Shown here: positions 1 to 64,000 of the stretch, piece by piece
How positions within the stretch are numbered: position 1 is the first letter of the stretch
Layout: every line of letters begins with the position of its first letter
From: Bacteroidia bacterium
GTDB lineage: Bacteria; Bacteroidota; Bacteroidia; Cytophagales; Cyclobacteriaceae
Direction of reading: 5' to 3'
Length of the DNA: 64,000 nucleotides
NCBI GenBank assembly: GCA_030425425.1
Contig: JAUIAO010000027.1
Span: 722 to 64,721 of the forward strand
Translations under genes and position numbers: made by a program
The notes under the pieces: generated by a model
Seen by the model: only the letters and a program-made list of their open reading frames with translations
Database searches by the model: none
What the model was told of the DNA's origin: nothing

Positions 1-14
1 TGAGCCTCCCGCGA

Positions 15-182
15 TCACCAAAAAGGCTCTAAATATCAACTTTTTACTCAAGATAAGCACCTCAGAGCACCAAAGTATCACCTAAAAGGCTCGGCACTGC
101 ACCTCTGAACTGGAAAGAAGGAGTAAAAAGGTGCAAACAAGCACCTCTGAAGTGGGTAGGGGTACTTCTGAAGTGGGTAGTT
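15..182. repeat. Degenerate 21-bp-period tandem array with imperfect palindromic cores (CACYTCWGARGTG-like)
   Basis: GCACCTC/GTACTTC at 57, 99, 141, 162 (spacings 42, 42, 21); ATCACCWAAAAGGCTC at 14 and 77 (spacing 63); CTGAAGTGGGTAG in units 7 and 8. Confidence 0.6.
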
Positions 183-192
183 GGATCAAATT

Positions 193-241
193 AAACCTTC
201 CAAAAGTTTTAGCGATGCGGACAATAACTTTTGGAAGGTTT
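193..241. repeat. REPIN-like element, family A, copy 1
   Basis: Perfect 16-bp inverted repeat AAACCTTCCAAAAGTT (193-208) / AACTTTTGGAAGGTTT (226-241) with a 17-nt spacer, ending 6 bp from the RAYT stop. Confidence 0.85.
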
Positions 242-247
242 GACTAC

Positions 248-853
248 TTAATAATCTATCAGTACAGACACATCATCAGGCAGTATTTCTGACTGATGGT
301 ATTTTTCAAATGCCTCTTTGCCACCAAGCCATGACAATACTTCCTCTCTCTGTAATCGGGTGCGTTTTATATTAAAAAATGCGTCATAAGAACTATATGG
401 CCACTCTTCGGGTCGATCTCGGAATCCATGATGAACAGGGTTTTGATGGATATAATTGATGACCGATTTTAAATAGTCTGGGTTATCAATTTCTTTTTTC
501 TTGAAGTTGGGGATGAAGAGGCTGCCACGGCGATTGTAGAGTTTGTTGTATGCCTGTGCGTAACTGCTAAATAGATTGGAAAATTGCTTGCTAACAACCT
601 TTTGGAAAGTTCCAAACTTTCCAAAAGGTAAATCTTCCGCAAACTTCAAATTCGAAGTAACATCCGTTGCAGTCTTCGTTTTTATAAGAAAATGAATATG
701 ATTAGGCATCAGGCAGTATGCATACGTATTCGCAACCGGCTCGATATATTTCGTCCATTTCTCCAAAAAGAAGTAATAATTCTTCTCTTCGCGAAAGAGG
801 TTTTCATCGCCATTGGCGTGATTGAAGACATGATAAAAGGTATCTGGCAGCAT
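248..853 (-). CDS. REP-associated tyrosine transposase (RAYT; IS200/Y1_Tnp HUH family)
   Basis: FYHVFNH N-terminus, YCLMPNHIHFL HUH motif, GSLF motif, YIHQNPV and W.YSSY C-terminal motifs; flanked by REP-like repeats. ATG at 853 preferred because the ORF-track start lies inside a hairpin. Confidence 0.9.
   Translation of the reverse strand: MLPDTFYHVFNHANGDENLFREEKNYYFFLEKWTKYIEPVANTYAYCLMPNHIHFLIKTKTATDVTSNLKFAEDLPFGKFGTFQKVVSKQFSNLFSSYAQAYNKLYNRRGSLFIPNFKKKEIDNPDYLKSVINYIHQNPVHHGFRDRPEEWPYSSYDAFFNIKRTRLQREEVLSWLGGKEAFEKYHQSEILPDDVSVLIDY
597..629. repeat. REP-like palindrome inside the RAYT coding sequence
   Basis: ACCTTTTGGAAAGTT-CCA-AACTTTCCAAAAGGT; each arm is 13/15 identical to the family-A arms; encodes LPFGKFGTFQKV in frame. 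Confidence 0.75.
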
Positions 854-871
854 GACAGTTAATTTTAATCC

Positions 872-895
872 CATCAAAAGTTACAACTTTTGATG
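872..895. repeat. Short-loop REP-like hairpin upstream of RAYT
   Basis: CATCAAAAGTT-AC-AACTTTTGATG, an 11-bp IR sharing the CAAAAGTT/AACTTTTG core of family A. Confidence 0.7.
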
Positions 896-947
896 AGCAC
901 TTTTTCCCTTTCTTCCTAACTTCAGGCGTTAATTCCTAAATACAGCA

Positions 948-1127
948 ATGGCAAACAGTAATCTACAAAAGGCGAAGAAGGCCAAGAACGATGAGTTCTA
1001 CACCCAATACCAAGACATAGAGAAAGAAATCAACGCCTAGCTGGACTATAACCCCGATGTATTCAAGGACAAAACCATCCTGCTGCCATGTGACGACCCG
1101 GAGTGGAGCAACTTCACCAAGTTTTAT
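948..1127 (+). pseudogene. 5' remnant of an EcoRI-family adenine methyltransferase
   Basis: Translates MANSNLQKAKKAKNDEFYTQYQDIEKEINA*LDYNPDVFKDKTILLPCDDPEWSNFTKFY, matching the M.EcoRI-type N-terminus (KAK..K.DEFYTQY.DIE ... CDDP..SNF.K.F); in-frame TAG at 1038-1040; truncated. Confidence 0.85.
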
Positions 1128-1158
1128 CCTTCACGGTATAAAATTTTAGACTTATAAT

Positions 1159-1899
1159 ATGAATACCGAAGAGTTAAATTCCCTTTTTCAATCAGGGCTG
1201 GCAAATGATTTATTCATGTCCCAAATCCATTATTTCGTTTTTCGTACTTTGGGAGAAAATCATGAAAGAATTAATACACTAGATGATAAAGAGCAAAAAC
1301 AACATTTGATTTATTTACAGTTTTCATCTCATGATTTATCAATTCAATATCTAGCCAGAGTGTTTGATAAAAGAATGAAATATGAGACTTCTTCATTGGC
1401 GTTGATTCTAGAAAAATGCCGAGAGATAAAACTGAAAGATTTCCTGTTAATCCTTGAGTATGAACATCTGAACAATGATCTGCAACCTTACCCTGCAATA
1501 AATCATTTGGAAGAAGTTTCGGGAATAAAAATTGGAGTAAAAGAAATCGGGAAGCCGGAGATATTATTTGATTGGATAAAATCAATTCTCGAGACTGAAA
1601 AGATTAATAATGCCATAATTCAGTTGAAAACTGTAAGAGATAAGTTTATAGCTCACAATGAATTGAATAGTGGAATAGAAGCTTTAGATGATTTTTGGTC
1701 TGGATATGCACTTTTAATAAAGATAGGTAGGTTAATGACCAGCCTTTTGAGTGAAATTTTCACTGATACAATATACGATCACTCAGTAACTATTCGTCCC
1801 GATGAAATTAATATGAATGTTTTGTTAGAAGTTAATTGGTTAATCGAGTATTTGGAGAAAATTCTTGGCAGAGATTCGGTAACTGCATGGTGGGAATAG
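1159..1899 (+). CDS. HEPN-domain protein (AbiU2-like), putative RNase or defence effector
   Basis: LARVFD...SL.LIL and RDKFIAH (Rx4-6H) motifs; helical character; AT-rich coding sequence. Confidence 0.65.
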   Translation: MNTEELNSLFQSGLANDLFMSQIHYFVFRTLGENHERINTLDDKEQKQHLIYLQFSSHDLSIQYLARVFDKRMKYETSSLALILEKCREIKLKDFLLILEYEHLNNDLQPYPAINHLEEVSGIKIGVKEIGKPEILFDWIKSILETEKINNAIIQLKTVRDKFIAHNELNSGIEALDDFWSGYALLIKIGRLMTSLLSEIFTDTIYDHSVTIRPDEINMNVLLEVNWLIEYLEKILGRDSVTAWWE

Positions 1900-1964
1900 T
1901 AACCTGAAGCTCTGCAAAACCCACAACCGGGCGAAAGGGAATAAGTAAGGAATTATTCTACAAG

Positions 1965-2011
1965 AACCTTCCAAAAGTTTTAGCGATGCGGACAGTAACT
2001 TTTGGAAGGTT
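1965..2011. repeat. REPIN-like element, family A, copy 2
   Basis: AACCTTCCAAAAGTT-TTAGCGATGCGGACAGT-AACTTTTGGAAGGTT; 46/47 identical to 194-240, same orientation. Confidence 0.85.
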
Positions 2012-2022
2012 GGAGGATTATC

Positions 2023-2087
2023 AAAAAAATATGAGCCGGTACCCTTCATCCGAAGGCCACCGACTAGCGGTCTTACAACCGCTGATA
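2023..2087 (-). ncRNA. Candidate ~60-nt two-hairpin small RNA
   Basis: Minus strand: TAGATTTG promoter (2088-2095), AGCGGT-tgtaag-ACCGCT hairpin, AGTCGGT-gg-CCTTC-ggat-GAAGG-gt-ACCGGCT hairpin, then a T7 tract. Confidence 0.45.
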
Positions 2088-2127
2088 CAAATCTACTAAT
2101 AATGAAGCCCCCATACCTTGCATCAGC

Positions 2128-2174
2128 AAACCTCCAAGGTTTCTTTCGTAGCGCAGTTTAAACCTTGGAGGTTT
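2128..2174. repeat. REPIN-like element, family B
   Basis: AAACCTCCAAGGTTT-17 nt-AAACCTTGGAGGTTT, a perfect 15-bp IR. Confidence 0.8.
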
Positions 2175-2380
2175 AGTTCAGCAAATTACAGCAACAGCAG
2201 ATTATCTTGGATCAGTTTTACACTAAAGAGGGGAATACTCCCATGGAAGAACCATTCCCCTGAAGTCTCGATTGACTGACACAAAAATACTGAAAATATG
2301 TGGGGAGAAATCCCCGCGTGTGCCTAGTGGGAATTAAACTTATGATCGTGCCAGGCATTTTATTTTTATCAAGCTTCAAA

Positions 2381-2445
2381 AACCTTCCGAAAGTTTTATC
2401 AAGACGGACAGTAACTTTTGGAAGGTTGATAAACCTTGGAGGTTT
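2381..2445. repeat. REPIN family A copy 3 plus a family-B half site
   Basis: AACCTTCCGAAAGTT-17 nt-AACTTTTGGAAGGTT (2381-2427), then AAACCTTGGAGGTTT (2431-2445). Confidence 0.8.
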
Positions 2446-2477
2446 TATTGATTAGCACTTTCCATACCTTTGATCCC

Positions 2478-3746
2478 ATGTTCCAGGACAATTCCCCATT
2501 AGCTGAGCGCATGCGCCCTACTACGCTTGATGATTTGATCGGTCAGGATCATTTAGTAGGTGACAAAGCCGTACTGAGAAGAACCATCTCTGCTGGCCGG
2601 GTGCCTTCTATGATTCTCTGGGGACCACCGGGAACTGGCAAGACTACCCTGGCAAACATTATCGCCAATCAGGTGAAAATGCCGTTTCACACCCTGAGTG
2701 CGATTAGCTCTGGCGTGAAAGAAGTCAGGGAAGTCATAGGAAACATCAGAGCTGGGAGCAAGGCTATTCTTTTTATAGATGAGATTCACAGGTTCAACAA
2801 AGGCCAGCAGGATGCACTACTTGGTGCCGTGGAGAAAGGTACTATCACACTCATAGGAGCGACTACAGAAAACCCAAGTTTTGAAGTCAACGCCGCATTG
2901 CTTTCGAGATGTCAGGTATATACGCTCAGGCATTTGGAGAAAGCGGATTTGAGGCAAATTGTGGATAAGGCGCTGGCTGAAGACCATGAGATGAAAAAGC
3001 TCAAGGTGGAGATTCAGGAAACTGAGGCATTATTCAATCTATCCGGTGGAGATGCCCGAAAGCTTCTCAATACGCTGGAATTGGTGATTAAAAGTCAGGA
3101 AGGTGAAGAAGTATTCATCACGGATGATCAGGTGATAGAAGTGGTACAGCGCAAGACGGTGCTGTATGATAAGAAAGGGGAGATGCATTATGACATCATT
3201 TCGGCATTTATCAAATCTATCCGAGGAAGCGACCCCAATGCAGCGGTTTATTATCTCGCCAGGATGATCGAAGGAGGCGAAGATGTGAAGTTCATCGCGC
3301 GGAGATTGGTGATTCTGGCATCAGAAGATATCGGGAATGCCAACCCCACAGCTCTGGTGATGGCCAATGCCACTTTCCAGTCTGTGAATGTAATCGGCTA
3401 TCCGGAATCGAGGATCATTTTATCACAATGTGTGACTTATCTGGCGAGCTCACCAAAAAGCAATGCCAGCTATATGGCGATCAATCAGGCACAGCGACTT
3501 GTACAGCAAACAGGTGACCTGCCCGTGCCGATGGCTGTAAGAAATGCTCCCACCAAGCTCATGAAAGATCAGGGTTATGGTCAAGGGTATAAATACGCTC
3601 ATGACTATCCTGGCAACTTTGCGGATATGGAGTTTCTACCGAAAGAGCTGGAAGGCAAAAAGCTTTATGATCCGGGTAAAAATCCACGCGAGGAGGAATT
3701 AAGAAAGTTTCTCAGAAATCGATGGAAAGAGAAGTATGGGTATTGA
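2478..3746 (+). CDS. rarA: Replication-associated recombination protein A (MgsA/RarA AAA+ ATPase)
   Basis: PLAERMRP start, GPPGTGKTT Walker [30 protein letters not shown]; the ORF-track start lies in a REP, so ATG 2478 is used. Confidence 0.95.
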
Positions 3747-3793
3747 TGCTTGATGTCTGATGTAGGATGATTGTTTAATTTGCATTTTATAAT

Positions 3794-3845
3794 TAACCCA
3801 ATAACCCAATAACCCAATAACCCAATAACCCAATAACCCAATAAC
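3794..3845. repeat. Octamer tandem repeat (TAACCCAA)6 + TAAC
   Basis: Six perfect units read directly in the rarA-hutI spacer; preceded by degenerate TGATGYN heptamers at 3744-3771. Confidence 0.95.
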
Positions 3846-3870
3846 TAATTTCCAATTGAAAAACACCCCT

Positions 3871-5085
3871 ATGCCCCAACTCATTGGTCCATTCAAACAA
3901 CTCGTTTCACTTACTGAATTACCTATAAAAGGTGCGCTTTCTGATGAGCAGCTGACCATTATCGAAAATGCGGCGGTATCGATACACCAAGGTAAAATCG
4001 AAAAAATCGCCCCGTTAAAATCATTCAATACAGCAGATTTTGAATTAATAGAAATCGAAGAAGAGCTGGTGCTGACTCCCGGTTTGATCGATGCACATAC
4101 GCACATGGCGTGGGGAGGCAACCGTTCGCGGGATTATGCGATGAGAATGGCTGGCAAAACCTACCAGGAAATACTGGCGGCAGGTGGAGGAATTTTTGAT
4201 TCTGTGGCAAAAACACAGCAGGAATCCTCAGAACAGCTCTTGCAGGATTTATTGACTCGGGTCAATAGGCAATTAACAGATGGAGTGACCACTATGGAAG
4301 TAAAGACAGGCTATGGCTTGCTTCCAGAGCAAGAAATCAGGTTGTTGGAAATCATCAATCAAGCAAACTTAGAGACTACCGCAGAGCTTGTTCCTACCTG
4401 TCTTGCGGCACATGTTTGCCCTTCGGGTTTTGAGAAAAAAGATTTTTTGGAGCTAATTGAAAAGGAACTTTTACCAGTAGTGAAAGGTAAGGAATTGGCA
4501 CATCGGGTGGATATTTTTGTGGAGGACAATGCTTTCCCAGTTGATCTGGCTAAACCTTATCTTCTGGCTGCAAAAAACATCGGATTTGATATCACTATTC
4601 ATGCTGATCAGTTTACTACAGGAGGAAGTGAGCTCGCGATACAAATAGGAGCAATAAGTGCCGACCATTTGGAGGCTTCATCATCTACAGAAATATCAAT
4701 GCTTGCCGAATCGGAGGTGGTTCCGATTGCATTACCGGGGGCCTCACTGGGGTTGGGTATGCAGTTTACTCCTGCCCGGAGGCTATTGGATGCTGGAGCT
4801 AGCCTGGCTATTGCCACTGACTGGAATCCCGGGTCCGCCCCAATGGGAGATCTGCTAGTTCAGGCAAGTTTGCTGGGTATTTATGAGAAACTAAGCTCTG
4901 CGGAACTACTCGCCGGAATGACTTTTCGTGCTGCAAACGCACTTGGTTTACCGGATCGGGGAAGATTGGCAATCGGGGAGCGAGCAGACATGATCGCCTT
5001 TCCGGTCACTGATTATCGGGATATTTTTTATAATCAGGGGAAAGTAAAGCCGTCTAGAGTTTGGGTGAAAGGACAGGAACAATGA
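3871..5085 (+). CDS. hutI: Imidazolonepropionase
   Basis: PGLIDAHTH, GVTTMEVKTGYGL, HADQF, SADHLE, ATDWNPGS amidohydrolase motifs. Confidence 0.95.
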   Translation: MPQLIGPFKQLVSLTELPIKGALSDEQLTIIENAAVSIHQGKIEKIAPLKSFNTADFELIEIEEELVLTPGLIDAHTHMAWGGNRSRDYAMRMAGKTYQEILAAGGGIFDSVAKTQQESSEQLLQDLLTRVNRQLTDGVTTMEVKTGYGLLPEQEIRLLEIINQANLETTAELVPTCLAAHVCPSGFEKKDFLELIEKELLPVVKGKELAHRVDIFVEDNAFPVDLAKPYLLAAKNIGFDITIHADQFTTGGSELAIQIGAISADHLEASSSTEISMLAESEVVPIALPGASLGLGMQFTPARRLLDAGASLAIATDWNPGSAPMGDLLVQASLLGIYEKLSSAELLAGMTFRAANALGLPDRGRLAIGERADMIAFPVTDYRDIFYNQGKVKPSRVWVKGQEQ

Positions 5086-6068
5086 GCTATCGAATAACAC
5101 AAAAACAAAACGTTTGGAGTGGAAGAGTCGATCCATCGGGTGATAAAAACACTCTTTATTGGCATCAGGTTGTCCAATTGGTTTCGTTGGATGATTTACC
5201 CGCCGCTCAGGGGGAACAGATTGCATTTTTGGGGTACAAGTCCGACGAAGGAGTAAGGAGAAACAAGGGAAGAGTTGGTGCAAAAGATGGGCCGGATGAG
5301 ATTCGAAAATCCATGGCAAAGTTTGCAGTACATTTCGATTCTGAATCGATTGAGCTTGTGGATGTCGGTAACATTACCACAGATGGAGAAGATCTTGAAT
5401 CTTCACAATCAGAATTGGCTGAGGCTATCAATTCATTACTTCAGAAAGGTTACCGGTCAATCCTTTTGGGAGGAGGGCATGAAATTGCCTACGGCCACTA
5501 CACTGGTATCAGAAAATATGTCGGTGATCAAGTATTAGGCATTATCAATCTTGACGCGCATTTTGATTTGAGAGCATATCCGGATGGTCCGCATTCCGGA
5601 TCTCCTTTCAGACAGGTGCTGGATGATTGTTTGAAATCGGGTGATGAATTTCACTATTTACCAATTGGAATTAGCCAGTCTGGGAATCAGAAAGTTTTAT
5701 TTGAAGTACATCACCAGGCAGGTCAGCAATACATAGATGAGCGAGCTATTGATTCAAATCATCTCGAACCAGTATTTGAGCAGATTCAATTATTTGCCGA
5801 TCAATTGGATCATATATATCTCACGCTTGATCTGGATGTAATCTCTGCAGCTCATGCTCCGGGTGTAAGTGCACCAGCTGCATTTGGATTGGAGCCAGTT
5901 ATCGTTCGTCAGCTGATCAGAAAAGTCTTTGATACTGGCAAAGTCATAAGCTTCGACATAGCCGAACTCAACCCAAAATATGATGATGGTCGCACGGCAA
6001 AACTCGCAGCTTCATTTATCTATGATGTGATGATGAGTTGTTACAAACATCATTCGATCAGAAATTAA
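5082..6068 (+). CDS. hutG: Formimidoylglutamase (arginase family)
   Basis: WSGRVD, GVRRNKGR.GA, LGGGHE, INLDAHFDLR, DLDV...APGVSAP, DIAELNP; ATGA overlap with hutI. Confidence 0.93.
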   Translation: MSYRITQKQNVWSGRVDPSGDKNTLYWHQVVQLVSLDDLPAAQGEQIAFLGYKSDEGVRRNKGRVGAKDGPDEIRKSMAKFAVHFDSESIELVDVGNITTDGEDLESSQSELAEAINSLLQKGYRSILLGGGHEIAYGHYTGIRKYVGDQVLGIINLDAHFDLRAYPDGPHSGSPFRQVLDDCLKSGDEFHYLPIGISQSGNQKVLFEVHHQAGQQYIDERAIDSNHLEPVFEQIQLFADQLDHIYLTLDLDVISAAHAPGVSAPAAFGLEPVIVRQLIRKVFDTGKVISFDIAELNPKYDDGRTAKLAASFIYDVMMSCYKHHSIRN

Positions 6069-6169
6069 GGTTTTGTAATTCTCTATTTGAGGTCAATCGA
6101 CAATGGTCTAAAAACCACCACCCGATTAGGTCGGACACATCTGTAAAACGAAAGCTGTATTAGAAATCG

Positions 6170-6544
6170 TTAAGAATTCTTTTGTTCACATCTCTTAATG
6201 CACGCATCTAAGGCAGTCTTAATCGTATGTGGGTATTTGATGGGTTTTTCGATAAAGTCAACTACCTCGAAACCAGATGATTCAAATTTATAATAGGGAT
6301 TTCCTGAAATAACCAGAGTGACGGGTTCCCAATCAACCTCATCCAAAATTTCCAGACCTTCATCACCGCCGAGAAGCATGTCTAATAATAGAATATCTGG
6401 TTTGTGCTTGGTGATTTCGGCTTTTGCAGCATCTGGATTGTCCACGACCGCCAGCAATTCCAGGTTTTCATTGGACTCTACAAAAGAAGAAACAATGGCC
6501 TGATAGCTTGGATCGTCTTCAACAATGATTACGGAATATTTCAT
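6170..6544 (-). CDS. Stand-alone response-regulator receiver domain
   Basis: IVEDD, LLLDM phospho-acceptor, FIEKP; no output domain; ATG 6544 preferred. Confidence 0.8.
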   Translation of the reverse strand: MKYSVIIVEDDPSYQAIVSSFVESNENLELLAVVDNPDAAKAEITKHKPDILLLDMLLGGDEGLEILDEVDWEPVTLVISGNPYYKFESSGFEVVDFIEKPIKYPHTIKTALDACIKRCEQKNS

Positions 6545-6658
6545 TAATCTGGTTTTTTTTGGGATCATGCTAAGATAATGAGTTCAGGATAAAAAAGAAG
6601 AAGTGATCCCTTTGTTCGCTTCTGATAAATATAGTTCAGATTGAAACTGAAATATTTA

Positions 6659-6710
6659 TAACTCAATAACTCAATAACTCAATAACTCAATAACTCAATA
6701 ACTCAATAAC
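6659..6710. repeat. Octamer tandem repeat (TAACTCAA)6 + TAAC
   Basis: Six perfect units; the last unit overlaps the stop and final codons of the Rid gene. Confidence 0.95.
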
Positions 6711-7083
6711 TTTTAATGGCAGTAGCTTCAATCTCAATCAAGAATTTTGGGTCTATCAATTTGCGAACTTCTACCATGGAGGTGGCTGGATTGATGTCTT
6801 TAAAGTACTCCCCATGAGCTCTCCCAAATTCTTCCCAAAGTGATATGTCAGTGACATACATTCTGGTCCGAACTACATCTTCTAGCGTGGCTCCACATTT
6901 ATTTAGTGTTTCCTTTATTACTTCAAGACAGCAGATGGCTTGCTCATAAGCAGATCCATATACCGGCTGCCCATTTTTTACTGGTGCCGATCCTGATATT
7001 TCAATCGTATTTCCAATCTGTACAGCCCGGCTGTATCCTACTGTGTCTTCCCAGGGTGCGCCTGATGAGATGTTATTACGCAT
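6703..7083 (-). CDS. RidA/YjgF/UK114 family protein
   Basis: GAPWEDTVGYSRAV, VVRTRMYVTDI, LIEIEATA. Confidence 0.92.
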   Translation of the reverse strand: MRNNISSGAPWEDTVGYSRAVQIGNTIEISGSAPVKNGQPVYGSAYEQAICCLEVIKETLNKCGATLEDVVRTRMYVTDISLWEEFGRAHGEYFKDINPATSMVEVRKLIDPKFLIEIEATAIKSY

Positions 7084-7131
7084 GTGTCTCTTTTTTTAGG
7101 TAATTTGAATGATCAACCAATAAGCCAACCT

Positions 7132-9060
7132 ATGAAAAACTTGACGCTATTGCTCATTTTTACCTTTAGTGCCTATCAATCTATATCACAAGATAAGTCC
7201 GAATTATTTCGCCAACTCAATTCAGAAGTGGACACGACTAAGATAGATGCTTTGAATGAACTGTGTTGGTTTTATAAATACAGCAATTCAGATTCGGCCA
7301 TTTATTTTGGTCAGAGAGCATTAGATGAATCCAATAAGATTGAGTATGATTTTGGAATTGCAAAGGCATACAACAATATCGCTATAGTTTATTGGGGTGC
7401 CGGAGCTTATGATACTGCTGTTGCTTACCTCGATTCTGCACGGGTAGTTTATGATAGGATGGGTTTAATAAAAGGGATCTGCTCTTGTCTGATAAACTCA
7501 GGACTTTTGAAGCAATCAATGGCCAAGATACCAGAGGCACTTCAAGACCTATTTCTGGCACTCGAAATCCAGGAAGAGCACCAATTTGATGGTTACCTAG
7601 CACCTATTCTCAACAACATTGGTAATTGCTATTTCGTGAATGAGGATTATAGCAACGCAAAAAAATGGTATGAAAGAAGTTTGATAGAGAAAAAGAGAAC
7701 TAACTCACCAACCATTTCTAATACACAGATGAATTTGGGGGTTTCTCTGCAAAATTTGGGTGATCTTGATAGTGCCCTGTATTATTATGAATTAGCTCTT
7801 GAAGGAATAGAAAAAAGCCAATCCTGGCTCAAACTGCAGGAGATTCTTCTCAATATTGGCACGGTTTATCTCGAACTCGAACAATCAATAACAGCTGAGG
7901 AATACCTGTTAAAATCCCTGGGTTTGGATAGTTTGACTGATAATGCTCAGGGTAGAAATTTCGCTCAAATCCGGCTTTCTGAATTATACCAGCAGACCAG
8001 GGATTATCCTAGAGCAATTAAACATGGCAATCTTGCACTGCAAGCAGCCATTGAAATTCAAAATAATTCAAGAATAGAAGCATCGTATTTGATGCTGTAT
8101 GAGGCGTACAAGAAAAGTGGAGATACTTCAGCAGCATTGTCTTGTTTAGAAAAAAGGATTCAATTTAGAGACAGTGTATTTCATACCGACAAGGAAGAAA
8201 TTATCGCTGATTTGGAAACCAAATACGAAACCGAAAAAAAAGAACAACAACTAAAAGTACTCAATGCAGAGAGAGAGCTACAACAAGCTCAAATAGAGCA
8301 GTTCAGGATTCTGGTGATTGCTATATCAATCATAGCAGTTTTAACCATGGCTGGAATTATACTATTCAATAGCCGAAAGCGCTATCAGCTCAAAGCATCT
8401 CTCGCCGAGGAACGTGAGCAGCTACAGAAAACCCGCTTCAAAGCCGTAATAGATGCTGAAGAAAAGGAACGCAAGCGAATTGCCAGAGAGCTGCATGATG
8501 GGTTAGGGCAGCTTCTTTCCACTGCAAGAATTACCGTATCTGCTCTAGATAATGATGAAAATCCAAAAGTCAAGAATTCTATGAAAGTCATTGATATGGC
8601 CGTAAAAGAAGTGCGGAGCATTTCTCACAACATGATGCCTAATGCGCTGGTGAAAGTTGGCCTAAAGGAAGCACTGCAAGACATGATGCGTAAAGTGGAT
8701 GAATCAGGAAATATCAATGGAGTTTTTGACTGCAAGACTGAATTAAGATTGGATGAATCGCAATCGATTAGTTTGTACAGAATAGCACAGGAGTTGGTGA
8801 ACAATGCCTTGAAATACTCAGAGGCCAATGAAATAAGGATGACTCTCTCAGATAATGATCATCAATTGGAAATGGTGCTGGAAGATGATGGTAAAGGATT
8901 TAACACCTCCAAGATCCAGGATAGTACGGGAATTGGCTGGTCCAACATTCAAGCCAGGGTAGATTTGCTGGGAGGAGAGTTGCAAATTGATTCTGTGGAA
9001 GGACAAGGAACCAAGGTCTCTATTTCACTGCAATACTCAGACCTGAAAGCTGCAGGTTGA
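7132..9060 (+). CDS. TPR-repeat sensor histidine kinase (HisKA_3/NarX type)
   Basis: Signal peptide, several TPRs, one TM segment, ERKRIARELHDGLGQ H-box, DDGKGF and GLG-like G-boxes. Confidence 0.92.
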   Translation: MKNLTLLLIFTFSAYQSISQDKSELFRQLNSEVDTTKIDALNELCWFYKYSNSDSAIYFGQRALDESNKIEYDFGIAKAYNNIAIVYWGAGAYDTAVAYLDSARVVYDRMGLIKGICSCLINSGLLKQSMAKIPEALQDLFLALEIQEEHQFDGYLAPILNNIGNCYFVNEDYSNAKKWYERSLIEKKRTNSPTISNTQMNLGVSLQNLGDLDSALYYYELALEGIEKSQSWLKLQEILLNIGTVYLELEQSITAEEYLLKSLGLDSLTDNAQGRNFAQIRLSELYQQTRDYPRAIKHGNLALQAAIEIQNNSRIEASYLMLYEAYKKSGDTSAALSCLEKRIQFRDSVFHTDKEEIIADLETKYETEKKEQQLKVLNAERELQQAQIEQFRILVIAISIIAVLTMAGIILFNSRKRYQLKASLAEEREQLQKTRFKAVIDAEEKERKRIARELHDGLGQLLSTARITVSALDNDENPKVKNSMKVIDMAVKEVRSISHNMMPNALVKVGLKEALQDMMRKVDESGNINGVFDCKTELRLDESQSISLYRIAQELVNNALKYSEANEIRMTLSDNDHQLEMVLEDDGKGFNTSKIQDSTGIGWSNIQARVDLLGGELQIDSVEGQGTKVSISLQYSDLKAAG

Positions 9061-9107
9061 TATTATAAGTAATTAGACTAATTTAGTTCCAAAATCACGC
9101 CTTGACC

Positions 9108-9755
9108 ATGGAGAGCCCGATCAAATTACTTTTAGTTGATGACCATGAATTATTTCTGGAAGGGATCATTTCTTTGCTTGAAGGAAACGAGAATCTGGAG
9201 ATCATCGGCACAGCACTGAACGGGAAAGAAGCTCTGGCAAAAATCGCCGCGACACCACCTGATATGATACTTTGCGACCTCAATATGCCCGAAATGGACG
9301 GTATTGAGTTGGTCAAAATTGTGAAAGAAGAATATCCGGACATCAAGATTATTGTCCTTACCATGCATGATGATCGACCTACCGTTACTGAGATTATGAT
9401 GGCTGAGGCTGAGGGTTATATTTTAAAAAATACAGATCGTGCGGAGCTGATGACTGCCATCAAACGAGTCTGCGATGGCAGTACCTATTATTGCAATGCC
9501 GTGATGAGCATAATTCTGGATCGGTATAAAGAGGAGAAAAAGCAGGAGGAACATGATATTCGCCTCACTGAACGTGAAGTAGAAATTCTTCAACTCATCG
9601 CACAGGAAAAGAGCAGTGAAGAGATTGCTGAATCTTTATTCATTTCTCGCCGAACTGTGGAGACTCACCGTAAAAACATCATCAAAAAAACGGAAGTCAA
9701 AAGTGTAGTCGGATTACTGAAAATAGGCTACAAATTGGGCTTGATAGCTCTTTGA
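9108..9755 (+). CDS. NarL/LuxR-family response regulator
   Basis: LVDDH, DLNMP, LTEREVEIL...IAESLFISRRTVETHRKNI HTH. Confidence 0.95.
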   Translation: MESPIKLLLVDDHELFLEGIISLLEGNENLEIIGTALNGKEALAKIAATPPDMILCDLNMPEMDGIELVKIVKEEYPDIKIIVLTMHDDRPTVTEIMMAEAEGYILKNTDRAELMTAIKRVCDGSTYYCNAVMSIILDRYKEEKKQEEHDIRLTEREVEILQLIAQEKSSEEIAESLFISRRTVETHRKNIIKKTEVKSVVGLLKIGYKLGLIAL

Positions 9756-9775
9756 TCAGCTTTTGACACCTGATA

Positions 9776-9814
9776 TACCCAATACTCGGTAGCTATTTTA
9801 CAGATTCATAGGTA
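9776..9814. promoter_or_regulatory. Two 16-bp TACC-N8-GGTA inverted boxes, candidate NarL-type binding sites
   Basis: TACCCAATACTCGGTA (9776-9791) and TACAGATTCATAGGTA (9799-9814), 23 bp apart, upstream of the 9865 gene. Confidence 0.45.
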
Positions 9815-9864
9815 TTTACTTCCGGCAGTAATGGCCGGAACTTTACATCAAAAACTTATCACCT

Positions 9865-10869
9865 ATGAAAAAGCCAATATCAAACCTATTATTAGCAGCT
9901 ATTCTGCTTCTTGCATTCAGCCTTGAAGCCTTTGCACAGTCGGATTTCGCTAAATCTACAGCCAATGTTTCCAAAATTAAAGCACGTCAAGACTTTAACG
10001 GTGAAGGGCGTACCAGCAAAAAAGGAACAGGATGGAGTACCAATGTGCAGCTGCTTGATGAACTCCCAAAGAGAGTGGCTTTGGTTACCTTCTATCTGGA
10101 AGATCCGGGAACCACCAAACAGAAAAAATCAAGTACACAGATTGTTGCCAAGTTATGGTCTACAGATGCAGCTACTGCTCAGGCACATGTCAATGGATTT
10201 TACAATGAGTCCATAGGTGCTTTGAAGGCCGGTTTTGAGGACATGGGGATGACTCTGCTCACTCCCGATGAATTCCTGACCAGTGATGATAAAAAGACTT
10301 TTTATAATAGCTTCATGGCCGAACATGGACCACTTAAAAAGAATAAGCTATCTGTAAAATCAATGACAGCTGCCGGAACGCTAAATATCCAAAGAACACG
10401 AGTAGCAGCTGATGGCTACAAAGTAATTTGGGTCAACAATGAAAACCTTTACAGCACTCCGGCAACTATATTCTTGAATACCGGGAATAACGATGCGAAA
10501 TTCTTTGAGTCGATGGGGTATAAATTGGCAGAAGGACTGGGTGTAGATGCAGTAGCAGCAGTGACCATTGTTACTCGTAAGCCTAAAGAGAATTATTATC
10601 ACTATGGAGTGAATGCTGCCAGCTTGTACATTTTCACTAAAAATCCAATCCAGCTTGCAGAGGAGGGAGACACTGGGCTGAAAGGAATGTTTTATATCAG
10701 AGGTCAGTTTTTGGCAGGTTCTCGGGTGACCTACGGTAAGCCGGAGCTTTTCCAATACCAGCACAAGAAGAAGGGTTATGGTCCTGAATATACAGGGATG
10801 GGAAATGTAATGACTGCCATGACAACTAAGATCAATGATTATATCCAGAAAAGGATGTCCAAGAAATAA
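9865..10869 (+). CDS. Secreted hypothetical protein
   Basis: Sec signal peptide ending AFA-Q; 334 aa; no family recognised. Confidence 0.75.
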   Translation: MKKPISNLLLAAILLLAFSLEAFAQSDFAKSTANVSKIKARQDFNGEGRTSKKGTGWSTNVQLLDELPKRVALVTFYLEDPGTTKQKKSSTQIVAKLWSTDAATAQAHVNGFYNESIGALKAGFEDMGMTLLTPDEFLTSDDKKTFYNSFMAEHGPLKKNKLSVKSMTAAGTLNIQRTRVAADGYKVIWVNNENLYSTPATIFLNTGNNDAKFFESMGYKLAEGLGVDAVAAVTIVTRKPKENYYHYGVNAASLYIFTKNPIQLAEEGDTGLKGMFYIRGQFLAGSRVTYGKPELFQYQHKKKGYGPEYTGMGNVMTAMTTKINDYIQKRMSKK

Positions 10870-10897
10870 AGATCAGGAGTATCCGATCAGCAAGCAG

Positions 10898-10924
10898 GCC
10901 CATGAAGCAATTCATGGGTTTTTT
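10898..10924 (+). terminator. Intrinsic terminator
   Basis: GCCCATGAA-gcaa-TTCATGGGT followed by a T tract. Confidence 0.8.
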
Positions 10925-11026
10925 GGGTTATACCAAGACATTTGACCCTTCGTGTAAAGAAATGAAGTGCTTTGGTGAGAATAATTATTTTTGCCAGATT
11001 GAAATAAACTCATCAACACTCATTAT

Positions 11027-12742
11027 ATGCATCAAGTCAACGAATTCCTCAAACTGATCGATAGTTTTATTGGAAGTGCTGCCTGGTTTCCATACGCATT
11101 GCTTGGAACAGGTTTGTTTTTTACCATTTATTTAAAATTCCCTCAGATTCGTTTTTTCCGTCATGCTTTGCGCATTGTCTCGGGGAAATATGACAAAGAA
11201 GAACTGCCAGGAGACACTTCTCACTTTCAGGCCCTGGCAACAGCTCTGTCAGGAACAGTAGGTACAGGAAATATCGCAGGAGTAGCTTTGGCGCTTCATC
11301 TGGGTGGTCCTGCGGCGCTATTCTGGATGTTGGTGACGGCTGCTTTTGGTATGTGTACCAAATTTGTAGAAGTAAGTCTGTCTCATAAGTATCGGGAAAA
11401 ACTTGATGATGGCACTATGGCTGGTGGCCCGATGTATTACATGAAAAATGCTGAATTCTTACTGATGGGTAAGAAAGTGAATTTGAAATGGTTGGCGGCA
11501 ATCTTTGCCTTTGCGACGGTGCTGTCATCCTTTGGTACGGGCAGCTTACCTCAGATCAATAGTATTTCTGGTACACTTCAGACCACTTTCGATCTCAACC
11601 CCGTAATCACGGGAGCCGTTTTGTCGGTTTTGCTTGGTTTGGTAATTATTGGAGGGATTAAACGAATAGCAGCTGTAACTTCTAAGCTCGTCCCGGGAAT
11701 GGCCATCATTTATTTTATTGGGGCTTTTGCAGTGATTCTGGCCAATATTGGCAATATAGTGCCATCATTTGTGGCCATCTTCGGAGATATATTTACAGGA
11801 TCTGCAGCTACAGGAGGATTCGTAGGAGCCAGTCTGGCATTCGCTTTTAATAAAGGAGTAGGGAGAGGGTTGTTTTCTAATGAGGCCGGTCAAGGTTCTG
11901 CGCCTATTGCCCACGCTTCGGCAAAAGCCAACGAACCTTTGAGTGAAGGTATGGTGGCTATTTTGGAGCCGTTCATCGATACCATTGTGATCTGTACAGT
12001 GACGGGATTGGTTTTACTTTCCTCAGGAGCCTGGTCAGAAAAACATCAGAATAATTTTGAATATACGGACATTGAAATCCTTCAAGGTCAGTACTCAGAA
12101 AACCAGGATAAGCTGCTTTACAATCATATCAATGACAAAGAAAGCCTGCCAACATTCTCTGGAAACCTGGAGGTACAGAGAGGAGAAATCATGAATACTG
12201 ATATCACCTTTCTACATGCAAGAAGTATTGCCGAAGATGTGAAAGTGTACAGTGTAGAAGATTTAATAGATGAATCGCTTTTTACAGGAAAGATTCAGAT
12301 CGAGAATGGCAAAGTAACTGATGAAAGGTTGCTCAGTTTCGAAGGAAAGTCACTGGTACATAGTGCATCTCTTACCACTATTGCCTTTACCAGAGGTTGG
12401 TTTGGAGAATATGGAAAATACATCGTATCCATAGGCCTTTTACTTTTTGCATTTAGTACAGCCATTAGCTGGTCATATTATGGAGATAGAGCAATGACCT
12501 TCCTTTTTGGTACCAAATCGGTGATTTATTACAGAATAGTTTATGTCATAGCTTTCTTCTTTGCGGCTTTTCAGGATACGACTATTATCTGGACTTTGTC
12601 GGGAATTACCATTGCGGTAATGACACTTCCAAACTTGCTGGGGATCATCTGGCTGAGAAAGGATATGAAGAAAACGATCAGTGAATACGGAGACTTTTTT
12701 GAGGAACAATTCCCTGGGCAGAAGCACCCAAAATTTAAGTGA
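11027..12742 (+). CDS. Alanine/glycine:cation symporter (AgcS family)
   Basis: [58 protein letters not shown]. Confidence 0.95.
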
Positions 12743-12754
12743 TAAAAAAATAAA

Positions 12755-12784
12755 AAGACCGCTCAAAGGAGTTTGAGCGGTCTT
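12755..12784. terminator. Probable bidirectional terminator between convergent genes
   Basis: AAGACCGCTCAAA-ggag-TTTGAGCGGTCTT, with A tracts on the left side. Confidence 0.75.
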
Positions 12785-12812
12785 AATTTCAAGAGGGTCT
12801 TTAGCGCTATTC

Positions 12813-13496
12813 TTAATTCAGAGAAAAAGTTATGGGAAGTACCATTCTCACCCTTACTTCTCTGCCCCTTTGCTTTCCAGGAATCCACTTTGGAGCATTT
12901 TTGAGGACTCGTTCTGCTTCTTCATCACATCCAAAACCAATTCCTTTAATAGCTTCCACATGAGTGATACTTCCATCTTTGTCGATAATAAACTGTACAA
13001 AAACTTTTCCAGTGACCCCATTTATTTTTGCCATTCTAGGATAATTGATCTCATCTCTCACATACTTATAAAATGCAGAATTGCCACCCGGAAACTCCGG
13101 CATTGATTCAGCAACGAATACAAAATCGGGTTCTTCAGGTGGCGCTGGAGGCTCTTCAGCGGAAATGACTAACTTATTAAAATCTATTTCATCAGGCTGT
13201 TCTTCCTTCGCAAATTCTTCTAGTTCTTCACCCGCTATTACTTCATAAGCTTCCACCATTTTCGGTTCTTCTTTTTTAATGATGGGCTTTGGTGGTTCTG
13301 GCTTGGGAAAAGCCGTAGGAGGAATGACGTATGGTTCTTCAAACTCATCATCTGGTGTTGGAATTATCAGGCCATCATATTGGCCCTTCCATTCAAAAGC
13401 CAAAGTCACACATAATAATGCTACCACCAGACCAATAGAAAAGAATAGTGGGGATTTTTGGTCAAGATCATACTTGGGATTCTTCTTGTGTTCCAT
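12813..13496 (-). CDS. tonB: Energy transducer TonB
   Basis: N-terminal TM, Pro-rich linker, PEFPGG...INYP..A...G.V.VQF.IDKDG...PKWIPGKQRG TonB_C. Confidence 0.9.
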   Translation of the reverse strand: MEHKKNPKYDLDQKSPLFFSIGLVVALLCVTLAFEWKGQYDGLIIPTPDDEFEEPYVIPPTAFPKPEPPKPIIKKEEPKMVEAYEVIAGEELEEFAKEEQPDEIDFNKLVISAEEPPAPPEEPDFVFVAESMPEFPGGNSAFYKYVRDEINYPRMAKINGVTGKVFVQFIIDKDGSITHVEAIKGIGFGCDEEAERVLKNAPKWIPGKQRGREVRVRMVLPITFSLN

Positions 13497-13692
13497 TTCG
13501 CAAAAGATTAATTGGTAAAAGATGTGTTTGAAGGAATAACGAGCTGATGAAAGGTCTATTGTTAATGTGAATAGGTCTTGTGCAAAATTCCGGTCCTTGA
13601 TCTAAACTTGCAGAATGGTATTAGGTTGGTCCGGAAGGACTAATTAGAAGTATTTCACAGATGAATTGCTGACTGTTATTACACTACTGCAT

Positions 13693-14217
13693 ATGAAGTT
13701 AATTGAGTATATCAAACAAATCGAGGATCTCCACCTTCAAATAATCATTACGGTTGTATTGATAGTTCTATATCTCACCGTAAACCGGGTTTTGTCTGGT
13801 TTGATTAAAAAATATGGCAAGAAAAATGACATCTCAATGCCACGTGTTATTTACACGATCAAGTATTTTCAGTTTGTCTTGGTAGTGTTCTTTCTGCTTA
13901 TGCTTGGAATAACCTGGGATGTTTCGTTTGAGGGCCTTTCTGTTTATTTCTTATCTTTCTTTACAGTGGCGGGTATCGGACTATTTGCTAATTGGTCTAT
14001 CCTGAGTAACATCACTTCTGCGGTGATCTTGTTTTTCAATTTTCATTATCGAATTGGTGACCGGATCAGGATTATGGATTCTGATAATAGTGTGGAGGGA
14101 GTAATTGCGGATCTGAATATGTTTTCATTGATTATTAAAAATGACGAAGGTCAGCTCATCACTTTCCCGAATAATCTCACACTCCAAAAAGCCATTGTTC
14201 TGATTAAATCCCACTAG
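13693..14217 (+). CDS. Small MscS-family mechanosensitive channel protein
   Basis: TM helices then WSILSNIT..ILFF...RIGDRI...EG.I. Confidence 0.8.
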   Translation: MKLIEYIKQIEDLHLQIIITVVLIVLYLTVNRVLSGLIKKYGKKNDISMPRVIYTIKYFQFVLVVFFLLMLGITWDVSFEGLSVYFLSFFTVAGIGLFANWSILSNITSAVILFFNFHYRIGDRIRIMDSDNSVEGVIADLNMFSLIIKNDEGQLITFPNNLTLQKAIVLIKSH

Positions 14218-14326
14218 TGGGTTTTATTCCCCGACCCTCTTGGTCGTGAGACTTTTTGTTTGCATAGCAAACTACATCAAATACCTCGATGGCTCTGCCT
14301 CTGGGTTGTTTTTAATTGAAATTGGA

Positions 14327-15082
14327 TCAACTTTTCTGTTCTTTCTTGAATTCAGACAATTTAGCTAGCAGGTTTTCCCTGATGAGATAAAGTGGTGTCT
14401 TGTCAAGATACCGCAAGGAGAAGTCACAATATGCAATGAAGTCAGTAAGCTCATTTCCTTCCAATCCGGTGATATCATGAACCCAACCTCTGCTGAATTT
14501 GCGATGCACTCTGTTTTCCAGAAGTTCAGTGGTTTTGATTTTATGATATTTTCTTCGTTCTTTCTCCTGTTTGCTCAAGTTATAATACATTCCTGTCAGT
14601 GGATGGGTGGCAATAAAAAGTGGGTTTTTGATCACCTTTTCATTTAGAGTCATATCTTCTTTGGCAACAGGCTGGGGCATTCCGTGATACCAAAAGCTAG
14701 TATCCTCAGGTTCATGGTTAAGGATTTTTTGCTTGAAGATGTGCTCTGGTGGAATATCATGAATAGTCACCGAGTTCAATATGACTGTGTCCTGGGGAAG
14801 ACTCAGCTTCACTTCTTTGTCAAACCAATCAGGTTTCACTTGCCAGCCGATTCTCTGATACCCAACTATCGAAATAAGAATCGTATCTCCGATAGAACCT
14901 TTGATCATAAACTTACCGTTGACATCACTTATCGCCTGAGCATCATCAGAAAGGTTCAAAACATGTGCAAACTGAACCGGCTCGTGTGTAGAAGAATCCA
15001 ACACTTCACAGTATAGATTTTTACTCTGACCAAAAATCAGCGTAGATGTGAATGATAATAAGATGAAAACCAAACGACGCAT
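14327..15082 (-). CDS. Carboxypeptidase-regulatory-like domain secreted protein
   Basis: Signal peptide; V.DSST.EPV.FAHV...SD.NG.F.I...GDTI.IS.VGY. Confidence 0.75.
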   Translation of the reverse strand: MRRLVFILLSFTSTLIFGQSKNLYCEVLDSSTHEPVQFAHVLNLSDDAQAISDVNGKFMIKGSIGDTILISIVGYQRIGWQVKPDWFDKEVKLSLPQDTVILNSVTIHDIPPEHIFKQKILNHEPEDTSFWYHGMPQPVAKEDMTLNEKVIKNPLFIATHPLTGMYYNLSKQEKERRKYHKIKTTELLENRVHRKFSRGWVHDITGLEGNELTDFIAYCDFSLRYLDKTPLYLIRENLLAKLSEFKKEQKS

Positions 15083-15166
15083 AATGACAAATTTGGTTAT
15101 TGAAATTTGTAATATTGAGAGATTCACATTTTTTAACCTTTGGAGATAAAGCAGTTAAATCAAACC

Positions 15167-15871
15167 TCAAAAACTTAATTTTTTGATTTCATCTTCTGTC
15201 AGAGTTGGTAGCTCAAATAAGGTGGTGTCTGTACCGATTTCTATGGATTTTGACTTCCAGGAGTTGCTGAATTTTGATGGTCTGATTACTTTGATTGGCA
15301 ACCCTTCCTTTAAAAGTGTATAGGCTACAATCTGTATGTCCTCTAGTCTCACACTATCCCCATAAAAAATGGCGTTGGACTGATAGTTTTCTAATCCTTC
15401 TGATATTGGTCGCTCATGTATATAATAGCCCAGTTCTTCCAGTGCATAAGGACTGTTTCCGTCTGGGGGATGTCTATAATACCTGATGACAATATCCGTT
15501 CTGGATTTATTTTCTGGTAAATCAGCAATGATTTCTGATTTATAGTTGGTCAAGAGGTTTGTGAAAAAGGAGTCACTGCTTTCTTCCGCTTTTATTTCCG
15601 GTTGTTCTATGACCACTTCGGGTTCCGCTTCCAGTGTGTCTTTATTTTCTACTTTGGCCTGATGTGCAATGTCCTCAGGATCGTCCTGTTTCAGATCTCC
15701 AGAATGCTTTGTATTGGTTTCTTCAGGGCTATGATACTTTAAGAATTCCTGATTCAATGGTTCTGGTTCGTAATGAAACCCAAAAAACTGATCCAGACTA
15801 AACGGCACTAAAATCATTACTGCCAGAGTAATAAAGTAAAGTATGGCATTGGAACTTTTACCTTGATCCAT
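15167..15871 (-). CDS. Membrane-anchored hypothetical protein
   Basis: N-terminal TM, acidic linker; no family recognised. Confidence 0.7.
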   Translation of the reverse strand: MDQGKSSNAILYFITLAVMILVPFSLDQFFGFHYEPEPLNQEFLKYHSPEETNTKHSGDLKQDDPEDIAHQAKVENKDTLEAEPEVVIEQPEIKAEESSDSFFTNLLTNYKSEIIADLPENKSRTDIVIRYYRHPPDGNSPYALEELGYYIHERPISEGLENYQSNAIFYGDSVRLEDIQIVAYTLLKEGLPIKVIRPSKFSNSWKSKSIEIGTDTTLFELPTLTEDEIKKLSF

Positions 15872-15972
15872 ATGAGGTAGTTTTTTCTAAATTTAGTAAT
15901 TATTCAGGAACATAAATTGTGCAATTCTATTTTAGAATTATTTATTAGCAATTCGCTCTTTGAATATAAATC

Positions 15973-16479
15973 TCAATAATTCACTTTCAAATCTCTAAAA
16001 TTTTCTACCACCTCACATTGAAGTTTTTGCTGAACGGGTTCAATTTTTTTCCTGATGTCCTCTGCGTCAGTAGCACTGAATAAATAATACTTTCGTCCGT
16101 CCGACAGTTTCAGGAATGCAACCATTTCTTTGAATCTTGAAGTTCTCACCTGTCCAGCCCAGGAAGTCATTTGCTGTTGCTGTCGGGTTTCATTGATGAA
16201 AATCTTTTCAATTTCTTCGTAAGGTATTGGGTTGGATTTTTCAAACCCTGCGATCCACGTGGTTTCAGATATTGTTTTGTTTTCAGGATCTATTTCCAAT
16301 AGATAGTACATAGACCAAACCAATGGCATCATTGATCCTAATATTATACAGATAATTATCGCTAAGGATTGGGAGAGGTATAAAAGTGAAGCTGCCATAC
16401 CGAAAAAAATCAGTGCAGTGGAGACTATTCTGAACTTAAAGGGAATTACTCTTCCTTGATTGATCCTTACTTTGCTCAT
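15973..16479 (-). CDS. Hypothetical membrane protein (2 TM + soluble domain)
   Basis: Two hydrophobic helices; gene-sized ORF co-oriented with its neighbours. Confidence 0.65.
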   Translation of the reverse strand: MSKVRINQGRVIPFKFRIVSTALIFFGMAASLLYLSQSLAIIICIILGSMMPLVWSMYYLLEIDPENKTISETTWIAGFEKSNPIPYEEIEKIFINETRQQQQMTSWAGQVRTSRFKEMVAFLKLSDGRKYYLFSATDAEDIRKKIEPVQQKLQCEVVENFRDLKVNY

Positions 16480-16527
16480 TTTTCACAAGTTATCAAAACT
16501 CTATCTTTCAAATAGAGTTGTACCAAT

Positions 16528-17157
16528 ATGCTAAAAGAAATACCCCTATTTCCTTTAAATATTGTTGTTTTCCCTGGCGAGGAACTCAACCTTCACATTT
16601 TCGAGCCAAGGTACAAGCAATTGATCAATGATTGTTTGGAAACAAAAACAACCTTCGGTATTCCTTCTTACGTGAAGACCAAACTGGAAATTGGGACTGA
16701 GGTGAAGATTGTGGAGGTATCCAAAGTTTACGAGGATGGAAGAATGGATATCAAAACAGTCGGTTTACAAGAGTTTAAAATTATAGACTTTGTAGATCAA
16801 TGGAACAATAAGCTCTACGGAGGAGGAAACGTGCAGTTATTGGCATCTAAGGATGACGCAGAGCCAGGTCAGCGTTTTCAGCTTATAGAACTTTGCCAGG
16901 AGCTTTTTCATTGGTTACAGATGGATAAAGAAATCTGTATAGATGGAGATAAGGGGATTTATAAAGCGATTCATAAAATTGGCCTGAAGCCAGAAGAAGA
17001 ATATGAATTACTCAAAATGACCAGTGAGTCTCAGCGCTATAAATTTATAATTGATCATCTGGAACGGTTAATTCCTGCATTGGAAAGAGCGGAAAAAGCT
17101 AAGGCCAAAATCCAAATGAATGGACACTTCAAGCATTTTGATCCACTGAATTTCTAA
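16528..17157 (+). CDS. LON peptidase substrate-binding domain protein
   Basis: IPLFPL..VVFPGE.L.LHIFEPRYKQLI.DC. Confidence 0.9.
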   Translation: MLKEIPLFPLNIVVFPGEELNLHIFEPRYKQLINDCLETKTTFGIPSYVKTKLEIGTEVKIVEVSKVYEDGRMDIKTVGLQEFKIIDFVDQWNNKLYGGGNVQLLASKDDAEPGQRFQLIELCQELFHWLQMDKEICIDGDKGIYKAIHKIGLKPEEEYELLKMTSESQRYKFIIDHLERLIPALERAEKAKAKIQMNGHFKHFDPLNF

Positions 17158-17177
17158 GCATTGTGTAATTTTCAGCC

Positions 17178-17636
17178 ATGATTGAGATTTCTGGATTCGG
17201 TGTGGTATTACTATTCTTGGTAGGAAGTGTTGCTTTTGTGATGGTGACCATGGTAGCCGGAAAGCTTTTGCGGCCCAACAGACCCAATGAAGAAAAGCTG
17301 ACAACTTACGAATCAGGAGAAGATCCGGTGCGATCGGCATGGGGAATATTCAATATCCGGTTTTATGTTGTTGCTTTGATTTTCTTGCTGTTCGAAACAG
17401 AATTGGTGTTTTTGTTTCCATGGGCTACTGTGTTTGCAGATGAGGAAATGAATACCGCTACAGAAGGACTTTGGGGTAAATTTTCATTGATAGAGACGTT
17501 TATTTTTATAGGAATTTTAACTCTGGGCCTGGTGTATGTCTGGGCTAATGGAATGCTCGACTGGGCCAAACCTAAACCTGAAAAAACGGATTACAAATCC
17601 AAAATTCCAAAATCAGCTTATGATCATATTAAATAG
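17178..17636 (+). CDS. nuoA: NADH-quinone oxidoreductase subunit A
   Basis: KLTTYESGE, FYVVALIFLLFETE. Confidence 0.95.
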   Translation: MIEISGFGVVLLFLVGSVAFVMVTMVAGKLLRPNRPNEEKLTTYESGEDPVRSAWGIFNIRFYVVALIFLLFETELVFLFPWATVFADEEMNTATEGLWGKFSLIETFIFIGILTLGLVYVWANGMLDWAKPKPEKTDYKSKIPKSAYDHIK

Positions 17637-17797
17637 CGGTAGTAAATAAGGAAATTGCATTGATGATAACCCCTGATATCCAATAAAAAACCGGCAATAG
17701 GCAAAATTCAATATGCAAATCAAACTTTAGAAAAGCCAAAGCCAATTAATGATAAATTAAGCCAGATGCCAGAAGCAAATGGCTAAAAGGAAAATAA

Positions 17798-18334
17798 ATG
17801 AAAGGATTACTAGACCAGCAATTTGCACAAGGTGGAATCATAATCACTAAGGCAGACGATCTCCTCAACTGGGCAAGACTTTCCAGTCTTTGGCCGATGG
17901 GATTCGGACTGGCTTGCTGTGCCATAGAGATGATGGGAGCGTATGCCTCTGGATATGATATGGACCGATTCGGTGTGCTGCCACGTGCTTCTCCTCGCCA
18001 ATCTGATGTGATGGTGGTGGCCGGTACGGTAACTTTCAAAATGGCCGATCGTGTGCGAAGATTATATGAGCAGATGGCTGAACCGAGATATGTGATCTCC
18101 ATGGGTAGCTGCTCCAACTGCGGTGGTCCCTACTGGGAGCATGGCTATCATGTGGTGAAAGGCGTGGATAAGATCATCCCTGTGGATGTTTATGTGCCGG
18201 GCTGTCCACCAAGACCTGAAGCACTGATTGGAGGGTTTTTGAAACTTCAGGAAAAAATACGAGGCGAATCTTTGATGAAGCCGGAGGCACTGGAGAAGTT
18301 ATTGGAGAAAAGGAAGAAAAAGCAGCTATCATGA
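17798..18334 (+). CDS. nuoB: NADH-quinone oxidoreductase subunit B
   Basis: [36 protein letters not shown]. Confidence 0.97.
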
Positions 18335-18849
18335 CCTTCGAAGAAATCAAATCGATCATATCCGAAAAATTCCCAGACGCGATTTTGGGTGAAGACCTCA
18401 ATGCGACACCTCATGCTTTAATAATTGACAAGAAGTCAATTTTTGAAGTTTGTGAATTGCTCCATACACATGAGCACCTTTATTTTGATATGCTTTCCTG
18501 TTTGTCTGGTTTAGACAATGGCCCGGAAAATGGCACAATGGAAGTTGTTTACAACTTGTACAGTATTCCATTCAGTTTACACCTGATGCTGAAAGTAGAG
18601 CTGGATCGAAATCAACCAGAGATTGATTCTGTGGTAAGTATCTGGCGCACTGCCAACTGGCACGAGCGTGAAGCATTTGACATGTTCGGTATCAAGTTTG
18701 ACAACCATCCTGACCTGAGGAGGATTTTGTTGCCTCTAGATTGGGAAGGGTTTCCGCTTCAGAAAGATTACCAGGAGCAGGAAAAATATCATGGAATGAA
18801 TGTGATCTATGATAGAAGGGAAGAAGTAGAAAACTGGAAAGAGGGCTAG
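18331..18849 (+). CDS. nuoC: NADH-quinone oxidoreductase subunit C
   Basis: [33 protein letters not shown]. Confidence 0.95.
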
Positions 18850-18852
18850 AGT

Positions 18853-18880
18853 AATTGAGAATTGAGAATGGAAAATCAAG
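18853..18880. repeat. Left heptamer array of the four-helix-bundle insert
   Basis: AATTGAG AATTGAG AATGGAA AATCAAG, starting 4 nt after the nuoC stop. Confidence 0.65.
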
Positions 18881-18936
18881 GAGGTGTAAGGAATAAAATT
18901 CTTATTTTGGGATTTTATAATCAAAACAATTGTAAC

Positions 18937-19293
18937 ATGGAAAACAAACGAAACCCTCTATTGGACAAATCTTATCAATTCTCATTGCTAATACTTGAAT
19001 TTTGCTATTCTCTGCAAGACAACTATAAGGAATACATTTTATCAAAACAGTTGCTGAGAAGTGGTACCGCTATTGGTGCGCTTTCTGAGGAGGCTCAGCA
19101 GGCAGAATCAAAAGCTGATTTTATTCATAAATTGGCGATTGCTAATAAAGAAGCTCATGAATCACATTATTGGTTACGATTGCTTCGAGATAGTCAGAGA
19201 TTTAACATTGAAACTGAATCTTTACTAACTCAAAGTGAAGAACTAAAAAGGTTATTGATTTCAATAATTAAGTCTTCAAAAAAACAGAAATAA
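18937..19293 (+). CDS. Four helix bundle protein (23S rRNA-IVP/Avd-like family)
   Basis: DKSYQFSL.I, KQLLRSGTAIGA..EEAQ.AES..DFIHKL.IA.KEA.E..YWL.LL; ATG 18937 preferred. Confidence 0.93.
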   Translation: MENKRNPLLDKSYQFSLLILEFCYSLQDNYKEYILSKQLLRSGTAIGALSEEAQQAESKADFIHKLAIANKEAHESHYWLRLLRDSQRFNIETESLLTQSEELKRLLISIIKSSKKQK

Positions 19294-19336
19294 CGTTGGA
19301 TTTATAGGTGCTGATCTATTCCATAATTAATCGGCA

Positions 19337-19371
19337 TCTAATTTTCAATTCTTCAATATCAATTTTCAATT
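19337..19371. repeat. Right heptamer array, inverted relative to the left array
   Basis: TCTAATT TTCAATT CTTCAAT ATCAATT TTCAATT, ending at the probable nuoD TTG start. Confidence 0.65.
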
Positions 19372-20582
19372 TGAAACAACAATACAAATATCACCCGGAT
19401 CACCTCAAAAACTCTGAGCCTACCGTCTATCAAGAGGAGCAGCTGAAGAGTGAGGAAATGCTCATCAATATGGGGCCGCAACACCCGTCTACACATGGCG
19501 TACTCAGGTTGGAAGTGATCACCGATGGTGAGATTGTCAAAGATGTCATTCCTCATTTGGGGTATTTGCACCGATGTTTTGAAAAGCACGCTGAGTCACT
19601 TTCTTACAATCAGGTTTTGCCCTATGTGGATCGCATGGATTACCTGGCTGCTATCAATTCTGAGCATGCCTTTGCCATGGGAGTTGAGCGAATGCTGGGC
19701 ATTGAGGAGCAGATTCCCAAAAGAGTAGAATACATACGAGTACTTTTAGCAGAGCTTAATCGCCTTGCTTCACATTTCGTGGCTATTGGTACGTATGGAA
19801 TCGACATAGGGGCTTTCACGCCTTTTCTCTGGATGATGCGTGATCGAGAGCATATTCTACGATTGCTGGAGTGGGCCTCTGGTGCCCGGATGCTTTACAA
19901 TTATATCTGGATAGGCGGATTGTTTTTTGATGTGCCGGTTGGCTTTGAAGAACGATGCAAGAGTTTTTCCAATTATCTTAAGCCAAAGCTAAAAGACCTG
20001 GAAAATCTACTGATCTCCAATAAAATATTCATAGACAGAACCGCGAATGTTGGTGTGTTGCCAATGGATCTGGCCATCAACTATGGAGTTACCGGACCAA
20101 TGCTGCGGGGCTCAGGTTTGAAATTGGATCTAAGAAAAGTAGATGGATACAGTGTGTATCCGGAGCTCGATTTTGACGTGCCAATTGGTGAAGGAAAAAT
20201 GGGCGTGGTTGGAGACTGCTGGGATAGAACATGGGTGCGTTACCGGGAATGCGAAGAATCCATCAAAATCATTGATCAGTGTCTGGAGCGATTGACTGGT
20301 GATTTGAAAAGAGATAAAGAGTTTGATCCAAGAGCTGCTGTTCCTAAGAAAATTCGTCCTAAGGCTCAAGACTTCTATGTTCGTTCGGAGAATCCAAAAG
20401 GTGAATTGGGTTACTTCTTCAGAGCAGACGGTAAATCTGACAAGCCATTTAGGGTGAAATCCAGAGGACCCAGTTTTGTCAATTTATCCGTACTACCAGA
20501 AATAAGCAAAGGCTACATGCTAGCAGATTTGGTGGCTATTATGGGTTCTTTGGACGTAGTAATGGGCGAAGTAGACCGATAA
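19371..20582 (+). CDS. nuoD: NADH-quinone oxidoreductase subunit D
   Basis: [45 protein letters not shown]; the ORF-track start runs through the repeat, so TTG 19371 is used. Confidence 0.95.
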
Positions 20583-20652
20583 TTTTTTTCGAGCCTTACA
20601 GCGTTTCACTAAATTCTCCAGTCTATGTTATATGTTGAAAGCAAAGAACTGG

Positions 20653-21945
20653 ATGAAGCGAATCTTTTACATTCTACTATTTGGAGGTTTATTAGTTTCC
20701 TGTGACTCTTTTCAAGAGGATGTAGAGCCGGTGAATGATGATGTTTTGGTGATAAAGGATGCCATGCGCACCGTGCCAAATACTCCTCTATATATTGATT
20801 TGAAACGTGATATCAGATCATCACAGGCTGTGAGATTCGGTATCGAAAAGCTCCCGGATAAAGGGATAGTGGCTATTTATTCGAATGCGATTCTGGAATA
20901 TAAACCGCACCAAACCTTCACTTCGGGGAGTGATTTTTTTGCGTTGAGTCTGGAGGATGAAAGTGGACAAACTCTTGACATTGATAGTATGTATATCTCG
21001 ATGGGATCAGCTGATGAAGGTAATTTGGATCACGCCTGGAGTTCATGTGAAAGAACGGCCCTCTCAGATTTTTATCAGACTACTGTCAATGAAGAGGTTA
21101 GCATTTTTCCTTTGGAAAATGATGGATTCTGTGATAGCTCGTATCAGTCATTTGAAGTGAGTATCCTGGAAGAACCCAAAAACGGAACGCTATCAAAAGT
21201 ATTTTCTCAATTTGAGAATTATTCTTACACCTATCAGCCGGAAATAGATTTTATTGGGGAGGATGAATTCATGTATGATGTCACATATATTGATTCTCTC
21301 GGGAATGAGCAATATTCTTTAGCTAAAGTGTTCATTACAATAAGTGACAGTGTCATACAATCCTGTGACTCTGCAGTTTATCCATTTTATTATGTGATAA
21401 CGGATTCTCTGGATCATGTTGATTTTATGCCTTTCGATCCAATGGCAGATTGTCCAATTTCAGATTGGACCGTAGAAATCGAAGCAGTGGCTAGTGGTGA
21501 TGTAGAAATTCTGGAAAGTGGCCTGATTCGTTATTATCCGGGATATGAAGATATTGACTCAATTAATTATCAGGTTACATTTTTAGAAACGACCTATCGA
21601 AATACCATTACTATTTTTCTGGAAAATGTGGTCAGGGACTCCACTTTTTGCACGAATGCTGAGGATGATTGGTATTATTTGAATGTGCTTGACTCTATAG
21701 GGCGGTCAGATAACCCATTTTTCCTGGATATTCTGACAAATGACATGATCTGCAGTGACGATGATGTGATCGTTTCACTGTTGACCGAACCGGATGTCGG
21801 AGATGCGTATCTGGACTCAGCTAATCAAATGGTCTATTACGTTGATCAGGAATTTGCCGGGGTAAGGGAGTTTGACATGCTTTACGAAATCTGTGGACCT
21901 GATCTATGTGATTCGGCATTTATCCATTTAACAATAGAGCAATAG
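20653..21945 (+). CDS. Surface lipoprotein with repeated Ig/cadherin-like domains
   Basis: Lipobox LVSC followed by acidic DSFQEDVEP; P.NGTL...Y.Y.P...F.G.D.F.Y repeats; paired Cys. Confidence 0.75.
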   Translation: MKRIFYILLFGGLLVSCDSFQEDVEPVNDDVLVIKDAMRTVPNTPLYIDLKRDIRSSQAVRFGIEKLPDKGIVAIYSNAILEYKPHQTFTSGSDFFALSLEDESGQTLDIDSMYISMGSADEGNLDHAWSSCERTALSDFYQTTVNEEVSIFPLENDGFCDSSYQSFEVSILEEPKNGTLSKVFSQFENYSYTYQPEIDFIGEDEFMYDVTYIDSLGNEQYSLAKVFITISDSVIQSCDSAVYPFYYVITDSLDHVDFMPFDPMADCPISDWTVEIEAVASGDVEILESGLIRYYPGYEDIDSINYQVTFLETTYRNTITIFLENVVRDSTFCTNAEDDWYYLNVLDSIGRSDNPFFLDILTNDMICSDDDVIVSLLTEPDVGDAYLDSANQMVYYVDQEFAGVREFDMLYEICGPDLCDSAFIHLTIEQ

Positions 21946-21985
21946 TGACTGGTCGGTATTTCTGCCTGATTAGTTAAAAAATGAT

Positions 21986-22528
21986 TTGAGTCGCCTGATA
22001 AAAAATATTGCCAAAGGAAACCGACGAGCACAAAGTCGGTTTTATGACGAGTACAGCCCGTTGATTATGGGGGTTTGTATGCGTTACCTGAAAGATCCTG
22101 ACCGTGCGGCAGACGCATTTCAGGATGCCTTTGTTAAAATTTTTAACCACATCGAAAAAGTGCGGGATGAAAAGGCGCTATTAGGATGGATGAAAAGAAT
22201 CGCTGTAAATACGGCGTTGGATCATATAAAAATGATTCGCTATGATGCAGACATAGAGGACAAAGGTCATGAACTCAGCGATCAGTTTTATGGAGATTTG
22301 TTAGATAGACTGTCCGTGGAGGTAGTTTTAGATGCAGTGAATCGATTATCTGAAGGATATAGGATTGTGTTCAACATGCATGTGGTAGATGGATACAGTC
22401 ACGAAGAAATTGCCGAGCAATTGAACATTTCGGTTGGGACGAGCAGGTCACAGCTTTTTCACGCCAAGCGTGTATTAAAACAGTATTTGAATGAATTAGG
22501 AATAACCAGGTATGAGCAAGTCATTTGA
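21986..22528 (+). CDS. ECF sigma-70 factor
   Basis: DAFQDAFVKIF, WMKRIAVNTALD, YRIVFN..VVDGYSHEEIA..L.IS.GTSRSQL. Confidence 0.93.
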   Translation: MSRLIKNIAKGNRRAQSRFYDEYSPLIMGVCMRYLKDPDRAADAFQDAFVKIFNHIEKVRDEKALLGWMKRIAVNTALDHIKMIRYDADIEDKGHELSDQFYGDLLDRLSVEVVLDAVNRLSEGYRIVFNMHVVDGYSHEEIAEQLNISVGTSRSQLFHAKRVLKQYLNELGITRYEQVI

Positions 22529-23651
22529 CGATAAGATAAAAGAGAAACTTTCCGGTTATGAAGTGGCGCCTCCTGCTGATGCCAAGAATGCAATTATTGG
22601 TAGCGGTGGAGGAATATCTCTATGGTCAACTCTTTATCAGGTAACTGGTACTCTACTACTTGTATTGGCATTCTATATGTTTGGATATCAGCATGGGGCA
22701 AAAGATCAAAACGTCGCTTCGAAGGAAGTAAATCGGATCATTATCGACAAACCTGTAGAAGACCTCAATCAATTACCAATTGATATTCCTGCCAAGCCAC
22801 AAGTATTTTCAATAGAGAAAAATGTTAAACCAGTTTTGAATACTGAGGAGGAAATCCTGCCTTTGGTTACAGACAATGAAAATGAACAGCTATTATCAGA
22901 TTTTGCCACCCGAGACATAGACCCAATTGGATTCACTCTTTCAAATGTGACTCCAAAGCGGCATTTGAGACCGGCTTATTTCACGCGAATAAAGGAGGTT
23001 GTTCCAAAGCATGATAAATACTTCAATCCTTATTTCGATGCTGGAGCTTTCTTTTTATACAATCGGCTCGTGCCAAACCTTAATGACGAGATATACGTGG
23101 GCAACTATGAAGCACCATTCAGTCTGTCAGCTGCAAGATTAGGAGCATCGCTAGTTGCTGGTTTGGAGAGGAATTGGTCAGAAAAATTGAGTACCCGATT
23201 AGGCTTGGTTTTCAATAACTATAATCAGCATTTTTCATTTACAGTCCGCCATACGAAACCGGATTCCGTGGTGGTGACCTCTGATTTAATTCAGCCGATA
23301 TTTAATGAACAGAATATTCAGATCCGAAAACGAATATCTACTCTCGGTTTAAGACTTCAGAATACGTGGGCCTTCCCTACCAAATACAATTCAATTTATT
23401 TATCTGCTGAATATCATCGAAGAATTGGAAAAGGTGCTGAGTTTCAATTTGATGGTAATACGCATTCACTTTCTCCTGCAGACATGTGGATGATGGAATT
23501 TGGGCTCAGAAAACAACTGATGAGTTTTAAAAACGGTGATTTATATGTGATCCCAGGAATCCGATATTCTGTCTCGAAAATCAAAGAACAGGGGATTCTG
23601 AATGTCAAACCTTTCAGCGCCGGAGTTTCTGTTTCATATACCCTGAAATGA
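22512..23651 (+). CDS. Anti-sigma-like protein with TM and C-terminal beta-barrel-like domain
   Basis: FDDKIKEKL..YE..PP N-terminus, TM segment, amphipathic strands ending GVSVSYTLK; overlaps the sigma gene. Confidence 0.65.
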   Translation: MSKSFDDKIKEKLSGYEVAPPADAKNAIIGSGGGISLWSTLYQVTGTLLLVLAFYMFGYQHGAKDQNVASKEVNRIIIDKPVEDLNQLPIDIPAKPQVFSIEKNVKPVLNTEEEILPLVTDNENEQLLSDFATRDIDPIGFTLSNVTPKRHLRPAYFTRIKEVVPKHDKYFNPYFDAGAFFLYNRLVPNLNDEIYVGNYEAPFSLSAARLGASLVAGLERNWSEKLSTRLGLVFNNYNQHFSFTVRHTKPDSVVVTSDLIQPIFNEQNIQIRKRISTLGLRLQNTWAFPTKYNSIYLSAEYHRRIGKGAEFQFDGNTHSLSPADMWMMEFGLRKQLMSFKNGDLYVIPGIRYSVSKIKEQGILNVKPFSAGVSVSYTLK

Positions 23652-23678
23652 TGTTTTTCTTGAGTAGATTAGGGATAT

Positions 23679-25184
23679 ATGATTCCCATTCTAAACTCAA
23701 ACCAAACAAGGGCAGCGGACGCCTACACTATTAAGAATGAACCCATCAAATCTATTGATTTGATGGAACGTGCATCTCGTGCTTTTTTCGTGAAATTTCT
23801 TGATTTGATATCTCCAGAGAAAGAAATTATTGTTTTTGCAGGTGTGGGAAACAATGGGGGAGACGCTCTGGCAGTGTCACGGATGTTATTGGAAAAGGGT
23901 AAATCGGTGAGCATCTATACCATTGGCAATAAAGAAAAAGCTTCAGACGATTTCCAGACAAACTTCGATCGACTAACTACTTTGACTATTATCAGACATC
24001 TGGAAAAACAGTTTGATTTTCCTGAAATGAATGAAAACCACGTAATTATTGATGGCATCTTTGGTTCAGGACTTACAAGACCTGTCACGGGCTTGTTTGG
24101 GAAATTGATACAGACTGTCAACCGATCAGGTGCAAAAGTTTGTGCATTGGATATTCCTTCAGGGTTATTCTCAGACTCGTTAAACTTAGAAGGAGAGATT
24201 GTTCGAGCAAACTTTACGATTACTTTTCAGACTCCTAAATTATCCTATTTCCAGCCGCAAGTCGCTCCGTATGTTGGTGATTGGCATGTGGTTGATATTG
24301 GGTTGAATAAAGAATTTATAATCGAGACGAATACCGACTGTTTTTATACAGAAATATTAGACATTCATTATCCCAAGCGATCTAAATTCATGCATAAAGG
24401 AGATGCCGGTAGGGTATTGCTGGTTTCCGGAAGTAAAGGGAAAATGGGCTCAACCACACTGTGTGCAAGAGCCGCTATCAGATCGGGAGTCGGGCTTCTT
24501 TTTGTTCATGCGCCGGTTTGTGGGTTAGACATTCTGCAGATTAGTGTACCGGAGGCTATGGTGGAAGTAGATGAGCATACTGAAGTGATTTCGGAGGTTT
24601 TGCCGGGAGATGACATCAATGTAATTGCCATCGGTCCAGGTATTGGAACTGGTGAGTTGACTCAAAAGGCGATCTCTGATTTAATATTGAAGTTCGATCA
24701 GCCGTTGGTTGTAGATGCTGACGGCATCAATATCATTTCGAAAAATCGAAATCTATTGAAAGCACTACCTCCAGAAAGCATACTGACTCCTCATCCGGGT
24801 GAATTTAAAAGACTGGTAGGAGAATGGGAGAATGATTTCGAAAAGCTGGAAAAGTTAAAAAGTTTCTGCCAGGAGTATCGATTAAATGTGGTTTTGAAAG
24901 GAGCGTATTCTGCGGTTTGTAATTCGGAAGGTAAAATTTATTTCAATTCCACAGGAAACCCGGGAATGGCCACAGGAGGGAGTGGAGATGTGCTTACCGG
25001 AATCATCGCTGCTTTACTAGCTCAGGGTATGAAACCATTCATTGCTTTGAAGTCAGCCGTTTACATTCATGGATATGCAGCAGATATGGCAGCCGTTGAA
25101 AAAGGAGAAGTTTCACTGATTCCTTCTGATGTCATAGAATATTTGCCAAAGGCGTTCTCAATGCTGAGAACCGCTAAGAATTAA
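23679..25184 (+). CDS. nnr: Bifunctional NAD(P)H-hydrate epimerase/dehydratase
   Basis: LMERA, G.GNNGGD, D.IFG.G, DIPSG, HKGDAG, LTPHPGEF, TGGSGDVL. Confidence 0.95.
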   Translation: MIPILNSNQTRAADAYTIKNEPIKSIDLMERASRAFFVKFLDLISPEKEIIVFAGVGNNGGDALAVSRMLLEKGKSVSIYTIGNKEKASDDFQTNFDRLTTLTIIRHLEKQFDFPEMNENHVIIDGIFGSGLTRPVTGLFGKLIQTVNRSGAKVCALDIPSGLFSDSLNLEGEIVRANFTITFQTPKLSYFQPQVAPYVGDWHVVDIGLNKEFIIETNTDCFYTEILDIHYPKRSKFMHKGDAGRVLLVSGSKGKMGSTTLCARAAIRSGVGLLFVHAPVCGLDILQISVPEAMVEVDEHTEVISEVLPGDDINVIAIGPGIGTGELTQKAISDLILKFDQPLVVDADGINIISKNRNLLKALPPESILTPHPGEFKRLVGEWENDFEKLEKLKSFCQEYRLNVVLKGAYSAVCNSEGKIYFNSTGNPGMATGGSGDVLTGIIAALLAQGMKPFIALKSAVYIHGYAADMAAVEKGEVSLIPSDVIEYLPKAFSMLRTAKN

Positions 25185-25296
25185 GGATGAATCCTCCCAA
25201 AATTTGTTAATTTGACCTCATATTTCGGCTTTACACAAAAAAAACCTTGTCTCTATTCGAACATTGGCTCTTTTTTTCCGTAATTTGTAATTAATC

Positions 25297-25671
25297 ATGC
25301 GCAATAAACTATTCGCCATATCGTTTGCTCTCTTCTTATCTGTGACTGCCTGGTCTCAGACGAGCGATACGAACTTTGTTCGGACAGAGAATAGTTTCCC
25401 TAATCAGGCCATTGAGTTGACCAACAAAATCGAGATTTATCCTAACCCTGCGGTGGAGTATGTTACTGTGAAAATTAACAATTCCAACTTAGAGCATACG
25501 GAGATTGAAATGCGCAGCATCATTGGGAATGAGATTCGGGTGAAGGTTGAGAAAATCAGCGAAAACGAATACAAAATTCCGGTTAAGGATTTTGCTACTG
25601 GATATTATTTCGTGATTGTGAAAGACGAAGTAGTGAGATTTAAGAAAGCCTATCGATTTTTGAAAGATTAA
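25297..25671 (+). CDS. T9SS type A C-terminal sorting domain protein with essentially no passenger domain
   Basis: Signal peptide, ~25-aa linker, IYPNP...V.V.I...G.Y.V CTD making up the rest. Confidence 0.85.
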   Translation: MRNKLFAISFALFLSVTAWSQTSDTNFVRTENSFPNQAIELTNKIEIYPNPAVEYVTVKINNSNLEHTEIEMRSIIGNEIRVKVEKISENEYKIPVKDFATGYYFVIVKDEVVRFKKAYRFLKD

Positions 25672-25696
25672 TAAAAGAAGACTTTTAAAGCATATG

Positions 25697-25722
25697 TGCT
25701 CACTGAGAAGTGAGCATTTTTT
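25697..25722 (+). terminator. Intrinsic terminator
   Basis: TGCTCACT-gaga-AGTGAGCA-TTTTTT. Confidence 0.85.
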
Positions 25723-25828
25723 GTTTGAGGGTATTGGACGATTCCTTGAATTGAATTCAAAGCGATTTTGAAACTTTCTTTATCAAAACAGCCAAACGTA
25801 AATAGAAAAACACGGTTTATTTCACCAT

Positions 25829-26221
25829 TTACAGTGTCAGTAAATCGATCTGAAAATCAAATATCTCAACCATGTAGTGTGCTAGTTCATTAATCTCTTC
25901 CTGTCCGTCTATCAAAAACCAGCTTACAGAAATGTCTTTGCCTTGTTTCCACCTCCTATTGAGAGTGTTGAATATATCTACCAATATCTTGACTAAATAA
26001 GTGTCGAACACATGAATAGAAATATGTACATGTAGCCTATCATGATTTTCCAGATGTTTGTTGATACACTTAGTGGCCTCAACATAGGTATTGAGGATTT
26101 CCTTAGAAAAATCCGAGAGGTATATTTTCACTACACCACAATGAAGGTCGTAACTCAAAAATTCATCTGATGGCTCAACTGGATTGAGGAGTATGGTGTT
26201 GATTTGATTATTTCGGTTCAT
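25829..26221 (-). CDS. SiaC-like (DUF1987) protein, copy A
   Basis: LHVHISIHVFDTYLVKILVDIF..L...ISVSWF...EE..E......E..DF.I; aligns to the SiaC YLNTSS..MDI...V.W pattern. Confidence 0.7.
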   Translation of the reverse strand: MNRNNQINTILLNPVEPSDEFLSYDLHCGVVKIYLSDFSKEILNTYVEATKCINKHLENHDRLHVHISIHVFDTYLVKILVDIFNTLNRRWKQGKDISVSWFLIDGQEEINELAHYMVEIFDFQIDLLTL

Positions 26222-26225
26222 TTTG

Positions 26226-26690
26226 TCAGATCGTAATTTTTATGCCAGAAAGAAGTGTGGGTCTAAAAGCACGCACTCCCAAACCACCGGATAGTTGGAC
26301 TTTTCTGAATATTTGATAATCTCCCATTACTGAAGGTGTAATCACAAAATTTTCACCATTGGATACTCCGGTTCTGATTTTGAAACAAAGTGTCAAAAGC
26401 CTGTTTTGAAGCATCTCATAATTCATGTATAGGCCAGTGAAATCTTTCTCATAATCTGTAGGGCCAGCATGATCTCCATCCAGCATCGTCATACTTCTTT
26501 GTTGAAAAGCACCGAGTTCCACAGGACTTTCATGAAATTGATATCCAATACTGTAACCCAGTTTTGGGGAAATCTGAGTCTGCTCGAGGTATGTGGAGGT
26601 AACTACAGTCTGACCGTATGCGGTCTGGGTGGATAATAATATGGTGATGATGATAGCTATTTTCAGGAGGAAATCATTTTCAGCTTTCAT
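26226..26690 (-). CDS. Small secreted beta-strand-rich protein (putative small OM beta-barrel), copy A
   Basis: Signal peptide ending AYG-Q; alternating hydrophobic strands; ends GIKITI; ATG 26690 chosen by homology to copy B. Confidence 0.7.
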   Translation of the reverse strand: MKAENDFLLKIAIIITILLSTQTAYGQTVVTSTYLEQTQISPKLGYSIGYQFHESPVELGAFQQRSMTMLDGDHAGPTDYEKDFTGLYMNYEMLQNRLLTLCFKIRTGVSNGENFVITPSVMGDYQIFRKVQLSGGLGVRAFRPTLLSGIKITI

Positions 26691-26708
26691 GACTTTGTGA
26701 TTTGATAT

Positions 26709-26750
26709 AATACAAATGTCCGCATGAATCATAGCTTATATAAGAGAGAT
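26709..26750 (-). promoter_or_regulatory. Conserved upstream motif of module A
   Basis: Minus strand ATCTCTCTTATATAAG-N14-GACATTTGTATT; repeated upstream of module B. Confidence 0.65.
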
Positions 26751-26868
26751 TTTCCAATTCCTAAAAAGCACAGATTTAACTACTGATGTGATGAAAAGAC
26801 GTGGAGAATATGCTTAAGTATTACACCTATTATAATCCTGTGAAATGCCTAGAGGTCATGTTATAAAC

Positions 26869-26902
26869 AAAAAAATAGGGCTGCCTTGCATAAGACAGCC
26901 CT
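26869..26902 (-). terminator. Intrinsic terminator after SiaC-like copy B
   Basis: Minus strand AGGGCTGTCTT-atgc-AAGGCAGCCCT-ATTTTTTT. Confidence 0.85.
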
Positions 26903-26935
26903 TCCCAATAATCAAAAAACAAAGTCATTAATTTC

Positions 26936-27355
26936 TTATCCCGGGATGATATCTACAGGAAAATCAAATAATTCTGAAAAGTCATAGGCCAGATCAAAAA
27001 CTTCATCATCATCCCAAGGTGTAATCCAGCTTACACTCACTTCTTTACCGACTTTCCATTTATGATTTAGCGCGTTGAATATATTCATCAGACCTTTGAT
27101 GCTGCTCGCATTGTACTTGATCAGGGAAATATGAACGTGCAGAGATTCCTTTGATTGCAAATGGTATTTGATCACTTGCGTAGCTTTGAAATAGGTGGCT
27201 ACTGACAAAGGTTCAAGGTGACTTGAAGAGATATTGAGCACTTCATTGCGCTTATCATATTTCAAAGTGGAAACTTTTTTCTTTGCTGGGGCAGAGTAAT
27301 TAATAGCCAAAAGGTTATCGTTATTTGTTGTTTGGTTTATTACTTGAGTATTCAT
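26936..27355 (-). CDS. SiaC-like (DUF1987) protein, copy B
   Basis: KYNASSIKGLMNIFNAL...VSVSW...DDDEVFDLAYDFSELFDFPVDII, close to the SiaC pattern YLNTSSIKAMMDI. Confidence 0.8.
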   Translation of the reverse strand: MNTQVINQTTNNDNLLAINYSAPAKKKVSTLKYDKRNEVLNISSSHLEPLSVATYFKATQVIKYHLQSKESLHVHISLIKYNASSIKGLMNIFNALNHKWKVGKEVSVSWITPWDDDEVFDLAYDFSELFDFPVDIIPG

Positions 27356-27399
27356 AATTCGACTGTCATTAAATTCTAAGGATGATCATTAAATGCTGA

Positions 27400-27882
27400 T
27401 TAGATGGTGATTTTTATTCCAGATATGAGCGTAGGTCGAAACGCTCTTACACCTAATCCACCTGTGATCATTATTTTTTTGAAGAGCTTATAGTTTCCAT
27501 TGATGGCAGGTGTGATCACGAAGTTTTCACCGTTTGAAACACCTGTTCTGATTTTAAAACTCAAACTCAATGCATCTTTTTCGAGCATAGGATAATTCAT
27601 ATATACACCCGCAAAGTTTTTTTCCTGTCTGTCTATAGTTCCAGATTCGGAAGCATTTGAGGTCATGGCGTTTTGGTTGAATACACCTACTTCTATATGA
27701 GTATCACCAAATTGATAACCGATGCTATAACCTAGTTTAGGAGATATGTGGGTTTGCTCTATATAAGAAGAAGTGATTACATGCTGGGCGGTGGCTGCCT
27801 GCATAGCGAAAATGGCAATGAATCCTACCAAAAGTCTTATTACCTGGATGGCGACTGATTTTTGTGATATTGGAGCTTTCAT
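27400..27882 (-). CDS. Small secreted beta-strand-rich protein, copy B
   Basis: Paralog of 26226-26690: shares SPKLGYSIGYQF, FKIRTGVSNGENFVITP, GGLGVRAFRPTL.SGIKITI. Confidence 0.75.
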   Translation of the reverse strand: MKAPISQKSVAIQVIRLLVGFIAIFAMQAATAQHVITSSYIEQTHISPKLGYSIGYQFGDTHIEVGVFNQNAMTSNASESGTIDRQEKNFAGVYMNYPMLEKDALSLSFKIRTGVSNGENFVITPAINGNYKLFKKIMITGGLGVRAFRPTLISGIKITI

Positions 27883-27910
27883 GACTTTGTTGTTTTTTGT
27901 TATTGATTAC

Positions 27911-27952
27911 AATACAAAAGTCATCATGGGGGCACTCTTATATTAGAGAGAT
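27911..27952 (-). promoter_or_regulatory. Conserved upstream motif of module B
   Basis: Minus strand ATCTCTCTAATATAAG-N14-GACTTTTGTATT. Confidence 0.65.
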
Positions 27953-28069
27953 ATGCCCATTGTCAAAAAACCAAAATTTCGCTATTGAATTAAAGATTCT
28001 ACTTGGGAATCTTCACTAGGTGATTTCCTTAGGGTTGCTAAGGGAAAATGCAGGAAATACTACGCAAAA

Positions 28070-28099
28070 AAAAGAGCCTTGAAGAATTTCTTCAAGGCT
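28070..28099 (-). terminator. Intrinsic terminator of the TerB-like gene
   Basis: AGCCTTGAAGA-loop-TCTTCAAGGCT, with a plus-strand A tract to its left. Confidence 0.7.
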
Positions 28100-28122
28100 G
28101 CAATTATTTAGTTTAGGGGGGA

Positions 28123-28443
28123 TTAATTAATGCGTGCGTTGTTTAAACCCAGATTGGCAACAACCTGATTATACAATTCTCTTTCAGATTTTCTTGGAGT
28201 GTAATCCGTTTTCATAAATGAAAAACAATCCTCTACAAAGTGTTTTTTGTCTTCTTCGGAGGCAAACTCCATGGTGTCATACTCGTCCCACTCGTGTAGG
28301 ATTTCGATTGTTTCATCCTTTGGTACTCCTAAATTCTCAGCTATATGGATAAAAGCATCCACTTTGGTAGCATCTGGCTCACTTAATTTGGCAAGTGTGC
28401 AAAGTGTCTGTACCGTTCTTTTGTCAATATCTGTAAAAACCAT
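28123..28443 (-). CDS. Small TerB-like helical protein
   Basis: LC.LAK..E.D...IAENLGV...E.I ... ERELY..V...LGL duplicated helical pattern. Confidence 0.55.
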   Translation of the reverse strand: MVFTDIDKRTVQTLCTLAKLSEPDATKVDAFIHIAENLGVPKDETIEILHEWDEYDTMEFASEEDKKHFVEDCFSFMKTDYTPRKSERELYNQVVANLGLNNARIN

Positions 28444-28484
28444 TTGCAGTTAATTATTTGGGTGAATAATCAATAATGTAAGAG

Positions 28485-28513
28485 CAAATATACAAATTGC
28501 AAACGTTTGCAAA
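28485..28513 (-). promoter_or_regulatory. Bacteroidota promoter overlapped by a perfect LacI-type operator
   Basis: Minus strand TATATTTG (28485-28492); palindrome TTGCAAACGTTTGCAA (28497-28512). Confidence 0.7.
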
Positions 28514-28601
28514 TAGAATTATCCATTTTTTTACTGCTCTTTAATATTGATTTATATCATATGTACTCAATACCTAAATTTGAGAATTACATTTAGATAT
28601 T

Positions 28602-29357
28602 ATGTCAATCAGGATTGGGAGTTTCCTTTTTAGCCTACGAGGTATTATTCCGGTATTTATACTTGCACTTGGTTTTATCGCTGATTATTTCGGTTTTGGG
28701 AAGATTTCTACTGTTATAATAGGCGATTTAGATCAATGGATATGGTTTTTATTGCCAATAGCTTTTCTTGGTGAAGGGTTTAGGGTTTATACTGTTGGCT
28801 ATTCGCCAAAAGGAACTTCTGGAAGAAACAAAGCTGAACAAGTGGCAGATGAGCTAGTCACTACTGGTTTATATTCTGTGACCAGAAACCCGCTTTATTT
28901 TGGTAATTTGCTCATTTGGCTTTCAGTGATTCTTCTATTTCAGAATTGGTTTCTACTGATTTTCTTTTTGTTTTTTTTCAGATGGTTTTACCGAGCCATT
29001 ATTCGAGCGGAATCCCAATTCTTAAGAGAGAAATATGGACAAGTATACCTTCAATGGTCGAAATATACTCCTGTTTTTTTCCCGTCATGGTCTAAATTCA
29101 AGCCTGGCTCCAGATCATTCAATTGGTATAAAGTCGCTCGGAAAGAAAAGAATGGTTTTGCTGCTATTTTACTTGTCTTTCCACTGATTCGTGCTGTACG
29201 GTTGTATTTTGATGGAAAACTGACCTTCACTTCTTCACTTGATCGCTTATGGCTAATGATTGGTTTAATGGGTGTCGCTGGCTATGTCATCATCAAGTTG
29301 ATCATGCGATTAACTAATTGGCTGGACAATCCACCGAATCGTAATTTCAACCTGTAG
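28602..29357 (+). CDS. ICMT/PEMT-family membrane methyltransferase (LmtA-like)
   Basis: GTSGRN..QVADEL.TTG.YS.TRNPLYFGN, Y..II..E..FL..KYG, KEKNG. Confidence 0.8.
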   Translation: MSIRIGSFLFSLRGIIPVFILALGFIADYFGFGKISTVIIGDLDQWIWFLLPIAFLGEGFRVYTVGYSPKGTSGRNKAEQVADELVTTGLYSVTRNPLYFGNLLIWLSVILLFQNWFLLIFFLFFFRWFYRAIIRAESQFLREKYGQVYLQWSKYTPVFFPSWSKFKPGSRSFNWYKVARKEKNGFAAILLVFPLIRAVRLYFDGKLTFTSSLDRLWLMIGLMGVAGYVIIKLIMRLTNWLDNPPNRNFNL

Positions 29358-29366
29358 ATTTGTGAC

Positions 29367-30263
29367 GTGAAATTCCAAAACCTTATCCGACACCTGGCCT
29401 TGCTTATTGTAGGCCTGCTCTATGGAGCCAATTATAGTATTATGAAAACTGTGACGCCACAGTATCTGGATGCGTTTGGTTTTTTAGTACTTAGAGTCGG
29501 TGTTGCTACATTGATTTTCTTACCAGTAGGGTTAATTCATGGAGAAAAAATCAATTGGCGCGAAGATGGTCTCAGGTTTTTTCTTAGCGCTTTGTTTGGT
29601 GTAGGAATCAATATGATCTGCTTTTTCAAAGGGCTTAGTCTCACCACCGCGATTAATGGATCTATTATCATGACGCTCACGCCCATCATGGTTTTTGTGA
29701 TTTCAGTATTGGTCTTAAAAGAAAGAATTCTGAAACGTAAGGTACTTGGATTAATACTTGGACTGGCTGGTGTGCTTCTCATTATCTACAAAAAAGATAT
29801 TCAGATCAGTCAGGGAAATTGGGTGGGAGATGTGTTGATTTTTATCAATGCACTGAGCTATGGTGCATACTTGGTGATTGTGAAACCTCTGCTCAAAAAA
29901 TATAAACCGATCACAGTAGCAATGTATGCTTTTCTAATTGGTTTTTGGTTCATGATTCCATTTGGTTGGAATGAATTTACTACTGCCCAATGGTCGGAAA
30001 TACCATGGTCTATCTGGTGGAATATTGCGTACGTGATTTTGGGCACTACAGTGATTGTGTATTTTATCAATATCTGGGCCATGAAAAAAGTCAACCCATC
30101 CACTGTAGGAGCGTACATCTATGTGCAGCCAGTCTTCGCTACGCTGATTGCAGCGATGTTTTTTGAGGAGATTATGACTATAAAACACCTTATTGCCGCT
30201 ATGCTGGTTTTTGGAGGAGTTTGGTTAGTGATTAAGCCAATAAAAGATTCTTCTGGTCAATAA
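29367..30263 (+). CDS. DMT/EamA family transporter
   Basis: About 10 TM helices, two EamA repeats, GD.LIF.NA.SYG.YLV. Confidence 0.92.
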   Translation: MKFQNLIRHLALLIVGLLYGANYSIMKTVTPQYLDAFGFLVLRVGVATLIFLPVGLIHGEKINWREDGLRFFLSALFGVGINMICFFKGLSLTTAINGSIIMTLTPIMVFVISVLVLKERILKRKVLGLILGLAGVLLIIYKKDIQISQGNWVGDVLIFINALSYGAYLVIVKPLLKKYKPITVAMYAFLIGFWFMIPFGWNEFTTAQWSEIPWSIWWNIAYVILGTTVIVYFINIWAMKKVNPSTVGAYIYVQPVFATLIAAMFFEEIMTIKHLIAAMLVFGGVWLVIKPIKDSSGQ

Positions 30264-30343
30264 AAATCGGTGGCAGCAAACAAAAAAACTACACTAACCA
30301 AAGTCAGTGTAGTCTTTAATCCATAAACTTATAATCCTAAATC

Positions 30344-32464
30344 TTATCTTACGAACGCATCAGCCATACCACCATCTACATTGATGATGCCACCAGTGGT
30401 CTTTTTCAAGATGGCTACTGCTGCGAAAACTCCATTTGCAATATCCTCAGGCCTGATAATTTCATTCATGAGGTTACGCTTAGCATAAAATGCCGGTAAT
30501 TCCTCCACGGTAATTCCATAAGCTTTTGCTCTTCCTTCAGCCCAAGCTCCTTCCCAGATTTTGCTTCCCACAATTACCCCATCTGGATTTACTGTATTCA
30601 CACGAATTTTTTCTGGTCCAAGCTCTGCTGCCAACAATCTGGTCATGTGTTGCTGTGCAGCTTTCGCCGTGCCATATGCCACATTGTTCTTGCCGGCGAC
30701 TAACCCATTCTTACTTGCTATATTGATGATATCTCCACCAAATCCTTGTGTACGCATGATGGCCGTTCCGGCTTTCGCCATTCTATACTGACCACCCACT
30801 AGCACTTCTTGTAATAGATCCCAGTCTTTCTGAGTAGTCTCCGCCAATGGCTTAGAGATTGCCAAACCTGCAGAGTGTACCACGATATCTACACCACCAA
30901 ACTCTAAGCACGCTGCTTTGAAGGCCTCATTTACAGAATCTTCGCTAGTAACATCGCATAATGCACTTCCTGCCACATCTCGCTTGTATGTGTTTACAGC
31001 TTCGTCTACTCTTCCCTGATCAATATCCGTGATGACCACATTTGCACCTTCAGCGGCTAGTTTGTCAGCGATCGCTTTCCCGATTCCACCACCTGCTCCG
31101 GTGATGATTGCCACTCTTCTAGACAAAGGCTTTTCTGGAGGCATGCGCTTCAGTTTGTCTTCTTCCAGCAACCAGTATTCAATATCAAACGCTTCCTGAC
31201 GAGGTAAAGAAGTGTATTTTGAGATAGCTTCTGCACCACGCATCACATTGATGGCATTGATATAAAACTCCGAAGCAACTCTTGCAGTCTGTTTGTTTTT
31301 AGCGAATGTGAACATTCCTACTCCAGGGTAAAGAATTACGACCGGGTTCGGATCCCGCATTGCAGGGCTATTGTCTCGCTTACAAGTTTCATAATACTCC
31401 TCGTATTCCTTCCTGTATTGCTCAAATGCAGGGATAATTTCTTCTTTTATAGCCATTGGATCCGTTAGATCAGCATCTGCAGATAATGACAATACCAATG
31501 GTTGGATTTTTGTTCTAAGAAAGTGGTCAGGACATGATGTGCCGAGTGGAGCTAAACGATCCAGATCGTTGCTATTGACAAATTGAAGAACACGCTCATC
31601 ATCAGTGAAATGGCCGATCATTTTGTCATGGCTAGAGCACAAGCCTCTCAATACAGGTGAAATCAATGCTGCTTGCTCTTTCCTCTGATCTGCGCTTACA
31701 CTGTCAATTTTTGCACCACCAAATACTGCTCTGTCTTTTCCTTCTCTTTCGGCAATGTATTTAGAAGCATCTTCAATGACCTGCAAGCTGTTGATGTAGC
31801 ATTCGTAACTGGTGTCTCCCCATGTGAACACACCGTGGCTACCCAATACGATACCTTTAATTCCCGGATTGTCGGCCAGACATTTTTCCAATTGTAGTCC
31901 CAAGTCAAAACCAGGTCTTTGCCATGGAACCCATCCCATTTCGTCACCCCAAATTTCTTTCGTGATTTTTTCACTGTCCTCCGCAGCTGCAATAGCAATC
32001 AAAGCATCAGGATGCAAATGGTCTATATGCTCGAAAGGTAAAAGTCCGTGTAGAGGGGTGTCAATGGATGGTGCTCTACTGTCTAAATCATACAAACAGT
32101 GGTAGTATAATGGTACGATCTCATCCTCAAACTCAATTCCTTTATATGCTTTTTTCAGGTCTTTTAACTTGTCAACGTACAACCCGGCGATACCATCTCT
32201 TGTCAGTGTGCCAATATCTCCTCCAGAGCCTTTTACCCACATCACGTCTACATCTTGTCCGGTAAGAGGGTCTTTCTCTACAGTCTTACATGAGGTATTT
32301 CCTCCACCATAGTTGGTTACCCTAAGATCTGCTCCAAGCATATTGGATCGGTATAGGAACAACGCTACCTGATCATCACCTAGCTTGGCAGCCACATCAT
32401 GATCCCATAGATAATCAACAAAATTGAAATCAGATTCACTGAAGTTTTTGGGAGAAGAAGACAT
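30344..32464 (-). CDS. Bifunctional rhamnulose-1-phosphate aldolase / short-chain dehydrogenase
   Basis: YRSN.LGAD..TNYGGGNTS.K, PSIDTPLH, DHLHPD, GTSCPDHFLRTK, TGAGGGIG, YGTAKA. Confidence 0.93.
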   Translation of the reverse strand: MSSSPKNFSESDFNFVDYLWDHDVAAKLGDDQVALFLYRSNMLGADLRVTNYGGGNTSCKTVEKDPLTGQDVDVMWVKGSGGDIGTLTRDGIAGLYVDKLKDLKKAYKGIEFEDEIVPLYYHCLYDLDSRAPSIDTPLHGLLPFEHIDHLHPDALIAIAAAEDSEKITKEIWGDEMGWVPWQRPGFDLGLQLEKCLADNPGIKGIVLGSHGVFTWGDTSYECYINSLQVIEDASKYIAEREGKDRAVFGGAKIDSVSADQRKEQAALISPVLRGLCSSHDKMIGHFTDDERVLQFVNSNDLDRLAPLGTSCPDHFLRTKIQPLVLSLSADADLTDPMAIKEEIIPAFEQYRKEYEEYYETCKRDNSPAMRDPNPVVILYPGVGMFTFAKNKQTARVASEFYINAINVMRGAEAISKYTSLPRQEAFDIEYWLLEEDKLKRMPPEKPLSRRVAIITGAGGGIGKAIADKLAAEGANVVITDIDQGRVDEAVNTYKRDVAGSALCDVTSEDSVNEAFKAACLEFGGVDIVVHSAGLAISKPLAETTQKDWDLLQEVLVGGQYRMAKAGTAIMRTQGFGGDIINIASKNGLVAGKNNVAYGTAKAAQQHMTRLLAAELGPEKIRVNTVNPDGVIVGSKIWEGAWAEGRAKAYGITVEELPAFYAKRNLMNEIIRPEDIANGVFAAVAILKKTTGGIINVDGGMADAFVR

Positions 32465-32525
32465 AATATTTGATTAATTTGATTTTAATACAATTTACAA
32501 TAAAGCGAATCTACATGAGTAAAAA

Positions 32526-32539
32526 CGAAAACGTTTGCA
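32526..32539. promoter_or_regulatory. LacI-type operator upstream of the rhamnulose aldolase gene
   Basis: CGAAAACGTTTGCA, 12/14 match to TGCAAACGTTTGCA, 62-75 bp upstream of the ATG. Confidence 0.55.
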
Positions 32540-32731
32540 CGTTGTGATATAGCATTTGCATTTTTTGATATGAGTTTTAATTGCTTTTATAATGATTAAC
32601 GAATTAGGGAAATCACCTATACAAACTGTCAGGATGCATTTGGGAGAGGAAATAAAAGTCTCATTTTTCGATGATTTTATCTTTTTGAACTTTTGTTAAA
32701 CGAAAATTCAAAGAATAAAACAATTCTTACT

Positions 32732-33745
32732 TTATTTCAACAGTGTGAGGATTATTTCCAGATCATTGTCTCCAAAATCCAAATGTGTCACAAACCGAAC
32801 AGCATTTGCTCCAAAAGCAACTGCTTTCACGCCCTTCTTTGCCAGTGTTTCTAGATAGTCTGCGGGAGTAATACCATTCAATTCCACAATCACAATATTG
32901 GTATCCACAGGCAATACATTTTGTACATATTGAGATTTGGACAGAGCCTCTCCAAGAATTCGAGCTCTTCGGTGATCCTCCTTCAGCCGATCTATATGAT
33001 GGTCCAGTGCATAAAGGCACGCTGCTGCCAGATAGCCAACCTGCCTCATTCCTCCACCCATCATTTTCCTGACTCTTAAAGCTTTGGGATAGAGCTCTCT
33101 TTTCATCAAAAGAACAGAGCCTATTGGAGCACCTAGTCCTTTTGAAAAGCATATTGAAATGGTGTCAAACAGAGGGCCATATTCGTCGGGATTTTCGCCT
33201 GTTTCCACCAATGCATTGAATAACCGCGCACCGTCCATGTGCAGGTTAAGACCATTTTCATCACACACCTTTCTGATTTTCATTATTTCCTCCAGGCTGT
33301 AGATACTTCCGCCGCCCCTATTCATCGTATTTTCAATCCCCACTAAAGATGACTTGGGGTAATGGATATCATCAGAGTTGATACTTGCATCCACTGTTTC
33401 TGCTGTAATTCGCCCACGGTCTCCTTCCAGGAGCTTTGGAGAAAGCTGACTATTGGCTGCCATGCCACCTCCTTCATATAAATATATGTGCGAATGTTTG
33501 TGACAGATTACTTCATCTTGAGGGTTGGTTTGAATACGCAAGGCGACCTGATTGGCCATAGTGCCAGAGGGAAAAAATAATGCCTTATCCATCCTAAACA
33601 TTTCTGCCAGTCTATTTTGAAGCAAAGACGTTGTAGGATCTCCATCAAAAACGTCATCACCTACTTCTGCAGACATCATCGCATCCAGCATTCCCGGAGT
33701 TGGCTTTGTAATAGTGTCGCTTCTGAGGTCAATCATTTTCATCAT
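32732..33745 (-). CDS. ltaE: Low-specificity L-threonine aldolase
   Basis: DLRSDT.T.P, GDDV...D, SGTMAN, ENT.N..GG, HMDGARLFNA, CFSKGLGAP.GS. Confidence 0.95.
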   Translation of the reverse strand: MMKMIDLRSDTITKPTPGMLDAMMSAEVGDDVFDGDPTTSLLQNRLAEMFRMDKALFFPSGTMANQVALRIQTNPQDEVICHKHSHIYLYEGGGMAANSQLSPKLLEGDRGRITAETVDASINSDDIHYPKSSLVGIENTMNRGGGSIYSLEEIMKIRKVCDENGLNLHMDGARLFNALVETGENPDEYGPLFDTISICFSKGLGAPIGSVLLMKRELYPKALRVRKMMGGGMRQVGYLAAACLYALDHHIDRLKEDHRRARILGEALSKSQYVQNVLPVDTNIVIVELNGITPADYLETLAKKGVKAVAFGANAVRFVTHLDFGDNDLEIILTLLK

Positions 33746-33823
33746 TTATTTTGTCTTTCAATGTGCTATCTAAGGTAAAGGAAGAATGGAGGAAACTTAT
33801 AATTTTGACGGAAACATTGACAC

Positions 33824-34822
33824 ATGATATTACACCTCAACGAAGATATTACTCCTGAAAAATTATTTGAAATTGCCACGAGTCATGAGGCCGTTGGTTT
33901 TATAGATCAGTCTACACCGAAATTGGTGCTTTCAAGTCAAGTAAAAGAAGTGCCAGAATCACTGACCAGTTTTGTGTCTGAATCTTTTTTAATGGACAGT
34001 GATATCCAGCTGGCAAGCAGGGCTTACCTATCAGAAAAAAGAACAATAAATATAGGTAATCATACTATTGGCGGAAATACAAACAACACCATGATGATGG
34101 CCGGTCCTTGCAGTATAGAATCATGGCAGCAAATCAGTGAAGTGGCTACCTTTCTCAAAAATTTAGGGATTCAAACCTTAAGAGCCGGATCGTTTAAGCC
34201 AAGAACTTCACCTTATTCTTTTCAGGGTCTGGGAGAAGAAGGATTGAAGATGCTGGCAGACGTGCGGGAAGAATTTGGTCTCAATGTAATAACAGAAGTA
34301 AAGGATAGTTCGCACGTGGATCTGGTGATTGAGTACTCTGACATAGTACAGATCGGCACCAAGGCCATGTATGATCAGAGTATTTTACGGGCTTGTGGTA
34401 AGACAAAGAAGCCCGTGCTCCTCAAAAGAGGTTTTGGCACCACTCTTCAGGAGTTTGTACAGGCAGCGGAGTTTATACTTAGCGGTGGAAATAGTGAGGT
34501 GATGCTATGCGAAAGAGGAATCAGGACCTTTGAAAACAAGACACGGTTTACACTAGATCTTACCGGAGTTGCTTATCTCAAAGAATACACCAATCTTCCC
34601 GTAATCATAGACCCAAGTCATGCGATGGGATATAGATATGGAGTGCCGGATTTGGCAAGAGCTGCTGTGGCGATGGGTGTAGATGGCTTGTTGATCGAAA
34701 CCCACCCAACTCCCGAGCAGGCAAAATCAGATGCTGCTCAGCAATTGAATTTCAGAGAATTTGAATCATTGTTTCATACCTTGCAGCCCATTGCAAACGC
34801 CATAGGCAAACAAATTATATGA
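33824..34822 (+). CDS. Class I-beta DAH7P synthase-like enzyme
   Basis: AGPCSIE, KPRTSPYSFQGLG, LKRG, CERGIRTFE, DPSH, IETHP.P; IGTKA replaces the canonical IGARN. Confidence 0.8.
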   Translation: MILHLNEDITPEKLFEIATSHEAVGFIDQSTPKLVLSSQVKEVPESLTSFVSESFLMDSDIQLASRAYLSEKRTINIGNHTIGGNTNNTMMMAGPCSIESWQQISEVATFLKNLGIQTLRAGSFKPRTSPYSFQGLGEEGLKMLADVREEFGLNVITEVKDSSHVDLVIEYSDIVQIGTKAMYDQSILRACGKTKKPVLLKRGFGTTLQEFVQAAEFILSGGNSEVMLCERGIRTFENKTRFTLDLTGVAYLKEYTNLPVIIDPSHAMGYRYGVPDLARAAVAMGVDGLLIETHPTPEQAKSDAAQQLNFREFESLFHTLQPIANAIGKQII

Positions 34823-35289
34823 TTAAGAAAGATATCAAATTATTGATTCTGGATGTAGATGGTACGATGACCGACGGTGGCATTTACATCATGGAAGACG
34901 GGCGACAATTCAAAAAGTTTAATGCTAAGGATGGGCTGGGCATACGAATGGCGATACAATCTGGTGTAGAAGTAGGTATCATCAGCCACAGCCTGGTAGC
35001 AGAAATGGTTACTTCGAGAGCCAATACTCTTGGCATGAAGTATTTCTATGTAGGCCAGCGACCCAAAGAAGATGTGCTGGATGAATGGATGGCTGAGTTA
35101 AACCTTCAATATGAAGAAATCGCCTTTATGGGAGATGATTTGAATGATTTTGAAATTATGCAAAAAGTGGGTTTCAGAGCATGCCCTGCCGATGCATCCG
35201 ATCCCATCAAAGGGATATCAGATATTGTATTGGAGAGAAAAGGGGGTGAAGGTGCTGTCAGAGAATTTATTGATAAGTATATTCTTTGA
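34819..35289 (+). CDS. kdsC: KdsC-family HAD phosphatase
   Basis: LDVDGTMTDG, FNAKDG.GI, MGDDLND, CPADA, GGEGAVRE; ATGA overlap with the upstream gene. Confidence 0.85.
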   Translation: MIKKDIKLLILDVDGTMTDGGIYIMEDGRQFKKFNAKDGLGIRMAIQSGVEVGIISHSLVAEMVTSRANTLGMKYFYVGQRPKEDVLDEWMAELNLQYEEIAFMGDDLNDFEIMQKVGFRACPADASDPIKGISDIVLERKGGEGAVREFIDKYIL

Positions 35290-36156
35290 TCAGTCGATTT
35301 TATTCACGTATTGTGAAAAATAATACATCGGCATTGGCCAGAGCCTTTTTGAATTTTTCTTTTTAAAAAAACCAAAATGCCCGATCTTTTTTAGCTTCAA
35401 ATCAGTGGGTCGGATGAACTGATAGGTGGTTATTGCATTTTTATACTGATTCATCAATGCCTGAGTAGCAGCAGACGGAGCTAACATCTTATCATCTTCA
35501 AAACTCAGAAAGTGAATATGAATATCTACGCTTTCAAAAGCTCGAATTGTTTTTTCATCGTCTTGCAGGACTCCCATAGGATGAGTACCCCATTTTCGCC
35601 ATTCTTTCACTGCTCGCTTGGGTAATGCCACCTTGCCACCTAGCGCCCAACCGGGTAAGTATCCATAGAAAAAAGTGGTTATTGGAAGCACTAAGTACCA
35701 AAACAGTAGTACTAACCACCACCAAATACCACTCCAATGACCGTAGTAGGCAGACTGTGATCCTACGAAATATGCTGCCAAAATGCGGTCATGCTTTTTG
35801 GATTTGGGAAAAACTTGTCCCGCCACACTATGTCCTATGAGGCAGATCTTGTCATATTTATCTTCAGCCCATCTAATGATCAGCTGCAAGTCGTTTTCTC
35901 CCCACTCACTCATATTGGTCTTTTCTTTTTTAATAGACCCTTGTAGAGATTTTCCGATTCCAGAATAATCAAAAGTAATGACATCAAAATCCCTGTATTT
36001 AGATGCATATACTGCAAAAGACTGGTAATATTGCTGTGGAGCACCCGCAGCAGGACATACGATGATCAGGTGAGGACTTTTCCGATCCTTGGTAAATAGG
36101 GTTGCATGAATGATTCGTTCCTTATTTTTAATTCGGAACGCCTTTGCTTTCTGCAT
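35290..36156 (-). CDS. Alpha/beta fold hydrolase
   Basis: FDYSGIGKS, GHSVAG nucleophile elbow, DD..AP, IGHFGFF. Confidence 0.88.
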   Translation of the reverse strand: MQKAKAFRIKNKERIIHATLFTKDRKSPHLIIVCPAAGAPQQYYQSFAVYASKYRDFDVITFDYSGIGKSLQGSIKKEKTNMSEWGENDLQLIIRWAEDKYDKICLIGHSVAGQVFPKSKKHDRILAAYFVGSQSAYYGHWSGIWWWLVLLFWYLVLPITTFFYGYLPGWALGGKVALPKRAVKEWRKWGTHPMGVLQDDEKTIRAFESVDIHIHFLSFEDDKMLAPSAATQALMNQYKNAITTYQFIRPTDLKLKKIGHFGFFKKKNSKRLWPMPMYYFSQYVNKID

Positions 36157-36241
36157 CTTTTAAGTCAGTCCTGAATAATTGATGTTAGATGGGCGGTTCA
36201 ATCGATTACAAATGTATATAATACTTTAAATTACCATTCCG

Positions 36242-36272
36242 TTTGGCAAACTGTCCTTTTCAAATATTTTTG
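36242..36272 (+). promoter_or_regulatory. Canonical Bacteroidota sigma-70 promoter of sucD
   Basis: TTTG (36242-36245)-N19-TATTTTTG (36265-36272). Confidence 0.7.
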
Positions 36273-36298
36273 CAACACAACTTTGAAACCAATCAAAA

Positions 36299-37174
36299 AT
36301 GAGCGTTTTAGTTAATAAAGATTCCAAAATCATCGTACAAGGCTTCACTGGTTCGGAAGGCACATTCCATGCTGGTCAGATGATAGAATACGGAACACCC
36401 GTAGTAGGTGGTGTAACTCCGGGAAAAGGTGGACAAACTCACCTGGATAAGCCAGTTTTTAACACTGTAAAAGAAGCCGTAGATGCAACAGGAGCTGATA
36501 CGTCTATCATTTTCGTGCCACCAGCATTTGCTGCTGATGCGATTATGGAAGCTGCTGATGCAGGTATAAAAGTGATCATTACTATCACGGAAGGTATTCC
36601 AGTAAAAGATATGATGAAAGCTAAACCATACGCAAAGGCCCGAGGTGCTAAGCTTGTAGGTCCAAACTGCCCAGGAGTAATCACTCCGGGAGAAGCAAAA
36701 GTGGGTATCATGCCTGGTTTCGTTTTCAAAAAAGGAAATGTAGGGATTGTATCTAAGTCAGGAACACTTACTTATGAAGCTGCTGATCAGGTAGTAAAAG
36801 CAGGGTTAGGTATCACTACTGCTATTGGTATCGGTGGTGATCCTATCATCGGAACCTCTACGAAGGAAGCTGTTCAGATGTTGATGAACGATCCGGATAC
36901 AGAAGGTATTGTGATGATAGGTGAGATTGGTGGAAATTATGAGGCCGAAGCAGCAAGGTGGATTAAAGAAGATGGAAATAGAAAACCCGTAGTAGGCTTT
37001 ATTGCTGGCCAAACAGCACCTCCGGGAAGAAGAATGGGGCACGCAGGTGCAATCATTGGAGGTAAAGATGATACTGCAGAGGCTAAAATGAGAATCATGG
37101 AAGAGAATGGCGTACACGTAGTAAATTCTCCTGCAGATATTGGTGCAGTAATGAAAGAAGCATTGGGAAAATAA
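36299..37174 (+). CDS. sucD: Succinate-CoA ligase alpha subunit
   Basis: [44 protein letters not shown]. Confidence 0.98.
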
Positions 37175-37196
37175 CCTAAGGGTTCTTAGAAAATAT

Positions 37197-37230
37197 GAAA
37201 AGCTGCTCTTGAGGGCAGCTTTTATTTTTT
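37197..37230 (+). terminator. Intrinsic terminator
   Basis: AAAAGCTGCTC-ttga-GGGCAGCTTTT followed by ATTTTTT. Confidence 0.75.
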
Positions 37231-37690
37231 GTGCTCAATTATAGCAGTTTGCTACGCGCCCATTGCTTCATCTTTGTGTTTAGATAATCAATCCTGAGAT
37301 TATGGATTATCCTTAGCATAGGTGCTATACATCTGAGCACAAGGAAAGCTCGGCGCTATCGAATTGATTTTCTTAAGAGCGAAATATGCTATTTGGCAGA
37401 AAGTATATTGAACACTTTAGTGCCAAGCGAACCTTTGATATTGCTAATAGAGTTTTCTGAGCAACCGAGTTGTGCGAAAAGAAATGTTAGTAAAATTACT
37501 TTAGTGATTAGTTTAGCTGCTTTTATTTTCATGGCGTTTCTTTGTTGGGTAGCACAAAGTTTAATCACAAAATCCTAAACACCCTACATTTTCGCAATTA
37601 TTTCACTCTTTTGATTAAAAAATACCACAAATAGGGTAGAAAATTTATGAGATTCAAAAGCAATTATGTCTATTAAGACGGTATAAGAAG

Positions 37691-38176
37691 ATGAAATACA
37701 AGGAGGATTTGAAAATTGCGGAAAGCAAGAAAAAAGATTTTCAGAGTGTGCTTAAGAAACTTAGGCGAACAAAGCCGAAAGATTTGGATGATCATTTTCA
37801 TGAATTACACGATCAGACATTCTTAGACATTGATTGTCTTCAATGTGCCAATTGTTGCTCCACCACTTCCCCAATTTTTCTACAGTCTGATATAGAGCGG
37901 TTGTCCAAATTGCTAAAAATGAAAGTCCCGGTTTTTATTCAGACTTATTTGAAAATAGATGATGAAGGTGATTATGTCTTGCAGGAGTCTCCCTGTGCCT
38001 TTTTGGGTGCAGATAATAAGTGCATCGTTTACGAAAGCCGACCAAAAGCCTGTAGGGAATACCCACACACCAATAGGAAAAGGATGTATCAGATTACAAG
38101 CTTGACATATAAAAATGCTCTCATGTGCCCGGCTGTAAGTAGGATTATGGTGGAAATTCATAAAATCTACACTTGA
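37691..38176 (+). CDS. YkgJ-family cysteine cluster protein
   Basis: DCLQCANCC, PCAFL..DNKC.VYESRP.ACREYP, CPAV. Confidence 0.9.
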   Translation: MKYKEDLKIAESKKKDFQSVLKKLRRTKPKDLDDHFHELHDQTFLDIDCLQCANCCSTTSPIFLQSDIERLSKLLKMKVPVFIQTYLKIDDEGDYVLQESPCAFLGADNKCIVYESRPKACREYPHTNRKRMYQITSLTYKNALMCPAVSRIMVEIHKIYT

Positions 38177-38244
38177 GCCGCATTTTTTCACCAAAAACCA
38201 TTGCGCGTATTGTAAAACTCCAAAGAATTAACTAATATCAAGTT

Positions 38245-39039
38245 GTGAACCGCCGAAAAACTATTTCAATATTGGGGTGTGGCTGGCTAGGTCTACCTCT
38301 TGCCTCTGATTTGGTCAAAAACGACTATCGCGTAAAAGGGAGCACTACGCACATTGCGAAGCTTTCCACAATTAGATCGCTGGGAATTCAACCATTTTTG
38401 GTCAATCTAGATCCTGAGTACAAAGGTGAAGGACACTTTATGGACAGTGAAATTCTGCTCATTAACCTGCCTCCCAGAAACCGATCCGAGGATCCTGACT
38501 ACCACGAGAAGCAACTTAGAAATTTACTCAGGCAAGTAAGTAAATCTCCGATAGATAAAGTTGTTTTCATAAGTTCTACCTCCGTATATCCAAACAACGG
38601 AAAAGAAGTATCAGAAGGTGATGCAAGTATGAATGCCACTAGCAGAGCAGGGATCTCTCTGTTGGCTATGGAGGAAATATTCAGAAGTGATTCGAACCTG
38701 AAATCTACCATTATCCGTTTTGGAGGTCTCTACGGCCCAGACAGAAATCCTGCCAGATTTTTTTCAGGAACCAACGAAATTCCCGGAGGAGAAAACCCAG
38801 TAAACATGATCCATCTAGACGATGCTATAGGTGTAATCAAGGAGGTTATCGAAAATGATTATTGGAATTACACCTTCAACGCTTGTTCCCCAAAACATCC
38901 TTCGAAAATTACTTTTTACAACCAGGCGGCAATAGATTCCGGACTCAATCCTCCGCGCTTTGTCATGAATACTACTCCTCACAAAATTGTATCTTCAGAT
39001 TTTTTAATTGAAACTACTGGTTATCATTTTTCGCACTAA
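38245..39039 (+). CDS. NAD-dependent epimerase/SDR (YeeZ-like)
   Basis: ILGCGWLG.PLA, G.STT, FISSTSVY, RFGGLYGP.R, NMIHLDD. Confidence 0.88.
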   Translation: MNRRKTISILGCGWLGLPLASDLVKNDYRVKGSTTHIAKLSTIRSLGIQPFLVNLDPEYKGEGHFMDSEILLINLPPRNRSEDPDYHEKQLRNLLRQVSKSPIDKVVFISSTSVYPNNGKEVSEGDASMNATSRAGISLLAMEEIFRSDSNLKSTIIRFGGLYGPDRNPARFFSGTNEIPGGENPVNMIHLDDAIGVIKEVIENDYWNYTFNACSPKHPSKITFYNQAAIDSGLNPPRFVMNTTPHKIVSSDFLIETTGYHFSH

Positions 39040-39249
39040 AAGAGATGGCAAGATCTTGGTTTTGACTTATTCCCATTTATTATTTGGTGTAAAGCCACCT
39101 AATCAAGATAAAACCTAAATATTCTGGACATGTTAAGAATATTTTTAATAAAGTAAAAGATTGCTGATATAATTTGCAATTATTCTTCGGTTTCGGCGTG
39201 TAGTTGATAATACTTACCTTCGCACTCGTTTTTGGTAAAGGACAATACT

Positions 39250-39720
39250 ATGGAGAAATATATTGGGATCATCAGCATCGTCATTTTTACAGTTCAATCA
39301 TCCTTTGGGCAAATCGCTATGTCAGTAGATGCTGCGGAAAGCCAGGGCATTTCATTGAATAATTTAGAGTCCAGTTATGCGGATGGAGTACATAGCAATC
39401 CAGACTCTGCTGTGTTTGCAGATGTGCAGAATGAGTATATCAAGGCATACTACGATATGATCCAAGAGATCAATACCTATTTGAATACCAATAATTTTAA
39501 GTGGGGTGGTTTGATCCGCTGTACCAACAATATTTATTTCAATGAAGAAGGACGTGTGGATTATTTCATTTATGAATTTGAAGAAGGTGAGCTACAGGAT
39601 GAAAGATTGGAGGAATTTGATCAACTTCTAAATGAATTTATCGCCGACTATCAGTTTCCAATGACTAAGAGTCAAAAATTCAGTCAATGTAGTCCGGTTA
39701 ATTTTAGGGATGTTCTTTAA
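39250..39720 (+). CDS. Secreted hypothetical protein
   Basis: Signal peptide ending SFG-Q; no family confidently recognised. Confidence 0.65.
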   Translation: MEKYIGIISIVIFTVQSSFGQIAMSVDAAESQGISLNNLESSYADGVHSNPDSAVFADVQNEYIKAYYDMIQEINTYLNTNNFKWGGLIRCTNNIYFNEEGRVDYFIYEFEEGELQDERLEEFDQLLNEFIADYQFPMTKSQKFSQCSPVNFRDVL

Positions 39721-39901
39721 AGAAACTCCCTTAAAAGGGACTTCACATAAAATTCACCTTTTGAAAGAATTTCAATATTGGAGTTGAATTTTACTTTTCT
39801 CATAAATTTTCTCATTATTAATTAGATATATGGCAACATTTATGTAATTTGATTGAATATATAATATCTAAATATTCAATTATTTTAAATATTGTCAAAA
39901 A

Positions 39902-41854
39902 TTGAAGTCTTTTAATGTCAATTCTATAATTGATCCGGCTATTCTGGAACTCGGATCAGAAATTCGTTTAAAAAACGGTGAAATTCTGTCCCAACAATTC
40001 GGAAGAGCAAATGACTTTTATCTTTTAAAATCCGGCAAGGTAAAATTCTATCTTTCTCTTAGTGATGAAGATCAGGAATTTGAGGTCGGAGAAAGTGGTC
40101 AAAAGTTAACCCCAGTGGGGTGGAGTGGATTCAATCCACCAGGAAGATACGCTACCACAGTCAAGGTATATTCTCATCATGCGATTTTCTATAAGTGGGA
40201 TCATCAGGTGCTCAAAGAGTATTTTGATGCGCATCATGACGCAGCGATGAACTTTCTACGGGAAATGAATGCGCGAGCTAGAGATCTCATCAAAATTGCA
40301 GTAGAAAAACTCTCTACCAGCGGCCCGTCCTTGATTCATGAAAGCATTCCAAAATCCGAAGAATTTAGGCTGTCAGAGCCACTACATCAGGAGGAGTTTG
40401 TACAATTTCTTGGCAAGTCAAGCTTTTTCGAAGTATTTGACGAGACACCTCTTGAGTTTTTAGGTCAGGGTATAGAACGAAGAGTTTATGCAGCTAATGC
40501 TGTCCTCTATCATCAAAATACTCCTGCAGACGGGATTTACATTCTGGATACAGGGAAGGTGAGATTTAGCTATCAGGGAGCAAATGAAACTACCGTAAGT
40601 TTCCGGCAAATAGATACACCAGGGTTTGTGCTTGGTTGGTCCAGCGCAGTAGGAAAACCAAATATCATTAACGCTCATGCGGTAAGGGAAACTACAGTCC
40701 ATTTTATTCCTCAAAAAACGCTTGACAGAGTATTTCGACTCAACCCTGATTTCGCACCCAAATATTTCAGAAGACTACTTTGGCTCATCAGCCATCAATT
40801 GCAGGCCATTCGTGCCCGAGTCATAGCTTCATCGCTGGATACCGAAGTGATTGCCATTAGTAACTTAATAGATCAAAACAGTGCCAGGCTGACTTTATCA
40901 TCCCCGCTCCATAAAATACCGCATCTGCTAGACAATAAACTTACTGTAGCGGATGCACTCAACACACTAGAAAATCTTCGTGAGAACGGAACCACCTTGG
41001 AAAAGACAGTGGCCCTCACAGCGCTGGATATTTTGGATGAGATAAAAAAAGAACAGGATTTTTATGCCGGGTTGGTCAATGTTTACAATGGTGTAGTCAA
41101 AGCTCCACCGGAACTAGGCCATAGTGAAGTGCGTAAAATATGTGCTCAGGAATATGAAAATGTATTTAGCAAAACGAATTATATCATCACAGGTAAGGAA
41201 AACTTACCTGATGAGCCTGGTAATATTTTCATTTATAATCATCTGAGAAATCATCCTTATAATACATTACCTAATCAATTTCAGATCACATTAGACTCAC
41301 ATTTCATCAGTGCTATGGTGCTGTTCCCAAAGTACGGAGATCCGGGGTTGAGGATTGTAAGAGTGGGACTGAGCAAGGAGTACGCTCATCAGGAGTATTA
41401 TCAAAGGCAAGGTCATATTGACGTTTTTACCCAGGATTCTGGAAAAATCACTAAAAAACGTAAGGAACAGGTTAGGCAAATGTTTTACAATACCTCCGGT
41501 GAATATTTGCAAAATGGGGGCAATCTCATCATCAGTCCGGAAGGCAACTCTTACAGTACAGACGAATCTCCGGGTCCATTTAAGGCTGGCGCATTCAGTC
41601 TGGCCCTTTCCATGAAAAAAGAACCATGGATCGTGCCGCTGGCTATGGCCAATTTTGAGAAACGAGTTAGAAATAATGTTTTCTCTTGTATAGTTTTGCC
41701 ACCCTTTAGAGCTTCAGATCATATTAAAAACCCAGAGAGCAAAGAGGAAATTAAGCGTTTCCTGGAATCATATCAGCAAGAATACCGTGGATATGTAGAT
41801 TTGGCCTTGAAGCAGGCAGAAAATGCTCCAAAAACAACATGGAAGAACCAATAA
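39902..41854 (+). CDS. Tandem cyclic-nucleotide-binding domains fused to a PlsC-like acyltransferase domain
   Basis: FYLL.SG.V...VGW and GIYIL.TG.V...LGW cNMP folds; C-terminal IFIYNH, ISPEG, GPFKAG, IVP acyltransferase blocks. Confidence 0.75.
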   Translation: MKSFNVNSIIDPAILELGSEIRLKNGEILSQQFGRANDFYLLKSGKVKFYLSLSDEDQEFEVGESGQKLTPVGWSGFNPPGRYATTVKVYSHHAIFYKWDHQVLKEYFDAHHDAAMNFLREMNARARDLIKIAVEKLSTSGPSLIHESIPKSEEFRLSEPLHQEEFVQFLGKSSFFEVFDETPLEFLGQGIERRVYAANAVLYHQNTPADGIYILDTGKVRFSYQGANETTVSFRQIDTPGFVLGWSSAVGKPNIINAHAVRETTVHFIPQKTLDRVFRLNPDFAPKYFRRLLWLISHQLQAIRARVIASSLDTEVIAISNLIDQNSARLTLSSPLHKIPHLLDNKLTVADALNTLENLRENGTTLEKTVALTALDILDEIKKEQDFYAGLVNVYNGVVKAPPELGHSEVRKICAQEYENVFSKTNYIITGKENLPDEPGNIFIYNHLRNHPYNTLPNQFQITLDSHFISAMVLFPKYGDPGLRIVRVGLSKEYAHQEYYQRQGHIDVFTQDSGKITKKRKEQVRQMFYNTSGEYLQNGGNLIISPEGNSYSTDESPGPFKAGAFSLALSMKKEPWIVPLAMANFEKRVRNNVFSCIVLPPFRASDHIKNPESKEEIKRFLESYQQEYRGYVDLALKQAENAPKTTWKNQ

Positions 41855-42447
41855 TGAATTTTGAGTTCGAAGAAGAAATAGAGCTATTAGAGCGAAAAAT
41901 TATCGACCTTCCTAATAAAGACGACCTGGTGGTGTTTTATGGAAGTTCGTCCATACGTCTGTGGGAAAACATAGAGAACGATTTGGAACCTTTTAATGTA
42001 CTCAATCTTGGTTTTGGTGGCTCTTCATTTTCCTGGTGTATCTATTACTTTGATCGTTTGTTTTCTAAAATCAAACCCAAACATCTGGTGATCTATGTCG
42101 GTGACAATGATCTGGCCAATGGCATCCCTCCAGAGAAAGTATTGAAGAAGTTCAGAGTGCTTGTAAATCTGGTTAGAGTGAATTTCCCGCATATTCCTCT
42201 AGATTTCATTTCGATCAAGCCTAGCCCAATTCGAACTTATTTGCAGCCAGAAATCAGACTTACCAATAATCTCATTAGAAAAGAACTAAGTACAATCAAT
42301 AAGGCCAGTTTGATTAATATCTATGATTCGATGCTTGACGAGAAAAACGAGGCAAGGCCGGAACTATTCACCGAAGATCAGCTGCACATGAACCACAAAG
42401 GATATATTATCTGGAAGGGCGTGGTGAGAAAGCATTTTGGTATTTAG
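41854..42447 (+). CDS. SGNH/GDSL hydrolase
   Basis: FYGSSSI, GFGGS, YVGDND, D.LH blocks; TAATG stop/start overlap with the upstream gene. Confidence 0.9.
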   Translation: MNFEFEEEIELLERKIIDLPNKDDLVVFYGSSSIRLWENIENDLEPFNVLNLGFGGSSFSWCIYYFDRLFSKIKPKHLVIYVGDNDLANGIPPEKVLKKFRVLVNLVRVNFPHIPLDFISIKPSPIRTYLQPEIRLTNNLIRKELSTINKASLINIYDSMLDEKNEARPELFTEDQLHMNHKGYIIWKGVVRKHFGI

Positions 42448-42627
42448 CAGAGTCAACTTATCTTCATCAGTTGAAATGAACACAAATATTCTACATTGCA
42501 TTTGTGCCAAATTAAGGAGGCCAGGCGATAGATAAATATGTAATGTTAATTCTCTGGGCTGGCACAGCACAGCGGCGGATCAATTTTACCTGAGAACCAT
42601 TGACGTAAAACGACTTACAAAATACAC

Positions 42628-43260
42628 ATGAAAAATATTTGGATATTATTCGCTCTGTTTTTGACTATTGGCTGTAGCCAGAAGTCCTTCAAAACGAAGT
42701 GGACAGAAGAAAAAGCACCTGAGACCTTTAAAGCGCGTTTCGAAACTACAAAAGGCAATTTTGATATCTATGCCGAGCGGGAATGGTCACCAGCTGGTGT
42801 AGACCGATTATATCAGCTGATCAAGCGTGAATTTTATACGGATATAGCCTTATATCGGGTGGTTCCAAACTTTGTTGTTCAATTCGGTATCAACAATGAT
42901 AGCTTGCTTAATAAACAATGGGAAAATGTGATCATTCCTGATGAAGAGGTGAAGAAGAAGAACCTGAAAGGCACCATTTCATTTGCCCGGGCAGGAAAAG
43001 AAACGAGATCCACGCAGCTTTTCATTAACCTCAAAAGCAATAGCCCATATTTAGATGAAATAAGCGGCGGTGGTGTAACGGGCTTTCCTGTTGTGGCCGA
43101 AGTGACCGATGGAATGGATGTGGTCATGGAGTTTTATGATCAATATGGCAATGAACCAGCCACCAAACAAGGTCAGATCTATGCCAAAGGCAATGAGTAT
43201 CTGAGAGAAGAATATCCGGAGCTTGATTACATCGTCAAGGCTTATCTGCTGAAGGATTAG
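42628..43260 (+). CDS. Cyclophilin-type peptidyl-prolyl isomerase, lipoprotein
   Basis: Lipobox TIGC; FETTKG.F, RVVPNFVVQFG, GTISFARAG, TQLFINL. Confidence 0.9.
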   Translation: MKNIWILFALFLTIGCSQKSFKTKWTEEKAPETFKARFETTKGNFDIYAEREWSPAGVDRLYQLIKREFYTDIALYRVVPNFVVQFGINNDSLLNKQWENVIIPDEEVKKKNLKGTISFARAGKETRSTQLFINLKSNSPYLDEISGGGVTGFPVVAEVTDGMDVVMEFYDQYGNEPATKQGQIYAKGNEYLREEYPELDYIVKAYLLKD

Positions 43261-43723
43261 AAGTATTGGTTGTTGTCTGATGCCCAATGCCGGGTGTTTG
43301 TGATTGGTAGAAACGATAATTCCTAACTCCTCTTATTAAGGCTTTAATTGAAACAATTGTAAACCCCAGCATGAATCCAACGGGAATCAAGTCATCAAAG
43401 GTGAGGTTCTTGATAGAATCTACTTTTAGTGCAAAATCCTTGATTACAACAATGGTATATGTTAAAATAATCACGGAAAGCACAAATGTCATGAAATTCT
43501 CTTTCAATGAGCTTTTATCAGCAACACCATTTTCATCAACCAAATACGTGAATTCACAATTTTCGCATTTATTGATCCCTTTTTCTTTGATTGGGGTAGC
43601 ATAGTAACAATTAGGACACTTCGTTTTGTCATTTTTTGGATAAAACCGTCCAGTTGAGATGGTAAATCTTACTAGAAAAACAAGCCCAAATAATATTACG
43701 AACCAGACAATAATTAAAATCAT
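43235..43723 (-). CDS. Hypothetical membrane protein with zinc ribbon
   Basis: TM-CPNC..CENC-TM-TM. Confidence 0.55.
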   Translation of the reverse strand: MILIIVWFVILFGLVFLVRFTISTGRFYPKNDKTKCPNCYYATPIKEKGINKCENCEFTYLVDENGVADKSSLKENFMTFVLSVIILTYTIVVIKDFALKVDSIKNLTFDDLIPVGFMLGFTIVSIKALIRGVRNYRFYQSQTPGIGHQTTTNTSNPSADKP

Positions 43724-43733
43724 ACATTAAAAA

Positions 43734-43985
43734 TCACCTCATCACATCCTTTACTTTCATTACTAAGATAATGGTAGCGAGTATTACTGTAATGATATTG
43801 GCAAAGATCATGGGTAAGTCATGTAGCATAATTCCATAAACAAGCCACAGAGACACACCAAATACAAAAATGCTGTACATTCCTAATGAAATGCCTCTGG
43901 TATCCCTGGTGCGAATGGTACGAACAACCTGAGGTATAAACGAAATGGTAGTACAAAATGCTGCGATGAATCCAATGTATTGCAT
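43734..43985 (-). CDS. SemiSWEET (PQ-loop) sugar transporter
   Basis: AAFCTTISFIPQV, T.GISL.MY, WLVYG, AN..T; ATG 43985. Confidence 0.93.
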   Translation of the reverse strand: MQYIGFIAAFCTTISFIPQVVRTIRTRDTRGISLGMYSIFVFGVSLWLVYGIMLHDLPMIFANIITVILATIILVMKVKDVMR

Positions 43986-44020
43986 GATGCAAAATAAGGG
44001 TAGAATTTTTACAGAATCAC

Positions 44021-44050
44021 AAAAAAAACCACTCACTAAAAAGTGAGTGG
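44021..44050 (-). terminator. Intrinsic terminator of the M28 gene
   Basis: CCACTCACT-loop-AGTGAGTGG with A8 on the plus strand. Confidence 0.8.
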
Positions 44051-44084
44051 CCATCAGTCTAATCAATCGGATTAATGATGACGA

Positions 44085-45560
44085 TTACTCGCCATAAAGA
44101 TTTTTACCAGCTTCTTCATACTTATCTCCTGCTACCCATGTGATGGACCCATCGTAATTTCCGATGAGCGTAAGTGCATAGGTAAATGCCTTGGTGTATT
44201 TGGTCAGGTATTCATAATCGAGCGTATGTGGCTCGTCTCCTGGCTGGTGGTAATACTTTCTGATTTCTTCATCCATAGAGGTGAATCCAGGTCCATATGA
44301 TACGCCAGGCACACCTTTCGAAGCGAAACTCACATTGTCAGATCTGTCAAACAGATTTTGATCTGGCACAGGATCATCTATCGCTTCCATACCGAAAGCT
44401 TCAACTGATTGTACCAATAAATCATTGACTGAAGTCCTTCCGTATCCGATGATGGTTATCTTCTCTGTGTCATTGTATCCGCCATTGTCAGTGTTGAGGT
44501 TATACACTGTTTGATTTAGGGGAATGATCGGATGATCTGCATACCAGCGGCTGCCCAAGAGGCCTTTTTCTTCGGCATTGCACGCCATGAAAATGACAGA
44601 TCTTTTGAGCGGATGCTTGGCAATATATTCTCCAGTTGTGAGCATATTAGCTACACCTATGCCATTGTCTCGTGCCCCGTTGAATATGGAATCATCAGGA
44701 TCGTTTCCTACACCAAGATGATCAAAATGCGAACTAATCAATATATACTCGTTTTTCAGATTGGGATCAGTTCCTTCTACCATCCCGAGTACATTAGGCA
44801 CTTTGATTTCTAGATTATTTTTACCTGATATTTCTAATCTTCCTACCTGACCACCAGCTTGTTCAAAAAACGACAAAAGTGCTCCATCCTCGTCCTTGAG
44901 CCATGCAGAGGGAAATTCATTTTGTTTTTTAGCATTCCCTTTGTCCAGTTTATATTTCTCTCCGGAGAAGTAATAGATGATCATTTTCCACGGAAATCGA
45001 TTGGGCTTATACAATTCGATAAGACCTATTCCTCCGGCTTCTGCCACCAATTTTTGTTTTTGAATGGTAAAAGGAGTAATACGTTTATTGGCCTCACCAT
45101 TTCCAGTTTTGGCGATGACCAGCTTGCCTTCAATATCCAGTCCCTCCAGATCATCCTCCAGTCCGTATCCGGCATATATCACTTCCCCTTCAAATGTCCC
45201 GTTTGTAGAACTAAAAAAGACCAGATCGTCATCCAATTCAAAGCTTTGATCTCCGATAGTCAACTTTGCCTGTTGAGGGGAAACTTCCTTTATCAGCGAT
45301 ACCTGCTGATAGTAAGTGTCTATTTCCGGTAAGGATTTGATTCCATTGGATCGGTACTGCTCAGCAATGTACCTGGCAGCAATTTCATTTTCAATGGTCC
45401 CGGTATTTCTACCTCTCAGCTCATCAGAAGCTAAAAAATATAAATGTGATCTATAGGTGGTCAGTTTGATTTCCCGATCTATGTCTTTGATCACTTTTTT
45501 CTGTGCGAATCCCTGTATAACCAACAGGCCTAATAAAATAACTAAAATGAACTGTTTCAT
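44085..45560 (-). CDS. M28 family metallopeptidase with PA domain
   Basis: LASDELRGR, SSHFDHLG, NGARDNG.G, AEEKGLLGS, RSDN.SF, YHQP.D. Confidence 0.92.
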   Translation of the reverse strand: MKQFILVILLGLLVIQGFAQKKVIKDIDREIKLTTYRSHLYFLASDELRGRNTGTIENEIAARYIAEQYRSNGIKSLPEIDTYYQQVSLIKEVSPQQAKLTIGDQSFELDDDLVFFSSTNGTFEGEVIYAGYGLEDDLEGLDIEGKLVIAKTGNGEANKRITPFTIQKQKLVAEAGGIGLIELYKPNRFPWKMIIYYFSGEKYKLDKGNAKKQNEFPSAWLKDEDGALLSFFEQAGGQVGRLEISGKNNLEIKVPNVLGMVEGTDPNLKNEYILISSHFDHLGVGNDPDDSIFNGARDNGIGVANMLTTGEYIAKHPLKRSVIFMACNAEEKGLLGSRWYADHPIIPLNQTVYNLNTDNGGYNDTEKITIIGYGRTSVNDLLVQSVEAFGMEAIDDPVPDQNLFDRSDNVSFASKGVPGVSYGPGFTSMDEEIRKYYHQPGDEPHTLDYEYLTKYTKAFTYALTLIGNYDGSITWVAGDKYEEAGKNLYGE

Positions 45561-45875
45561 TCAGGTCAATATTTGATCGCAATGCTAACATCCGAAACGG
45601 GCACATAAAACAACCTTTTGTTTGATGGTAGGTATCTTGATGTGAATGGTGATTCTGAGTTGACCCCCTGATGAACCATTTATGTCCAACAACTCCATTT
45701 TTATTTTTTGGAAGATGTCCTATGAGTAGTTACGTTTTCCACTCCAGTGAATCTACAATGAGGTTTATTCCTCTATCCTTTGGGTCGAGAGACATGATGC
45801 TTAGGAAATACACTGCATCGACTACCATGATAGCTCTACCTCGTGGTAGTTGATTAGCCTATATCAAATGGCAAT

Positions 45876-45905
45876 AAAAAAGCTGCCCCGATCCGAGGCA
45901 GCTTT
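45876..45905 (-). terminator. Intrinsic terminator after secDF
   Basis: AAAGCTGCC-loop-GGCAGCTTT, with a plus-strand A tract to its left. Confidence 0.7.
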
Positions 45906-45937
45906 CATTGATAGCTTAAGAATTTAAACTTTCTGAA

Positions 45938-48925
45938 TTAATCTTTATTCTTTTTTGAGTTCAGGTCAATTACGACAGGAGTCGCGATGAACACTGAAGA
46001 GTAAGTACCAATAAGGATACCTACAAGCAATGCAAATGAGAACCCTTTCAAAGCAGGTCCACCAAATATGAACAATACCAATACCACAATCAATGTAGTT
46101 ACTGATGTGATCAATGTACGGCTAAGTGTGCTGTTGAGTGATTCATTGAATACATTCTTCATTTCAGAGCCACTCTTGATGCCAAGGTTTTCTCTGATTC
46201 TATCAAATACAACCACGGTATCGTTGATTGAGTAACCAATAATTGTCAATATCGCTGCAACAAAAACCTGATCTACTTCATATGACACTCCAAACAATGA
46301 TGCAATGGCGAAAGCAGACAACACAAACAAGGTGTCATGGAAAAGTGCCACAATTGCACCCAGACCAAATTGCCATTTTCTGAATCGAATCAAGATGTAG
46401 ATGAAAATACTTATCAACGCAAACAGCGCTGATTCTACAGAAGAGTTTTTAATATCATCGGCTATTGTTGCGCCTACTTTAGATGAACTGCTGATAGAGA
46501 AAGCACTTTCCAGTTCTTCAGGATTTCCATTGGTTTCGGTAAGTCCCGTTGACGCAATTCCATCAATGAGTGATTGCTGAACTTTAGCATCTGCCTCATC
46601 AGATTCATCCTCGATCATGTATGATGTTGTGATTTTCAGAATATTGTTGGCACCATATGTTTTCACTTCCGTACCTTCATTGTCAAAGTATGGCAGGATA
46701 TTTTGCTTCAACTCTGTAGGTGTCACAGGGTCGCTGAAAGAAACGACAAATGAACGACCACCTTTGAAGTCCACGCCCAAAGTCAATCCTTTGAGAATCA
46801 TAGCGACAATACCCAAAATGATAAATGCAGAGCTGAACAAGTAAGCCATTTTACGCTTACTGATGAAATCAAAATTTAAGCTTGTAAGTGCATTCTTAGA
46901 AAAAGCGTTCGCAAATGACATAGTAGATTTTTCTCCCTTTTTGCTGAAGAATTCTACTATCACTCTGGTTATGAATACTGCACTGAAGAATGAACTGGCA
47001 ATACCAATCATTAATGTGATTGCAAATCCTTTAACAGGTCCTTGACCTAACACATACAGGAACAAACCTGTAATGAATGTGGTCACGTTCGCATCAATGA
47101 TTGAGCTGAATGCTTTATTATAACCACTGCTGATCGCTGCTTTTAGTCCAGACCCATTTCTGAGTTCTTCTTTGATCCTTTCGAAGATCAGTACGTTCGC
47201 ATCGATTGACATACCAATAGTCAATACAATACCCGCGATACCTGGCAAGGTCAGTGCGGCACTTAGCTGAGCCAGAATTCCCAGAATGAAGAAAATGTTG
47301 AATGCGAGAGCTACGTTGGCCACCAAACCACCTTTAGCATAGTAAAGCACCATGAATATGATCACAATTGCCAAACCCGCTACAATAGAAATGATACCTT
47401 GTTTCTGAGCAACTTTACCCAAAGTTGGTCCTATTACCACATCCTCTACGATGGTGGTTGGAGCTGGTAAAGCACCAGCTTTCAAGATGTTTGCAAGGTC
47501 TTTTGCTTCTTCAATAGTGAAATTTCCGGTGATTTGTGAGTTACCGTTAGGAATTTCACCTTCGACATTTGGCGCAGAATAAACATAATTATCCAAAACA
47601 ATGGCGATTCTTCGGCCTACGTTGGCTCCTGTAAGTCTTCTCCATGTTTTAGCACCAGCCACACTCATCTGCATACTGATAGATGGTCTTGAGCGCTGAT
47701 CCAAATCTTGACGAGCATCTGTGATCACTTCACCAGTAAGTGGCGCTCTACCCGTTCTTGTTGTCTTGATAGCATGAAGTTCCAGTAATTCTGGAGCACC
47801 GATAGTTTCATTTTTTATTGGTTTTACTGCCCACAAGAATTTCATGTTTGATGGGATCATCTGCTGCACATCCTCTCTCTGCATGATTCTGTTGATAGCA
47901 GCTGTATCTTTCACATCATAGATCAATCCGTACTGAGATTGCAAAAGAGAAAATAGCGGCGACACCTGGCTGTTGAATGCAGAGTCTAACTGACTATCTG
48001 TAGTGTCTTCTGATGCAACTGCAGATGTGTCATCTGAATCTTCATCTGACAATAAGCTTGAAAGGTCATCAGATTCGTTGATGGTTTCATCTACAAAGTC
48101 TTCATCACTCAAGTCATCAGCAGGAAGGGCAGTTTCTTGCTCTGCAACCAAAAGACCATTGATAGATTCCAGGGTAGGAGAGATCTCATTGATCTCATAT
48201 ACTTCCCAAAATTCTAGTTTAGCAACACCTTGCAATAGTTTTCTAACTCTTTCTGGGTTATCCACTCCCGGTAATTCGATCTGGATTCTGCCTGTTCCCT
48301 GAAGTCTTTGAATATTTGGCTGAGACGTTCCGAATCTGTCAATACGAGTTCTCAAGATGTTGAATGAACGATCAATCGCACTTTCAACTTCAGAATTGAT
48401 TATTTCCAATACCTCATCGTCCGAAGAATTAAGAGAAATTCTTCCTCTGTTTGCTGCATTTGAGAAAATGGATGCGAGAGACTTGTTAGGTGCTTTACTG
48501 CTGAAAACACTGTAAAATTCGTCTACATAATTGATCTGTGTTCCTCTGATATTCTGTTTAGCCTCTACCAACGCAGCTTGAAAATCCGGATCTGGATTAT
48601 TAGCGCTCAATCCTTTAAGGATATCTACCGGAGAAACTTCCAGTGTTACGTGCATACCACCCTGAAGGTCAAGACCAAGGTTCAGCTCGGTTTCTTTTAC
48701 TTGCTGGTACGTATACTCGATGCCTAATAAGTTGTAAATAGGCTCGTTCCAGACAGAGTCCAGATAACGTTGCTTTTCAGCAAAATCGATGTTACCGTTT
48801 TCATCTGTGTTGGCCTCAGTGGCGTCCTTTTGAATAGACTGTGCTACAAATGTGAATGACAAATAGTAGATGCACAGTAAGGAAATGATGATTGTAAGAA
48901 ATACAACAAAACCTTTGTTTTTCAT
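45938..48925 (-). CDS. secDF: Protein translocase subunit SecDF (fused)
   Basis: LGLDLQGG, LRTRIDRFG..QP, AIVLD, GP.LG, IGMSIDANVLIFER, G.DFKGG, GYSINDTVVVFDRIRE. Confidence 0.98.
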   Translation of the reverse strand: MKNKGFVVFLTIIISLLCIYYLSFTFVAQSIQKDATEANTDENGNIDFAEKQRYLDSVWNEPIYNLLGIEYTYQQVKETELNLGLDLQGGMHVTLEVSPVDILKGLSANNPDPDFQAALVEAKQNIRGTQINYVDEFYSVFSSKAPNKSLASIFSNAANRGRISLNSSDDEVLEIINSEVESAIDRSFNILRTRIDRFGTSQPNIQRLQGTGRIQIELPGVDNPERVRKLLQGVAKLEFWEVYEINEISPTLESINGLLVAEQETALPADDLSDEDFVDETINESDDLSSLLSDEDSDDTSAVASEDTTDSQLDSAFNSQVSPLFSLLQSQYGLIYDVKDTAAINRIMQREDVQQMIPSNMKFLWAVKPIKNETIGAPELLELHAIKTTRTGRAPLTGEVITDARQDLDQRSRPSISMQMSVAGAKTWRRLTGANVGRRIAIVLDNYVYSAPNVEGEIPNGNSQITGNFTIEEAKDLANILKAGALPAPTTIVEDVVIGPTLGKVAQKQGIISIVAGLAIVIIFMVLYYAKGGLVANVALAFNIFFILGILAQLSAALTLPGIAGIVLTIGMSIDANVLIFERIKEELRNGSGLKAAISSGYNKAFSSIIDANVTTFITGLFLYVLGQGPVKGFAITLMIGIASSFFSAVFITRVIVEFFSKKGEKSTMSFANAFSKNALTSLNFDFISKRKMAYLFSSAFIILGIVAMILKGLTLGVDFKGGRSFVVSFSDPVTPTELKQNILPYFDNEGTEVKTYGANNILKITTSYMIEDESDEADAKVQQSLIDGIASTGLTETNGNPEELESAFSISSSSKVGATIADDIKNSSVESALFALISIFIYILIRFRKWQFGLGAIVALFHDTLFVLSAFAIASLFGVSYEVDQVFVAAILTIIGYSINDTVVVFDRIRENLGIKSGSEMKNVFNESLNSTLSRTLITSVTTLIVVLVLFIFGGPALKGFSFALLVGILIGTYSSVFIATPVVIDLNSKKNKD

Positions 48926-49012
48926 TTTATTAATTGATTATGTAAAAATTGATAATTTATTTCGGCTAGTTAGCCTGGAAGATTGATAATAATACGGCTG
49001 ATGGTTTTCGCC

Positions 49013-49381
49013 TCAGGGAGCATTGGGGGAAATGATCCTGCGAAATAGTATTTTGAGGGCTTTGCTACCCGGCAAGATTACCTGATCAGTTGAGGAGGTT
49101 TCTTCACTGTCATCATCCAGGTCAGGGAGTATGTAGTTGAGTTGAAAATCCTGATGAAAGTTGATGTGAACAGATGAAGTGATAGCATCAAAAGCGCCAA
49201 CCTTCAATTCTGGCTGCTGATCAGATTGCTGATCATTATTGTTTCCAGATTCGGATGCAGTGATTTGTACTTGGGGTACCACAGGAGTCGTTAGAGTCAA
49301 TGACACAAAACCAACCAAAAGGCCCAAAATCACCACAAAGCGGTAAGACAGATTCGATATGTAATCAATACCTTGTTTCAA
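49013..49381 (-). CDS. secDF upstream ORF, candidate translation-arrest (monitoring) peptide
   Basis: Hydrophobic N-terminal segment, polar linker, C-terminus ILFRRIISPNAP-TGA, 87 nt upstream of secDF; TACATTTG at 49389-49396. Confidence 0.6.
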   Translation of the reverse strand: MKQGIDYISNLSYRFVVILGLLVGFVSLTLTTPVVPQVQITASESGNNNDQQSDQQPELKVGAFDAITSSVHINFHQDFQLNYILPDLDDDSEETSSTDQVILPGSKALKILFRRIISPNAP

Positions 49382-49430
49382 AGCGCGACAAATGTAGTGA
49401 TTTAGAATTGATTCGAGAAGTCTAATTCAT

Positions 49431-50051
49431 TTATTGTTCCAGCCTTCTATTTAAGAATGTAGTTACCACATCCAGAGCAACAGAGAATCCATTGTGATTA
49501 GGAATGATGATATCCGCTTCGTTTTTTAGCGGTTCTATGAATTTTTTGAAAGAAGGAGTCACATGATGCTGAAAGCGATACAGTACATCATTGAGGTCAT
49601 AGCCTCGTTCTTTAGCATCCCTGTTGATTCTCCTGGTCAGCATAAGGTAATCCGGTGCTTCGATGAAAATTTTGAAATCCATCAAATCTAAAATCTCCTG
49701 ATAGTAAAAAGTGAAAATTCCCTCTACTACAATAATCGGGGTGGATTTGATATGAATTTTTTCAGGCGTGCGTTCGTCGTTGTTGAAAGTATATTCTGTA
49801 ATCGTAATGTCCTTGCCAGATTTAAGTTTTTTCAGGTCTGCTGAAAACCTGGCCCGATCTAGTGATTCAGGGAGGTCGAAGTTTTCTATGCCCAAATCAT
49901 CTTTAGGTTGCTCAGTTCTGGGCTTGTAATAGTTATCTAATGAGAGTAAGCTTACCGCTTCATTACCAAATTTCTCCAAAAGCTGATTGAGAAAGAGTGT
50001 TTTTCCAGAACCACTTCCACCTGTAATCCCAACAAGCATTGACTTTTTCAT
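49431..50051 (-). CDS. udk: Uridine kinase
   Basis: GITGGSGSGKT, DNYY, NFD.P.S, VEGIF, RR..RD..ERG. Confidence 0.93.
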   Translation of the reverse strand: MKKSMLVGITGGSGSGKTLFLNQLLEKFGNEAVSLLSLDNYYKPRTEQPKDDLGIENFDLPESLDRARFSADLKKLKSGKDITITEYTFNNDERTPEKIHIKSTPIIVVEGIFTFYYQEILDLMDFKIFIEAPDYLMLTRRINRDAKERGYDLNDVLYRFQHHVTPSFKKFIEPLKNEADIIIPNHNGFSVALDVVTTFLNRRLEQ

Positions 50052-50632
50052 ATCACCTGTGAATTTAGATAATCAATGAATTGTTGGAAAGCTTTTCCAC
50101 GATGAGAGATGGCGTTTTTTTCTTCAGCGGTCATTTCTGCAAATGTGATGTTATGACCTTCTGGCTGGAAAATAGGATCATATCCAAATCCTTCTGCGCC
50201 AGCTCTGGACTTAGTTATTTCTCCGTTGGCAATTCCCGTAAATTGCTTCACTTTACCGTTCTCGTTAATATAGGTAATCACCGTTTTGAATCTAGCAGAT
50301 CTATTTGGCTTATCTCCAAGATTTTTTAGCAACTTATTCATGTTGGCGTTGCTGTCATTTTCTGTTCCGGCATATCTAGCTGAAAATACGCCAGGTTCAT
50401 TGTTCAGTGCTTCCACTTCCAGTCCAGTGTCATCACCAAAGCAAGCCACTCCATGTTTGTCAAATACATATTGAGTTTTCATTAGGGAGTTTCCTTCGAT
50501 GGTACGGGCTGTTTCAGGAATTTCCTCATGCAGGTTTAGGTCATCTAAGCCCAATAGTTCAATGCCTGAAGGCATCATTTGACTTATTTCCCTAAGCTTG
50601 TGCTCATTATGTGTGGCGAAATAGATCTTCAC
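50048..50632 (-). CDS. rdgB: Non-canonical purine NTP pyrophosphatase (RdgB/HAM1)
   Basis: FAT.N.HKL.E, DDTGLEV.AL..EPGVFSARY, GFGYDPIF, SHRGKA; GTG 50632. Confidence 0.95.
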   Translation of the reverse strand: MKIYFATHNEHKLREISQMMPSGIELLGLDDLNLHEEIPETARTIEGNSLMKTQYVFDKHGVACFGDDTGLEVEALNNEPGVFSARYAGTENDSNANMNKLLKNLGDKPNRSARFKTVITYINENGKVKQFTGIANGEITKSRAGAEGFGYDPIFQPEGHNITFAEMTAEEKNAISHRGKAFQQFIDYLNSQVI

Positions 50633-50633
50633 G

Positions 50634-51221
50634 TTATTCTGTGCTGACGAAAAAAATGTCAAAAACCAAAACAGAATATGGAGGGATTATCCCAAAAGTA
50701 GTAGGGTCGAACTGTTGATATGCCAGGCCTGAAGGAATCATCAGCTTGGCATGGCCTCCTTCTTTCATCAAGCCAATGACTTTAGAAACTCCCTCACGAT
50801 AGCCAGTTTCAAAATCGTAATAACTGGAGTAGATACTGGGAATATTCCAGCCGCTAGTAGAATAGGTGTAATGTATTGGAGGGTAAGACCTGGAGGAGTC
50901 ACCAGCTCCGTTATTAAAAAGAACCGTATCTACGGAGGTCCGGAATAAAGTATCAGTAGTCAACCTGCCGATGTAATGAAATCCTACAATATCGTTTGGA
51001 TTAACGCTATTACCACTTCCAGAATCTAGAATGGTATACCTTACTCCGTTTGTGGTGGTGTCATATGAGTAGCCATTTGCAGTGATATAATCCTCTATGA
51101 TTTGAATATCTTCCAGCCACTGAGCATCTGTGTCAACCGTCGGCTCAACTTCTATGTCATTATTACAAGACATTACCAGACCTACCGAAATCGTAAGTAC
51201 TATTAACAAATGGCTCCTCAT
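50634..51221 (-). CDS. FKBP-type PPIase lipoprotein
   Basis: Lipobox VMSC; V.FHYIG.L...F, G..LM.EGG.A.LMIPSGLAY, IPP.SVLVFD. Confidence 0.85.
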   Translation of the reverse strand: MRSHLLIVLTISVGLVMSCNNDIEVEPTVDTDAQWLEDIQIIEDYITANGYSYDTTTNGVRYTILDSGSGNSVNPNDIVGFHYIGRLTTDTLFRTSVDTVLFNNGAGDSSRSYPPIHYTYSTSGWNIPSIYSSYYDFETGYREGVSKVIGLMKEGGHAKLMIPSGLAYQQFDPTTFGIIPPYSVLVFDIFFVSTE

Positions 51222-51242
51222 ATTTCTAAAATGCACCTTAAC

Positions 51243-52163
51243 TTATTTATTTACTTTCAATACTTCAACGTCAAAAACCAGGATACTGTATGGAGGAATT
51301 TTTGGTCCGGAACCACGACTACCATATCCTAATGGACTTGGAATATATAAAGTTCCTTTACCGCCTTCTTTGATATATGCTATACCTTCATCCCAGCCTT
51401 TGATCACTCTTCCCTGACCAATGTTGAATGAGAATCCTTCACTGTAATTTCTTGAAGGGTTATACATGCCATTTTCTTTTGCTACTGCTTCTATACTAGT
51501 ATCGAAATAGTCTCCATTAAGAATTCTTCCTGCATAATGTACTACTACCTCATCACCTGGTTCAGCATTTGGTCCATTTCCTTCTTCAGTGATCACATAT
51601 CTTAGACCTGACTCTGAAGTAATGGCCTCAATACCTTCTTTAGCAAGGAAGGCATCGATGGTATCTCCATCAGCTACTAACTTGTCTGCTAGTTTCGCTT
51701 CATCCAGCAATTGCTGCTGCTGGCGGAGCTCGTTGGTATAGGTTCTATACCCCTCTTCAGACATTTGATCTTGAAGTAGCATGTTGCAGCTAATCATGGT
51801 TGTGCTATCCATTCCTGGAGGTAGAGGTCGTTTATATGTTTCTTCGAACAGGTTTTTTGCAGATATCTGGAATGAAACACTGTCTCCAACTGTAAGCATA
51901 TTGACAACTTCTTGTAAAGCTCCCGCTTCCATAGCAGGATCATATTTCAATGCCAGAGGTCTAAGCGGTGTGGTTTCAGTTATCACCTGTCCGCTATCCG
52001 TTTCGAGCTTCATTTGGATAACTATCACAGAATCTTTTATCGGTGCTGTTCCATTACCTTTTTCTATTTTAGTTACTTCCACACCAGATTCGGTGGTAAA
52101 AGTTTCTTGTGGCTGGCAAGAAAGTACTGTAAGGAATAAGCCAAAAATTAATAAATTTCTCAT
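51243..52163 (-). CDS. Two-domain FKBP-type PPIase lipoprotein
   Basis: Lipobox VLSC; VHYAG.ILNG.YFD, VIKGWDEGI, IPSPLGYG, IPPYSILVFDVEV. Confidence 0.9.
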   Translation of the reverse strand: MRNLLIFGLFLTVLSCQPQETFTTESGVEVTKIEKGNGTAPIKDSVIVIQMKLETDSGQVITETTPLRPLALKYDPAMEAGALQEVVNMLTVGDSVSFQISAKNLFEETYKRPLPPGMDSTTMISCNMLLQDQMSEEGYRTYTNELRQQQQLLDEAKLADKLVADGDTIDAFLAKEGIEAITSESGLRYVITEEGNGPNAEPGDEVVVHYAGRILNGDYFDTSIEAVAKENGMYNPSRNYSEGFSFNIGQGRVIKGWDEGIAYIKEGGKGTLYIPSPLGYGSRGSGPKIPPYSILVFDVEVLKVNK

Positions 52164-52175
52164 TTTGTGTATTTA

Positions 52176-53183
52176 CTATATTAGTGTGTGCTGAAGTTCT
52201 GGTATCAGCGATTTGAATTTCTCTACTGTTGCCTCAAGGTTTAGATCTGAAAGCCCCCCAGCTGCGTTTTTATGGCCGCCACCATTGAAATGTGCAGCTG
52301 CAAAATCATTGACAGCATAGTCACCCACAGACCTAAATGACATCTTTACTTCGCCATTTTTTTCCATGATGATTGCTGCAATGACAATACCTTTTATTGA
52401 CAAGGCATAATTTACAAGACCTTCGGTATCGCCACTTTTCAGGTGAAATCTCTCATGTTCTTCTGCATTGATCACGAAATAGGCCACTTTCTGATCCATA
52501 TTCACTATGAGCTTTTCCATCAGGGCATAGCCAATAAACCGTAAACGATTTAAGGAGTTAGTGTCATAAATCAGTCGGCTTACTTTGTTCACATTCACAC
52601 CGTGATCCATCAAATCAGCGACTGTTCGGTGAATTTTCGCTGAGGTAGATCCATGTTTAAAAGAACCCGTATCAGTCATGATGCCTGCATACAATGCTTC
52701 TGCTATCGCCGTGTTGATTTCTGATTCTCCTTCCAGAATTTTGATCAGGTCAAAAATGAGCTCGGCAGTAGCAGCTGCTTTATCATCCCATAGTTCAAAA
52801 TCAGCTTCGATTTCTTTATTGAGATGATGGTCTACTAAAAGTGTTTTGCCCTGAGCATTTTTGACCGGCTCGTCAAGGTTTTTTATTCTTTTCAAACCAT
52901 TAAAATCCAGGCAGCATATCAGATCTGCCTCTGAGATTAGTTTGGCGCAATGCTGGTGTGTATCGTTATTATTCACCACTACTTCATCATTTCCTTCCAT
53001 CCAATGCAGGAATTCCGGGTAATCTGTAGGAGTTACTACTGTGCAATTGTGTCCTCTGTTTTTAAGAAAATGATGCAGCCCTAAAGATGAACCGAGTGCG
53101 TCAGCATCCGGATTGGCGTGCGTAGTAATGACTATTTTCTTAGGACTGGAAAGAAATGTCTTAAGAGTGCCTAATTCTTTCAT
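52176..53183 (-). CDS. nrnA: DHH/DHHA1 oligoribonuclease / pAp phosphatase (NrnA)
   Basis: H.NPDADALGS, DHH, DTGSF, SFRS, GGGH.NAAG. Confidence 0.9.
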   Translation of the reverse strand: MKELGTLKTFLSSPKKIVITTHANPDADALGSSLGLHHFLKNRGHNCTVVTPTDYPEFLHWMEGNDEVVVNNNDTHQHCAKLISEADLICCLDFNGLKRIKNLDEPVKNAQGKTLLVDHHLNKEIEADFELWDDKAAATAELIFDLIKILEGESEINTAIAEALYAGIMTDTGSFKHGSTSAKIHRTVADLMDHGVNVNKVSRLIYDTNSLNRLRFIGYALMEKLIVNMDQKVAYFVINAEEHERFHLKSGDTEGLVNYALSIKGIVIAAIIMEKNGEVKMSFRSVGDYAVNDFAAAHFNGGGHKNAAGGLSDLNLEATVEKFKSLIPELQHTLI

Positions 53184-53333
53184 GTTATGTGCTGACCTTC
53201 TCGATAAGTGAACCGCAAAACTCACAATAAATCAAGTAAATACAAAATGTGACTTGAATGAGTGATAAGGTGCAATTAATATTAGTTTTGCCTTGTATTC
53301 AATAACAAAATTCAATTTTAATCATTTACAAAA

Positions 53334-53753
53334 ATGGCTGGAACAAAGACTTTTACAATGATCAAACCTGATGCTTTTGCTGATGGGAATAGTGGAGCAA
53401 TCATCAAAATGATCGAGGAGGCTGGTTTTGCGATCAAAGCAATGAAATTAGTGAGACTGACTGCAGAGAATGCTGGTGGGTTTTATGCAGTACATAAGGA
53501 GCGCCCTTTTTATGGTGACCTGGTAAAATACATGTCTTCTGGTCCGATCATCGCCATGATCCTTGAAAAAGAAAATGCGGTAGAAGATTTTCGAAAATTT
53601 ATTGGAGCTACTAATCCAGCAGAAGCAGCAGAAGGGACTGTCAGAAAACTTTTCGCAAAATCGATCGAAGCGAATGCAATTCATGGATCAGATTCAGATG
53701 AAAATGCAGCCATTGAAGGTTCATTTTTCTTCTCTGAATTAGAAAAGCATTAA
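53334..53753 (+). CDS. ndk: Nucleoside diphosphate kinase
   Basis: [31 protein letters not shown]. Confidence 0.98.
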
Positions 53754-53774
53754 TCAATAGAGTGATTAAGTATT

Positions 53775-54572
53775 TCAATCAAATCCCGGTTCATCCGGGA
53801 TTTTTGTTTCTTGCCCCTGAAGTTTTTCTATCCAGAAGTTGTTATAACCTTCTCCAATATGTAAGGTCACCATGCCTAGTTGAAGTAATTCAAGGATCGC
53901 CAGAAAGTTGTAAATCACCAGAATCTTTTCAGGTTTTTCAGCGACCATTTTTTCGAATGAGATTCTTTGATCCGGTTCCTTCAGCAGCCTTTCGATAATA
54001 AATTCCTTTTGGACTGATATAGTATAAGGGTATTGAACAACCTGATGTGTAGGTTTGGCCTGCTCGTATTCGTACCTTTTCAATACTTTCTGAAACACCT
54101 TCATCAACTTGTAGAGATCAAGGTCTTGCATCTCCGCTTCTACATTGATGTTTTCGGAGAGCTTTCGGATCTCACTTAGCAGATTACCTCTTCTTTCTCT
54201 ATCCAGTCGTTCGGCCTCCAGAGCAGATAGATCCCCAATTACAGACTTATATCTTTTGTATTCCAGAAGATGTTTGACCAATTCTTCTCTTGGGTCTATT
54301 TCATTCCCCTCTTCATCCAAGACAGGTCTGGGGAGAAGCATCTTCGCCTTAATCCTCATGAGCGTGGCTGCTACCAGAATAAATTCACTGGCTATTTCCA
54401 CATTCATTTCTTCCAGATGCTGGATATAGTCCAGAAAGTCACTGGTAACTTGCGATATCGGGATATCATAGATATCTAATTCATCGCGCTCTATGAAGAA
54501 CAGCAATAAGTCGAATGGCCCTTCGAAAAGGGGCAACTTGATTTCGTATGTTTTGTTACTTTCCTGACTCAC
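53775..54572 (-). CDS. scpA: Segregation and condensation protein A
   Basis: FEGPFDLLL..I, DIPI..VT..FL, SEFILVAATLMRIKAKMLLP, FLAILEL. Confidence 0.95.
   Translation of the reverse strand: MSQESNKTYEIKLPLFEGPFDLLLFFIERDELDIYDIPISQVTSDFLDYIQHLEEMNVEIASEFILVAATLMRIKAKMLLPRPVLDEEGNEIDPREELVKHLLEYKRYKSVIGDLSALEAERLDRERRGNLLSEIRKLSENINVEAEMQDLDLYKLMKVFQKVLKRYEYEQAKPTHQVVQYPYTISVQKEFIIERLLKEPDQRISFEKMVAEKPEKILVIYNFLAILELLQLGMVTLHIGEGYNNFWIEKLQGQETKIPDEPGFD
53781..53806 (+). terminator. ndk terminator overlapping the 3' end of scpA
   Basis: AAATCCCGG-ttcat-CCGGGATTT followed by TT. Confidence 0.75.
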
Positions 54573-54809
54573 GCAAACTCAAAGCTACTCGCTTTATCTA
54601 AAAAGTATCAATTGGAGTGGTATTAAACTATAAACCCATCGGCTAAACTGATTGGAAATGAGTCGAATCCTATGTAGTCTGAGTGCATTTGCTATCTAAG
54701 GAATAAATTCTAAAAGGGTTACATTTGCCAATTATTTGGTACTATTTAATATTTGAACAAACACTCTACTTGTTGGTTCGGTTAAGTAATACCTCAAAAT
54801 CTGGAAGTA

Positions 54810-56735
54810 ATGGAGATTAAAGCCGGTGAGCTCCTGGCTCAGATAAGCAACCCCGATGATCTAAAAAAGATTGATCTAGTCCAATTATCGCAAGTTTGTG
54901 ATGAATTAAGAGAATACATTGTTGATCATGTATCAGTTTTTGGTGGGCACTTTGGTGCTAGTCTGGGAGTGGTAGAACTTACAGTGGCTCTTCATTATGT
55001 TTTTAACACTCCGGATGATCAGCTGATATGGGATGTTGGTCATCAAGCCTATGGTCACAAAATTCTTACAGGTCGAAGAGGGCATTTTCATACGAATAGA
55101 CTTTACAAAGGACTATCAGGATTCCCCAAGAGATCCGAAAGTGAGTATGATGCTTTCGGGGTAGGGCACTCCTCTACTTCTATTTCTGCGGCACTCGGAA
55201 TGGCATTTGCATCGGATTATGAAGGGAATAAAGACAGGCACCACATTGCAGTAATCGGGGATGGAGCTATGACTGGCGGTATGGCGTTTGAAGCCATGAA
55301 TCATGCTGGAGATAGCAATAAAAATCTGCTCATCATTCTGAATGACAACTGCATGTCTATCGACCCAAATGTTGGGGCATTAAAAGATTATTTGACAGAT
55401 ATCACCACTTCTCAGGCTTACAATAAATTCCGAGATGACATTTGGAAAATTCTTGGCAAAATCAGCAAGTTTGGTCCAAATGCCAGGGAAATCGTGGGGA
55501 AGGTTGAGAGTAGTGTTAAGTCATTTTTATTAAAACAAAGCAACCTTTTTGAGTCTCTGAATCTACGTTATTTTGGTCCAGTTGATGGACATGACGTGAA
55601 TCACCTGGTACATGTTTTAAATGACTTGAAAAATATACCTGGTCCGAAAATTCTTCATTGTGTGACGGTGAAAGGTAAAGGCTACAAGCAAGCTGAGCTA
55701 GATCAGACCAAATGGCATGCGCCAGGAAAGTTTGACAAGATTACGGGTGAGATCAGAAAAACCGTTCCTACAGAGCCAAAACCTCCAAAATATCAACAAG
55801 TCTTTGGTCATACGATTGTGGAACTGGCAAAGAATAATGATAAGATCATGGGGGTTACTCCTGCCATGCCATCAGGGTCTTCTCTAAATATCATGATGGC
55901 TGAAATGCCTGACAGAGCCTTTGATGTAGGGATTGCAGAGCAACATGCCGTGACTTTCTCGGCAGGGTTGGCCGCACAGGGAATGGTGCCTTTCTGCAAT
56001 ATTTACAGTTCGTTTATGCAGCGAGCATATGATCAGGTAATCCACGATGTTGCCATCCAGAAATTGCCGGTAGTTTTTTGTCTGGATAGAGCAGGAATAG
56101 CCGGTGCAGATGGACCTACGCACCATGGAGCTTATGATATAGCATACATGAGATGCATTCCAAATATGGTTATAGCAGCACCAATGAACGAAGAAGAATT
56201 ACGTAATCTGATGTTTACGGCTAGCGAGCACAAAGAAGGACCATTTACGATCAGATATCCGAGGGGAGAAGGTGTAATGCCGGAATGGAGAACAGCCATT
56301 GAAAATGTGGGAATTGGTAAAGGCAGACTGGTACGTGCCGGGGAAGAAGTGGCAATTTTGACTATCGGCCATATCGGAAATTATGCTGTGAAGGCTGCAG
56401 AACAGCTGGAAGCTATAGGAATTAATGTCTCCCATTATGATATGCGATTTGTAAAACCACTTGATGAAGAATTACTTCACGAGGTATTCTCGAAACATCA
56501 GAAAGTAATAACTGTTGAGGATGGATGCTTGCCAGGTGGATTTGGTAGTGCTATCGCTGAGTTTATGGTTGATAATCAATATCACAATCAGATTACCAGG
56601 TTAGGAATGCCAGATAAAATCGTGGAGCATGGCACACAAGACGAGTTGTATGCGGAATGCGGATATAACGATTTGGCCATCAAAAATACCGTTATTAAAA
56701 TGCTGGAACATGCCTCAGCAACCGTAGAATTATAG
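54810..56735 (+). CDS. dxs: 1-deoxy-D-xylulose-5-phosphate synthase
   Basis: GGHFGASLG.VEL, WDVGHQAY, GHSSTSISA, GDGAMTGG, DVGIAEQHA, DGPTHHG. Confidence 0.98.
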   Translation: MEIKAGELLAQISNPDDLKKIDLVQLSQVCDELREYIVDHVSVFGGHFGASLGVVELTVALHYVFNTPDDQLIWDVGHQAYGHKILTGRRGHFHTNRLYKGLSGFPKRSESEYDAFGVGHSSTSISAALGMAFASDYEGNKDRHHIAVIGDGAMTGGMAFEAMNHAGDSNKNLLIILNDNCMSIDPNVGALKDYLTDITTSQAYNKFRDDIWKILGKISKFGPNAREIVGKVESSVKSFLLKQSNLFESLNLRYFGPVDGHDVNHLVHVLNDLKNIPGPKILHCVTVKGKGYKQAELDQTKWHAPGKFDKITGEIRKTVPTEPKPPKYQQVFGHTIVELAKNNDKIMGVTPAMPSGSSLNIMMAEMPDRAFDVGIAEQHAVTFSAGLAAQGMVPFCNIYSSFMQRAYDQVIHDVAIQKLPVVFCLDRAGIAGADGPTHHGAYDIAYMRCIPNMVIAAPMNEEELRNLMFTASEHKEGPFTIRYPRGEGVMPEWRTAIENVGIGKGRLVRAGEEVAILTIGHIGNYAVKAAEQLEAIGINVSHYDMRFVKPLDEELLHEVFSKHQKVITVEDGCLPGGFGSAIAEFMVDNQYHNQITRLGMPDKIVEHGTQDELYAECGYNDLAIKNTVIKMLEHASATVEL

Positions 56736-56805
56736 GTATTACCTAATCATATCAAAACATATTGCCTGACTATTTTGTATATTAGGTCTAAAACGACCTA
56801 ATTCT

Positions 56806-58293
56806 TTGAAATTACATATAGGAAATATTCTTCTCTTTTCTGTTCTGGTTTTTAGCCAGAGCTGCACAACAACAACCAAAAGTCAGCGCGATGAACCACT
56901 AGATGAGCCTGAAGAGGTGGTAGTAAACCTGGATTTAGAAAAAATCAAAGAAAGGGGCTATATCACCGCGATTATGGACAATAGCTCCACAGGTCTTTTT
57001 ATCTATAGAGGCAATACGATGGGCTATGAATATGAGCTTGTAAAGCAGTTTGCCGATCACCTCGGCGTAGAGCTGAAAATTAATATTACTCCGAGCATTG
57101 AAGAGGGATTTAAAAAACTCAATAGTGGAGAGGGAGATATTTTGGCCAATAACCTGACTGTAACTAAGGAAAGGAAAAAGCGAATTGCTTTTACACACTA
57201 TCACAATTTGGTCAGGATGGTTTTGATTCAAAGAAAACCCGATAACTGGCGAGATATGAAGCTCCATGAAATCGAGAAAGAGTTGATAAGAAATCCGGTG
57301 GAATTGATAGGGAAGGAGGTTATAGTGCGAAACTCATCTTCCTATTTGGAGCGACTTAGAAACTTATCCAATGAAATAGGCGGAGATATCATCATTGTAG
57401 AAGAAGAACCTGATATTGAGACCGAGACTATTATTCGAAATGTGGCGGAAGGCAAATATCAATACACTGTAGCGGAGGAAGATATAGCTCTTGTAAATGC
57501 GACGTATTACCGCAACTTGGATATTAAGACCCCAGTAAGTTTCCCAACTCAAATAGCGTGGGGAGTCAGAAAAAATGCTGATGATCTGCTCGATACACTC
57601 AACGCATGGATCGCGGATATGCGAAAAACCGCTGATTATTATACTATTTACAATAAATATTTCAAAAGCCGAAAAGCCTCATTGAAGCGTACCAGAAGTG
57701 AGTATTATTCTCTGAGTGGTGGTAAGTTGTCTCCTTACGACTCTCTCATCATACAATATGCTGATAGTCTGAACTGGGATTGGAAGCTGTTGGCTGCTCA
57801 GATCTACAAAGAATCGAAGTTTGACGCCAATGCAGAGTCGTGGGCTGGTGCGATTGGTTTGCTTCAGTTGATGCCGGAGACCGCAGAAGAATATGGTGTT
57901 TCGCGTGCGAATCTGACTATTCCCGAAGAAAATATAAAGGCTGGAACGAATCACATTCGTTGGTTGCAGGATTATTTTGCAGATGTAATAGATGATCCGG
58001 AAGAACGTTTGAAGTTTATTTTGGCGGCTTATAATGTTGGACATGGTCATGTGATGGACGCCATTAGACTTACTAAGAAAAATGGAGGAAATCCTCAGCT
58101 CTGGGAAGATCATGTTAGAGAATATCTCCTCAACAAATCTAACAGCAAATACTTCAACGATGAAGTGGTCCAATATGGATATTGTCGTGGTATTGAGCCT
58201 GTCACGTATGTGTCCACTATTTTTTCGATTTATGAAAACTATAAATCAATCATATCTGAGGGACTTAATGAAATAGATCATCAACCAACTTAG
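56806..58293 (+). CDS. mltF: MltF-like lipoprotein (solute-binding domain + SLT lytic transglycosylase)
   Basis: G.EYEL...FA..LG, ESKFD..A.SW.GA.GL.QLMP.TA, AAYNVG.GHV.DA. Confidence 0.88.
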   Translation: MKLHIGNILLFSVLVFSQSCTTTTKSQRDEPLDEPEEVVVNLDLEKIKERGYITAIMDNSSTGLFIYRGNTMGYEYELVKQFADHLGVELKINITPSIEEGFKKLNSGEGDILANNLTVTKERKKRIAFTHYHNLVRMVLIQRKPDNWRDMKLHEIEKELIRNPVELIGKEVIVRNSSSYLERLRNLSNEIGGDIIIVEEEPDIETETIIRNVAEGKYQYTVAEEDIALVNATYYRNLDIKTPVSFPTQIAWGVRKNADDLLDTLNAWIADMRKTADYYTIYNKYFKSRKASLKRTRSEYYSLSGGKLSPYDSLIIQYADSLNWDWKLLAAQIYKESKFDANAESWAGAIGLLQLMPETAEEYGVSRANLTIPEENIKAGTNHIRWLQDYFADVIDDPEERLKFILAAYNVGHGHVMDAIRLTKKNGGNPQLWEDHVREYLLNKSNSKYFNDEVVQYGYCRGIEPVTYVSTIFSIYENYKSIISEGLNEIDHQPT

Positions 58294-59731
58294 CCGAAGA
58301 TAAACTTAGTGGAATGCCTCCACCTGGATGTACACTGCCACCGCAAAAATAGAGCCCTTTCACCCTTTTACTTTTATTGGAATGTCGCAGGAATGCAGCA
58401 AAGAGATTGTTTGAACTGTTGCCATATAATGCGCCCTGGGCTGAGCTGGTTTTCTTTTCTATTAATATTGGATCTAAGACTTCCTCCACTTCTATAAGCT
58501 CTTCAATGTCCGATTTCAACATAGAAGACACTTTTCTGATGATAGAGGCTCTCGCTTCATTTTTCAATTTTTCCCAGTTCTGTCCTTTGTTATTGGGGAC
58601 ATTGATCATTACAAACCAGTTTTCCGAACCTTCAGGGGCATCATTGCTTTCATACTTAGAGGTTATATTAATGTAGACCGTGGGATCATTGTAAATACTT
58701 CCTTGGTTGAAAATATGATCAAATTCAGTCTTATAATCATCAGAGAAAAGGATATTGTGTGCGTCGAGTTGAGGAAACGTTTTTTTAATGCCCCAATAAA
58801 AAATGAGAGCAGAACTGGATTTCGGTTGGTTGAGCAAAAAGTCGGGAGCCTTTAGTGAAGGTAGTAGCTTTTTGTATGTATTAACAATATCCATATTGCT
58901 CACTACCCGATCAAAATGCATTTTTTGATCTTTTACTTTTATACCAACAATTTGCTTTCTGGTAATTAGTATTTCAGTGACCGGTGAATTGAAATGAAAT
59001 TGTATTCCAAGACGGTTCGCCAACTGATACAAAGATCTTGTAATCTCATGCATTCCGCCTTTTGGCATAAATGCCCCTATGTTCATCTCCAGATGAGGAA
59101 TGATATTCATAGTCGCAGGTGTTTTGAATGGAGATGACCCATTATACGTTGCATACCTGTTGAATAGCTGAGTCAGTCGCTTATCTTTAAATCGCTTCGA
59201 ATTGGCAGAATTCATAGTACCAAAAAATCCGAGCTTGTGAATACTTCCATAAGCTTTGAAAGCTGATTTGGAAAGAAAAGTCTTTAATCGGTCGATACTG
59301 CTGAAAATGAACAATTCACTCAGTTTTTCATAAAGGAATTTGCTGTTGTTTATAGCCGTTTCAATGTTTTTCGCTGATTCATGGGTCTTTTCAGTGATTT
59401 CTTGAATCAATTTTTCCTTCTCAGAGAATGCTCGGATAAATGTACCATCAGGATAAAAGTAATGACAGTTTGTAGGCAGCTTTATGTAATTGAAGTGATC
59501 TCGTGGGTTTTCTCCGGCAAGCTCAAAAAGTTCATCTACCAAATGTGGTAAAGTAAACAGTGATGGTCCTGCGTCGAATCGATATGATCCCTGCTGGACT
59601 TGTGAGAGTTTGCCTCCAGGGTAAGCATTGGATTCAAAAACACTGACTTCATGACCACCAATTCTCAATCTGATTGCAGCCGCTATGCCACCAATACCCG
59701 AGCCGATAACAGCAACTGATTTCCTATTCAT
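58265..59731 (-). CDS. Phytoene desaturase family enzyme (CrtD/CrtI-like)
   Basis: IGSGIGG.AAA Rossmann fold, RFDAGPSLFT, RYATYNGS.P, GGSVHPGGGIP. Confidence 0.9.
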   Translation of the reverse strand: MNRKSVAVIGSGIGGIAAAIRLRIGGHEVSVFESNAYPGGKLSQVQQGSYRFDAGPSLFTLPHLVDELFELAGENPRDHFNYIKLPTNCHYFYPDGTFIRAFSEKEKLIQEITEKTHESAKNIETAINNSKFLYEKLSELFIFSSIDRLKTFLSKSAFKAYGSIHKLGFFGTMNSANSKRFKDKRLTQLFNRYATYNGSSPFKTPATMNIIPHLEMNIGAFMPKGGMHEITRSLYQLANRLGIQFHFNSPVTEILITRKQIVGIKVKDQKMHFDRVVSNMDIVNTYKKLLPSLKAPDFLLNQPKSSSALIFYWGIKKTFPQLDAHNILFSDDYKTEFDHIFNQGSIYNDPTVYINITSKYESNDAPEGSENWFVMINVPNNKGQNWEKLKNEARASIIRKVSSMLKSDIEELIEVEEVLDPILIEKKTSSAQGALYGNSSNNLFAAFLRHSNKSKRVKGLYFCGGSVHPGGGIPLSLSSAKLVDDLFH

Positions 59732-59889
59732 CTTTTTTGAACAACCGTTCTTCTAAAAATGTTTTATTGGAAAAATATAATTAATTATAATAAAAATGCA
59801 ATAATTTGGTTACAAAACTAAACGCTCAGGTATCTACTATTGAATTCGTTTTAATTATATTAGCTAAACCATGATAACGGTAACTACAT

Positions 59890-60338
59890 TGATGAAAACA
59901 CAGGTCGAGCAACTCTTAGATGAATATAAAAAGGTCAGAAACATAGATCTATCTCTTGAACAATTCACCTACATATTGAATCTATACCCATCTTTAATTG
60001 TCTGTATGTGTGATGGTGTGCTGGATAAGGAAGAATGGGATGGTGTGCTTAGGACAGCTAAAGGGTTGACTTTGGAATATACCTCATCTCGGGAGCCGGA
60101 AGAAGCAGAGAAACTAGAGCAATCTTTTCGCACTGAATTCAGATATCTTTTAGATAACATAGATAAGTGGCAAAAGAAATTTCTTAATGCTTTAAAAAAC
60201 CATATCGCTGGGAACAAACTTGATAAAGAATTCGTACTGGAATCTATGTATCTTTTTGCCAATGCCTCCGATGGGATCTCTGCTATCGAGCAGGAAACAA
60301 TAGAGCAATTATCACAACGGCTTGCATTAGAATTCTAA
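59890..60338 (+). CDS. TerB-like protein
   Basis: CMCDGVLDKEE and NASDGISAIEQETI..L...L two-site TerB pattern. Confidence 0.65.
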
Positions 60339-61609
60339 GAATTTTCTACGATCAGTTTTTTCAAAATTTCTGAAAATCGAAAGACTTCCTCATAGGTATT
60401 GTACATAGGAGTAGGTGCTACCCTAATTACATTTGGTTCTCTCCAATCCAGAATCACACCACTTTCAATGAGTCCGTCGAAAATGGCTTTTGCATTCACT
60501 CTTAAGGATAATGATAGCTGACAGCCTCTTGCATCTGGATTGGATGGCGTGATGATATTCACATTTGCTTTTAGTAATTCATCCTCGATCAATAGAAACT
60601 CCAGAAAGCCAGTTAGCTTTTCACTTTTCGACCTCAATGCGGACATATTTGTTTTTTCAAATACGGAGAGTGATGCTAAATAAGCCACAGCAGAAAGGAT
60701 ATTGGTATTACTCAAAATCCAGGCGTCTGCTCCTGCGCTTGGATGGAAGTGGTTATCCATATCAAATCTTGTATCCAGGTGATGGCCCCACCAACCCGTA
60801 AGTTTTGGGAAGTTAGGATCATTGGAATGGTTTTCGTGGATGAAAGCTCCAGACATTCCTCCAGGCCCAGAGTTCATGTATTTATAACTGCACCATGCAG
60901 CAAAATCAACCTGATCTTCATGAAGTGAGAGCAAAACATTACCAGCCGCGTGTGCAAGATCATAACCGGCCAATGCACCCACCGAATGTGCTGCCCTAGT
61001 AATATTTTTCAGGTCAAAAAACTGTCCCGTGTAATATTGGATTCCCGGAAGAAAAACGAGCGCCAGTTCGTCACCAATTCCTTCAATATGCTCAATGATT
61101 TCTTCTGTGGTAAAAAGCTCTCCCTGCTGTGGCTTGATAAGTATCATGTGATCCTCTGGAGAAACTCCCTTCATTTTCATGTGAGATTCCACCACGTAGT
61201 GGTCGGAAGGAAACGCTCCTTGTTCCAGTAAGATTTTTACTCTTTTTTCTGAAGGTTGATAAAATGAGGCTAATAGCAAATGAAGGTTTGTGGTAAGGTT
61301 GTTCATGGCTACCACTTCTGATTCTTTTGCACCTACAATATGTGCTAATGGTTTTTTGAACTTCTTCTGAATATTTACCCAAGGGTTTTCTCCTTTGAAG
61401 TGGCCCTCAACTCCAATAGATTTCCAGATGTCCAGCTCTTTTTTGAGAAAACTTTCCGTCGCTTTAGGCTGCAATCCCAACGAATTGCCGCAGAAATATA
61501 TCGAGTCAGCTCCTTCATGCGGTGGAATATGATATTCTGAACGAAGATGGTTTAGCGGATCATTTCGATCCATTTTGATAGCATATTCGAGGGTGTTCTG
61601 AAAGTTCAT
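60335..61609 (-). CDS. kynU: Kynureninase
   Basis: YFCGNSLGLQP, MNNLT.NLHL, FPSD.Y, DLAHAAGN, WCSYKY.NSGPG, GWWGH; ATG 61609. Confidence 0.96.
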   Translation of the reverse strand: MNFQNTLEYAIKMDRNDPLNHLRSEYHIPPHEGADSIYFCGNSLGLQPKATESFLKKELDIWKSIGVEGHFKGENPWVNIQKKFKKPLAHIVGAKESEVVAMNNLTTNLHLLLASFYQPSEKRVKILLEQGAFPSDHYVVESHMKMKGVSPEDHMILIKPQQGELFTTEEIIEHIEGIGDELALVFLPGIQYYTGQFFDLKNITRAAHSVGALAGYDLAHAAGNVLLSLHEDQVDFAAWCSYKYMNSGPGGMSGAFIHENHSNDPNFPKLTGWWGHHLDTRFDMDNHFHPSAGADAWILSNTNILSAVAYLASLSVFEKTNMSALRSKSEKLTGFLEFLLIEDELLKANVNIITPSNPDARGCQLSLSLRVNAKAIFDGLIESGVILDWREPNVIRVAPTPMYNTYEEVFRFSEILKKLIVENS

Positions 61610-61703
61610 TTTCAATTGGTTAATTTTTGAGTTGTTTTCAGGGTGATGACAAAAGTATTTGAATACCTTCAGGAAATAAAATTGACTCATAAACAGAGAT
61701 AAT

Positions 61704-62477
61704 ATGAAAATTGATTTATCAGGAAAATCAGCCCTGGTATGTGGTGCATCACAAGGAATTGGGGAGGCTTGTGCACAATCGTTGGCTGCATGTGGAGCCA
61801 ATGTGACATTGGTCGCGCGGAGTGAACAAAAACTAAAAGAAGTGGTAAAAACCTTGCCATCGGGCAATCATCAAATATTTTTGGCCGACTTGTCAAACAA
61901 ACAACAGGTACAAAAGCTCGTCGATCACATCAGCAAAACTGGTTTTGATATTTTGATAAATAATACTGGAGGACCGCAACCTGGACCAATTACAGATGCT
62001 TCCTTGGAAGAATTCGAAAATGGAATCCAAGCTCATTTATTTGCAAGTCATCAATTGGTACAAGCGAGCATTCCTACAATGAAGGCTAAAGGTTTTGGTC
62101 GAATTATCAATATCATTTCTACAAGCGTGAAAATTCCAATCCCAGGACTGGGAGTTAGCAATACCATAAGGGGAGCTATGGCTTCATGGGCCAAGAGCAT
62201 GAGTAATGAACTAGCTCAACATGGTATTACAGTCAATAATATTTTGCCAGGACTTATTGAAACGCCTCGTCTTATGAGTTTGATTGAGCAGACGGCTAAA
62301 CAGCAGGAATTGGATATTGATGTGGTTTCTGAGAATTTTAAAAGCACAGTTCCTTCAGGTAGGTTTGGTCAACCATCAGAAATTGGAAATATGGTTGCCT
62401 TTCTAGCCTCTGAGTATGGAGCTTATATCAATGGAACCAGTATTCCTGTAGATGGAGGGAGAACTGGTGCGATATAG
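61704..62477 (+). CDS. Short-chain dehydrogenase/reductase
   Basis: CGASQGIG, NNTGGP, SN..R, NN.LPG...T.R, G..IPVDGG. Confidence 0.92.
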   Translation: MKIDLSGKSALVCGASQGIGEACAQSLAACGANVTLVARSEQKLKEVVKTLPSGNHQIFLADLSNKQQVQKLVDHISKTGFDILINNTGGPQPGPITDASLEEFENGIQAHLFASHQLVQASIPTMKAKGFGRIINIISTSVKIPIPGLGVSNTIRGAMASWAKSMSNELAQHGITVNNILPGLIETPRLMSLIEQTAKQQELDIDVVSENFKSTVPSGRFGQPSEIGNMVAFLASEYGAYINGTSIPVDGGRTGAI

Positions 62478-62502
62478 GATTTTCAAAATGAAGACAAATA
62501 AA

Positions 62503-62534
62503 AAACCCTTTTCAAATTGCTCTGAAAAGGGTTT
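62503..62534. terminator. Probable bidirectional terminator between convergent genes
   Basis: AAACCCTTTTCA-aattgctc-TGAAAAGGGTTT. Confidence 0.75.
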
Positions 62535-62556
62535 CGCTTTAATAGTTTGCTTTATG

Positions 62557-63291
62557 TTAGGCTTCTTGCTCTACTCTTAATTTGGAAATAGCGAACGATT
62601 TGCGTTCCTTGTGTCCACAGTAAGTGCAAGTGTAATATTTCATCAATTCACCTTCTTCTGTTGTCGTTGCTTCCTGAATCACTTCTTCACGATCTACTCT
62701 TAGAGTTTGATAGTTGCATTCAGAGCACTGAAGAGCGTGTAATCTACCGTTGTATTTTTCGATTTTTGTAAATCCAGATATTTCATCGATCCATACATCA
62801 TAATCCACGGAGAAGGCATTTTCTTCTGCTTGCATTCCTTCATCAAGGTACACGTCTTCTTCCTCTTCACTTAGAAGTTTCATTTTTCTTCCATCAGGAG
62901 AAGTCCTTGGAGTATATCTCAATTTCTTTAGTCTTTTCTCGATGAAGAATGGATAATAGAATTTTAATACGTTTTGCACAATCACACCAACGATCATTGC
63001 CACCATGAGGCTAACGAATAACCAAACAAAGAACCACATCCAGGTGGTTTCAGGCCTCAATGTGTTGGCATAAAGAGTGGCTCCAGATAAAATCAACAAG
63101 AAACCATACCATAGCAGGTTGATTTCGTGCATGTTGATATAGTCATATCGAGATTTGAAATCTTTTGTAGTGACGAGCTTGAGATAGTGTCCGATTAGGA
63201 TCAATACACCAACTCCTCCAGCAACGTATGCGAGCAACTGACCATAAGTGTTCCAAGCTGCGAGTAAACTAGTAGATATAGGTTCGGTCAT
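62557..63291 (-). CDS. Membrane protein with C-terminal zinc ribbon
   Basis: Three TM helices, VDYDVW.., CSEC.YQTL...CTYCG. Confidence 0.75.
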   Translation of the reverse strand: MTEPISTSLLAAWNTYGQLLAYVAGGVGVLILIGHYLKLVTTKDFKSRYDYINMHEINLLWYGFLLILSGATLYANTLRPETTWMWFFVWLFVSLMVAMIVGVIVQNVLKFYYPFFIEKRLKKLRYTPRTSPDGRKMKLLSEEEEDVYLDEGMQAEENAFSVDYDVWIDEISGFTKIEKYNGRLHALQCSECNYQTLRVDREEVIQEATTTEEGELMKYYTCTYCGHKERKSFAISKLRVEQEA

Positions 63292-63637
63292 AGCAGAAAT
63301 TTGATTTTGCGGTTAATTTTAATACAAAAGTGTGATATTTTTTCAATTTCACAACATGCTTTTACCAATCTAACAAACCAAACATCAATAAGATTTCTTA
63401 GTTGATTAGAAACAATTACACTCAAAAACACTAACAATTTATCAATTATCGCCCTCAATCCAACCTTTTTATCCTAAATAGTGTCAACATATTGCATCTA
63501 AAGTGACTGTTTTTCGTAATCGGGAACTTAGAGTTGTTACTCAGTCATTAATGCAGATCATTGAATATTCTTAAAGGAATTAACAATATCTTTGCAACTG
63601 ATTCAACTAATCATAAATTTTATTAAATAGAACAAGT

Positions 63638-64000
63638 ATGAAAAGATTATTTCAAAATTTACTTTTAATTGGTTTGATGGCTACAGCCGTTTTTATGTAC
63701 AGTTGTGGTGAAGACACTACTGAAGAGCCAGCATTGGCAAAACCAACTATTACATTATCAGGAGACTTACTCTCACAGACTACTTTTGAAGTAGGTGATT
63801 CTGTTGGGTTCAATGTTTCGTTTACGGCAGAGGCTGAGTTTAGTGGATTCAACTATCAGGTTACTATCAACAAAGATTCTGTGAATGAGCAGACACAGGC
63901 TATGCAATATGTAACTCCAACAGATCTTGGGTTTACTAATAATGAAACCAGTGGAATGTTTGGGTTCTCTATTATGCAAGAAATTCCTGAAGAGTTGGCT
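63638..64000 (+). CDS. Lipoprotein, 5' part only (runs off the window; not in the ORF track)
   Basis: MKRLFQNLLLIGLMATAVFMYSC-GEDTTEEP lipobox plus acidic export motif; frame open to the window edge. Confidence 0.8.
   Translation, partial: MKRLFQNLLLIGLMATAVFMYSCGEDTTEEPALAKPTITLSGDLLSQTTFEVGDSVGFNVSFTAEAEFSGFNYQVTINKDSVNEQTQAMQYVTPTDLGFTNNETSGMFGFSIMQEIPEELA

What the first reader, a model, noticed from the sequence alone, without database searches (positions are those of the whole stretch)
193..2445. REPIN-bracketed RAYT + HEPN cassette: a REP system possibly carrying a defence cargo
Seen: two 47-bp elements (194-240 and 1965-2011, 46/47 identical including the 17-nt spacer, same orientation) enclose the RAYT, a methylase remnant and a HEPN gene. 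Further doublets occur at 2128-2174 and 2381-2427. All four doublets have exactly 17-nt spacers and each arm is itself an imperfect hairpin. I saw no copies in the other ~61.5 kb. Established: RAYTs are HUH enzymes that act on REP hairpins, and REPINs are inverted REP doublets. RAYT genes are generally regarded as domesticated rather than self-mobilising. Inference: spacer-identical direct REPINs could define a ~1.8-kb unit that is mobilised or swapped by the RAYT, delivering a HEPN RNase. That would be a REP-based defence-cargo cassette.
Basis: partly seen in the sequence, partly recalled or inferred. Interest (0 to 1): 0.75.

Follow-up and report, generated by a model that had tools for sequence, protein, structure and literature searches.

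The report
REP-flanked RAYT gene beside HEPN gene
This is a domesticated-transposase gene (RAYT) surrounded by its own small palindromic repeats, next to a decayed methylase and an intact HEPN abortive-infection-type gene. Nothing shows that the repeats move that gene as cargo.

Summary
Three 47-nt family-A doublets lie at 194-240, 1965-2011 and 2381-2427, one family-B doublet at 2128-2174, and a lone B arm at 2431-2445. They surround a RAYT-type HUH/Y1 gene, a dead EcoRI-family methylase stub and an intact HEPN_AbiU2-family gene, just upstream of rarA. No copy occurs in the other 61.5 kb.

This fits a known kind of locus, a 'REPtron': a tnpA-REP gene flanked by its cognate REPs, here in an uncultured Cytophagales-like bacterium. 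Homologous RAYT genes in other Bacteroidota have the same 47-nt doublet just after the stop codon and a palindrome before the start. They also carry an in-frame REP-like palindrome inside the gene. None carries a HEPN gene.

The HEPN gene is the strongest GC outlier in the window. Its relatives sit in defence islands without RAYT or REPs. Its left edge cuts a methylase gene, not a REP.

Eleven metagenome contigs show one context, with no empty site, second copy or deletion variant. I read the HEPN gene as an incidental neighbour from defence-gene turnover, and doublet A2 as a local copy of A1. RAYT-driven movement of the 1.8-kb unit is not excluded, but nothing I ran supports it.

The parts
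194..240 (.). REP doublet A1 (15-nt arms, 17-nt spacer), 7 nt beyond the RAYT stop codon
   Evidence: ssDNA fold -13.2 kcal/mol, z -6.0. The same position relative to the RAYT stop is seen in L014 and L018.
248..877 (-). RAYT / TnpA-REP-like HUH-Y1 gene. The likely true start is the ATG at 853, by comparison with homologues.
   Evidence: NCBIfam REP_Tyr_transpos E 7e-16. 2838 homologues, some named RayT by JGI. HUH (NHIH) and the Y of YIHQNP are invariant. The family profile hits E. coli TnpAREP 4ER8 at E 4.5e-5.
597..629 (.). In-frame REP-like palindrome inside the RAYT ORF (15+3+15, perfect), encoding PFGKFGTFQK
   Evidence: Its codons are identical in homologues of 52-75% identity while synonymous sites elsewhere differ.
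872..895 (.). Palindrome CATCAAAAGTT-ACAA-CTTTTGATG, 19 nt upstream of the probable RAYT start. It shares its inner bases with the A arms.
   Evidence: z -6.8. Homologues also have a palindrome just upstream of the start (L014; L114 and L117).
948..1157 (+). Dead N-terminal stub of an EcoRI-family adenine methyltransferase, with an in-frame TAG at codon 31. No C-terminal part is present.
   Evidence: Pfam EcoRI_methylase E 2.5e-22, profile positions 1-61 of 345. PADLOC MTase_II. No remainder in the window or L003.
1159..1899 (+). Intact 246-aa HEPN_AbiU2-family gene, GC 32.4%
   Evidence: 54 homologues, with R160 and H166 invariant (RDKxIAHNE). 36 of 39 family members hit Pfam HEPN_AbiU2. AF2 all-helical model, pLDDT 90.5. 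GC is lower than every 741-nt window of the rest.
1965..2011 (.). REP doublet A2, 46/47 identical to A1, same orientation, 65 nt after the HEPN stop
2128..2174 (.). REP doublet B1 (arms AAACCTCCAAGGTTT / AAACCTTGGAGGTTT)
   Evidence: Identical arms occur in other Bacteroidota genomes and inside a RAYT homologue (L113).
2381..2427 (.). REP doublet A3 (41/47 identical to A1)
2431..2445 (.). Lone B arm, 3 nt after A3 and directly before the rarA start
2448..3746 (+). rarA/mgsA (context gene, not part of the element)
   Evidence: Pfam MgsA_C, AAA and others

Best explanation
The locus is a REPtron: one RAYT (TnpA-REP-type HUH/Y1) gene with its cognate REP elements clustered around it. The host is an uncultured Cytophagales-like bacterium from aquaculture and wastewater metagenomes.

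The conserved core runs from about 194 to 895. It comprises a 47-nt hairpin doublet just after the stop codon, the RAYT gene with an in-frame REP-like palindrome, and a palindrome just before the start codon.

The RAYT is inferred to bind and cut these hairpins on single-stranded DNA. It has copied the 47-nt unit a few times, but only locally (A1, A2, A3; B1 plus a lone B arm). No genome-wide REP population was seen.

The methylase stub and the HEPN_AbiU2 gene are what remains of defence-gene turnover at this spot. A methylase(-nuclease) module was truncated at about codon 70, and a horizontally acquired, low-GC abortive-infection-type HEPN gene now sits there. They lie between the RAYT core and the REP cluster upstream of rarA by juxtaposition. 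They are not RAYT-mobilised cargo.

Shown: the anatomy, the family assignments, the conservation of the core in homologues, the lack of other copies or contexts, and the GC outlier. Inferred: RAYT activity on these hairpins, local copying of the doublet, and the order of events.
For: - Anatomy and non-randomness.
- RAYT identity.
- Core conserved in homologues. A doublet follows the stop in L014 and L018. A palindrome precedes the start in L014, L114 and L117. The intragenic palindrome has frozen synonymous sites.
- The same arm sequences recur in 13 loci of diverse Bacteroidota genomes, about one per genome.
- Published description of REPtrons, of atypical non-GTAG REPs around Bacteroidetes tnpA-REP genes, and of in-frame REP insertions: PMC6006769. 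REPs concentrated next to tnpA-REP in Marinomonas, and no evidence of tnpA-REP mobility: PMC8266576.
- HEPN as an independent defence gene. Its homologues sit beside SIR2-HerA and an MmeI-type R-M system, and beside AbiH, with no RAYT or REP. AbiU2 is reported in R-M operons: PMC3710099.
- GC is 32.4% for HEPN, 38.3% for RAYT and a 40.0% mean elsewhere.
- The methylase stub aligns up to 4 nt before the HEPN ATG, and no remainder is present. Intact relatives of the stub are followed by the rest of the methylase and a GmrSD/HNH nuclease.
- One context only, at least 99.9% identical, in 11 contigs. Only the locus contig matches the doublets in four assemblies at 15-93x depth. No joints.
Against: - A1 and A2 are nearly identical, direct in orientation, and bracket a Y1-enzyme gene plus a passenger. 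That is formally the IS200/IS605 layout.
- RAYT homologues lie at different loci in different genomes, three of eight next to defence genes (HEPN here, a KAP NTPase, cas9/cas1). Movement into such regions therefore did occur at some time.
- The genome-wide REP count rests on assembled contigs and an 85% likeness threshold that includes the spacer. Copies with other spacers, or lone arms, would be missed.
- No close relative was available: the best rarA match is 78% at the protein level, with no synteny. The ancestral empty site is therefore unknown.
- RAYT activity on these hairpins is untested.
Confidence: 0.7

Rival explanations
1. The segment from A1 to A2 (about 1.8 kb: RAYT, methylase stub, HEPN) is an IS200/IS605-like unit. 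The RAYT excises and reinserts it as single-stranded DNA through the two hairpins, delivering or swapping a HEPN defence gene.
For: - A1 and A2 are direct 46/47-identical hairpin elements whose similarity ends exactly at their borders.
- The RAYT keeps its HUH and Y residues.
- REPtrons and IS200/IS605 share the 'gene bordered by palindromes' layout (PMC8266576).
- RAYT homologues sit at varied loci, some in defence contexts.
- Tandem RAYT units vary in copy number between samples.
Against: - Only one context in 11 contigs from several studies, and no deletion or circle joints.
- No second copy in four deep assemblies.
- 0 of 8 RAYT-homologue loci carry a HEPN gene, and 0 of 3 HEPN-homologue loci carry a RAYT or REPs.
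- Homologues have their 5' palindrome directly at the RAYT start, as does this gene (872-895). The conserved unit therefore excludes the passenger.
- HEPN GC differs strongly from RAYT GC.
- The passenger's left edge is a broken methylase gene, not a REP.
Confidence: 0.08
2. The doublets act mainly as regulatory or structural hairpins. They could be RAYT operator sites, transcript-end stabilisers, or insulators between the cassette and rarA. In that case their clustering reflects function at this locus, not transposition.
For: - Strong hairpins lie exactly at gene ends: 7 nt after the RAYT stop, 65 nt after the HEPN stop, and directly before rarA.
- Palindromes at the RAYT start and inside the ORF are kept by selection on the DNA or RNA.
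- Several doublets in other genomes are followed by T-rich runs.
- REPs are reported to serve in termination and mRNA stability (PMC3733652 abstract).
Against: - The 47-nt unit was copied precisely, spacer included, which points to replication of an element.
- The consensus terminator scan did not flag the doublets, whose 17-nt loops exceed its 3-8-nt loop limit. I see no T-run after the four window doublets.
- This does not exclude the REPtron reading, because both can be true.
Confidence: 0.12
3. RAYT and HEPN form one functional two-gene system, for example an HUH DNA nuclease paired with a HEPN RNase as a defence or toxin-antitoxin-like pair.
For: - They are adjacent and bracketed by the same repeats.
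- Some RAYT homologues sit next to defence genes.
Against: - The two genes are divergently oriented, with a dead methylase stub between them.
- They do not co-occur in any homologue locus examined.
- Their GC content differs.
- No PADLOC model hits the HEPN family.
Confidence: 0.03

Closest known systems
REPtron (tnpA-REP/RAYT gene flanked by cognate REP/BIME sequences; Ton-Hoang 2012, Quentin 2018 PMC6006769, Corneloup 2021 PMC8266576)
   Same: - A RAYT-type HUH/Y1 gene, the only one seen in the 64-kb window, with REP hairpins on both sides.
- More than one REP subfamily at the locus.
- REPs concentrated near the gene, as in the Marinomonas REPtrons.
[quoted passage not shown]
- No GT[AG]G foot and 'atypical secondary structures', as described for the Bacteroidetes subclass 2.6.
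   Different: - No dispersed REP population was detected: all 4.5 doublets lie within 2.3 kb.
- Two unrelated genes (a methylase stub and a HEPN gene) lie between the RAYT and part of its REP cluster.
- The protein has F-I where the published subclasses have WQ, so I could not assign a subclass.
REPINs of Pseudomonas and Enterobacteria (Bertels and Rainey 2011)
   Same: Two inverted REP arms separated by a spacer form one hairpin. The element is copied as a unit, spacer included, and lies next to a RAYT.
   Different: REPINs are defined by populations of tens to hundreds of dispersed copies and a GTAG-type motif. Here there are 3 A copies and 1.5 B copies, all local, with no GTAG foot. The A arm does not fold on its own.
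IS200/IS605 insertion sequences (IS608, ISDra2)
   Same: A Y1 HUH enzyme gene plus a passenger gene lie between two similar hairpins in direct orientation.
   Different: The enzyme is the RAYT type (YIHQNP, about 200 aa), not TnpA-IS200 (Y...Q, about 150 aa). Only one copy and one context were found. The conserved 5' palindrome lies inside the proposed unit, directly at the RAYT start.
AbiU2-family HEPN abortive-infection proteins (Anantharaman 2013, PMC3710099)
   Same: Invariant R-x5-H motif in an all-helical protein of about 240 aa. Relatives lie in defence islands and next to R-M genes. Here it lies next to a methylase remnant.
   Different: The window protein itself scores below the Pfam threshold (E 0.015). 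No solved structure matched. No PADLOC model hits. Function is untested.

Membership tests
RAYT / TnpA-REP (HUH Y1) | HUH motif | tested here: met
   NHIH at residues 59-62. H60 and H62 are invariant in 31 homologues.
RAYT / TnpA-REP (HUH Y1) | Catalytic Tyr in a YIxxNP motif with a C-terminal extension | tested here: met
   YIHQNPVHHGF, with Y142 invariant. It aligns to YIYINPVKHGW of E. coli TnpAREP 4ER8, E 4.5e-5 with the family profile.
RAYT / TnpA-REP (HUH Y1) | Curated profile match above threshold | tested here: inconclusive
   NCBIfam REP_Tyr_transpos E 7e-16 but 58 bits against a cutoff of 80. Pfam Y1_Tnp 20.5 bits against 23. JGI names several homologues RayT.
RAYT / TnpA-REP (HUH Y1) | Gene flanked by its cognate REP sequences | tested here: met
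   The same holds in homologue loci L014, L018, L114 and L117.
RAYT / TnpA-REP (HUH Y1) | Cleaves and rejoins single-stranded REP DNA | not testable with these tools
   Needs purified protein and oligonucleotide substrates.
REPIN | Two inverted REPs with a spacer, forming one hairpin and copied as a unit | tested here: met
   A1 and A2 are 46/47 identical, and similarity ends at the 47-nt borders.
REPIN | Dispersed population of many copies in the genome | tested here: not met
   None in the other 61.5 kb or in 7.6 kb upstream. In four whole assemblies at 15-93x depth, only the locus contig matches at 85% or more. Caveat: these are contigs only, and the spacer is included in the query.
REPIN | GT[AG]G tetranucleotide at the foot of each REP | tested here: not met
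   The arms start AACC or AAAC and no GTAG or GTGG flanks them. This is consistent with the atypical Bacteroidetes REPs in PMC6006769.
IS200/IS605-type transposon | Multiple copies or different insertion contexts | tested here: not met
   One context in 11 contigs. No second copy. No joints.
IS200/IS605-type transposon | TnpA-IS200-type enzyme (Y...Q motif, about 150 aa) | tested here: not met
   The Y motif is YIHQNP and the length is about 201-209 aa.
HEPN superfamily, AbiU2 family | Conserved R-x4-6-H motif | tested here: met
   R160 and H166 are the only invariant columns in 39 sequences. The motif is RDKxIAHNE.
HEPN superfamily, AbiU2 family | Match to the Pfam HEPN_AbiU2 profile | tested here: inconclusive
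   The window protein scores E 0.015, 15.2 bits against a cutoff of 26.8. However, 36 of 39 aligned homologues match at E 0.01 or better, best 1.5e-17.
HEPN superfamily, AbiU2 family | HEPN four-helix fold | tested here: inconclusive
   The AF2 model is all-helical with pLDDT 90.5. Foldseek against the PDB gave no match below E 1.
HEPN superfamily, AbiU2 family | RNase or abortive-infection activity | not testable with these tools
   Needs expression, toxicity and phage assays.

The most novel reading that the evidence does not exclude
The A1-A2 bracket is a live RAYT-driven composite element: a REPtron that still moves as a unit through its two hairpin doublets and can pick up or exchange defence genes. 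The HEPN gene here, and the KAP NTPase and cas-operon neighbours of homologues, would be examples. It would be a missing link between IS200/IS605 transposons and domesticated RAYTs.
Probability: 0.07. Interest if true: 0.75.

Novelty: new member of a known kind. Interest (0 to 1): 0.33.

Why it matters
That would contradict the current view that tnpA-REP genes are immobile and domesticated. The evidence does not support it.

What remains is a clean, compact Bacteroidota REPtron with very few, purely local REP copies and atypical 47-nt hairpin doublets. It also has a DNA-level-conserved palindrome inside the enzyme's own gene. That makes it a useful small model for asking what these enzymes recognise and how REP copies first spread. 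It does not open a new category.

Tried and rejected
- K-mer homologue search with the HEPN ORF found only itself. The exhaustive search was needed.
- The single-sequence AF2 model was useless, pLDDT 40.
- Foldseek against the PDB with the good model gave no significant hit.
- PADLOC gave no hit for the HEPN family.
- tblastn of the HEPN protein against plasmids and phages gave no match.
- The empty-site comparison failed. The 80 best rarA relatives in metagenomes reach at most 78% identity, and none shares synteny or has a RAYT, HEPN or methylase gene nearby.
- The GTDB scan with the degenerate doublet pattern did not recover this organism's genome, so no direct genome-wide count was possible.
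- Rfam on the 11-kb locus gave nothing near threshold.
- No tRNA lies near the locus.
- A search for a C-terminal methylase remnant in the window and in L003 found none.
- The consensus terminator scan did not flag the doublets.
- I considered a CRISPR-like or riboswitch nature for the repeats and rejected it on anatomy: perfect palindromes, no spacer diversity pattern, and no Rfam hit.
Full report
**1. Observation**

- Family A doublets (AACCTTCCAAAAGTT-N17-AACTTTTGGAAGGTT) lie at 194-240, 1965-2011 and 2381-2427.
- A family B doublet (AAACCTCCAAGGTTT-N17-AAACCTTGGAGGTTT) lies at 2128-2174.
- A1 and A2 differ at one spacer base. A3 differs at six positions.
- With up to two mismatches the A arm occurs 8 times in 64 kb (0.35 expected) and the B arm 3 times (0.21 expected). 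All occurrences lie in the first 2.5 kb.
- A generic scan for 15-mers of this hairpin type finds 10 in the first 2.5 kb and 1 in the other 61.5 kb. The background in 658 kb of unrelated loci is about one per 26 kb.
- No other short-loop inverted repeats of this kind exist in the window.

As single-stranded DNA each doublet folds into one 15-bp stem with a 17-nt loop (-13 to -14 kcal/mol, z about -5 to -6). The A arm alone does not fold, and the B arm folds weakly.

**2. The genes**

*RAYT.* The minus-strand ORF 248-877 probably starts at 853, by comparison with homologues.
- It matches NCBIfam REP_Tyr_transpos at E 7e-16, below the curated cutoff.
- It has 2838 homologues, mostly from Cytophagales. 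JGI names several 'REP element-mobilizing transposase RayT'.
- It keeps an invariant HUH (NHIH) and the Tyr of YIHQNP.
- The family profile matches E. coli TnpAREP (4ER8) over the Tyr-motif half.

*Methylase stub.* Positions 948-1157 encode the first ~69 residues of an EcoRI-family methyltransferase, with an in-frame TAG at codon 31. No remainder occurs anywhere in the window or upstream.

*HEPN gene.* The 246-aa ORF 1159-1899 has no close relatives.
- An exhaustive search found 54 homologues, the best at 39% identity.
- R160 and H166 (RDKxIAHNE, an R-x5-H HEPN motif) are the only invariant columns.
- 36 of 39 family members match Pfam HEPN_AbiU2.
- The alignment-based AF2 model is confident and all-helical. 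It has no significant PDB neighbour.

**3. Where else the locus occurs**

The exact HEPN and rarA proteins are found on 11 contigs from aquaculture-biofloc, wastewater and aquatic metagenomes. All are at least 99.9% identical and show the same arrangement. None has an empty site.

A longer contig (L003) extends 7.6 kb upstream and has no more doublets.

I laid the whole contig sets of four runs on each doublet, at 15-93x depth for this organism. Only the locus contig matched. Laying four runs on 1-2700 gave no deletion or circle joints.

Limits: these are assembled contigs, which drop rare variants. The 85% threshold includes the spacer, so copies with other spacers would be missed.

**4. The same elements in other genomes**

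I scanned one genome per GTDB species with a degenerate pattern covering both arm families at 17-nt spacing. It found 13 loci in diverse Bacteroidota, mostly one per genome. By my own estimate the pattern carries about 50 bits, so chance matches are negligible.

RAYT-homologue loci show a recurring layout:
- In L018 (52% identical) the doublet lies about 95 nt after the RAYT stop. In L014 (39% identical) it lies about 8 nt after the stop, close to the 7-nt position seen here.
- L014 also has REP-like palindromes directly upstream of the start.
- L114 and L117 have a palindrome 20-45 nt upstream of the start.

The conserved unit is therefore palindrome, RAYT, then doublet, which corresponds to about 194-895 in the window. 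A2 lies outside it.

**5. Intragenic palindrome**

In the homologues from L012, L018, L114 and L117 the loop after the HUH strand is encoded by a perfect palindrome. A codon alignment of the window, L012 and L018 genes shows CCT TTT GGA AAG TTy nnn ACT TTC CAA AAG identical in all three. Synonymous sites elsewhere differ freely. Selection or conversion therefore acts on the DNA or RNA.

Other homologues encode TLQGFETLGG or NLQGFQNLEG at this place. That is the translation of B-type arms. In L113 the intragenic arms are identical to the window's B arms.

[quoted passage not shown] Atypical, non-GTAG hairpins are described around Bacteroidetes subclass 2.6 genes (PMC6006769).

**6. Is the HEPN gene cargo?**

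Evidence against:
- Its relatives lie beside SIR2-HerA, an MmeI-type R-M system and a helicase (L030), and beside AbiH (L031). Neither locus has a RAYT or REP-like hairpins.
- None of eight RAYT-homologue loci has a HEPN gene. Their neighbours are housekeeping genes in L012, L014 and L018.
- HEPN GC is 32.4%, lower than every 741-nt window of the other 61.5 kb (mean 40.0, sd 2.8). RAYT GC is 38.3%.
- The methylase stub aligns to intact relatives right up to 4 nt before the HEPN ATG. Those relatives continue with the rest of the methylase and a GmrSD/HNH nuclease. The left edge of the HEPN insertion is thus a broken defence gene, not a REP.

AbiU2-type HEPN genes are known to sit in R-M operons (PMC3710099).

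**7. What speaks for some mobility**

- RAYT homologues occupy different loci. Three of eight are next to defence genes: HEPN here, a KAP NTPase in L113, and between cas9 and cas1-cas2 in L117.
- In one species the RAYT unit forms a tandem array whose copy number differs between samples.
- The layout of A1, genes, then A2 is formally IS200/IS605-like.

It is equally expected if RAYT units were mobile in the past and defence islets tolerate insertions.

**8. Comparison with relatives at the rarA locus**

The 80 best rarA relatives in metagenome contigs reach only 78% protein identity. They share no synteny and have no RAYT, HEPN or methylase gene nearby.

**9. Verdict**

This is a REPtron of a Bacteroidota RAYT subfamily, with few and purely local REP copies. 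It is lodged in a small region of defence-gene turnover upstream of rarA. The published view is that REPtrons do not move as units, and that REPs concentrated near the gene indicate recent arrival and local multiplication (PMC8266576). The data here fit that view.

The cargo-cassette inference is not supported. It is also not strictly refuted, because raw reads and close relatives were unavailable.

Noticed in passing
window 597-629 (also L012 10225-10257, L018 ~990-1025, L114 4225-4257, L117 4232-4262): The RAYT ORF carries a perfect in-frame REP-like palindrome. Its codons are identical across homologues of 52-75% identity while other synonymous sites differ, so the DNA or RNA hairpin itself is conserved. 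This is described for TnpA-REP subclass 2.4 in PMC6006769.
   Followed up: yes
L117 1-7225: A RAYT homologue (61% identical) sits between cas9 and cas1-cas2 of a complete type II CRISPR-Cas locus with a 17-repeat array of 47-nt repeats. It has a palindrome in the cas9-RAYT spacer. The same arrangement appears in an NCBI MAG and in a Logan contig.
   Followed up: partly
L114 vs L115 (2385-4722): The RAYT gene forms a tandem array of copies 94-96% alike, two units in one sample and three in another. The paralogues carry different intragenic palindromes (A-like versus B-like).
   Followed up: partly
L113 744-3550: A RAYT homologue (73% identical) starts 12 nt after a KAP-family NTPase gene. Its intragenic palindrome arms are identical to the window's B arms.
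   Followed up: partly
window 948-1157; L119 5001-6139; L125, L126: N-terminal EcoRI-methylase stubs of 59-104 aa, 75-90% identical to the window remnant, are very common in metagenomes (612 hits). Where context was seen, they are split genes followed by the remainder and a GmrSD_N/HNH nuclease. In L119 the split is at an A-run, which suggests frameshift-prone or phase-variable methylases.
   Followed up: partly
window 55-180 (L003 7440-7636): About five degenerate copies of a GCACCTCTGAAGTGGGTAG-like motif, itself a small imperfect palindrome followed by GGTAG, abut doublet A1. This may be a third repeat family of the locus.
   Followed up: no
window ~3790-3845: An (AATAACCC)n microsatellite of about six units lies in the spacer between rarA and the imidazolonepropionase-like gene.
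   Followed up: no
L003 2600-6700 (upstream of the window start): About 4 kb has only short ORFs without Pfam hits, GC 35-40%, no tRNA and no Rfam match. The low-GC, low-coding region extends about 10 kb upstream of rarA.
   Followed up: partly
L015, L019, L021; L023, L024: The 17-nt loops of doublets from different MAGs are similar to each other (for example ACGACGAATA, or ATTAATCCGCGGAT in either orientation). The loop as well as the arms is therefore conserved between genomes.
   Followed up: no

What the first reader, a model, noticed from the sequence alone, without database searches (positions are those of the whole stretch)
39902..42447. Ligand-gated acylation/de-acylation pair: (cNMP)2-acyltransferase coupled to an SGNH hydrolase
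Seen: a 650-aa protein with two cNMP-binding folds whose phosphate-binding cassettes are non-canonical (GW instead of GE in both; Arg kept only in the first). A PlsC-like domain follows, with NH, PEG and IVP blocks and a displaced catalytic Asp. The next gene, an SGNH hydrolase, starts in its stop codon (TAATG). Established: cNMP-regulated lipid enzymes are known with patatin domains (NTE-like). Inference: an uncharacterised signal-controlled lipid-remodelling or acylation cycle, possibly responding to a non-cAMP ligand.
Basis: partly seen in the sequence, partly recalled or inferred. Interest (0 to 1): 0.6.

Follow-up and report, generated by a model that had tools for sequence, protein, structure and literature searches.

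The report
Sensor-fused acyltransferase with dedicated esterase partner
A marine Cytophagales genome carries an uncharacterised two-gene unit, an unusual PlsC-type acyltransferase fused to two altered "cyclic-nucleotide" sensor domains plus an acetylesterase-like hydrolase; the same unit recurs, split, fused or with a different esterase, in four bacterial phyla, and neither its signal nor its substrate is known.

Summary
ORF 39902-41854 (650 aa) has two CNB domains, a helical linker and an LPLAT-fold acyltransferase (AT). The SGNH gene starts in its stop codon (TAATG).

- **Sensor:** both phosphate-binding cassettes read GW instead of GE, and only the first keeps the Arg.
- **AT motif:** the catalytic His is kept. 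The HX4D Asp slot is Pro. A near-invariant 12-13-residue insertion (NTLPN-FQ-TLDSH) moves the Asp to D465.
- **Partner:** all 80 related loci examined encode an esterase beside the AT. It is a downstream SGNH in Cytophagales and an in-frame SGNH fusion in Thermodesulfobacteriota/'Dadabacteria' MAGs. In 19 loci (Vicinamibacterales, one Polyangiaceae) it is an unrelated CE7 acetyl-esterase, transcribed divergently.
- **Other forms:** sensor-less AT-SGNH fusions and one-CNB forms also exist.
- **Ligand:** the 99.4%-complete genome has no class I, III or IV nucleotide cyclase.

My best reading is a soluble acyl-transfer/de-acylation module gated by a non-cNMP ligand. The acyl group may be acetyl or another short chain, because both partner esterase families are closest to deacetylases. 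Substrate and ligand remain unknown.

The reverse coupling does not hold. Close SGNH relatives stand alone in many genomes that lack the AT.

The scan met this family before on other DNA (e1-4228854), with a similar verdict. I found no paper describing it. I rate it a new variant of a known kind, of moderate interest.

The parts
39902..41854 (+). Gene for the 650-aa (CNB)2-linker-LPLAT acyltransferase (P0001), TTG start
   Evidence: ORF and translation. Pfam PF00027 x2 and PF01553. AF2 model pLDDT 88.2, pTM 0.80. Single copy in the genome.
39929..40321 (+). CNB-A domain (residues ~10-140), the probable ligand-binding sensor
   Evidence: Beta-barrel plus long helix in the AF2 model. The profile matches CNB domains only weakly; the best are the orphan CNB 3mdp and the regulator DNR, E ~1e-6.
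40112..40159 (+). PBC-A cassette: P-x-G-W-S-G-x-x-x-P-x-R-x-x-T-T (residues 71-86). Trp replaces Glu and the Arg is kept.
   Evidence: W74 in 77/81 and R82 in 80/81 sequences from four phyla.
40388..40837 (+). CNB-B domain with its C-terminal helix (residues ~163-312)
   Evidence: Pfam best stretch 194-279. Profile against PKG/PKA CNBs E 1e-19. Invariant R291, W294, R304 on the exit helix.
40622..40684 (+). PBC-B cassette (residues 241-261): G245-W246, with Asn in the Arg slot; degenerate
   Evidence: GW in 58/81 and AL in 16/81 sequences (the Acidobacteriota). W246 aligns with the PBC Glu and N254 with the Arg.
40838..41176 (+). All-helical linker (residues ~313-425) between sensor and catalytic domain
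   Evidence: Helices 315-423 in the AF2 model, pLDDT about 83-95. Conserved positions S334, P340, L342-L343, G363, E367.
41177..41824 (+). LPLAT/AGPAT-fold acyltransferase domain (residues ~426-641)
   Evidence: Domain model pLDDT 91.4. VIA: TmPlsC 5kym Z 16.4, GPAT 1iuq Z 14.5, GPAT1 8e50 Z 13.7. Foldseek 5kym E 5e-7. hhalign to the genome's own PlsC-like proteins, probability 97%.
41237..41302 (+). Split catalytic motif N446-H447-L-x-N450-[insertion ...T455-L-P-N458-x-F460-Q461-x-T463]-L464-D465-S-H467
   Evidence: All named residues occur in 79-81 of 81 sequences. H447 aligns with the PlsC HX4D His. A 12-13-residue insertion precedes D465.
41534..41551 (+). Block III S-P-E-G-N-S (residues 545-550). 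PEG is kept; the usual Arg is an invariant Ser.
   Evidence: P546, E547, G548 and S550 in 79-81 of 81 sequences. Aligned to FPEGTR of TmPlsC.
41630..41638 (+). Block IV I-V-P (residues 577-579)
   Evidence: P579 in 80/81 sequences; alignment.
41852..41856 (+). TAATG stop/start overlap linking the two genes
   Evidence: Read directly. In related loci the SGNH match begins between 7 nt before and about 100 nt after the end of the AT match, or the two are fused in frame.
41854..42447 (+). Gene for the 197-aa SGNH/GDSL esterase (P0124; an alternative ATG lies at 41839)
   Evidence: PF13472 40.8 bits against a cut-off of 32.9. Best solved relatives: sialate O-acetylesterase 6njc (1.8e-10) and PAF acetylhydrolase Ib (1.8e-8). 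44% identical to the C-terminal domain of the fused 911-aa form.
41941..41952 (+). SGNH block I G30-S31-S32-S33 (nucleophile Ser32 inferred from the G-D-S position)
   Evidence: Invariant in 35 aligned homologues.
42376..42387 (+). SGNH block V D175-x-x-H178 (catalytic Asp/His)
   Evidence: Invariant in 35 aligned homologues.

Best explanation
The two genes form a self-contained, cytoplasmic, ligand-gated acyl-ester module.

The C-terminal domain of the 650-aa protein is a divergent LPLAT-fold O-acyltransferase. It uses H447 with a relocated acid, D465. A family-specific insertion (NTLPN-FQ-T) helps shape the acceptor site.

The partner is a dedicated serine esterase acting on the same ester. 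It is an SGNH here, is fused in frame in some phyla, and is replaced by a CE7 esterase in Acidobacteriota. Both esterase types are closest to deacetylases and nothing in the module is membrane-anchored. I therefore favour a short (acetyl-type) acyl group on a soluble or peripheral substrate over bulk phospholipid acyl chains.

The tandem CNB module is the switch. CNB-A binds a ligand that is probably not cAMP or cGMP, through the kept Arg82 and Thr85/Thr86 and the Trp74 that replaces the ribose-binding Glu. The change passes through the degenerate CNB-B and the helical linker to the catalytic domain.

**Shown:** architecture, folds, motif conservation, obligatory esterase neighbour, fusions, and absence of cyclases.
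**Inferred:** activity, direction of the cycle, acyl length, ligand, and allostery.
For: **Fold and catalytic residues**
- LPLAT fold: TmPlsC Z 16.4, rmsd 3.4 over 189 residues; GPAT 14.5; GPAT1 13.7. Foldseek E 5e-7.
- hhalign to the genome's own PlsC-like proteins gives 97% probability, with H447 on the HX4D His.
- N446, H447, N450, T455-N458, F460, Q461, D465, H467, R484, R487, E493, H496, Y499, Y500 and P546-G548 are kept in 79-81 of 81 sequences from four phyla. This argues for a live active site.

**Esterase partner**
- 61 of 80 loci have the SGNH immediately downstream or fused in frame. The other 19 have a CE7/AXE1 esterase divergently upstream.
- The CE7 partner scores 90.9 bits on PF05448 and E 2e-19 to cephalosporin-C deacetylase 1l7a.
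- The SGNH catalytic blocks are invariant. Its nearest solved relatives are acetylhydrolases.
- AT-SGNH fusions also exist without any sensor.
- Flanking genes differ between lineages, so the pair is the unit.

**Localisation**
- No predicted membrane segment. By contrast, two of the genome's canonical PlsC-like proteins (L097, L098) start with clearly hydrophobic N-termini.

**Sensor**
- Tandem CNB fold like PKA-R/PKG. Trp sits at the Glu slot in both PBCs and Arg is kept only in A.
- One-CNB forms keep a GWS...R-A-T cassette.
- No PF00211, PF01295 or PF01928 cyclase in the 99.4%-complete genome. Three of nine module-bearing Cytophagales genomes lack PF00211.

**Precedent for an acetyl-using member of this fold**
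- LPCAT1/2 are lyso-PAF acetyltransferases of the PlsC family (PMC12315963).
Against: - There is no biochemical data of any kind.
- Esterase specificity is inferred from relatives at roughly 20-25% identity, and SGNH specificity shifts easily.
- The AT's closest folds (PlsC, GPAT, the tafazzin-containing entry 7zkq) all handle long-chain lipid substrates.
- Two invariant Arg residues (R484, R487) sit in the block that binds the glycerol-phosphate in GPAT/PlsC, which would suit a phospholipid-like acceptor.
- Sensor-less AT-SGNH fusions would be a futile cycle if the two activities simply oppose each other.
- Close SGNH relatives stand alone in many Cytophagales genomes that lack the AT (57 against 9 of 151). 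The esterase is therefore not exclusive to the module.
- Six of nine module-bearing genomes in the order do have class III cyclases, so a cyclic nucleotide is not excluded everywhere.
Confidence: 0.45

Rival explanations
1. Lands-cycle-type membrane-lipid remodelling. The esterase removes a long acyl chain from a membrane lipid, and the sensor-gated LPLAT re-acylates the lyso-lipid with another chain. The two enzymes cooperate rather than oppose each other.
For: The closest folds are PlsC, GPAT, GPAT1 and the tafazzin-containing entry 7zkq. Block II/III residues R484, R487 and P-E-G are kept. Cooperative action would explain why sensor-less AT-SGNH fusions exist. Source databases name the SGNH 'lysophospholipase L1-like esterase'.
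Against: None of the proteins has a membrane segment or amphipathic anchor by hydropathy, whereas two of the genome's canonical PlsC-like proteins (L097, L098) start with clearly hydrophobic N-termini. The SGNH's nearest solved relatives are acetylhydrolases. In Acidobacteriota the partner is a CE7 enzyme; CE7 is known for acetyl esters of small molecules (CE7 example PMC6209228, listed and not read in full; otherwise my own knowledge). The block III Arg is an invariant Ser. The genome already has nine other PF01553 genes for housekeeping lipid synthesis.
Confidence: 0.25
2. Two-step acyl relay. The LPLAT domain loads an acyl group, and the esterase-fold partner acts as the terminal transferase rather than a hydrolase. 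This is how the SGNH domain works in OatA-type O-acetyltransferases (my own knowledge).
For: The order AT-then-SGNH is fixed in all fusions. Sensor-less fusions make sense for a relay. A CE7 esterase is reported to run in reverse, producing acetyl xylan from xylan (abstract of PMC6209228).
Against: The CE7 partner is a separate, divergently transcribed gene. LPLAT enzymes transfer directly to an acceptor and form no acyl-enzyme (established knowledge of the family). No data favour transfer over hydrolysis.
Confidence: 0.1
3. An ordinary cAMP- or cGMP-gated enzyme. The CNB domains bind a canonical cyclic nucleotide despite the Glu-to-Trp change.
For: The fold is that of PKA-R/PKG tandem CNBs. 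PBC-A keeps the Arg and the Thr. Six of nine module-bearing genomes in the order have class III cyclases.
Against: The ribose-binding Glu is Trp in 77 of 81 sequences, and CNB-B lacks the Arg. The CNB-A profile matches canonical CNBs only weakly, and its best full-domain matches are 3mdp (an orphan CNB) and DNR, which I know as a non-cNMP sensor. This 99.4%-complete genome, and two other carriers, have no detectable cyclase.
Confidence: 0.1
4. The acyltransferase-like domain is a catalytically dead scaffold. It only tethers or regulates the esterase, which is the real enzyme of the pair.
For: The canonical HX4D Asp and the block III Arg are missing. Pfam matches only half of the profile. The SGNH subfamily works alone in many genomes.
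Against: About 40 positions are near-invariant across four phyla, including His447, D465 and P-E-G at the positions of known catalytic blocks. That is the pattern of an active site, not a decayed one. The complex prediction gave no verdict either way (listed under tried and rejected).
Confidence: 0.07

Closest known systems
PlsC / AGPAT-LPLAT superfamily (T. maritima PlsC 5KYM; plastid GPAT 1IUQ; human GPAT1 8E50)
   Same: Same alpha/beta fold (Z 13.7-16.4). The catalytic His sits at the same place. The P-E-G and I-V-P blocks are kept. The Pfam PF01553 score is above its cut-off.
   Different: The HX4D Asp slot is Pro here (Glu in Acidobacteriota). A conserved 12-13-residue insertion moves the Asp to +18. 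The block III Arg is Ser. There is no membrane anchor. It scores far below the NCBIfam AGPAT cut-off (19.9 against 102.95). A profile of the domain finds only 463 clusters among 1.84 billion proteins; none of the 150 hits listed is a PlsC-length protein matched at canonical-PlsC strength, and the weakest hits were not inspected.
LPCAT1/LPCAT2 (lyso-PAF acetyltransferases) together with PAF acetylhydrolase Ib
   Same: This is a PlsC-family transferase that can use acetyl-CoA (PMC12315963), paired in function with an SGNH acetylhydrolase. That acetylhydrolase is among the best solved matches of the window's SGNH (1bwp/1fxw, E 2e-8 to 5e-7). LPCAT1/2 also carry a fused sensor, Ca2+-binding EF-hands (my own knowledge).
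   Different: These are eukaryotic membrane proteins. There is no gene linkage or fusion between writer and eraser. The sensor type differs. Nothing shows that the bacterial substrate is a PAF-like lipid.
PKA-R / PKG tandem CNB modules
   Same: Two consecutive CNB beta-barrels, each with an exit helix (Foldseek E 2e-12). CNB-B profile E 1e-19.
   Different: The PBC Glu is Trp in both domains and the Arg is absent from CNB-B. The output is an acyltransferase, not a kinase. The host genome has no cyclase.
Mycobacterial Pat (cAMP-binding domain fused to a GNAT protein acetyltransferase) and NTE/PNPLA6-type CNB-patatin lipases
   Same: A CNB sensor is fused directly to an acyl-handling enzyme. These comparisons rest on my own knowledge; a weak NCBIfam Pat hit, E 0.1, is not significant.
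   Different: The catalytic folds differ (GNAT and patatin against LPLAT). Those sensors have canonical cassettes. Neither system has an obligatory esterase partner.
CE7 acetyl xylan esterase / cephalosporin-C deacetylase (the partner in Acidobacteriota)
   Same: PF05448 90.9 bits; E 2e-19 to 1l7a. A G-x-S-x-G nucleophile elbow and a C-terminal His are visible by eye.
   Different: The signature motifs are altered (RGF for RGQ, GRSFG for GxSQG, HS for HE, read by eye). It is always encoded head-to-head with the sensor-acyltransferase (19 of 19 loci).

Membership tests
LPLAT / PF01553 acyltransferase superfamily | Glycerolipid-acyltransferase alpha/beta fold | tested here: met
   VIA Z 16.4 to TmPlsC (rmsd 3.4, 189 aligned), 14.5 to GPAT 1iuq and 13.7 to GPAT1. 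Foldseek E 5e-7. Pfam 28.3 bits against a cut-off of 23.
LPLAT / PF01553 acyltransferase superfamily | Block I HX4D: catalytic His with Asp four residues on | tested here: not met
   His447 is present and aligned. Position +5 is Pro452 (P in 52, E in 20 and D in 2 of 81 sequences). An invariant Asp465 lies at +18, after a conserved insertion.
LPLAT / PF01553 acyltransferase superfamily | Block III (F/x)PEGTR and block IV (I/V)(V/I)P | tested here: inconclusive
   P546-E547-G548 and I577-V578-P579 are present and conserved. The block III Arg is an invariant Ser550.
PlsC proper (1-acyl-sn-glycerol-3-phosphate acyltransferase, TIGR00530) | Score above the curated family cut-off; N-terminal membrane-anchoring helices | tested here: not met
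   TIGR00530 19.9 bits against a cut-off of 102.95. No hydrophobic segment (maximum KD-19 of 1.12). The genome has other, canonical PlsC-like genes.
LPLAT / PF01553 acyltransferase superfamily | Acyl-CoA- or acyl-ACP-dependent acyl transfer | not testable with these tools
   Needs an enzyme assay.
Cyclic-nucleotide-binding domain (PF00027) | Eight-stranded beta-barrel CNB fold | tested here: met
   Pfam 58.7 bits against a cut-off of 27.5, two stretches. Foldseek to PKA-R/PKG tandem CNBs E 2e-12.
Cyclic-nucleotide-binding domain (PF00027) | PBC Glu that binds the ribose 2'-OH | tested here: not met
   Trp74 (77 of 81) and Trp246 (58 of 81; Leu in 16) occupy that position.
Cyclic-nucleotide-binding domain (PF00027) | PBC Arg that binds the cyclic phosphate | tested here: inconclusive
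   Arg82 is kept in CNB-A (80 of 81) but one position off the canonical P-R spacing. CNB-B has Asn254 instead.
Cyclic-nucleotide-binding domain (PF00027) | A cyclase in the same organism to make the ligand | tested here: not met
   No PF00211, PF01295 or PF01928 match in the 99.36%-complete genome; the controls responded. Other cyclase types were not searched.
SGNH/GDSL hydrolase | Blocks I (Ser), II (Gly), III (Asn) and V (Asp-x-x-His) | tested here: met
   G30-S31-S32, G55-G56, N85 and D175/H178 are invariant in 35 homologues. PF13472 40.8 bits against a cut-off of 32.9.
Sialate-O-acetylesterase / PAF-AH Ib-like acetylhydrolase subgroup of SGNH | Specificity for acetyl esters | not testable with these tools
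   Only similarity is available: 6njc E 1.8e-10 and 1bwp E 1.8e-8.

The most novel reading that the evidence does not exclude
This is a bacterial write/erase cycle for a small acetylated (short-acyl) signalling or storage molecule. The writer would be a PlsC-fold acetyltransferase switched by a CNB-type sensor that has been re-tooled (Glu to Trp) for a ligand other than a cyclic nucleotide. The eraser would be a dedicated deacetylase that evolution has replaced at least once with an unrelated fold. In logic it would be a prokaryotic counterpart of the LPCAT / PAF-acetylhydrolase pair.
Probability: 0.2. Interest if true: 0.8.

Novelty: new variant of a known kind. Interest (0 to 1): 0.55.

Why it matters
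All three folds are textbook, but the combination has not been studied. My searches of the held paper library found no paper describing it. No curated family model names it, and databases label it only 'cyclic nucleotide-binding domain-containing protein' or 'PlsC'.

It offers three testable things:
- An LPLAT enzyme whose catalytic dyad is split by a conserved insertion. This bears on how the fold positions its acid; my own recollection is that PatA and LpxM also deviate from HX4D.
- A CNB cassette (G-W-S...R..T-T) conserved across four phyla in organisms that may lack cyclic nucleotides. It is a candidate for a new CNB ligand class.
- A clear case of non-homologous partner replacement (SGNH by CE7). 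This narrows the chemistry of the unknown substrate.

Cultured carriers exist for experiments: Marinoscillum furvescens DSM 4134, M. luteum KCTC 23939, M. pacificum, Jiulongibacter sediminis and Persicobacter diffluens NBRC 15940.

Tried and rejected
- **Complex prediction.** Full-length sensor-acyltransferase with the SGNH, using alignments A1 and A3, gave no verdict (score 0.01). It is not evidence either way.
- **RNA evidence.** No RNA holder is listed for this stretch. Only DNA metagenome runs (biofloc, aquaculture, wastewater) hold it, so nothing can be said about expression or co-transcription.
- **Conserved third gene.** Flanks differ in every lineage examined. In the window the neighbours are sucD, a CxxCxxCC protein, an NAD-epimerase-like protein, an orphan ORF, cyclophilin, a PQ-loop protein and an M28 peptidase. 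None recurs.
- **Literature.** Three searches for CNB plus acyltransferase plus SGNH/GDSL found nothing on this architecture. The one paper holding all the terms (lipocone superfamily, PMC12419801) treats unrelated proteins.
- **ESM Atlas feature search** of the AT domain returned only generic 'acyltransferase family' clusters.
- **Is the SGNH exclusive to the module?** Rejected. Its subfamily is found in 57 of 151 Cytophagales genomes against 9 for the AT. Six stand-alone loci have no AT and no shared neighbours. In a quick, unfinished tree they form their own clades on an unresolved backbone.
- **Promoter and terminator consensus scan.** Uninformative: sigma-70-type patterns are not suited to Bacteroidota.
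- **Active-site geometry.** I could not inspect model coordinates. The claim that D465 sits where the HX4D Asp sits rests on sequence-profile alignment and secondary-structure position only.


Full report
**1. What is in the sequence**

The + strand carries an ORF at 39902-41854 (TTG start, 650 aa) and a second at 41854-42447 (197 aa; an alternative ATG lies at 41839). The stop TAA of the first (41852-41854) shares its last A with the ATG of the second. The protein collection holds the window's own product in the 197-aa form that begins there.

Pfam finds two cNMP_binding stretches (E 5.8e-16) and the C-terminal half of PF01553 Acyltransferase (28.3 bits, cut-off 23) in the first protein. It finds GDSL_2 (40.8 bits, cut-off 32.9) in the second. 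No curated NCBIfam model reaches its cut-off.

**2. Anatomy**

A full-length AlphaFold2 model built on 56 homologues is confident (pLDDT 88.2, pTM 0.80). It shows this order of parts:
- CNB-A (about residues 10-140)
- CNB-B (about 163-283) with a long exit helix (284-312)
- an all-helical linker (315-423)
- an alpha/beta domain (426-641)

Foldseek matches the N-terminal half to the tandem CNBs of PKA regulatory subunits and PKG (E 2e-12).

The C-terminal domain modelled alone (pLDDT 91.4) is an LPLAT fold. VIA gives T. maritima PlsC Z 16.4 (rmsd 3.4, 189 aligned), the tafazzin-containing entry 7zkq_T 14.5, squash GPAT 14.5, human GPAT1 13.7, PatA 9.8 and LpxM 8.5. The next, unrelated hit scores 5.7. 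Foldseek gives 5e-7 to PlsC.

**3. The catalytic motif is split**

A profile of the domain aligned to TmPlsC, and to the genome's own canonical PlsC-like proteins, puts H447 on the HX4D histidine and S-P-E-G on F-P-E-G-T-R (hhalign probability 97%). After the His comes a 12-13-residue insertion. Then T-L-D465-S-H lines up with the Y-L-D of N-H-Q-S-Y-L-D.

Position 452, where the Asp should be, is Pro in Cytophagales and the fused forms and Glu in Acidobacteriota. D465 is present in 79 of 81 sequences. D465 starts the helix that follows the His-bearing strand, which is where the HX4D Asp is expected. I could not check the geometry on coordinates.

The insertion itself (T455, L456, P457, N458, F460, Q461, T463) is practically invariant over four phyla. 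So are R484, R487, E493, H496, Y499 and Y500. That pattern indicates a working, specialised active site, not a decayed one.

**4. A sharply bounded family**

The profile of the domain finds only 463 representative clusters at E ≤ 1e-3 among 1.84 billion proteins. Their lengths and Pfam content give five architectures:
- (CNB)2-AT, about 640-700 aa
- (CNB)2-AT-SGNH, about 860-910 aa
- CNB-AT, about 500 aa, with a separate GDSL gene downstream
- AT-SGNH without any sensor, about 450-486 aa (one cluster has 290 members)
- fragments

In the one-CNB forms the surviving domain often carries a G-W-S...R-A-T cassette like PBC-A of the window's protein. This suggests the cassette is the functional sensor and CNB-B an adaptor.

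**5. The esterase partner is obligatory, and has been swapped**

A scan of one genome per species returned 80 loci out of at least 279 hits. They come from Cytophagales (Marinoscillum, Cyclobacteriaceae, Jiulongibacter, Persicobacter and others), Thermodesulfobacteriota/'Dadabacteria' MAGs, Vicinamibacterales (Acidobacteriota) and a Polyangiaceae MAG.
- In 61 loci a homologue of the window's SGNH lies directly downstream on the same strand. It is a separate gene in Cytophagales, where its match begins between 7 nt before and about 100 nt after the end of the AT match. In 20 loci it is fused in frame. The fused domain is 44% identical to the window's SGNH.
- The other 19 loci have no SGNH within 5 kb. 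All 19 have an alpha/beta-hydrolase of the CE7 family (PF05448, 90.9 bits; E 2e-19 to cephalosporin-C deacetylase 1l7a) transcribed divergently right upstream.

So 80 of 80 acyltransferases have an esterase neighbour, drawn from two unrelated folds. Nothing else is conserved around the pair.

The reverse is not true. In 151 Cytophagales genomes the AT occurs in 9 (6 of 86 genera) but the SGNH subfamily occurs in 57. Stand-alone copies have no AT nearby and no common neighbours. In a quick tree they form clades of their own on an unresolved backbone.

**6. What the partners suggest about chemistry**

The SGNH has all four catalytic blocks. Its nearest solved relatives are sialate O-acetylesterase (1.8e-10) and PAF acetylhydrolase Ib subunits (about 2e-8 to 5e-7). 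The CE7 family is known for acetyl esters of small molecules.

Neither enzyme, nor the fused or sensor-less forms, has a predicted membrane segment. By contrast, two of the genome's canonical PlsC-like proteins (L097, L098) begin with clearly hydrophobic segments.

A PlsC-family enzyme that uses acetyl-CoA is known: LPCAT1/2, the lyso-PAF acetyltransferases (PMC12315963). Their product is the substrate of PAF-AH Ib. This parallel is a lead, not a demonstration. It makes a short-acyl, soluble-or-peripheral substrate at least as likely as bulk phospholipid remodelling.

**7. What the sensor suggests**

In HMM alignments Trp246 falls on the PBC Glu and Asn254 on the PBC Arg of PKG/PKA domains. 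CNB-A keeps Arg82 and Thr85/86 but also has Trp for Glu. Its best solved matches are an orphan CNB (3mdp) and the regulator DNR, not cAMP receptors.

The genome is 99.36% complete. It has no match to class III (PF00211), class I (PF01295) or CYTH (PF01928) cyclases, and the positive controls responded. It does contain 14 PF00027 matches. Of the nine module carriers in the order, three lack PF00211 and six have it. A non-cyclic-nucleotide ligand is therefore favoured, but a cNMP is not excluded in every host.

**8. Mechanism I commit to (confidence 0.45)**

A ligand binds CNB-A (Arg82, Thr85/86, stacking on Trp74). It repositions the CNB-B exit helix and the helical linker, as in other CNB switches. 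This opens or closes the LPLAT active site (H447/D465), which esterifies an unknown hydroxyl acceptor. The partner esterase removes that ester.

Steps shown: architecture, folds, conservation, linkage, fusion, partner replacement and absence of cyclases.
Steps inferred: all activities, the direction of the cycle, the acyl length, the ligand and the allostery.

It explains the sensor-less fusions better but fits the partners' affinities and the lack of anchors worse. Lesser rivals are a relay in which the esterase fold is the final transferase, an ordinary cNMP switch, and a dead scaffold domain.

**9. Novelty**

My searches of the held paper library found no paper on this architecture, and source names are generic. 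This scan has met the family before on other DNA. e1-4228854 was followed up and reached much the same verdict. e1-2279566 and e1-5076672 noted the NHLKNHE variant, which I confirm as the Acidobacterial form.

New here are:
- the CE7 replacement
- the sensor-less and one-CNB forms
- the insertion-split dyad
- the absence of cyclases
- the asymmetry of the SGNH coupling

I class it as a new variant of a known kind and score interest at 0.55.

Noticed in passing
L086:3800-7380 and L087:1-2456 (metagenome contigs, sensor-less AT-SGNH fusion P0423): In one lineage the sensor-less AT-SGNH gene overlaps by 4 nt the end of a fused trehalose-6-phosphate synthase/phosphatase gene (Glyco_transf_20 + Trehalose_PPase). 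A GH15 trehalase-like gene sits next door. This is a possible hint at an acylated sugar substrate, but it was seen in one lineage only.
   Followed up: partly
L088, L090-L092: 458-7359: Another sensor-less AT-SGNH fusion follows, with a 6-nt gap, a run of an M20 peptidase gene and two amidohydrolase genes (Amidohydro_1/3, NagA-like) on the same strand.
   Followed up: no
whole genome G000: The genome has 14 cNMP_binding (PF00027) matches but no class I, III or IV (CYTH) cyclase. Its CNB-type domains in general probably sense things other than cyclic nucleotides.
   Followed up: partly
L007 (PBTY01000098.1) and L058 (CAYSDX010000053.1): A contig labelled 'Rickettsiales bacterium' carries a pair 65% identical to the Marinoscillum type. 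A contig labelled 'Spirochaetia' carries the Dadabacteria-type fusion. Both are probably mis-binned MAG contigs rather than real occurrences in those groups.
   Followed up: no
G069, G117, G148 (genus g51), AT matches; G039 SGNH match: Several matches are reported with '1 TAA inside'. This is most likely the profile running over the stop between the two adjacent genes, but a broken or read-through copy was not excluded.
   Followed up: no
L107:4789-5517 and L111:3179-3922: Two of six stand-alone SGNH relatives sit next to a PF00756 'putative esterase' gene. This is a second esterase pairing without any acyltransferase.
   Followed up: no
window 39232-39720 (+) and 43235-43723 (-): Two ORFs of 162 aa have no Pfam match: one just upstream of the module with a hydrophobic N-terminus, one downstream with CxxC pairs and hydrophobic segments. 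Neither was seen beside the module in the other lineages whose neighbouring genes were listed.
   Followed up: partly

Follow-up and report, generated by a model that had tools for sequence, protein, structure and literature searches.

A uDF_NAP-stop leader ORF directly upstream of secDF in a relative of Marinoscillum: conservation, predicted promoter and candidate coupling to secDF

The leader ORF and its relatives

The locus lies on the minus strand of the window, i.e. the whole 64,000-nucleotide stretch of DNA that was analysed. It comprises a fused secDF gene, a short spacer, an upstream ORF (uORF) and a promoter-like element, as follows.

45938..48925, minus strand: fused secDF, 995 aa, the presumed regulated target
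48926..49012, minus strand: uORF-secDF spacer, 87 nt, A/U-rich
48964..48975, minus strand: weak spacer hairpin, GGCU-aacu-AGCC
49013..49381, minus strand: uORF, uDF_NAP-stop leader peptide, 122 aa, with a TTG start and a TGA stop at 49013..49015
49016..49063, minus strand: putative arrest module K-ALKILFRRIISPNAP, residues 107-122, last codon CCC
49070..49288, minus strand: acidic linker, predicted to be disordered, residues 32-104, pLDDT below 65 and no secondary structure
49295..49363, minus strand: signal-anchor or signal sequence, a hydrophobic stretch of residues about 7-29 (core 15-31) that follows basic residues
49383..49384, minus strand: predicted transcription start, giving a leader of 2-3 nt
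49389..49396, minus strand: Bacteroidota-type -7 box TACATTTG (consensus TAnnTTTG), read directly from the sequence

An earlier note on this DNA had described a 122-aa ORF located 87 nt upstream of secDF, and this was confirmed; its translation ends in ...ILFRRIISPNAP, followed by TGA. The secDF product, a 12-TM membrane protein, matches the NCBIfam equivalog NF009585 with 1300 bits, as well as the Pfam entries SecD_SecF_C, SecDF_P1_head and Sec_GG. Searches of Pfam and NCBIfam at E <= 0.01 gave no match for the uORF, to YajC or to any other family, and no relevant Rfam family was matched. Leaders of this kind were named uDF_NAP-stop by Fujiwara, Tsuji, Yoshida, Takada and Chiba (2024, Nat Commun 15:2711; PMC10987492), who reported 396 such uORFs upstream of secDF in 400 genomes, in Bacteroidota only; this is the survey to which the earlier note had correctly referred. 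The traits that define the family were found in the window. The uORF adjoins secDF on the same strand (gap of 87 nt), carries Asn-Ala-Pro directly before the stop codon (...SPNAP-TGA), has an N-terminal localisation signal according to hydropathy and AlphaFold2 (cleaved signal or anchor), and resides in a Bacteroidota host, the closest loci being those of Marinoscillum, Ekhidna and Cyclobacteriaceae, i.e. Cytophagales. The neighbouring gene udk is 70-82% identical to udk of the loci from these same groups. Judged by its sequence, the window uORF is orthologous to the uDF_NAP-stop leaders published for Bacteroidota, which immediately precede secDF. The feature is genuine, but it falls into a family already described in 2024.

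A direct protein search returned 16 relatives of the uORF product, in all of which the C-terminal NAP motif is invariant, and a profile search returned 232 cluster representatives. Together with a C-terminus that is invariant despite synonymous variation, these relatives place the uORF far beyond chance. These relatives come from Marinoscillum, Ekhidna and Cyclobacteriaceae, in keeping with the taxon of the uDF_NAP-stop family. The motif [FL]xxII[SA]PNAP was present in all 89 fetched loci and in the window despite heavy synonymous change, and the consensus C-terminus of the family reads [IVT]L[FL]xxII[SA]PNAP. Among 161 proteins compared, most of them profile matches, 150 end in NAP and 7 in NSP. 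Across 23 loci the last 13 residues of the peptide were unchanged, although as many as 6 synonymous codons were used at a position (6 for Arg, 4 for Ser and 4 for the Pro at -4). Since the peptide end is invariant and synonymous change is free, selection acts on the peptide and not on the RNA. The earlier note had expected orthologs to share a conserved C-terminus and a variable middle, and the alignment clearly displayed this pattern: most of the conservation falls on the last 11-13 residues, where it stops exactly at the stop codon, the remainder being variable. AlphaFold2 predicted a helix at residues 105-117.

The peptide of Echinicola vietnamensis (125 aa) that was tested in vitro ends in IVAPNAP, as decoded from primer KFpr_23, and the window peptide in IISPNAP, a comparison that covers the last 7 residues only; bridging variants such as IIAPNAP occur among the profile matches. 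In the published assays, 30-50% of the E. vietnamensis product was found as peptidyl-tRNA in the E. coli PURE system and >50% in the B. subtilis PURE system, and toeprinting placed the stop codon in the A site of the stalled ribosome (PMC10987492). This arrest is partial, requires the stop codon and depends on N(-3) and P(-1) (PMC10987492).

Codon usage at the termination site was also biased. CCC encodes the terminal Pro in 52 of 81 unique loci and the internal Pro at -4 in 24 of 81, which suggests tuning of the termination step. Within the Marinoscillum/Ekhidna clade, TAG and TGA are the preferred stop codons and TAA is rare (2/26). Avoidance of TAA was rejected as a family-wide rule, since TAA is used in 25 of 55 loci of the wider family. 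Neither the CCC last codon nor the clade preference for TAG/TGA appears in the accessible text of PMC10987492.

The N-terminal part of the peptide was then considered. Its most hydrophobic 15-mer spans residues 16-30 (Kyte-Doolittle 2.72), within a hydrophobic core of 16-17 residues that basic residues precede, and AlphaFold2 places a helix at residues 7-29 with a pLDDT of about 92, in agreement with the export-type hydrophobic N-terminus claimed earlier. G24 is nearly invariant in the homolog alignment. The claim of an unstructured acidic linker likewise held, given the disorder predicted by AlphaFold2 for residues 30-104 and the 13 D/E against 1 K counted in them (net charge about -12). The linker contains weakly conserved motifs (FDAITSS and LPD), and A66, I67, L85 and P86 are invariant within the close clade. 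Across the family, the middle region has a median net charge of -10, the hydrophobic segment starts near residue 13, and a median of 91 residues (IQR 88-92) separates this segment from the C-terminus. Such an architecture, consisting of an export signal, a 91-aa spacer and an acidic linker, is compatible with a force-released arrest that would monitor Sec function.

Promoter, start codon and spacer

The earlier note had placed a -7 element 7 nt before the TTG, and we indeed found TACATTTG at 49396..49389, separated by 7 nt (tcgcgct) from the TTG at 49381. Of the 28 loci that make up the Marinoscillum/Ekhidna clade (L001-L028), 22 share with the window a TAnnTTTG box that ends exactly 7 nt before a TTG. 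Box and gap are better conserved than the adjoining part of the coding sequence, and the box is retained where the upstream gene differs or sits on the opposite strand, as in L008. TAnnTTTG is not enriched window-wide (0.37 per kb observed, 0.49 expected), so that the significance of the box derives only from its conserved position. In Flavobacterium johnsoniae, the -7 element covers -12 to -5 and the transcription start lies 4-5 nt further on (PMC6847099). By analogy, the uORF mRNA is predicted to be nearly leaderless.

Leaderless translation normally requires AUG. Initiation at a UUG that lies 2-3 nt from the 5' end would be unusual, and this counts against our best explanation. Moreover, G at -10 is almost never found in F. 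johnsoniae promoters (PMC6847099), and the presence of TAGTTTTG in most clade loci counts against the same explanation. The accessible text of PMC10987492 does not mention a -7 box 7 nt before the TTG. The sequencing runs listed are of DNA and come from biofloc, aquaculture and wastewater metagenomes. On the coding side, the coding pattern begins after the TTG (codon-position entropy 0.90/0.67/1.17), and TTG, or ATG, is kept at the same position across loci.

In every fetched locus with enough downstream DNA (89 loci fetched), secDF follows the uORF at a distance of 44-219 nt. The spacer sequence is unconserved between loci, and relatives usually carry one hairpin just past the stop codon and another 20-40 nt before the ATG. 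The AGCC/GGCT elements to which alternative pairing had been ascribed do exist in the window spacer (AGCC at 48999..48996, GGCT at 48975..48972 and AGCC at 48967..48964). The pairing itself was rejected, since the spacer is no more stable than shuffled sequences (z = -0.51 and z = -1.1 in two runs, not significant) and the sequences are unconserved. Consistent with the earlier statement that a strong terminator is absent, the minus strand of the spacer contains no terminator-like site, and the hairpins of relatives show no consistent U-tracts; an intrinsic spacer terminator was therefore discarded. With 17 C and 9 G, the spacer has a C/G ratio of 1.9. Other short intergenic regions of the window range from 1.2 to 2.4, and a rut-like skew of C over G was thus not retained as evidence.

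Readings of the arrest and its coupling to secDF

We consider it likely that the window encodes a uDF_NAP-stop ortholog whose arrest controls secDF. Transcription would start from a sigma-A(Bfr)-type promoter, with the -7 box 7 nt before the TTG, and would give an mRNA leader of about 2-3 nt. The basic and hydrophobic N-terminus of the UUG-started peptide would target the growing polypeptide to SecYEG, and the linker, which is acidic and predicted to be disordered, would be threaded outward. At the UGA codon, ...ILFRRIISPNAP in the tunnel and peptidyl-transferase centre would impede hydrolysis of peptidyl-tRNA(Pro) by the release factor. In the paused ribosome, Pro would occupy the P site and the stop codon the A site, as the in vitro work on the E. 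vietnamensis homolog suggests. By analogy with SecM and VemP, active translocation dependent on Sec/SecDF would pull on the chain and shorten the pause, and poor export would lengthen it. A longer pause may in turn increase secDF expression, candidate couplings being protection from Rho, protection from RNases and membrane tethering of the mRNA.

The coupling step was examined by constrained partition-function folding, a thermodynamic prediction, for mRNAs that were either free or occupied by a ribosome stalled at the stop codon, using the unpaired probability of secDF positions -20..+15 as a measure of start accessibility. In 23 loci, accessibility was 0.609 in the free and 0.605 in the stalled state; in 80 unique loci, the values were 0.572 and 0.582, respectively (p = 0.19). 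Since stalling leaves accessibility unchanged, the classical coupling mechanism is not predicted, and start unmasking of the SecM/VemP type was rejected in silico, the stalled ribosome leaving the secDF start equally open. The folding model thus predicts no structure near secDF that would sequester its translation initiation region, a point absent from the accessible text of PMC10987492. A combined scenario for the SD-less Bacteroidota might instead involve coupling other than by unmasking (TnaC-like shielding of the nascent spacer from Rho, or shielding from RNases, by the stalled ribosome, and a hairpin after the stop codon that helps to keep the release factor out or caps a processed secDF mRNA), a near-leaderless UUG transcript and CCC-UAG/UGA tuning, and we put this forward only tentatively.

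The same folding result bears on a different reading, in which the pause serves as a tether of the XBP1u type: the signal-anchor would dock the uORF-secDF mRNA at the membrane translocon, where the large polytopic SecDF would be made, and expression would be constitutive, with no feedback. The secDF start is predicted to be open in the free and the stalled state alike, so that no switch is visible; the tight distance between hydrophobic segment and C-terminus (IQR 88-92 aa) fits the geometry of docking during a pause, and SecDF, as a 12-TM membrane protein, would be a suitable target. We nonetheless judge this reading unlikely, because no bacterial precedent for secDF is known and the same architecture acts as a feedback sensor in SecM, VemP and ApdA/ApdP (PMC10987492). 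The acidic linker, moreover, is not obviously needed by a tether.

A role of the uORF product as a small membrane-anchored protein with its own job, such as a YajC-like partner of SecDF, would make its C-terminus an interaction motif and its slow termination incidental. Other bacteria have genes for small proteins with one TM segment, YajC among them, immediately before secD, which speaks for such a role, as do the weak mid-region motifs FDAITSS and LPD and the incomplete arrest in the published in vitro assays. However, the Pfam and NCBIfam searches gave no match, to YajC or any other family, and conservation of the last 11-13 residues up to the stop codon, next to a disordered and variable remainder, is typical of arrest peptides and not of a partner that folds. 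In the homolog, stalling is abolished by point mutations of N and P, and the CCC preference is confined to the last codon. We therefore regard a function of this kind as quite improbable.

A last reading holds that the ORF exists by chance, or that its start was mis-called within a 5' UTR, and that its peptide is not made. It could draw on the TTG start, on an N-terminal region that has no ATG in the window, and on disagreement among gene callers over where the relatives begin (at an internal Met in some annotated proteins), but it is already refuted by hundreds of profile homologs with amino-acid conservation and synonymous variation, by a codon-position pattern that starts right after the TTG and by a TTG or ATG conserved at the same place, so that we give it practically no weight.

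Significance and comparison with known systems

As one more member, the window uORF contributes little that is new: the family itself, its genomic context, its host taxon and its arrest in vitro have been in print since 2024. The names NAP-stop and NSP-stop were not found in any later paper in the literature searched. The family belongs to Bacteroidota, which do not use Shine-Dalgarno sequences (PMC6847099) and lack the mechanism on which the textbook SecM/VemP switch depends. The comparison across loci offers variables for tests in native hosts, namely the predicted lack of start unmasking and two recurrent but unconserved spacer hairpins, together with a promoter that abuts the start codon and the CCC and TAG/TGA bias at the termination site.

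Compared with the published uDF_NAP-stop leaders, the window uORF shows no difference in kind: it lies upstream of secDF, has an N-terminal localisation signal, ends in N-A-P followed by a stop codon, and is the ortholog carried by an uncultured bacterium related to Marinoscillum. The uA_NSP-stop leaders (PMC10987492) are similar in that they occur in Bacteroidota, arrest the ribosome at termination while Pro occupies the P site, and have Asn and Pro at -3 and -1, respectively. They differ in ending in N-S-P-stop, in preceding secA rather than secDF, and in the importance of Lys at -5, where the window has Ser.

VemP of Vibrio, SecM of E. coli and ApdA/ApdP also are exported leaders that precede a sec gene and have a long spacer between signal and arrest site, and VemP controls secDF2. 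By analogy, the arrest of the window family is also presumed to be released by force and to exert feedback on a translocation factor. In contrast to the termination arrest of the window family, these peptides stall in elongation at sense codons (RAPP-like or other). Moreover, their stalls melt a stem-loop that hides a Shine-Dalgarno sequence, whereas no sequestering structure is predicted in the window.

TnaC, the leader peptide of the E. coli tna operon, resembles what is predicted for the window peptide: it stalls at its stop codon while peptidyl-tRNA(Pro) occupies the P site and release-factor action is inhibited, and it controls a downstream gene across an untranslated spacer. Unlike the window peptide, for which no ligand is implied, TnaC needs free tryptophan, has no export signal and blocks Rho loading. 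The Pro-stop of TnaC is present in the window; the C/G ratio of the spacer is ordinary, so a rut site is not demonstrable.

Finally, the window peptide can be set against generic slow termination at Pro-stop ends. In E. coli, a C-terminal proline reportedly induces pausing and SsrA tagging (Hayes, Bose and Sauer in 2002), and the window peptide likewise carries a C-terminal Pro at its stop codon, which would slow peptide release. Unlike a generic Pro-stop, however, the family has 10 or more further upstream residues that are invariant, and N(-3) is required. These features indicate an evolved arrest module and not a generic Pro-stop effect.

The leader ORF, its neighbourhood and its conservation

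The earlier note had described a 122-aa ORF (the uORF) lying 87 nt before secDF, with a -7 element ending 7 nt before its TTG and a spacer devoid of a strong terminator. This description proved correct in each element, and no terminator-like site was found on the minus strand of the region.

Features of the uORF-secDF region
49431..50051, minus: udk (uridine kinase, PF00485), upstream of the uORF, ending 49 nt 5' of the TTG
49396..49389, minus: -7 box TACATTTG, with exactly 7 nt between box and TTG
49381..49013, minus: uORF, TTG at 49381, TGA at 49015..49013; 122 aa, MKQGIDYISNLSYRFVVILGLLVGFVSLTLTTP...SKALKILFRRIISPNAP
49016..49018, minus: last sense codon, terminal Pro
49012..48926, minus: uORF-secDF spacer, 87 nt
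48925..45938, minus: fused SecDF, 995 aa (NCBIfam NF009585 equivalog, 1300 bits; Pfam SecD_SecF_C, SecDF_P1_head and Sec_GG)

The only terminator-like match of the region (49218..49235) lies on the plus strand, antisense within the uORF; it stems from a direct/inverted repeat, GATCAGCA...TGATCAG, encoding DQQSDQQ, and is probably incidental.

A direct search with the uORF peptide recovered 16 relatives. When 1.84 billion cluster representatives were searched with a profile, 232 matched at E <= 0.001; nearly all of these are 95-135 aa long and aligned to their final residue. Among 161 collected proteins, the C-terminal consensus was [IVT]L[FL]xxII[SA]PNAP, and the chain ended in NAP in 150, NSP in 7 and NGP in 2. 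The C-terminal motif was present in all 22 genome loci (Marinoscillum, Ekhidna and Cyclobacteriaceae MAGs) and in 67/67 metagenome loci, and the secDF start (M[KRQ]NKG...YYLSFT) followed 44-219 nt after the uORF in every locus with sufficient downstream sequence. The final 13 residues were invariant in the 22 genome loci and the window while their codons varied freely, with Arg written in six ways, Ser in four and the Pro at -4 with every one of its four codons. On this alignment evidence, the uORF is a real gene selected as a peptide. The predicted pattern of a conserved C-terminus with a variable middle was also borne out, since, in 152 family representatives, no positions stood out other than the last ~11 residues, one mid-region Ala and one Gly of the hydrophobic segment.

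Family-wide, a hydrophobic 15-mer begins near residue 13, and its distance to the C-terminus is, in these sequences, tightly constrained (median 91 residues, IQR 88-92). The middle of the peptide carries a net charge of about -10. AlphaFold2, run with 58 homologs, gave a confident helix at residues 7-29, an unstructured stretch at 30-104 and a helix at 105-117 directly before PNAP. We also observed a sole conserved mid-region patch among the collected proteins, xFDAIxS, about 52-58 residues from the C-terminus. Speculatively, a ribosome at the stop codon would leave this patch at about the periplasmic opening of SecY, and the P1 head of SecDF might capture it there.

The upstream neighbour was mostly udk, with udk-uORF-secDF synteny in most of the 89 loci. 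However, the upstream gene was different or on the opposite strand in L008, L012, L031, L047 and L056, so the uORF-secDF unit must have its own promoter. Where udk is present, just 20-60 nt separate its stop codon from the start of the uORF, and the uORF promoter therefore overlaps the udk 3' end. One typical Cytophagales udk-uORF-secDF locus (L004, PBTY01000003.1) came from a MAG labelled "Rickettsiales bacterium isolate NP5"; its udk is 81% identical to that of the window, and the contig or bin is probably mislabelled.

Relation to the uDF_NAP-stop family

NAP-stop leaders have indeed been reported in Bacteroidota. In a screen of some 30,000 genomes for uORFs preceding secA, secDF and yidC, Fujiwara et al. 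(2024, PMC10987492) defined uDF_NAP-stop (396 uORFs, 400 genomes, three Bacteroidota orders) by a localisation signal at the N-terminus and by N-A-P directly before the stop codon. At the sequence level, the window uORF carries all of these defining features and is a uDF_NAP-stop ortholog from an uncultured Marinoscillum-like organism, which we found in biofloc, aquaculture and wastewater metagenomes. The feature thus belongs to an already published family. A search of later literature by family name found no paper using that name.

The 125-aa Echinicola vietnamensis member was shown to accumulate 30-50% peptidyl-tRNA in the E. coli PURE system and >50% in the B. subtilis PURE system; arrest was lost without the stop codon and required residues -3 and -1, and according to the toeprint the A site of the arrested ribosome holds the stop codon (PMC10987492). 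Decoding of reverse primer KFpr_23 from that study gave a tested C-terminus of ...IVAPNAP-TAA with CCA as last codon. Over the seven residues compared, the window has IISPNAP versus IVAPNAP, and the bridging IIAPNAP occurs among the profile matches. The arrest-leader interpretation is supported to the extent of these in vitro tests.

Ignoring kinship, the last Pro codon was CCC in 20/23 loci and in 52/81 unique loci overall, and the -4 Pro codon was CCC in 24/81; the genes nearby use CCC for just 12-17% of their prolines. CCC is thus preferred at the terminal position. The stop codon was TAG or TGA in 24/26 loci of the window's clade (kinship again ignored), while 47-54% of neighbouring genes end in TAA. 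Avoidance of TAA was rejected as a family rule, since 25/55 loci of the wider family use it. Native terminal contexts may stall more strongly than the published construct, because the latter carried CCA-TAA.

Promoter and start codon

TAnnTTTG followed by 7 nt and TTG was found in 22 of the 28 close-clade loci as well as in the window, and box and gap were more conserved than the coding sequence after them. The TAG of the box is an in-frame stop in many loci, so its conservation is non-coding. Codon-position entropy downstream of the TTG (0.90/0.67/1.17) has a coding signature, which supports TTG as the start. Loci of the wider family mostly have ATG as their first in-frame start, and about half of them show a -7-like box 6-21 nt upstream of it. 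A caveat to the promoter reading is that TAGTTTTG is present in most clade loci, as G at -10 is nearly absent from F. johnsoniae promoters (PMC6847099).

The -7 element of F. johnsoniae promoters occupies -12 to -5, and 4-5 nt separate it from the TSS (PMC6847099). Applying this spacing, the predicted TSS in the window is at about 49384/49383, giving a leader of 2-3 nt. In Flavobacterium, only a minority of mRNAs are near-leaderless: leaders longer than 10 nt make up 87% in F. johnsoniae (PMC6847099), and the leaderless share is 5.5% in F. psychrophilum.

The window as a whole showed no TAnnTTTG enrichment. Such a box ends 7 nt before the first start codon of a minus-strand gene with a GTG start, ScpA-like by eye (53775..54572), and 4 nt before that of a plus-strand gene (29367..30263); because of these two, the uORF may not be the only gene of this genome with a near-leaderless transcript.

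Within uORF codons 8-9, the in-frame ACATAT[CT]GAA (Ile-Ser/Leu; 49353..49362, minus) is almost fixed in nucleotides in the Marinoscillum/Ekhidna clade, its Ile codon always being ATA, whereas the C-terminal Ile codons vary freely; most of the wider family lacks it. The pattern is suggestive of a constraint on the RNA or DNA itself, some 20 nt after the predicted TSS.

Spacer structure and possible coupling to secDF

The remaining interest lies in the physiology of the family and its coupling mechanism, not in this window instance. Neither sequence nor length of the spacer is conserved between loci. Over 80 loci, spacers were modestly more structured than mononucleotide shuffles, by ~2 kcal/mol over the initial 45 nt and by as much over -70..-13 (p about 6e-7 in either case), with the window at the weak end (z = -1.1 and -0.5). 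Usually, one hairpin starts 1-8 nt past the stop codon and a second closes 20-40 nt short of the ATG; two pairs of close relatives, L013/L015 and L010/L011, show compensatory changes. The spacers showed no consistent U-tracts, an Rfam search gave no match, and the C>G skew of the spacer was ordinary for the window.

We then folded the segment from 60 nt 5' of the stop codon to 40 nt inside secDF, once unconstrained and once with -12..+15 around the P-site codon made unavailable for pairing. Between the two runs, the initiation region of secDF (-20..+15) barely shifted in its mean unpaired probability, from 0.609 free to 0.605 blocked in 23 loci and from 0.572 to 0.582 in 80 unique loci (Wilcoxon p = 0.19), so that unmasking of the kind known for SecM and VemP is not predicted by this model. 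This is in keeping with a phylum in which Shine-Dalgarno sequences are not used (PMC6847099). Possible modes of coupling are RNase protection or processing, membrane tethering of the mRNA, and shielding from Rho as in TnaC.
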